Of a DNA stretch of 21,053 nucleotides, positions 1-21,053 are shown in pieces. A program made the translations under genes and the position numbers. Under the pieces are notes generated by a model that searched no databases, had not been told where the DNA came from, and was given only the letters and a program-made list of their open reading frames with translations. The stretch comes from Spirochaetales bacterium (lineage in GTDB: Bacteria; Spirochaetota; Spirochaetia; JABEVK01): assembly GCA_037142615.1 (NCBI GenBank), contig JBAXAI010000054.1:1-21053 (forward strand), in the 5' to 3' direction. Every line of letters begins with the position of its first letter. Position 1 is the stretch's first letter.

Positions 1-53
1 GGACATCAGACCAAATTGCTTAGGTCACTGTCCAGCCTCTGGGGGCCATCATA
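1..53 (+). mobile_element. Probable right end (IRR) of an IS3-family element, transposase outside the window
   Basis: GCT-TAG (18-23) is followed by TGTCCAGCCTCTGGGGGCCATCATA (29-53), which fits the TGTCCA-n5-TGGGG-n-end layout I recall for IS3/IS150 right ends. The last 13 nt match the element at the other window edge 12/13 in inverted orientation. Confidence 0.5.
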
Positions 54-56
54 AAT

Positions 57-158
57 AGCCATAAAGGTCTCCTATATTTACGAACGTTCGTATATAGGAC
101 TATATAACCTTTAGAAACGAAGTTCAATACCGTTCGTAAAGGTAGAGGTTTAGGGACG
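57..158. other. Putative serine-resolvase res site (three subsites of inverted half-sites)
   Basis: AT-rich block with repeated half-sites: TTTACGAACG (77-86), CGTTCGTATA (85-94), TTTAGAAACG (110-119), and a 28 bp unit CGTTCGTAAA-ggtagagg-TTTAGGGACG (131-158). Perfect palindrome TACGAACGTTCGTA at 79-92. Confidence 0.5.
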
Positions 159-305
159 CTTGGTGCGCGACGGACTCGGAGTCGGCTATCGTTCACAAGC
201 CGGTTCCACGAGGAGTGTGGCTGGCATTGGCCTGGTGCGACTGGAGAAGTTCTGACGGATTCTTGATTCCAGCAGAACCGCATCTCCGATTCCGTAGGAG
301 ACAGC

Positions 306-368
306 TTGCAGGAATGTTCAAATTACCGGCACAATAGCGGTGTTGTTGCCGATAATTTGAAGGGAGGA
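306..368 (+). promoter_or_regulatory. Promoter/operator and RBS of the AbiE-type operon
   Basis: Inverted repeat TTCAAATTACCGGCA (317-331) / TGCCGATAATTTGAA (347-361), 14/15 match. It overlaps TTGCAG-18-CACAAT (306-335). GGGAGG precedes ATG 374. Confidence 0.65.
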
Positions 369-373
369 ACCTG

Positions 374-1105
374 ATGGATGTTGATTCGAACCAAGTGCCG
401 GAAGGCCTATTCACCCGTAGCCTGGAAGTATCAACTCAGGAGATCCATGATTGGTTTGCCAAATCCGAGCCTCAGATTCCCAGGGCGACGGTAAACTGGC
501 GAGTCTACCAAATGGTCAGGTCAGGGCGGCTTGTCAGGGTTCGCAGGGGCAGGTTCAAACCAGGAAACGGTGGAAAGCCAGTCTGGGTCCCCATCGGGTC
601 GAACCATGAAGTAACACGGATACTCAGCGAGGAGTTTCCACTGGCGACGAGTTGCCAGTGGTCGACCGAGGCCATTGGCGAGTTCCAACAGCACGTGTCA
701 TCCAGCCCGTTTGCCATCATCGAAGTTGAAAGAGACGCCCTGCCGGGTGTGTTCTACAGGATCAAGGAGGTCATACCCGACACCTTCCTCGAACCCTCAC
801 GGAAGGTGGTCGAGGAGTACGTCACCGGCCGGAGAAACGTGGTCGTCGTCAAGACGCTGATCAGTGAGTCGCCGCTGTCCGGTTCTGGAGAAAATCGACG
901 GCCCACACTTGAGAAAGTCCTCGTTGATTTGGTCGCGGACAGCGACCTCTTCTTTTACCTTCAAGGTGTGGAATTAGGGACTATCTATCAGAACGCACAG
1001 GCGAAGTACGAACTTCGGATAGACCGGCTCCTCAGGTACGCTCGACGCCGGGGTCGCGAAGGCGAGGTAATCCAACTACTGAACCCACTGGAGACCAGCT
1101 CATGA
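374..1105 (+). CDS. AbiEi-like type IV TA antitoxin / transcriptional regulator (DUF6577-like)
   Basis: 243 aa. N-terminal wHTH-like segment (TVNWRVYQMVRSGRLVRVRRG), C-terminal PTLEKVLVDL and LLRYARRRG motifs. ATGA overlap with the downstream nucleotidyltransferase. Confidence 0.8.
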   Translation: MDVDSNQVPEGLFTRSLEVSTQEIHDWFAKSEPQIPRATVNWRVYQMVRSGRLVRVRRGRFKPGNGGKPVWVPIGSNHEVTRILSEEFPLATSCQWSTEAIGEFQQHVSSSPFAIIEVERDALPGVFYRIKEVIPDTFLEPSRKVVEEYVTGRRNVVVVKTLISESPLSGSGENRRPTLEKVLVDLVADSDLFFYLQGVELGTIYQNAQAKYELRIDRLLRYARRRGREGEVIQLLNPLETSS

Positions 1106-2166
1106 TCTCCGAACATTCCTTGACCGAAGGATGGATCGAGAAGGCATCGGACGCACACGGAGGTGCAGACAAGCATTTGATCGAGCGTGTCATCTGGGCC
1201 CTTAAGCTCCTTGAGGGCCTTGCTCGATCGAAGATCGACTTCGTCTTTAAGGGGGGCACCGCCGTCATGTTGCTCCAAGGAGAGCCCAAAAGATTCTCAA
1301 TCGACATCGATATCCTGGTTCCTCAGATGTTCGATCCCACCGTGAACTTTGACTTGTTGGCGACCAGTCAAGGATTCGCAGGTTGGGAGGAACACCAAAG
1401 GTCTTCCCCTTCGGGAATCGAAAAGCGGCACTTCAAGTTCTTCTTCCGGCCGGTGGTCGAAAATGGAACCGCCAATAGCATGGTATTGCTCGATGTGGTG
1501 GTCGCCGCGTCGCCCTATCTCAAGAAAGTCTCCAGGCCAATCTCCCTGCCCTTCACCCACCAAATTGGCCCTCCGGTCCTCGTGGACGTTCCCTCGGCGG
1601 CCGACCTCCTGGGCGACAAGCTCACAGCTTTTGCGCCCGAAACAACAGGTATACCCTACGTCAAGAACGGCCAAAGTGCCTCGCTTGAGATCATGAAACA
1701 GTTGTTCGACGTTGCAAGGCTCTTCGAGGAAACCGACGACTTCACCACCGTGGGCACAGCATTTCGTCGTGTTGCCACTGCAGAACTCCTCTACCGGGAC
1801 ATGGAGGGAACCGTGGACCGAGTCTTGGAGAATGTTGTCCAGACGGCACTGTGCCTCTCCACCCAGGGTCAGGCTGGTCGGGGCGACTATCGTGAACTAG
1901 TCGAAGGTGCCAGTCGGCTCAGAGCCTACGTCTTCTCAGAGAAGTTTCAGGGAGAGAAGGCCGTGGTCTGCGCGGCTCGAGCGGCCTACTGCGCTGCCCT
2001 AATACGGACCGGCCGGTCGGGACCTCAACGGTACGAGGGACCAGAGCAAGTGAGAGACATGGCAGTCGAAGGACCTTCAGCACCTCGCCTCAAGGGCCTC
2101 AGGAAGGGCAATCCCGAGGCCTACTACTACTGGCATCAGACTGCCGGGCTTTGGGGTGGGGTGTGA
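1102..2166 (+). CDS. AbiEii/AbiGii-family nucleotidyltransferase toxin
   Basis: 354 aa with FVFKGGT...RFSIDIDI, GDKLTAF and KQLFDV motifs typical of AbiEii (DUF1814). Confidence 0.9.
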   Translation: MISEHSLTEGWIEKASDAHGGADKHLIERVIWALKLLEGLARSKIDFVFKGGTAVMLLQGEPKRFSIDIDILVPQMFDPTVNFDLLATSQGFAGWEEHQRSSPSGIEKRHFKFFFRPVVENGTANSMVLLDVVVAASPYLKKVSRPISLPFTHQIGPPVLVDVPSAADLLGDKLTAFAPETTGIPYVKNGQSASLEIMKQLFDVARLFEETDDFTTVGTAFRRVATAELLYRDMEGTVDRVLENVVQTALCLSTQGQAGRGDYRELVEGASRLRAYVFSEKFQGEKAVVCAARAAYCAALIRTGRSGPQRYEGPEQVRDMAVEGPSAPRLKGLRKGNPEAYYYWHQTAGLWGGV

Positions 2167-2195
2167 GGACGGACGCCTACAGTCATGGTCAACAC

Positions 2196-2333
2196 CGGCA
2201 CAATATTCCCAAAGGTCTCGGCGCTCCGCTTGCCAATATCTCGCAGGTCTGATTCCAGGGCGTGGCCGGCATGCTCGTCAAAGACACTCCTGGTCTTGTG
2301 ACCTGCTGCGCGCATGATCTTCGACGGCTCCAT
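2196..2333 (-). pseudogene. C-terminal remnant of a tyrosine recombinase/integrase
   Basis: MEPSKIMRAAGHKTRSVFDEHAGHALESDL resembles integrase box II (GH-x7-Y) with the catalytic Tyr position read as His (one base change). No upstream HxxR in frame. It lies about 450 bp from the tRNA att fragment. Confidence 0.55.
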
Positions 2334-2786
2334 CTTGAACCGTTGGTTCGGAACCCCTTTATGCTGCCAAACGTAGAGACCCATTACGGCATCTTTCCTG
2401 ATTGTCTTGCCAGTGGACTTGGAGGTCAACATCGCCTCCGTTCTGGGTTCGATGAAATGCACACAAGAGACGTTCATTGGAGCACCAAAACTACTGGAAT
2501 GCCGTTGCTCAACTGTACTGTTCCGCTCTCTAGGAACCAGCTGCACATGATGGCGTGGTCGGAAATACCAGCTGGCGAACCAAAACCTGCTTGGTAAGCT
2601 TCTTGGTGCATCGTTGGGCGCAGGTCTGTACTCACCTTCAATCCATCACCAGCTTTTCCTAGTGTGAGAAACGAGAATGAGAAAACCATGGGTGTCAGCA
2701 GGAGTCACTAGCAACCGTTTTGGGGACAAACCTTGCAAAACGAACGCCCTGACACCACAATACACCCAGTGACAGGCACATCAGTG

Positions 2787-2842
2787 GGACTCGAAATCCG
2801 TCGTAGGGCAACCTACCGGGGGTTCGAATCCCCCTCTCTCCG
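2787..2842 (+). mobile_element. att site: 3' half of tRNA-Ser(CGA), not a complete tRNA
   Basis: GGA-CTCGAAA-TCC anticodon loop (CGA 2792-2794), long variable arm GTAGG-GCAA-CCTAC, T arm GGGGG-TTCGAAT-CCCCC, acceptor 3' strand TCTCTCC-G. No GGAGAG 5' strand or D arm upstream. Confidence 0.9.
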
Positions 2843-2846
2843 GAAG

Positions 2847-2889
2847 GCCTGCAAGTTCGCCCCATTGGGTGGTCTTGCAGGCTTTTTTT
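2847..2889 (+). terminator. Rho-independent terminator of the original tRNA gene
   Basis: GCCTGCAAG (2847-2855) / CTTGCAGGC (2874-2882) stem followed by T7. Confidence 0.75.
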
Positions 2890-2908
2890 GGCCTTTTTGG
2901 GGAGTTCC

Positions 2909-3934
2909 CTAGCCCTTGTTGCGGCGATTGTGCAGTACGGAGGCCCCGAAACTCAGGCCAATGATGACTAGTCCCACCGTTCCGGCGATCACCTCGTGAA
3001 CTTCGATGTCGAGCGCTCCCAGGAACATGATCAGGGCCAGCGCTCCGATAGCCCAAAAGGCCCCGTGCTCCAGATACCTAAAGGCGCCGAGGGTCTTGTC
3101 ATCGACCAGCTTGATCGTCATCGAGCGCACAAAGAAAGCGCCGATTCCCAGACCCAAGGCGATGATGAACAGGTTGTCGGTGATGGCAAACGCGCCAATC
3201 ACGCCGTCCATGCTGAAGCTGGCATCGAGCACTTCGAGGTACAGGAACGCGCCCAAACCACCACTTGAGGCGAGTTTCGGGTTGTTCATCAGGCTGCCCA
3301 GACCTTCCAGCGCCAAGAAGGTGACCACGCCGATCACGGCCGCGAAAAGGAACTCGGGACGGTGCAGGGCGGGCATCAGTTCGTGGACCACGAGGGCAAG
3401 ACCCAGCGTGAAGAGGACCCACACCGCTTCCATGTGGCCCAAGCGGGCCAGGAACTTCTCGAGCCCGGGAATCCAGTGGACGGCTTTGTCAGCATCGAAA
3501 AAGAACTTGGCAAACACCATCCACAGGAAAGCCCCGCCGAACCCAGCGATGATGAGGTGCTGGTGGACCAGGATTTCCTGGAACTTGTGCGGGTCTTCCC
3601 AGGTCATGCGGACCACGTCGAGAAAGGGCAACGCACTGACCAGCCAGACCAACACCAGCGGGAACACGATGCGCATGCCAAAGACGGCGATGATCATGCC
3701 CAGGGTGAGGAACATCTTGCGCCAGAAGGGCGACATGGTGGCAAGGACGCGGGCGTTGACGACGGCATTGTCGAAACTCAGCGAGGTTTCCAGGACGCCC
3801 AGCATCAGCGCCGTGAACGCCAGCGACAGCCCAGCCGCGGCACCGCCCGTTTGCCAACCCAGCCAGAAGGCCGTAGCCAAGGCAAGAAGGGCAAAGACCG
3901 TGCTGCCGGTGAAGTGCCTGAAGTAGTTTTTCAT
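2909..3934 (-). CDS. DUF475 family (TerC-related) integral membrane protein
   Basis: 341 aa from ATG 3934 (MKNYFRHF). LETSLSFDNAVVNA, FLYLEVLDASFSMDGVIGAFA and YLEHGAFWAI motifs. Start overlaps the DedA stop (ATGA). The 437 aa ORF call is over-extended. Confidence 0.9.
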   Translation of the reverse strand: MKNYFRHFTGSTVFALLALATAFWLGWQTGGAAAGLSLAFTALMLGVLETSLSFDNAVVNARVLATMSPFWRKMFLTLGMIIAVFGMRIVFPLVLVWLVSALPFLDVVRMTWEDPHKFQEILVHQHLIIAGFGGAFLWMVFAKFFFDADKAVHWIPGLEKFLARLGHMEAVWVLFTLGLALVVHELMPALHRPEFLFAAVIGVVTFLALEGLGSLMNNPKLASSGGLGAFLYLEVLDASFSMDGVIGAFAITDNLFIIALGLGIGAFFVRSMTIKLVDDKTLGAFRYLEHGAFWAIGALALIMFLGALDIEVHEVIAGTVGLVIIGLSFGASVLHNRRNKG

Positions 3935-4584
3935 GGTTGTGTTTCCACCTTGGTTTTTTGGGGCCAGAGCAGCTTGATCACGGCTGGCAGGCCGGTTACC
4001 AGCACGATGCCCACGACGATGAGACTGAAGTTGTCTTTGACGAAAGGAAGGTTGCCGAAGAAGTAGCCGGCGGTGAGGAAGACGGTGGTCCACGCCAGAC
4101 CACCGAGGGCGCTGAAGAGCGAGAACCTCGCGAAGGTCATGAGGCTCAGACCAGCGACAAAGGGCACCAAGGTACGCAGAAACGGCAGGAAGCGGCCGGC
4201 AGCCACCGCCCAGCCACCCCACTTGTCAAAGAAGGCGTGCGTCTGTTGAACGACTTCGGGTGCGACCAGAGGCTTTCTGCCGGAGCGAGGAGTCAGGAGC
4301 TTGGCTCCGGCAAAGCGTCCGATGGCGTAGTTGCTGAGGTTTCCCAAGATCGCGGCCGCGCCGATGAGCACGTAAAACAGCCAGTAGTCGAGCCCCAACG
4401 TGGCGGCGAGAGCTCCGCAGGCAAACACCAGCGAGTCGCCTGGAAGAAAGGCCAGCACCACCGCGCCGGTCTCAAGGAACAGAATGAGAAACACCACGGC
4501 GTAGGCCAACCAGCCGTAGGCCTCAAAGAACGCGCGGAGAGTTTGATCCAAGTGGAGGAACAGCTCGACGAAAGAGAAATCCAT
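3931..4584 (-). CDS. dedA: DedA/VTT-domain membrane protein
   Basis: 217 aa from ATG 4584. LFLETG..FLPGDSL, GRFLPFLRTLVPFVAG and GYFFGNLPFVKDNF motifs. Confidence 0.9.
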   Translation of the reverse strand: MDFSFVELFLHLDQTLRAFFEAYGWLAYAVVFLILFLETGAVVLAFLPGDSLVFACGALAATLGLDYWLFYVLIGAAAILGNLSNYAIGRFAGAKLLTPRSGRKPLVAPEVVQQTHAFFDKWGGWAVAAGRFLPFLRTLVPFVAGLSLMTFARFSLFSALGGLAWTTVFLTAGYFFGNLPFVKDNFSLIVVGIVLVTGLPAVIKLLWPQKTKVETQP

Positions 4585-4730
4585 TGAACCAAAGTGGGGG
4601 CGCCGAGGCGGCAAGTCAAGTCGGCCGAGCGAACGGGCGATTCGGCACGCGCCGCTGCAGGCGTTGACTCCCCGGGGAAGATTTTTCTGCAGCGGTTGGA
4701 GTATCCTTGCCGAGATACCCCGGAGGTGAA

Positions 4731-6377
4731 ATGAAACTCGGCGTACTGGTCCTGATGTTTTGCTGCTTCGTTCCTCTGGTCTGGGGACAAGACTTCACCC
4801 AGGGTCTCGACAAGGTGCCTAGGGTTCTGGCCGCCACCTCGGAACCGGCACGACCCAACACCCTAAAGCCGGCGGCCGGCGGATTACCGTCAAGCATCGA
4901 CCTCAGTGCCTTTCTTCCCCCGGTCCGGACTCAGGGGCCGATCGGAAGCTGCGCCGCCTGGTCCACCGTGTACTACGTGCGGACGCTCCTCGAACAGCGC
5001 GAACGCTCTTGGGGGGCTGACGTCACTGAACACGAGTTCTCGCCCCTATTCTCGTACCTTCAGCTCACCGGCGGGCGCAACGAGGGAACCTCGATCACCG
5101 ACCACATGCGCCTGCTCCGCGACCAGGGCGGCGTCAGCCTGGTGGACTTTCCGGTTGTGAACCGGCTCGACCAGCCTCCGCCGGAGTCCCTTTTCACCAG
5201 GCCAACCAACCTCAAGATCGCCAGTTACAAGAGCGTGCCCCGCAAGGACAATTCGGTCGATCTCGACGCTGTACGCAGCCTCTTGGCCGAAGGTAACCCG
5301 GTGGTCGGGGGGTTCGAACTGTTCAGTGACTTCTACAAGTACAAGGGCGGGATCTACCGAACCGTCGAGGGCACCGTGGTGGGCGGCCACGCCATGGCTG
5401 TCATCGGCTACGACGACGACAAGCAGGCCCTGTTGCTGGTGAACTCGTGGGACAAAACCTGGGGAGAACAAGGCAAGCTCTGGCTGTCGTACGAAAGCGT
5501 CAAGGCCATGACCCACAAGAACTACGGCTTTGCCGTCATGTTCGACCAAGTGGACGCACCGCCCGTGGTGGCGCCCCCGGCCGACGTCACCGCTTCCAAG
5601 GGCGCAGCCGAAGAGCAGATTTCGGTCAGCTGGACCGAAGCGCCGGGGGCTACGGGCTACCAGGTGTTCCGCGCCAACAACCAGACACAGAACTGGACCC
5701 TCCTGGCGACCACCCGGGCAGCCCAGTACGCTGACCAACCCCTGCCGCCCGGTGTCAACTACGTTTACGCCATCAAGTCGCTGTCCGGGCCGTCGGCCTC
5801 ACCGAGGGTAAGTGACCTGAGCCCCATCGCCGAGGGTTGGACGCAGAAGAAGAACTCGGCGCCCGGTATTGTGGAAGGCCTCGACGCGGTGTTGTACAAG
5901 GACACGGTGCTCTTGGTGTGGAACGCACTGGCCGCCACTGACCAGTACCAGATTCTCCGCTACGATGCCAGCATCGAAGAGTATCTGTTGCTCGGCACCA
6001 GTAAAGACGCCGTATTCCGCGATCTGGCGCCCTTCGAGAAGGCCGAGACAGCCACCTACTGCATCGTGGCCGTCAACGCGCAGGGAGTGGGACAACCCAG
6101 CGCCCTGACTGCTGTGACCCGAACCGCGCCGCCGTCCGCCCCCGAGCTGAGCCGTCAGGTACCGGCCTTGCTGAAAAAAGCGGCCGACGACAAGGTTGTG
6201 AAGGGCAAAGCCGCCAGCCCCTATCGCGGTACCTTCTATGAACCCAACTGGTTCGATCCGGCCTTCTTGGCGAAGACGTTCAACGACTATGCCACCCAGG
6301 AAAAAGAAGCCTTTGCCCGCTGGAAGGCCAACGATCAAGCAGACTTCGAGGAGTTTCTGAAAAATGACCACCCCTAG
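4731..6377 (+). CDS. Secreted papain-family (C1A) cysteine protease with two fibronectin type III-like domains
   Basis: GGAGGTG RBS before ATG 4731 and a signal peptide. QGPIGSCAAW (Cys codon 4950), GGHAMAVIGY (His 5388), NSWDKTWG (Asn 5442). FN3-like repeats (ISVSW..GYQVFR..YVYAIKS and LLVW..YQILRY..YCIVAVN). Confidence 0.9.
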   Translation: MKLGVLVLMFCCFVPLVWGQDFTQGLDKVPRVLAATSEPARPNTLKPAAGGLPSSIDLSAFLPPVRTQGPIGSCAAWSTVYYVRTLLEQRERSWGADVTEHEFSPLFSYLQLTGGRNEGTSITDHMRLLRDQGGVSLVDFPVVNRLDQPPPESLFTRPTNLKIASYKSVPRKDNSVDLDAVRSLLAEGNPVVGGFELFSDFYKYKGGIYRTVEGTVVGGHAMAVIGYDDDKQALLLVNSWDKTWGEQGKLWLSYESVKAMTHKNYGFAVMFDQVDAPPVVAPPADVTASKGAAEEQISVSWTEAPGATGYQVFRANNQTQNWTLLATTRAAQYADQPLPPGVNYVYAIKSLSGPSASPRVSDLSPIAEGWTQKKNSAPGIVEGLDAVLYKDTVLLVWNALAATDQYQILRYDASIEEYLLLGTSKDAVFRDLAPFEKAETATYCIVAVNAQGVGQPSALTAVTRTAPPSAPELSRQVPALLKKAADDKVVKGKAASPYRGTFYEPNWFDPAFLAKTFNDYATQEKEAFARWKANDQADFEEFLKNDHP

Positions 6378-6708
6378 ACCCGTCCTTGCCCTTGCGACTC
6401 TGGTTTGTTTTCTAGGGGGCTGCGCCAGCCTGCCCGATCGCCCTCCGCAACCCACGGTGCAGGAGTTGCCGACGGGGGACTGGACAGCTGTAGCGCTGAC
6501 TTCTGATGCCGCGACCGAGGTGCAGGCGCGCCTGACGGTCGTTTTGGGTTCCGAACTGCCCGCCGGTGAAGCCCCCGTCGTGCGGGCACTCTACCGTCAG
6601 GTTGTCGCGGGCACCAACTTCCGGGCGCTCGTTGCCTGGCGCCAAGACAAGACTTGGGTCTTCAGGACAGTCGAGCTGTACCAGTCTCTCGACGGCAACT
6701 GGCCCTGA
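6364..6708 (+). CDS. Lipoprotein with cystatin-like signature; putative cysteine protease inhibitor
   Basis: 114 aa. Lipobox LGGC (Cys20), N-terminal G-D-W, QVVAGTNF at aa 79-86. Overlaps the protease gene by 14 bp. Confidence 0.75.
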   Translation: MTTPRPVLALATLVCFLGGCASLPDRPPQPTVQELPTGDWTAVALTSDAATEVQARLTVVLGSELPAGEAPVVRALYRQVVAGTNFRALVAWRQDKTWVFRTVELYQSLDGNWP

Positions 6709-6721
6709 GCCGGTCCCTGTC

Positions 6722-7663
6722 TTACTTCAGCTTCACGAGCTCGACGTCGAACACCAGCCAGGCGTCGGGGGGAATGACCCCGCCCGCGCCGCGGGACCCG
6801 TAGCCGAGCGCCGGGGGAATGATAAGGGTGCGCTTTTCGCCCACCTTCATGTCGAGCAGGCCTTCGTCCCAACCGGCGATCACCTGACCATTGCCGACCG
6901 CGAACTCCAGTGGTTCCCCGCGCGCGTAGCTCGAGTCGAACACCTTGCCGCTGACCAGGCGGCCCTCGTAGTGCGCCGCGATCCCTTGACCTTTCTTGGG
7001 TTTGGCACCCGAGCCTTCGGTACGCACAAAGTAGTGCAGTCCGCTCGCTGTTTCGGTGGACCCTTCGAGCAGGCTCTTCATCTTGCCCTTGGCCTCGTCG
7101 TTGGCGGCGGCGGCCTTGGCTTTGGCCTTTTCGGCATGGCCGGCCAGTTCGGCGTCGAAGGCGGCCTTGGTCACCACGAAGGCTTCGGCGGCGGCTCCAT
7201 TGCGCACGATGGCGATCTTCTCGAGCTTGTCACCGCCGGCGATCTTGTCAACCACGTCTTGACCCTCGACCACGTGGCCGAACACGGTGTGCTTGTCGTC
7301 GAGCCAGTCGGTGGCCACATGGGTGATGAAGAACTGGCTGCCGTTGGTTCCGGGGCCGGAGTTCGCCATCGACAAAATGCCGGGGCCGGAGTGGCGCAGG
7401 CTGGAGTCAAACTCGTCGGGGAACTTGTAGCCGGGGCCTCCGGTGCCCGTGCCTTGGGGGCAACCGCCCTGCACCATGAAGTTGGGAATGACGCGGTGGA
7501 ACTTCAGCCCGTCGTAAAACCGTTTGCCGGTGATGGCACCTTCGGCGAGACCGACAAAGTTGGTGACCGTCAGCGGGGTCTTTTGAAACTCCAGCGCCAG
7601 GACGATGTCGCCTTTGCTGGTGGTGAGAACGGCGTACAGGCCGTCTTGGGTGGTAATGGGCAT
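6722..7663 (-). CDS. Cytoplasmic dual-family peptidyl-prolyl isomerase (cyclophilin-FKBP fusion)
   Basis: [31 protein letters not shown] and [10 protein letters not shown] (cyclophilin); [22 protein letters not shown] and LVFDVEL (FKBP). AAGGAG RBS. Confidence 0.95.
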
Positions 7664-7676
7664 CAGGTCTCCTTGG

Positions 7677-8672
7677 TTATTCCAGAATTCCGAGTAGTTC
7701 TACGGTGAAGATCAGGGGCGCGTTCGGCGGAATCTTGCCCTGCGGATTGCCCCCGGCTCCATACGCGAGTTTGGCCGGGATCACGAGGCGTCGCTTTTCG
7801 CCCACCTTCATGTCGAGCAGGGCCTCGTCCCAGCCTTTGATGACGCGGCCGGTGCCGACGGCGAACTGGATGGGAGTCTTGCCCACACTGCTGTCGAACA
7901 CGAAGCCGTTCCAGAGTTTTCCTTCGTAGGCCACGGTGATGGTCTGCCCGCTCTTGGGTTTACGCCCGTTGCTGTCTTTGAGCACGACGTATTTGAGGCC
8001 GCTGGCGGTTGTTTTGCCGCCTTCGGCTTCCTTGGCGAGCGCGGCGTCTTTCTTGACCAGGAACTCCTGGTTGAGCCGTGCAAAACTTTCGGGGCTCACC
8101 GCGTACGCTTGGGCCTCTTTGCCTTGCCTCAGAATGGTTACTTTGGTCATCGCATCCTTGGGCTGGATCTTGGCCACGACGTCCTGTCCTTTTACCACGT
8201 GACCGAACACGGTATAGCCGCCGTTGAGAAAGCTGGCATTGCCCAGCGTGATGAAGAATTGGCTGCCGTTGGTGTCGGGGCCCGCGTTGGCCATCGACAA
8301 AATACCGGCCGAATCGTGGTTGAGCGTGGCGTCGTACTCGTTGGGGAAGGTGTAGCCGGGGCCGCCACTGCCGTTGCCGTTGGGGTCGCCGCCCTGGATG
8401 ACGAAGCCCGGTTCCACCCGGTGGAACGTGAGGCCGTCGAAGTACGGAGTCCCCGACTTCTTGAGGTTGAGGGAGCCTTCGGCCAGCCCTACAAAGCTCG
8501 CCACCGTGATCGGGGTCTTCTTGTACTCGAGCTGAATGAGAATGTCGCCCTTGGCGATGCTGATGCGCGCGAAAACCCCATCGCCGGGCAGAACGGTGGT
8601 CTGGGCTCCGAGGGGAACAAACAAGCTGGCGATTGTCACTACCAGCGCGGGAAAAAAGTGTCGGTTTTTCAT
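7677..8672 (-). CDS. Exported dual-family peptidyl-prolyl isomerase (cyclophilin-FKBP fusion)
   Basis: Signal peptide [52 protein letters not shown], then [12 protein letters not shown] and LAYG motifs. Confidence 0.93.
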
Positions 8673-8696
8673 CCCGAACAATGTACCCAAGTGGAG

Positions 8697-9422
8697 CTAT
8701 AAATGGAAGGTCTGCCGAAGATTCAACGGTCGCGACGAAAAGCGTTGCAGGCCCTGGAACAGCACACCAAAGGGCACCAACACCAGCGCGACAATTCCCG
8801 ACCACCATAAGCCCCCGGTGGCAGCAAGACTGGCCCTGATCAGAGCCTCGAGCGAAGCGCAGTAGAACGCAGCCCCCAGGCACAGGTGCCCCAGCAGATT
8901 CCAGCCGGGCGCGGGATGGCGGCGGACCCACGATCCAACCGCAGCGATGAGCACGGCAGCCAGCGCCACGGCAGGCAGACCGAGCCGCAGGGACCAGGCC
9001 AGGCCGCCCGCCGAGGCCGACGACAACGCATCCGTCACGATCAACAGAACCGCCGCGATAACAGTCCAGGCTGCCAGAAGCAGCCCCAAACGCCGGAACA
9101 GGAGGAAGCCGGCCGTCATCACCGCAAACAGGCCCACCAGAGCCAGGTCGGGGATCCAGCTCCAGGTGACACTGCCATTGACCAGCAGGTCGACGCCCGT
9201 GACGAGAACCGCGGGGAAAAGCAAGGCCACACTCAGCCACGTAAAGGCGCGGCGGCGGCGCTGGCCCGGGGTTGCGAACACGCGCGATAGGCTGTCTTCA
9301 GGAGCAGGCCACGCCGGCTGCCCAGGCCCTTCGTCTTCAAACCTCGGCAGACGCGTGGCACACAGGGGGCAGTGGGTGGCAGAAGGGTCGTTTTCGGTGC
9401 CGCAGCGCGGACAGTAGGCCAT
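8697..9422 (-). CDS. Zinc-ribbon plus multi-pass membrane protein (DUF6320-like)
   Basis: N-terminal CPRC-x10-CPLC, about 5-6 hydrophobic helices, C-terminal LRQTFHL. Directly follows the acyltransferase gene. Confidence 0.75.
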   Translation of the reverse strand: MAYCPRCGTENDPSATHCPLCATRLPRFEDEGPGQPAWPAPEDSLSRVFATPGQRRRRAFTWLSVALLFPAVLVTGVDLLVNGSVTWSWIPDLALVGLFAVMTAGFLLFRRLGLLLAAWTVIAAVLLIVTDALSSASAGGLAWSLRLGLPAVALAAVLIAAVGSWVRRHPAPGWNLLGHLCLGAAFYCASLEALIRASLAATGGLWWSGIVALVLVPFGVLFQGLQRFSSRPLNLRQTFHL

Positions 9423-9424
9423 GG

Positions 9425-10699
9425 TCAGTCCTCCGGGAACAGGCGGTTGGATTCGAGGGCGACGGGTAGTCCTTGCCGCCGCAGACGCGTGAAAAAGTAC
9501 CTCTCGATAGCGAAGGTTTCGGTCAAATTGCCCCAGGTGAGTGAAAGCGTATTGCCAAAACTCACGACGCCGAGTTTGAGTTTGCCGATGGCGGTGGGGG
9601 GCGGCACAAACTCAAAGTCGCGTACGAGTGCGCAGAACTCCGGCTGGTCGGCCACGGCTCCGAGATTGCTCACGCTCGAGGTCTGGCGCGCATCAAAGGT
9701 GCCCGATACCGTGCCCAAAATGAGGTTCTTGACGGCCAGCGGAAGGTAACGGCCAATGGGGTGCTCCTCGCCTCGAAGGTTGCGCATCACCTGCTTGCGC
9801 AAAAGCTTGGGGTCCATTTCAGCTTGAAGCTGGTGGTGTACTTTGCGGCCAGCCTCTTCGAACGTGTAGTGGCCCAGTCGCAGGTCAATCTCGACGGGCA
9901 CGACGGCGAAGAAGTTTCGCAAAGTCTTGCTGGGGAAGGGCTTGCGAAGATTGACGGGAATGCTCAACCGCAGCGGCTTGGCCCGGCGGGAACGGACGCG
10001 GGGTGGCAGGGCCTCAAACGCGTCCTGAAACGACATCAGCGCCGTCGCGGCCAAGAACTCCGTGAGGGTGAGTCCGGCGGCTTTTGCCACGGCCAGCACA
10101 GGCCCCAAGGGTAACCGACCGGTGGTGACATGATACACGCCCAGGCGCGCCAGTTTGGCCGGCAACAGGAAGGCCCGGCTTGCCGAAGGCAAGGGGGGCA
10201 AATGGGGGTCCCGCAGTTTGAGAAAGGCGTCCTCGCTTTGGTCGTGCGCCGAACCGGCCAGCCCGGTGGTGTCAAAGCCAGGCGAAGCATACGCGGCGAG
10301 CAGGGCCCGCAGAAACACCAGTCCGCCGGTACCGTCGGATAGGCTGTGATGAAACTCCACCGCGATACGACAACCAAACCACCTCACCCGGAACAGGTGA
10401 GGCACGTCGTGGTCCTTGCGCAAGGGCATGCACGGCCAGCGCGTGTCGGCAACAATTCGCGCCGGTCGAGGCTCGAACTCCAAGCTGAACCAAAAAAAGC
10501 CCGGCTTCAGCCGCATTTGGAAGACCGGGAAGCGGGGAAGCACGGCGTCGAGGGCTGCCTGCAGCCGGTGCGGGTCCACGGGCTCGGTGAGGCGCGCGGC
10601 CAACCGGAAGGCCTGCGTGTCGCGGATGCCGGTGGCGGCGGGGAAGATTTTCGCCGCGTTGTCGAGGCGCAGCCAGGGCCGAGGCACGGGAGATTCCAC
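9425..10699 (-). CDS. CoA-dependent acyltransferase (alcohol acetyltransferase / condensation-domain-like)
   Basis: WLRLDNAAKIFP, GFFWF, FHHSLSDGTGG (HxxxD), PVNLR..FPSKTLRNF and SNLG motifs. Likely GTG start at 10699, immediately after the upstream stop. Confidence 0.85.
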   Translation of the reverse strand: MESPVPRPWLRLDNAAKIFPAATGIRDTQAFRLAARLTEPVDPHRLQAALDAVLPRFPVFQMRLKPGFFWFSLEFEPRPARIVADTRWPCMPLRKDHDVPHLFRVRWFGCRIAVEFHHSLSDGTGGLVFLRALLAAYASPGFDTTGLAGSAHDQSEDAFLKLRDPHLPPLPSASRAFLLPAKLARLGVYHVTTGRLPLGPVLAVAKAAGLTLTEFLAATALMSFQDAFEALPPRVRSRRAKPLRLSIPVNLRKPFPSKTLRNFFAVVPVEIDLRLGHYTFEEAGRKVHHQLQAEMDPKLLRKQVMRNLRGEEHPIGRYLPLAVKNLILGTVSGTFDARQTSSVSNLGAVADQPEFCALVRDFEFVPPPTAIGKLKLGVVSFGNTLSLTWGNLTETFAIERYFFTRLRRQGLPVALESNRLFPED

Positions 10700-10700
10700 G

Positions 10701-11513
10701 CTAGCCCCTTGAGGTTCCACCGGGCAGAAGCAACAGCGCAAACGCGACCAGAATGAACAGACTGAGGGCCTCGACGGCAAACACGGTCGCCCTTCCCGGA
10801 GCCCGCGTTGTCAGCGCCCGCCCTCGTTTCTTCATCCAGATGATGCCCAAGGCAATCACCGTGAGCGTCGCAGCCATGCCCAGCGAGATGGCCGCCACCG
10901 ACGCGAGCCCCAGCGAAAAGGCCCCCAAACTGAGTGAAAACAGCAACACCATCAGTGTGCCGGGGCAAGGCATCAGGGCCGTGAACACCAGGAAGGGCAA
11001 AAAGCGTCGCCACGGCACCGGTTCAAAACTTGCCTCAAGCCGGTCGTGCAGGTCGAAGCCCAGTTCACGGCGCACCCGCTCGAGTTCGGCGCGCCGACGC
11101 ACCTCGCCCAAACCGCGCATTTTTTGCAGGAACAAGCCGAACCCCACGGCGATCACGCCCCAGGCGGCCAGGGTCTGCGTCCAGAACGTGGCCTGCGCCA
11201 AACTCTGCGCCGCCGAAAGTTGGAAAACGAGGCGAACCAGCACCAACGCGGCGACGGCCACACTGGCGTGGAGCACCGCAAAAAGCGCCCCGGCCAAAAG
11301 GCCCTGACCGTAGCGGGCATTCTCGCTCATAAAGTACGCGCCGACGATGGACTTCTGGTGCCCAGGGAGCAGAGTATGGAACACGCCGTACAGAAAGCTG
11401 AACAACAGCAACAGCGTGAGCGCCCAAGCGCCGTCGGGGCCCATCGACGCCCTGAGCGACGCCGTAAGGCTATTCTGGAAGGCATGCTGGAGTTCGGTCA
11501 GACCTGACAGCAA
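10701..11513 (-). CDS. NicO/RcnA/HoxN-family metal transporter (ZevB-like)
   Basis: [13 protein letters not shown] (HAxxPGHxK type) and [14 protein letters not shown] motifs. TTG start with AAGGAG 8 nt upstream. Confidence 0.8.
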
Positions 11514-12481
11514 TCGAGCTGCTCCTTGAGGGCGTCGGCGTCGAACGAAGTGCCCAGAAACACCAGGTTGCTGGCCCGCGACTCACCCTTGTCCCAACGG
11601 CGGCTGTAGAGTTGCTTCTGCGCGCCGGTGTACTGCACCACGTACTTGAAGCGCGCGGCGGAGCGGTCGTCGAGATACACGATGCCCTTTGCCCGCAAAA
11701 TCCCCGGCTCGAGGGCCGACATCAGCGCGCCGAAGGCCTTTCCCGACAACGGTTGCGTGCTGGCGTACTCGAACACCTGGGCCCCGTGGAGCGCGGAGGA
11801 CTGAAAAAAACGGCGGCCCAAACTGGCCACCGAGGCATCCGCTTCCGTGGCGCCCGCCGAGGTCGCAGCCTCGGGACTATGTTCGCGGCCTTCAAACAAA
11901 ACGTTCCACGGAACTGCCTTGCCGCTGGCGAAGACCCGCAGGCCAGGACGTCGTACGGCGAGCTTGCCGGTGACCTCGGCGATCTGCTGTTCGTCGCAAA
12001 GATCGGTCTTGGTGAGCAGCACCGCGTCGGCAAACTGAAGCTGGCGCCGCAGAACCGGCCATTCGGCGTCGCGTTGCAGGTACGACGAGGCATCGACGAT
12101 GCAGAACACCGCGCCCAAGTGAAACGGAAAGTCGCTGGCCTCGCGGTCGGCCGTCAGCAGCGACACCAGCGGCCCCGGTGAGCTGAGTCCCGACGCCTCG
12201 ACCAGAATGTGGTCTACCTTCGGGTCCTTTTCGCGGATTCTGCGCAGAGCTCCTTCCAGATCGCCGTCGGACACACAGCACAGGCACCCCGCCGGCAGTT
12301 CAAACAGCGGCCGGGTGCGGGCCTCGATCAACTGGCTTTCGAGCGCCGCGTCACCGAACTCGTTGACGACCAGACCGAAGCGGCGGCGGGGCAGCTCGCG
12401 CAGCAGCCGGTTCACCAAGGTGCTCTTTCCGCTGCCCAGAAACCCTGTGAACAGCGTCACCGGAATCGAAGTGCCGCTCAT
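11498..12481 (-). CDS. COG0523/CobW-family GTPase metallochaperone
   Basis: [28 protein letters not shown] and LRAKG motifs. Confidence 0.92.
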
Positions 12482-12494
12482 GAGGGCCCCCGGT

Positions 12495-13088
12495 TCATGA
12501 TGGCCTCCAACTCACGTTGGCCTCGATGGGAACCACCTGACCACCGTAGTAGGCCTTGGCCAAGTTGGGTTTGACCACCACCGTGGCTTTGCCGCCTTCG
12601 CTGACCGTCAAAACCACCGGGTCTTTTTTGTCGAACACCATGTCGGTGTAAAAGCTCTCGTCGTAAAAGCCGAAGGCGAAGGCTGTTTTTGCGTCCAGTC
12701 GTTGGCCGACCGGCACGCTGAAACGGTAGACCGCTCGGCCCTCGGCGTTGATCGCCGCCCGGAACTCGGTAATGGTGGGGATAACCAGCTCGGTTTTTCC
12801 CAGGCGCAGGTGGGCGAAGTAGTTGTAGCCCTTCAGGTTGTCGAAATAGGTTCTCTTGACGTTGGAGCTCTCGGGCGCGCTCAGCTGACCATCACCGTCG
12901 GCATCGTTATCCATCAGAACCATCGAGGTGAACAGCTCATCAAACGACCATTCGACCTGAAGCTTCTCGAGATACCCGGCCACGAGGATCACCTCGACCT
13001 TGGTATTGACCCACACATGCGGGTGCGCGAACGCCAAGGTCGGCAAAAAGGCCAGGACCAGCGGTAGGATTTTCCTGGCGCGAAGCAT
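12495..13088 (-). CDS. DUF1007 family periplasmic metal-binding protein (ZevA-like)
   Basis: Signal peptide ending AFA followed by HPHVW; [10 protein letters not shown]-hand-like DADGDGQLS and FYDESFY motifs. Confidence 0.88.
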
Positions 13089-13091
13089 GGT

Positions 13092-15086
13092 TTAGAGTAG
13101 CGCGCGCGCGTCGAAAAAGTCCAGACTCTTGTCGCCAGGAACCAGTCGGCGGTAGGCGCGGAACAGCCCTGCTCCCGAGGCCTCGTCCTTGCCTTCGATG
13201 GAACGCACGGCCGCTTCGAACAGGTCCTTGTGCGCCACCTTGGCCGCCGTGGCGGGGTCTTCCGAGTCGAGAACCTCATAGAGCGCGAGGCCGTTGGTCT
13301 TGCCCCGCACCTTCAGGATGCCGAGGTAACGGTGGGGTACCTTTTCGGCAAGGTGCGGATCCGAAGAAAGCGTGGCCTGACTGATGATGATGGGAACGCG
13401 CATCACTTTGGTCAGGCCTTCGATGCGGCTGGCGGTGTTCACGGCGTCGCTGATAACGGTGCCGTCCATGCGCTGGTGTTCGCCGATGGTTCCCAGCATC
13501 AGGGGCCCCGTGTGAATGCCCACACCCATGTCGAGCGGGTGGTAGCCAGCTCGGATACGGCCCTTGTTGTACTCCTCCAGCGAGCGTCGCATGTCGATGG
13601 CGGCATGGACAGCGGCCAGGGGTGACTGGGGAAACAGCGCCATGATGGCGTCACCAATGTACTTGTCGACAATGCCGTCGTGGTCACGGATCACCGGCCC
13701 CATGATGGCCAGGTAGGAGTTGAGCAGGTTGAAGCTCTCGCGGGGCGTCAGGTCCTCGGTCATCTTGGTGAAATTGCGGATGTCGCTGAACAGAATGGTC
13801 ATGGTCTTCTGCACCTGGTCGCCCAGATTGACGTCCATCACCGAGTCTTTACCCAGAAAGCTCAGCAGTTCCCGCGGAACAAACCGGGCAAAGGCCGCGT
13901 TGGTCAAAGCCAACTTCTCCTGATGGGCCTGCAGTTCCCTCGTGGAAGCCTCCAGGTTCTTGTACATGCGGTTGGAATGGAGTGCCAGGCTGAGGAACAT
14001 CGACGCCTCGAGTGCGAAGAATCCCACGCCCTGAAGCCAGGCCACGGGGATGAGTCCCACGATTTGGTAGTACACGTCGTGGCTGCCGAAGGCGACGCCG
14101 ATCACAATGCCCGCAGCGATGATGGGGGCCTGGGGACGCCGCTGAATCAGCGCCGCCACCATCAGTCCCATGGCGAACAAAATGCCCAGCTCCAGCGGCA
14201 GCATCGAAAACGTGAACCGCTCGGCCAGTTCGGTCATGCTTGTCGAAAGGGCGACCAAAACGCTAAAGGGCAGGTAGACGACGACAATGGCGATCTTGAG
14301 CCAACGCAAATCGAGCAGTCGGAAGTGCGTGATCAGGAACAGCAGAAGGAAGGCAATCGACGGTCCCAGACAGGCTTTGAGCAGAGCAAAGTGCAAAACG
14401 CCCGGCAACAATGAGATCGGGCTCCCAAGGCTGAGGAAATAGGCCCCGATGAGCAGGGTCGAGAGCGCGAACCAGAGCTGGTCGAGCTCTTTGGGGCGTC
14501 CTGCCCACAACATCAAAAAGTACACGCCCCCCAGAAGATTGATGCCAAAGAACATCAGGAACAGGGTGGTGTTGAGGAACACGACCACGCCCCGCTGAAA
14601 GTCAGCCTCTTGCGGACCAACGATGCGTACGGGTTCGGGGAATCTCAGGCTGCCGCCCTTCTTCCAGATGCGGAGCTCCAATTCGTTTTCCTGCGGCTTC
14701 CAGAGGGTCGTCGGCACAAAGAAGAGAGCCGGACTCGACGATTGGACGAAAGGTTGTCCGGGCGGCAGCACGCCATGCCGGTAAAGGAGCACCCCGTTGA
14801 CCCTGGCCTCGAAAGGGAAGTCGACCTTGCTCACGGTTACCCAGGTTTCCGACAGCGCCAGAACGGGCTTGTCGAGCGTGAAGCGCGCCGAAGCCGTGAT
14901 CCAGCCGTCTCCGTTGAAACCAATCGTGATCGGGAGGGTCACGGCCTCGAAGAGCGTCTCGGTTTTACCCTGGGCCGCGGTCGAAAAGCGCCAGCCTTGG
15001 CCGAGGTCCTGCTTGGATTCGTCCGTCGGAGCGCACGACACCAAAAGGGCAAGAGAAAGGAGTAGGGGGACCGCCAAACGACTCAA
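13092..15086 (-). CDS. Membrane-bound class III adenylate cyclase with extracellular beta-sandwich sensor and 7TM-DISM-like region
   Basis: TTG start with GAGGTG RBS and lipobox-like LLVSC. About 7 TM helices, a coiled coil, then ILFSDIRNFT, DKYIGDAIMA (Lys suggests ATP) and DAVNTASRIE. Confidence 0.88.
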   Translation of the reverse strand: MSRLAVPLLLSLALLVSCAPTDESKQDLGQGWRFSTAAQGKTETLFEAVTLPITIGFNGDGWITASARFTLDKPVLALSETWVTVSKVDFPFEARVNGVLLYRHGVLPPGQPFVQSSSPALFFVPTTLWKPQENELELRIWKKGGSLRFPEPVRIVGPQEADFQRGVVVFLNTTLFLMFFGINLLGGVYFLMLWAGRPKELDQLWFALSTLLIGAYFLSLGSPISLLPGVLHFALLKACLGPSIAFLLLFLITHFRLLDLRWLKIAIVVVYLPFSVLVALSTSMTELAERFTFSMLPLELGILFAMGLMVAALIQRRPQAPIIAAGIVIGVAFGSHDVYYQIVGLIPVAWLQGVGFFALEASMFLSLALHSNRMYKNLEASTRELQAHQEKLALTNAAFARFVPRELLSFLGKDSVMDVNLGDQVQKTMTILFSDIRNFTKMTEDLTPRESFNLLNSYLAIMGPVIRDHDGIVDKYIGDAIMALFPQSPLAAVHAAIDMRRSLEEYNKGRIRAGYHPLDMGVGIHTGPLMLGTIGEHQRMDGTVISDAVNTASRIEGLTKVMRVPIIISQATLSSDPHLAEKVPHRYLGILKVRGKTNGLALYEVLDSEDPATAAKVAHKDLFEAAVRSIEGKDEASGAGLFRAYRRLVPGDKSLDFFDARALL

Positions 15087-15116
15087 TCGCTCACCTCAGT
15101 TCATCCCCATTCAACG

Positions 15117-17201
15117 CTATTGCAGGCGCGGAATCAACCCCTTGGGAAGCAGTTGCTCAAAGACAATTTTTGCCATCCAGTTGGCCGTGCCGGTCAGCCA
15201 CGGGATGCCGCCTTCGCCTTTTTTCCACTCGTAGTAGCCACCGTTGTAGAAGTTGACCAGAACGTAGGGCTCGCAGCGCGTGCGCGTGTGGTCCTTGTAA
15301 AATGGGATCAGCTTTTTGAGCAGCCGCACAGCGTCGTCAGTCCTGCCCACCTGGAGCAAAGCCTCGATGGCGAAGGCACAGCTGTGGTTGTACACCGCGA
15401 AGTTTTCGGCCATGCCGGGCGTCAGCGTGCTCAGGTTGCCGACCACCGGGTCGGGTTCGGCGAAGCCTGGGTGGCACTTGAGCAGGCCGTCGTCGCTTTC
15501 GAGCCGGTCGAGCGCGGTTTGGATGGCGATGGCCGACACCTGGGGGTTGCGAAGGGCCATGCCGCTGAGGGCGAACCACACCTGTGGCAGCAAGAAGATC
15601 CGCTCCTCGGCCCCGACGACGATGCCCGTGTCGGTGATGCCCCGCGAAAAGTGCGTGCCGTTCCAATACTTCATGGTGCCCTCGTACAGTTGGTCGCGCA
15701 AGGCCGCCGTCGGCAGGGGACAGACCTCGGTGCTGCCCAATTGCTCCCGGGCAATCTGATACAGCCGCTCCAGCTTTTCGAGCGCAAGGTAAGCGAACAT
15801 GTTGAGCCACACCGAGCCGCCTTCGACGCCGAGGCCCGACAGTGCGTCGTTCCAATCGCCGATGCCCATTTTGACCAGGCCATGGTCGCCGATTTGCAGC
15901 GCGTACTCGCAACCGGTCACCGCGTGCTCGAGCAAGGTCGACAGCTCCTCGGTGTCGAACCAGCGGGCCCGGTCGTTCAGAAGGCTGGCATCCTTGGTTT
16001 CATCGACGTAGTGAGCCAGGGCAATCGGCGTCCAGAAGGGAAGGTCGCGGAAGTCGCGCTCGTCGTTGGCTCCCCCGGCCGTGTGCCACTGGCGCAAGCA
16101 GCGGCCGTTGGCGTATTGTTTGGTGACCATCTGATTCACAAGGCCCCGCGCCGCAGCCGCATCCCAGTACACCAGGCCCATGGAGTCCTGCGCGACGTCG
16201 CGGAAACCCCGGTACTCGCCGCGCACCATGCCCAGCGACTGCTGGCGGATCTGGTAGGGCAAAAAGGTGCCCAGCCAGTTGGTGAAGCGTCCCTCGGGCA
16301 GGCGCGCCATCTCGGGCCGGTGCAGCACCTTGGCCAGCCCGGCTGTCACCGCGTCAAGTTCGGCCTGCGCCGCAGCGAAGTCGGGGTAGCGCTTCACCAC
16401 GTCGTCGAGCGTCGCTTCGCCCAGGCCCAATGCGAACACGTGGGCTTGCTTGGCACCAGGGGTCCCGGCCTTGCCCAGCTTCACATCAAGTTGGAACGCC
16501 CCAATCATGGGGTCGCCGCCGGAGTGCGGGTGGCTGCCCAGCTGACCCTCGCGGACACTCTCGGGGTTTTGCATATCGCCGTTGCCGCACAGCAGCTTCA
16601 GGCTCGTTTCGTACCCGTCGGGCTTGGTCACGCTACGGAAAAAGCCGGTCGACTTGGGCGCCAGCAGTTTTTCGGGGAGGATGGCGTGGCGGGCTTCGTC
16701 GTAGCGGCTGTTCGTGTACCAGGAGTTATACACCGGATCGACCGCGTGGCTGGGGAACAGCAAAAACTCCGCCTGCGGGAACAGTTGGACTTCGGTGGGG
16801 ACAGACCTCTTGTTGGCGACCTCGACCAACCACAGTTCGCAAGTGCCTTCGCGGGGCACAAACAGCGTGAAGGTCACCTCGACGTCGTTTTTGCGGCTCA
16901 CCCAGCGGGTGTACCCAGGGGCATGGGTGGAACTGTAGGCGTCCAGCGGCGTCTTCGTGGGCAAGTACCCGGGCGACCACACCGTGTCGCCGTCTTTCAC
17001 GTAGAGGAACCGCCCCTTCACCGGGCTGTAGAAGTCGTAATGGGTCACGGCGGTGCGAGGTTCGTGCAAAGTGGTGGAATACCCGTCACCGAGGTGGGAG
17101 ACTCGCAGTCCATAGTCGGGGTTCCCCATGATATGATACCAAGGGCGGTACTGAAGGGGTTTGGTCAGGGTGAAGCCCTGCGGCGTGAGCGACCAGTCCA
17201 T
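15117..17201 (-). CDS. GH94-family glycoside phosphorylase
   Basis: 694 aa from ATG 17201 (AAGGAG RBS). RGFRDVAQD, GDWNDAL, ENFAVYNHS and WLTGTANW motifs. Confidence 0.88.
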   Translation of the reverse strand: MDWSLTPQGFTLTKPLQYRPWYHIMGNPDYGLRVSHLGDGYSTTLHEPRTAVTHYDFYSPVKGRFLYVKDGDTVWSPGYLPTKTPLDAYSSTHAPGYTRWVSRKNDVEVTFTLFVPREGTCELWLVEVANKRSVPTEVQLFPQAEFLLFPSHAVDPVYNSWYTNSRYDEARHAILPEKLLAPKSTGFFRSVTKPDGYETSLKLLCGNGDMQNPESVREGQLGSHPHSGGDPMIGAFQLDVKLGKAGTPGAKQAHVFALGLGEATLDDVVKRYPDFAAAQAELDAVTAGLAKVLHRPEMARLPEGRFTNWLGTFLPYQIRQQSLGMVRGEYRGFRDVAQDSMGLVYWDAAAARGLVNQMVTKQYANGRCLRQWHTAGGANDERDFRDLPFWTPIALAHYVDETKDASLLNDRARWFDTEELSTLLEHAVTGCEYALQIGDHGLVKMGIGDWNDALSGLGVEGGSVWLNMFAYLALEKLERLYQIAREQLGSTEVCPLPTAALRDQLYEGTMKYWNGTHFSRGITDTGIVVGAEERIFLLPQVWFALSGMALRNPQVSAIAIQTALDRLESDDGLLKCHPGFAEPDPVVGNLSTLTPGMAENFAVYNHSCAFAIEALLQVGRTDDAVRLLKKLIPFYKDHTRTRCEPYVLVNFYNGGYYEWKKGEGGIPWLTGTANWMAKIVFEQLLPKGLIPRLQ

Positions 17202-17212
17202 GCGCTGTCTCC

Positions 17213-17256
17213 TTGACATTGGTTAAGTGATTCAATAAACTAACCCAGTCTAGACC
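17213..17256 (+). promoter_or_regulatory. Sigma70-type promoter of nagAB with overlapping candidate operators
   Basis: TTGACA (17213-17218)-17 bp-TAAACT (17236-17241). Imperfect palindrome at 17221-17245 and GTCTAGAC palindrome at 17248-17255. Confidence 0.75.
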
Positions 17257-17276
17257 GGAAACACCAAGGAGTCAAC

Positions 17277-18464
17277 ATGAGTTCCTCCCGAGCGAGTTCT
17301 TCACTCTGTCTTCACAACGGCCTTCTGATTTCGGGCTACGGCCTGATGCCCGGCTGCGCCGTCCTGTTTGAGGACGGCCAGATTGCCGACGTGTTCAACG
17401 AAAAGCGCTTCGCCCAGAAGAAGTTCGACGCCAGCACGCGCATCATCGACGTGCAGGGCCACTACATCGCGCCGGGTTTTATCGACAACCACATCCACGG
17501 GTTCATGGGTTTCGGCACCGACGACCGCACCACCGAGTCCATCCTCGAAATGTCGAAACAGCTGGCCCAGTACGGTGTCACCGGGTTCTGCCCCACCATC
17601 TACCCCCAGGAAACCGACGACTTCATTAAGACCATCCGCGCCTGCGTGGGGGCCATGGGCAAGGAAAAAGGCGCCAAAATCCTCGGACTGCACCTGGAAG
17701 GCCCCTTCATCAGCGCCGAAAAGCTGGGCGTGCAGCGCCCCGAGACCGTCAAACTGCCCGACGTCGAGCTCATGCAGCGTTTTTGGGACGAGGCCGAGGG
17801 CAAAATCACCAACATGACCGTGGCACCCGAGCTCAAGGGCATGCGCGAGCTGGCGCTGTACTGCGTACACAAGGGCATCACGCTGCAGGCCGGGCACACC
17901 AACGCCACCTACGAGAACATGGTCGAAGGCTTTCAGGCCGGAATCCTGCACTCCACCCACTTTTACAACGCCATGAGCAGCCTGCACCACCGCAACCCCG
18001 GCGCTGTCGGGGCCGTGCTCAGTCACCCCGAAGTGGGCGCCGAGATCATCGCCGACGGCGTGCACGTGCACCCCGATCTGGTGCGCCTGCTGATGCGCGA
18101 CAAGGACCTCAACAAAATCGTGCTCATCACCGACGCCCTCAAACCCACCGAGCAACGTACTGGTCCCCTGTTTGCCAATGGCGAGGAAGTCATCTTCGAG
18201 GGCGAGATTTTCCGCCGCAAGCTCGACAACGTCATCGCCGGCAGCTCGCTTACGATGATCCGGGGCATCAAGAACCTCGTCAGCTGGGGTGTGAGCATCG
18301 AGCAGGCCGTCAAGATGGCCAGCGCCAACGCCGCCGGTATTCTGGGCATCCCCAAGCTCGGCAACCTGATTCCCGGCTGGGCCGCCGACGCCGTGGTGTT
18401 CGACAAGCAATACAACGTGCTGATGACGATCATCGATGGAGAAATCAAGAAGGACATACTATGA
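17277..18464 (+). CDS. nagA: N-acetylglucosamine-6-phosphate deacetylase
   Basis: [43 protein letters not shown] and IAGS motifs. AAGGAG RBS. Confidence 0.96.
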
Positions 18465-19279
18465 GACTGATCATCCGACCCGACTACGACCACGTTTCCG
18501 TGTGGGCCGCCAACTTTGTGGCGCGCCGCATTAACGAGTTCGCCCCCACCGCCGCCAAGCCGTTTGTGCTCGGTCTGCCCACCGGCTCCACCCCGCTGGG
18601 TGTCTACAAAGCCCTCATCGCGCTGGGCAAAGCCGGCAAAGTGAGCTTCGCCCACGTCGTCACCTTCAACATGGACGAGTACGTCGGCCTCGCGCGCGAC
18701 CACGAGCAGAGCTACCACACCTTCATGTGGACCAATTTCTTCAGCAAAATCGACATCCGCCCCGAGAACGTGAACATTCTCAACGGCACGGCCGGAGCCA
18801 TGACCACCGCCGACCTCGAAGCCGAGTGCGCCGCCTACGAAGCCAAGATGAAGGCCGTCGGGGGCATCCACCTGTTTGTGGGCGGCATCGGCGCCGACGG
18901 GCACATCGCCTTCAACGAACCCGCCAGTTCGCTCACCAGCCGAACCCGCATCAAAACCCTCACCCTCGACACCAAGGTCGTCAACAGCCGCTTCTTCGGT
19001 GGCGACCCCGACAAAGTGCCCTCCACCGCGCTCACCGTGGGCGTGGGAACCATCATGGACGCCAAAGAGGTGCTCATCCTCGTCACCGGTCACAACAAAG
19101 CCCGAGCCCTGCACCACGCCATCGAACAAGGCGTCAACCACATGTGGACCGTCAGCTGCCTGCAGCTCCACCCCAAGGCCCTCATCGTGTGCGACGAAGA
19201 CGCCACCGACGAGCTAAAGGTGGGGACGGTGCGGTACTTCAGGGATATCGAGAGTCGGAACTTCGAGAACGGGTTGTAG
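18461..19279 (+). CDS. nagB: Glucosamine-6-phosphate deaminase
   Basis: 272 aa from ATG 18461 (ATGA overlap with nagA). [30 protein letters not shown] and ALTVGVGT motifs. Confidence 0.97.
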
Positions 19280-19287
19280 AGCCCAAA

Positions 19288-19335
19288 AAGGGGGGCGACC
19301 CCCTTGCTGTGGTACACGGTACCACAGCAACCCCC
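19288..19335. repeat. Hairpin cluster downstream of nagB
   Basis: AAGGGGG-GCGA-CCCCCTT (19288-19305) and a perfect 12 bp TTGCTGTGGTAC-ACG-GTACCACAGCAA (19304-19330). Confidence 0.7.
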
Positions 19336-19386
19336 GTACGGGCGCGGCCTTTGCGGGGCGGCCCGTAACGCCCGGCACGATGAACA

Positions 19387-19425
19387 GCGGTTGAAGTGGT
19401 AACCGCGCCGTTGTATATTCAACCC
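19387..19425 (+). promoter_or_regulatory. Promoter (likely leaderless) and operator of the PemK/MazF-type TA operon
   Basis: TTGAAG (19391-19396)-17-TATATT (19414-19419)-6 nt-ATG. GCGGTT/AACCGC inverted repeat (19387-19406) over the -35. No SD sequence. Confidence 0.6.
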
Positions 19426-19626
19426 ATGCTAATCACTGTACCGGGAATCCTTGAGAACGGTGTCATCAAAATGTCGGAAGTGCCGGAGGGGATTTCCTTC
19501 TCAAAAGTTCTCATCACCTTGCTGCCACAGGAAGAGTCGGAAGAGACTTGGGAGGCGATGAAGCTATCGGCCTCGGCCTTCGCCGAGTGGGACAACGAGG
19601 TCGATTCCGTCTATGACGACCTTTAA
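19426..19626 (+). CDS. Putative antitoxin of the PemK/MazF-type toxin
   Basis: 66 aa with an acidic C-terminus (AFAEWDNEVDSVYDDL). Overlaps the toxin start by 14 bp. Confidence 0.75.
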   Translation: MLITVPGILENGVIKMSEVPEGISFSKVLITLLPQEESEETWEAMKLSASAFAEWDNEVDSVYDDL

Positions 19627-19948
19627 GAAGTGGGACATTGTTTTGGTTCCGTTTCCCTTTACGGATCTGACGAGCACCAAGAAGAGGCCCGCGCTTGTTG
19701 TTTCGCCCGACGACTACAATGCTGGCAGCGATCTCGTCCTGGCGTTCCTGACCAGCAACGTGGGTGGCCCAAGGCAAATCGGTGATCTTGAACTAATCCA
19801 ATGGCGAGAATCGGGACTCCCTCTTCCCACTAAACTGAGGATGAAGTTTGCCACTGTGAGCCGGGCGATTGTTCTGAAAAAGCTCGGTGAGATCCACCAT
19901 TCGGACCGAACGGCGGTTTCAAGACGGCTCTTGCAGTTCTTTCAGTAG
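19613..19948 (+). CDS. PemK/MazF-family endoribonuclease toxin
   Basis: 111 aa. DIVLVPFPFTD..KKRPALVVS, LAFLTS and GLPLPT motifs. Confidence 0.92.
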   Translation: MTTFKKWDIVLVPFPFTDLTSTKKRPALVVSPDDYNAGSDLVLAFLTSNVGGPRQIGDLELIQWRESGLPLPTKLRMKFATVSRAIVLKKLGEIHHSDRTAVSRRLLQFFQ

Positions 19949-19950
19949 TT

Positions 19951-19998
19951 GCCCTCAACCACGCCATCGAGAGCCGCAACTTCGAGAACGGGATTTAG
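19951..19998 (+). pseudogene. Internally deleted second copy of the nagB 3' end
   Basis: 19951-19970 matches nagB 19106-19125 (18/20) and 19966-19998 matches nagB 19247-19279 (29/33). Reads [15 protein letters not shown]-stop. Confidence 0.85.
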
Positions 19999-20012
19999 GA
20001 ATAGGTTGCCAC

Positions 20013-20059
20013 GTAGTTTGCAGAGCAAACTACAGGCGTAAGGCCACCGGAAGGTGGCC
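20013..20059. repeat. Hairpin pair between the nagB remnant and the HEPN gene
   Basis: GTAGTTTGC-AGA-GCAAACTAC (20013-20033) and GGCCACC-GGAA-GGTGGCC (20042-20059). Confidence 0.7.
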
Positions 20060-20097
20060 GTCGCCACGCCCCGGGACGGCATTGGTCGGCGGGCGGA

Positions 20098-20478
20098 CTA
20101 ACGGCCGAGGTGCGTCAGAACGATTGTCCGAATCATCTCTGTGTCGGCCAAAGCCTTCGTTGCATCGGCTTCCTCCAGCAAAACGTGCGCGGGATACCGG
20201 ACAATCACCGAGAAGTCATTGAGATCCGTCGCCTGCATTTCTAAACTGGCAATAACCGAGTCGATCGGGATCGCAAGATCCAGCAGAACCAACAGGTCAT
20301 GAGTTTTGGGAATGTCGCAGTTGGAAGCGGCGAGCACGGCCTTAAGGTGTTTCTCCGCCGCTTGTTGGCAATGGAAACAAATGACCTCAACAGGTATCGG
20401 CCTCATCGCCAAGAGAAACTGGGCGCTCGAAAGGTCTTGGTTCGCCAGTGCCAGCCATTCGCCAACGGGGTCGATCAC
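20098..20478 (-). CDS. HEPN domain protein (HEPN/MNT pair)
   Basis: 126 aa. ICFHCQQAAEKHLKA, PKTHDL and RYP motifs. GTGA overlap with the MNT gene. Confidence 0.9.
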   Translation of the reverse strand: MIDPVGEWLALANQDLSSAQFLLAMRPIPVEVICFHCQQAAEKHLKAVLAASNCDIPKTHDLLVLLDLAIPIDSVIASLEMQATDLNDFSVIVRYPAHVLLEEADATKALADTEMIRTIVLTHLGR

Positions 20479-20792
20479 AAGGCAATGGCCTCACGTTTGA
20501 GATTCGTTTCGAAACTCGAAGAAGCGTCCAAATACGATTGCCACTCCACTGACGAGTAGGCCACAAAGTCTACCGCCCCACGATAGACGGTCAAAGCGGC
20601 GCGGCGCGCCTGGCGCAGAACCTCGATCTTCCGAAGCGGCAGCGTATCGAACACGAGGCAGTAATCCAGGTCGCTATTGCCATGGGGTGTCCCTCTGGCA
20701 ACGGAACCGAAGAGGAGAATCTGTGATGGATTGAGCGATGCCCTGACGGCAGTCGCCACCTGTCTAGCCAATGCACTCGTTGGAGTCGCCAT
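20475..20792 (-). CDS. Minimal nucleotidyltransferase (MNT)
   Basis: 105 aa from ATG 20792. LFGSVARG...SDLD (GS-x10-DxD) and VDFV motifs. Confidence 0.9.
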   Translation of the reverse strand: MATPTSALARQVATAVRASLNPSQILLFGSVARGTPHGNSDLDYCLVFDTLPLRKIEVLRQARRAALTVYRGAVDFVAYSSVEWQSYLDASSSFETNLKREAIAL

Positions 20793-20827
20793 GAATCCAT
20801 TGTAACGTAACCATCGGCCAACTTCAA
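20793..20827 (-). promoter_or_regulatory. Promoter (likely leaderless) of the MNT-HEPN operon
   Basis: On the minus strand, TTGAAG (20827-20822)-17-TACAAT (20804-20799)-6 nt-ATG. No SD sequence. Confidence 0.65.
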
Positions 20828-21001
20828 CGTTGGGAATGGTCACTCGACGATAGCCGCGAGGCGATTCTGGCCGTTATCGAGGCTTTGCGGCAGGATGCGG
20901 GGGCAACGGTTCTCAGCTAGACGCCACGATAAACCCACGTTATAATCGTGTATATGCTTGATATCGTTCGCAATTTAGCGAATCCTTTCCCTCCCTCCCT
21001 C

Positions 21002-21053
21002 TATGATGGACCCCGTTGTCAACACAAACTTTTGCCCTTCCTAAGCTTTTCTT
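21002..21053 (-). mobile_element. Probable right end (IRR) of a second IS3-family element
   Basis: Minus strand reads AAA GCT TAG ... TGTGTTGACAACGGGGTCCATCATA, similar to IS3-family right ends of the TGTCTTGAC...GGGTCCA...TA type as I recall them. Shares the GCTTAG and CCATCATA terminus with the left-edge element. Confidence 0.45.

Follow-up and report, generated by a model that had tools for sequence, protein, structure and literature searches.

A spirochaetal papain-like protease gene overlapping a gene for a cystatin-like lipoprotein, its putative cognate inhibitor

The window, that is the whole stretch of 21,053 nucleotides analysed here from a Spirochaetales bacterium, contains a gene for a secreted cysteine protease of the C1A type followed by a gene for a small cystatin-like lipoprotein (Table 1). 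Both open reading frames were found as given in the preliminary description, and the ORF list confirms the 14-nt overlap it had claimed between the protease gene and the 114 aa lipoprotein gene (6364-6377). The GGAGG motif favours the ATG at 4731 over the upstream TTG at 4707 as the protease start, and the GAGGAG motif, together with the overlap, is compatible with translational coupling of the two genes. A sigma-70 promoter scan of the locus returned none, and terminator-like sites did not exceed their frequency in shuffled sequence. According to a domain scan the pair is flanked by genes encoding a VTT/DedA-like protein, a TerC/DUF475 protein and two cyclophilin-FKBP isomerases, and none of the flanking genes carries T6SS, T7SS, CDI, Rhs or other secretion-system or toxin-delivery domains. 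NCBIfam held no match for either the protease or the lipoprotein. The gene junction was recovered with zero differences on a 1406-nt contig of an independent freshwater study (5226-6631), and L073, a contig of 1.9 kb, is identical to the window and not independent of it. Metagenomes containing at least part of the stretch amounted to 20 rows from 10 studies, mainly of freshwater and lakes, and an RNA library yielded one 162-nt contig only, which may be carried-over DNA.

Table 1. Features of the protease-lipoprotein locus, in window positions
Feature	Position	Strand	Remarks
Shine-Dalgarno-like GGAGG	4722..4726	+	4 nt before the protease ATG; sequence reading
C1A protease gene	4731..6377	+	ATG 4731, TAG 6375-6377; 548 aa; secreted, without I29 prodomain (ORF and translation)
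Predicted Sec signal peptide, residues 1-19	4731..4787	+	cleavage after VWG; read by eye
Peptidase_C1 catalytic domain, residues 53-255	4887..5495	+	contains Gln68, Cys74, His220, Asn238, Trp240
Cys74 codon	4950-4952	+	inside the Peptidase_C1 domain
His220 codon	5388-5390	+	inside the Peptidase_C1 domain
FN3 domain, residues 282-357	5574..5801	+	Pfam fn3, E 2.2e-5, 25.0 bits, exactly the cut-off
Second beta-rich region, possibly FN3-like, residues 375-470	5853..6140	+	weak matches only
Shine-Dalgarno-like GAGGAG	6348..6353	+	within the protease 3' end, 10 nt before the inhibitor ATG; sequence reading
Cystatin-like lipoprotein gene, putative cognate inhibitor	6364..6708	+	ATG 6364, TGA 6706-6708; 114 aa
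Lipoprotein signal peptide with lipobox LGGC (Cys20)	6364..6423	+	Cys20 invariant in 17/17 aligned relatives
Gly38 of the N-terminal binding segment TGDW	6475..6477	+	invariant in 17/17 relatives
QVVAG, first hairpin loop, residues 79-83	6598..6612	+	Q79 and G83 invariant, A82 at least 90% conserved (17 sequences)
Trp113, one residue from the C-terminus	6700..6702	+	motif DGNWP (110-114)

The catalytic domain of the protease was recognised by Pfam with an E-value of 7.3e-14 (52.8 bits against a cut-off of 20.7), and residues Q68, C74, H220 and W240 were invariant among eight aligned proteases, N238 being present in the window sequence. The earlier reading of an intact C1A enzyme with its Gln, Cys, His and Asn residues is thus borne out, as is that of a signal peptide (MKLGVLVLMFCCFVPLVWG/QD), in the latter case by eye only. 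The two FN3-like domains also attributed to the protein fared unequally: the first stands (Pfam fn3, 25.0 bits), whereas the second beta-rich region gave no fn3 match, its best Pfam hit being GH85_C at E 0.13, and showed weak likeness to the first FN3 (BLASTP E 0.21). Protease homologues of about 800 aa carry four fn3 stretches. The best full-length solved match was the bacterial cysteine protease 3ois (E 3.3e-12, residues 47-258), and a match to Peptidase_C47 remained sub-threshold (Pfam, E 0.04). In the 4.27-Mb assembly of the window this protease is the only Peptidase_C1 match, and in the protease tree it forms a long branch (1.76). An N-terminal inhibitory propeptide of the I29 type is typical of C1 subfamily A, albeit not obligatory. 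No propeptide family, I29 included, was detected on the protease in Pfam at E ≤ 1, and the mature domain begins only about 30 residues after the signal peptide. Since it has no I29 propeptide, the protease would be active once folded.

The second gene encodes a predicted lipoprotein, as judged from its LGGC lipobox and Cys20, and its translation contains all the elements listed in the preliminary description, namely TGDW (Gly38), QVVAGTNF (79-86) and DGNWP (110-114). Gly38, Gln79 and Gly83 are the only residues of the mature domain that were invariant across the 17 sequences, and they cover two of the three contact elements of cystatins; in the comparison of the profile with PDB, Gly38 aligns with the GG of solved tick cystatins. 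The proposal that the terminal Trp supplies the second-hairpin element has no backing from the models: the protein stops there, leaving no fifth strand, and Trp113 makes no confident contact in the predicted complex; this residue is invariant in the four closest sequences and absent from the remaining protease-linked relatives. Local truncation of the inhibitor C-terminus was considered and rejected, because the three closest homologues end alike, one of them (P0007) six residues later. Each of these homologues (P0003, P0005 and P0007) is a singleton, on a contig of about 1-1.3 kb.

Homology to cystatins came to light through relatives and profiles. The window lipoprotein gave no match to Pfam Cystatin (PF00031, cut-off 22.2 bits) at E ≤ 1, and the other seven protease-linked relatives all scored below that cut-off when scanned, the best at 21.1 bits; these cystatin-like proteins are therefore likely to be under-annotated. 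A phmmer search of 1.84 billion representatives returned 15 matches at E ≤ 1e-3, and four matches (P0006, P0010, P0012 and P0014; E 3e-7 to 5e-4) exceed the Pfam Cystatin cut-off. When a six-sequence lipoprotein profile was compared with PDB, 24 of the 26 sequences found at E ≤ 10 had the cystatin fold, the remaining two being BamD, matched on the signal peptide only, and the top eight PDB matches of this profile were all cystatins (E 3e-5, for 3l0r, to 7e-4). A single-sequence phmmer search against PDB sequences found only BamD, again on the signal peptide, and a separate search for homologous proteins with the 114-aa lipoprotein found only the protein itself. Taken together, the profile and transitive searches show homology between the lipoprotein and bona fide cystatins. 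No match to the chagasin family Inhibitor_I42 (PF09394) was obtained for the window lipoprotein or anywhere in its genome, with two neighbours of homologous proteases serving as positive controls for this model (61.9 and 60.0 bits). Several relatives of the lipoprotein are multi-domain proteins with repeated cystatin domains, and one of these comes from a eukaryote.

The structural comparisons agree with this assignment. The AF2 model of the lipoprotein (mean pLDDT 89.3) shows a short strand (41-42), a helix (48-64) and three long strands, and the chain terminates at residue 114, in the second loop, so that with respect to the cystatin fold, understood as one helix wrapped by a five-stranded antiparallel sheet, the last strand is missing. 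The absence of the fifth strand, as modelled, is unusual among cystatins and could affect stability. Foldseek placed cystatins in its top rows (best E 6e-3, prob 1.00, none at E ≤ 1e-3), and the best VIA-align hit among 48,161 chains was the type-1 cystatin 6i1m (rmsd 2.7 over 76 aligned residues), with a Z of 8.0, a value near 8 being middling by the tool's own note. Among the top 16 rows of that alignment 14 were cystatin-fold proteins, latexin among these, with cystatins at Z 8.0-6.4. Profile, Foldseek and structural alignment all place the lipoprotein nearest to cystatins, in line with a cystatin-like fold.

Prediction of the complex between the two proteins gave ipSAE values of 0.90, 0.89 and 0.90, the best of three controls reaching 0.01. 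Of 157 solved complexes 116 attain this mark, against 2 of 215 mismatched pairs, although by the tool's own note these counts are only approximate here since own alignments were used. At least 96% of contacts were common to the runs, with partner pLDDT of at least 89. The predicted interface centres on protease residues Q68-C74, H220 and W240 and on inhibitor residues 32-41 and 78-85: Thr37 and Gly38 contact Cys74, His220 and residues 119-120 of the protease, and the lowest expected error is that of inhibitor residues 79-83, which contact residues 67-75, 220 and 239-240 of the protease. At the C-terminal end of the inhibitor confident contacts appeared only at residues 106 and 109. The docking of the QVVAG loop in the cleft, anticipated in the preliminary description, is thus reproduced by the model, where this loop and the Gly38 segment lie on Cys74 and His220. 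The score may reflect general likeness rather than affinity within the pair, since cystatin-papain complexes have been solved (for example 3ima, 1yvb and 8v57), and the binding and inhibition of this pair are predictions.

A survey for C1A genes next to QxVxG lipoproteins, as the preliminary description had suggested, found that 8 of the 9 cystatin-like loci in the phylum adjoin a homologous C1A protease gene on the same strand. The protease comes first in five linked loci and the inhibitor in three, with spacings from the 14-nt overlap up to a 168-nt gap. Two candidates at E ≤ 1e-3 (G324 and G313) were set aside as not cystatin-like, as they covered only profile positions 2-38 and 1-56, at the signal-peptide end. 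Of 12 genomes of the window's family, the same four hold both genes and seven hold neither; one 80%-complete genome of the family gave only a weak partial protease match. Three of the four other genomes of the genus have neither gene; in the genome of the window the C1 gene and the cystatin-like gene are each present exactly once, and chagasin is absent. On a wider scale, the protease domain was found in 130 of 401 sampled genomes and the cystatin-like gene in 6, indicating that the protease family at large does not need a cystatin-like inhibitor. Around 20 further protease loci (about 5 kb of flank) no cystatin-like ORF was detected, and 13 of them showed no recognised partner whatsoever. A search for related loci with the four closest lipoprotein sequences yielded three cystatin-like loci outside the phylum (L075, L076 and L078) without a C1 gene in the DNA available around them, two of them on contigs of about 2 kb and thus of little weight, as well as two weak matches (L074 and L077).

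These distributions bear directly on the possibility that the lipoprotein is a cystatin directed at C1A proteases of foreign origin, for instance from grazing protists, animals or other microbes, its adjacency to a C1A gene being incidental. A foreign target is what published work proposes for cystatins and stefins of bacteria, at least as put forward in the relevant parts of PMC2784779 and PMC3594739, and a surface-anchored chagasin lipoprotein characterised in Pseudomonas is described as inhibiting plant proteases (bioRxiv 10.64898/2026.06.02.729523, in part). The relatives with repeated cystatin domains, the eukaryotic one included, fit that view as well, and so does the classical cystatin of the phylum (G402, 33.8 bits on PF00031), which is unlinked to a protease. 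However, linkage at eight of nine loci, in an order inverted between lineages, makes chance an unlikely cause, and within the window's family both genes have been gained and lost together. Likewise, the mainly freshwater and lake metagenomes containing the stretch give no sign of a host, and the predicted fit to the adjoining enzyme appears specific when compared with the controls. On balance we regard this foreign-target reading as improbable. The two roles, against foreign proteases and against the cognate enzyme, are compatible with each other.

We consider it likely that the lipoprotein is a cognate, membrane-tethered inhibitor of the adjoining C1A protease. The computations show how the two genes are built, that the lipoprotein is cystatin-like in homology and fold, that the linkage is conserved and the genes co-occur, and that an interface is predicted with confidence. 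According to this proposal, the locus would constitute a bicistronic module that joins a prodomain-less secreted C1A protease to its own cystatin-type inhibitor. Both proteins would be exported by Sec, the protease via a type-I signal peptide, and the inhibitor would be acylated at Cys20 and tethered to the membrane, facing the periplasm or the cell surface. The tethered inhibitor might then bind the protease 1:1, as stefins bind papain, with the Thr37-Gly38 segment and the QVVAG hairpin inserted as a wedge above Cys74 and His220 in the active-site cleft. The levels of both proteins might be kept in step by the overlap together with the ribosome-binding site inside the protease gene. The lipoprotein would inhibit the enzyme and protect the envelope; the probable purpose would be latency and the shielding of the cell's own envelope proteins up to the point where the enzyme is set free or exceeds the inhibitor.

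The same features could be read in another way, in which the lipoprotein acts mainly as a folding helper or membrane dock, a prodomain in trans that tethers the enzyme to the cell surface, with inhibition as a by-product. Such a role would suit a protease devoid of an I29 propeptide, with about 30 residues between signal peptide and mature domain, and a partner predicted to be lipid-anchored at Cys20, and the tight gene coupling suggests equal amounts of both proteins. Yet the DNA examined shows no such partner for most homologous proteases, in which no prodomain is recognised either, the modelled binding in the active-site cleft is the behaviour of an inhibitor, and the potempin inhibitors are reported, in part of PMC9890683, without a contribution to secretion or maturation, all of which leaves this alternative with little likelihood. 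Finally, the analogy with an effector-immunity module drawn in the preliminary description, in which competitors would receive the protease and sister cells would be shielded by the lipoprotein, finds an echo in the layout of a small protective protein gene beside that of a secreted hydrolase, in the accessory nature of the pair, missing from three of the four other genomes of the genus, and in the long branch of the protease (1.76), but is very unlikely given that the neighbourhood described above lacks secretion-system and toxin-delivery domains, that the signal peptide of the protease is an ordinary Sec one, accompanied by FN3 and not by a delivery domain, and that there is one copy per genome without polymorphic cassettes.

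Cystatin-like proteins are not the only ones found next to proteases of this family. In two genomes the gene immediately before a homologous protease encodes a chagasin I42 lipoprotein (Pfam E 7e-17 and 3e-16), and further related proteases are preceded by the gene for a conserved TIMP/NTR-like protein, which suggests that the slot beside these proteases is reserved for a protease partner. We speculate, as a possibility that we hold to be somewhat doubtful, that secreted, prodomain-less C1A-FN3 proteases of spirochaetes are governed by dedicated linked inhibitors recruited independently, in the same operon slot, from three unrelated folds. The three would be a truncated cystatin lipoprotein, as in this window, a chagasin lipoprotein and, in one large family, a TIMP/NTR-like OB-fold protein. 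If this were true, the TIMP/NTR-like OB-fold protein would represent a new class of cysteine-protease inhibitor, cystatins would be native regulators in bacteria, and the protease family would offer a natural experiment in inhibitor swapping. The chagasin and TIMP-like partners in the same slot might also open a route to new inhibitor scaffolds and allow unrelated folds to be compared in how they block one active site.

Bacterial cystatins have so far been read as borrowed eukaryotic genes directed against host proteases. With a conserved operon of a divergent cystatin and a bacterial papain-like enzyme in a freshwater lineage that is free-living, the superfamily would gain an endogenous role in bacteria, and pairing with an inhibitor, provided that inhibition holds, accounts for the safe export of a C1A enzyme without propeptide. 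Genes for inhibitors are known to adjoin those of papain-fold cysteine proteases in the staphostatin-staphopain and Spi-SpeB pairs; those inhibitors differ in fold, reside in the cytoplasm and target enzymes of C47 and C10. The chagasin/ICP family (MEROPS I42; PF09394) has lipoprotein forms upstream of homologous proteases, a family to which the window protein shows no match; the chagasin fold is immunoglobulin-like and unrelated to that of cystatins. Potempins, for their part, target metallo- and serine peptidases.

At the level of the whole system, the closest precedent is nonetheless provided by these potempins and the KLIKK peptidases of Tannerella forsythia, as far as described in part of PMC9890683. 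There, genes for lipoproteins of 98-132 residues directly adjoin those of secreted peptidases, and the membrane-anchored potempins inhibit the linked enzyme via loops in the cleft and protect the outer membrane of the producer (PMC9890683). Potempins are OB-fold or eight-stranded beta-barrels in that account, whereas the window lipoprotein has a cystatin-like fold and so is not a member of the potempin family; moreover, potempin genes are always upstream of the peptidase in the loci described there, whereas the order of the cystatin-like gene varies. As for C1 peptidases, the main survey of bacterial cystatins (PMC2784779) judged them unlikely regulators of bacterial C1 enzymes, disfavouring an endogenous role, and named chagasins as the natural bacterial inhibitors of these peptidases. 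Our literature search found no published bacterial papain-cystatin pair. The lipoprotein described here has in common with cystatins (MEROPS I25; PF00031), especially the type-1 cystatins or stefins, the N-terminal Gly, the QxVxG hairpin and a helix on an antiparallel sheet, and it is with this Gly and this hairpin that it is predicted to dock over the catalytic Cys and His. Unlike known cystatins, it falls under the Pfam threshold, is predicted to be lipid-anchored, lacks the fifth strand and lies in an operon with a bacterial C1A enzyme.

The 114-aa lipoprotein is probably a cognate, membrane-tethered cystatin-type inhibitor, which would keep the adjoining secreted papain-like protease, an enzyme without a prodomain, from acting close to the envelope of the producing cell. 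Computed support for this reading comes from the anatomy of the pair, homology, fold, conserved linkage, co-occurrence and a confidently predicted canonical interface. Both open reading frames lie on the forward strand exactly where the preliminary description had placed them, overlapping by 14 nt. ATG 4731 is favoured over an upstream TTG (4707) as protease start, since a GGAGG motif precedes it (Table). On the upstream side lie a TerC/DUF475 gene and a VTT/DedA-like gene, the latter divergent, and on the downstream side two convergent cyclophilin-FKBP fusion genes. With such neighbours, the pair looks like an isolated two-gene unit. Scans inside and between its two genes found no sigma-70-like promoter and no meaningful terminator. 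Each of the tandem downstream genes (6722-7663 and 7677-8690, reverse strand) joins a cyclophilin to an FKBP domain, and the product of 7677-8690 has a hydrophobic leader at its N-terminus. Elsewhere in the window (374-2166, forward strand), a gene for a DUF6577 protein overlaps one for an AbiEii nucleotidyltransferase toxin by 4 nt, and the two look like a type IV toxin-antitoxin or abortive-infection pair.

The C1A assignment was borne out by the Pfam match (Table) and by the presence of Gln68, Cys74, His220, Asn238 and Trp240, of which Gln68, Cys74, His220 and Trp240 do not vary in an alignment of 8 protease homologues. The nearest solved sequences are cathepsin B-like enzymes and the bacterial cysteine protease 3ois. 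The protease lacks a propeptide: its putative signal peptide is followed after some 30 residues by the mature domain, and no Pfam propeptide family scores. The second FN3 domain previously proposed lacks Pfam support and resembles the first weakly. This is the one Peptidase_C1 gene in its assembly, which also holds three FlaA flagellar-sheath genes; FlaA is a mark of spirochaetes, and these genes are therefore evidence for a spirochaete.

Coordinates and spacing of features (G, sampled genome, G000 being the window's; L, fetched locus; others, window)
Feature	Position or spacing	Strand	Basis or remark
Protease ORF, 548 aa	ATG 4731 to TAG 6375-6377	+	ORF calling, translation
Putative inhibitor ORF, 114 aa	ATG 6364 to TGA 6706-6708	+	ORF calling, translation
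GGAGG upstream of protease ATG	4722-4726	+	read from sequence
GAGGAG within protease 3' end	6348-6353	+	read from sequence; 10 nt ahead of inhibitor ATG
Peptidase_C1	residues 53-255	+	Pfam, E 7.3e-14
fn3, single	residues 282-357	+	Pfam, score exactly at cut-off
G000, protease then inhibitor	14-nt overlap
G007, inhibitor then protease	10-nt gap
G009, inhibitor then protease	4-nt overlap
G006, inhibitor then protease	4-nt overlap
G075, protease then inhibitor	168-nt gap
G431, locus 1, protease then inhibitor	13-nt gap
G431, locus 2, protease then inhibitor	14-nt gap
G207, protease then inhibitor	21-nt gap
Chagasin (Inhibitor_I42) lipoprotein	L053:4158-4628	+	Pfam; overlaps or abuts C1A-FN3 protease start
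Chagasin (Inhibitor_I42) lipoprotein	L054:5756-6190	+	Pfam; overlaps or abuts C1A-FN3 protease start
f43-type ~150-aa protein	L059:7089-7538	-
f43-type ~150-aa protein	L058:5731-6186	+
f43-type ~150-aa protein	L069:5150-5590	+
f43-type ~150-aa protein	L070:7439-7963	-
f76 MORN-repeat protein	L062:4730-5632	-
f76 MORN-repeat protein	L064:7479-8288	+

Alone, the window inhibitor matches nothing in Pfam, NCBIfam or PDB sequences, and the Pfam Cystatin model finds nothing at E<=1 in the whole window genome. An exhaustive phmmer search retrieved 15 proteins at E<=1e-3, including three close single-domain lipoproteins with 38-42% identity (P0003, P0005, P0007) and several multi-domain proteins of repeated cystatin domains; four matches (P0006, P0010, P0012, P0014) pass Pfam Cystatin. 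With a six-sequence profile, the eight best PDB matches were all solved cystatins (top, 3l0r, E 3e-5), the alignment to 3l0r spanning the GG motif through QVVAG. Only the lipobox Cys20, Gly38, Gln79 and Gly83 are invariant in 17 aligned sequences, so that of the three elements by which cystatins classically make contact, two are conserved. As regards the third, which is different here, the window inhibitor and its three closest relatives end at an xGxW motif or a few residues beyond, without the fifth strand; the other linked relatives keep this strand and have no Trp. Showing the sequence homology, N-terminal Gly and QxVxG of the cystatin superfamily and falling below the curated Pfam Cystatin cut-off, the window inhibitor is a divergent, C-terminally short member of it. 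As to the multi-domain proteins, P0006, P0009, P0010, P0011, P0012, P0013, P0015 and P0016 are metagenomic, with 2 to 8 tandem cystatin-like domains; the invariant lipobox Cys occurs in P0009, P0011, P0012, P0013, P0015 and P0016, P0010 has a C-terminal hydrophobic anchor, and P0014 is a eukaryotic protein of the same type.

The AlphaFold model of the inhibitor, built with 17 sequences (mean pLDDT 89.3), lays a helix (48-64) on three long strands and a short N-terminal strand. Cystatins headed both the Foldseek and VIA-align comparisons, which favours the cystatin fold, although no Foldseek row reached E<=1e-3 and the fifth strand is absent. Among 48,161 chains, VIA-align ranked the type-1 cystatin 6i1m first (Z 8.0, middling by the tool's own note; rmsd 2.7, 76 aligned), and cystatin-fold proteins, counting latexin, took 14 of the 16 top rows.

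The complex was modelled from the protease domain (residues 45-275, with an alignment of 8 rows) and the mature inhibitor (residues 30-114, with one of 17 rows). The ipSAE was 0.90, 0.89 and 0.90 versus 0.01 for the best of three controls. Of 157 solved complexes, 116 attain the mark, as do 2 of 215 mismatched pairs, counts that apply only roughly to a run with custom alignments. The runs share at least 96% of contacts, with partner pLDDT of at least 89. Expected error is lowest where residues 37-38 and 79-83 of the inhibitor meet residues 67-75, 119-120, 194, 219-221 and 239-240 of the protease, a set made up of catalytic Cys74, catalytic His220 and the walls of the cleft; the predicted interface is the canonical cystatin wedge, with the QVVAG loop placed in the cleft as had been anticipated. 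Because such complexes have already been solved, this result shows likeness, not binding by this copy. Trp113 lies outside the confident contacts, and the model lends no support to the role formerly given to the terminal Trp. A function as folding helper or dock for the protease, compatible with cognate inhibition, appears unlikely.

Linkage was surveyed with the single protein against 41 relatives and with the profile against 401 genomes sampled from the phylum, leaving out two further matches at E<=1e-3 that cover only the signal-peptide end of the profile. Nine cystatin-like loci were found in eight genomes, and eight of the nine directly adjoin a homologous C1A protease gene on the same strand (Table). 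The ninth, in G402, encodes a classical cystatin (Pfam, 33.8 bits), with no C1 gene in the 12 kb around it. Inhibition of foreign proteases, likewise compatible with a cognate role, seems to us an improbable function of the lipoprotein. Within the window's own family (12 genomes), the same 4 hold both genes and 7 hold neither, so that the module is accessory and travels as a pair; those with neither include 3 of the 4 other genomes of the window's genus, and one 80%-complete genome gave a weak partial protease match only. That the pair serves as an interbacterial toxin and its immunity protein is very doubtful.

A tree built from 27 protease domains groups the cystatin-linked enzymes into two clades with strong support (99/98 and 98/98); the proteases of the window and of G075 have long branches and an uncertain place. 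The G075 enzyme (L011/L022:1023-2267, reverse strand; very long branch, 2.4) stops soon after its catalytic His motif and lacks the Asn-Ser-Trp region, so that it may be truncated or degenerate. A 1899-base contig (L073), which a public MAG record lists under an unrelated taxon, carries an inhibitor gene 100% identical to the window's over all 114 residues, flanked as in the window by the protease end and the first isomerase gene; it is probably a binning artefact and not independent evidence. Outside the phylum, a 2.2-kb contig has a GroEL gene adjoined by two cystatin-like genes in tandem (L076:1044-1853, forward strand), each encoding a single domain and an ordinary signal peptide.

At least part of the stretch occurs in 20 runs, which come from 10 studies and are all labelled as freshwater or lake metagenomes; one run may be the source of the window itself. 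In an independent study, a contig of 1406 nt spans the junction of the two genes (5226-6631) with zero differences. In a lake run, the protease has 12 substitutions and the covered inhibitor part (6372-6592) has 0. A 162-nt metatranscriptome contig within the inhibitor gene gives a weak hint of its expression.

Under cognate inhibition, the tethered lipoprotein would block the adjoining protease near the producer's envelope, providing latency or self-protection, and the enzyme would later be released. In the preliminary description of a papain-like protease with its own cystatin-like lipoprotein, the observation is real except for the second FN3 and the role of the terminal Trp, and sequence and model computations support the core interpretation.

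The protease family is much commoner than its cystatin partner: its domain is detected at E<=1e-10 in 130 of the 401 genomes sampled, among them every one of the 75 from family f43, versus only 6 of 401 for the cystatin-like gene. None of 20 further protease loci, each with about 5 kb of flank, contained a cystatin-like ORF, and 13, some reaching contig ends, showed no recognised partner. The slot directly upstream of related proteases is instead occupied by other small secreted proteins. G069 and G054 have a lipoprotein of the chagasin (I42) family there (Pfam E 7e-17 and 3e-16); ahead of each chagasin gene lies a conserved ~250-aa protein without Pfam match (L053:3399-4148, L054:4995-5759). 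In the tree, one cystatin-linked clade has the chagasin-linked proteases as its sister group (moderate support, 84/82), consistent with an exchange of one partner type for another among related enzymes. In f43, a conserved secreted ~150-aa protein without Pfam match directly precedes a ~800-aa C1A-FN3 protease in 24 of 25 genomes (22 of 22 surveyed loci among L030-L052, and 2 of 3 further genomes). Its model (pLDDT 83.8) is closest to NTR/TIMP modules (agrin NtA, Z 9.8; N-TIMP-3, Z 9.4; TIMP-1, Z 7.2). TIMPs carry a Cys at the mature N-terminus, a position where the f43 protein has none. The f43 protein may represent a novel type of partner or inhibitor for cysteine proteases. Two genomes of family f76 encode a secreted MORN-repeat protein (~270-300 aa) after the protease, on the same strand. 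The most novel lead is the partner-swapping pattern, the TIMP/NTR-like protein above all.

To our knowledge, Brachyspira is the only spirochaete among the genera treated by Kordis and Turk in 2009. That study describes bacterial stefins and cystatins as rare and patchy and as improbable regulators of the C1 proteases of bacteria, and chagasins as the natural inhibitors of these proteases (PMC2784779); a 2012 review repeats the host-directed view and calls for experimental data (PMC3594739). The literature searched, which omits most subscription journals, yielded no account of an operon joining a bacterial cystatin gene to a C1A gene, a result short of proving that none has been described. Potempins target metallo- and serine peptidases and are not known to act on cysteine peptidases. 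Their fold differs from that of the window inhibitor, yet the potempin/KLIKK-peptidase pairs of Tannerella resemble the window pair, where inhibition is predicted, in placing lipoprotein inhibitor genes beside those of the target peptidases (PMC9890683).
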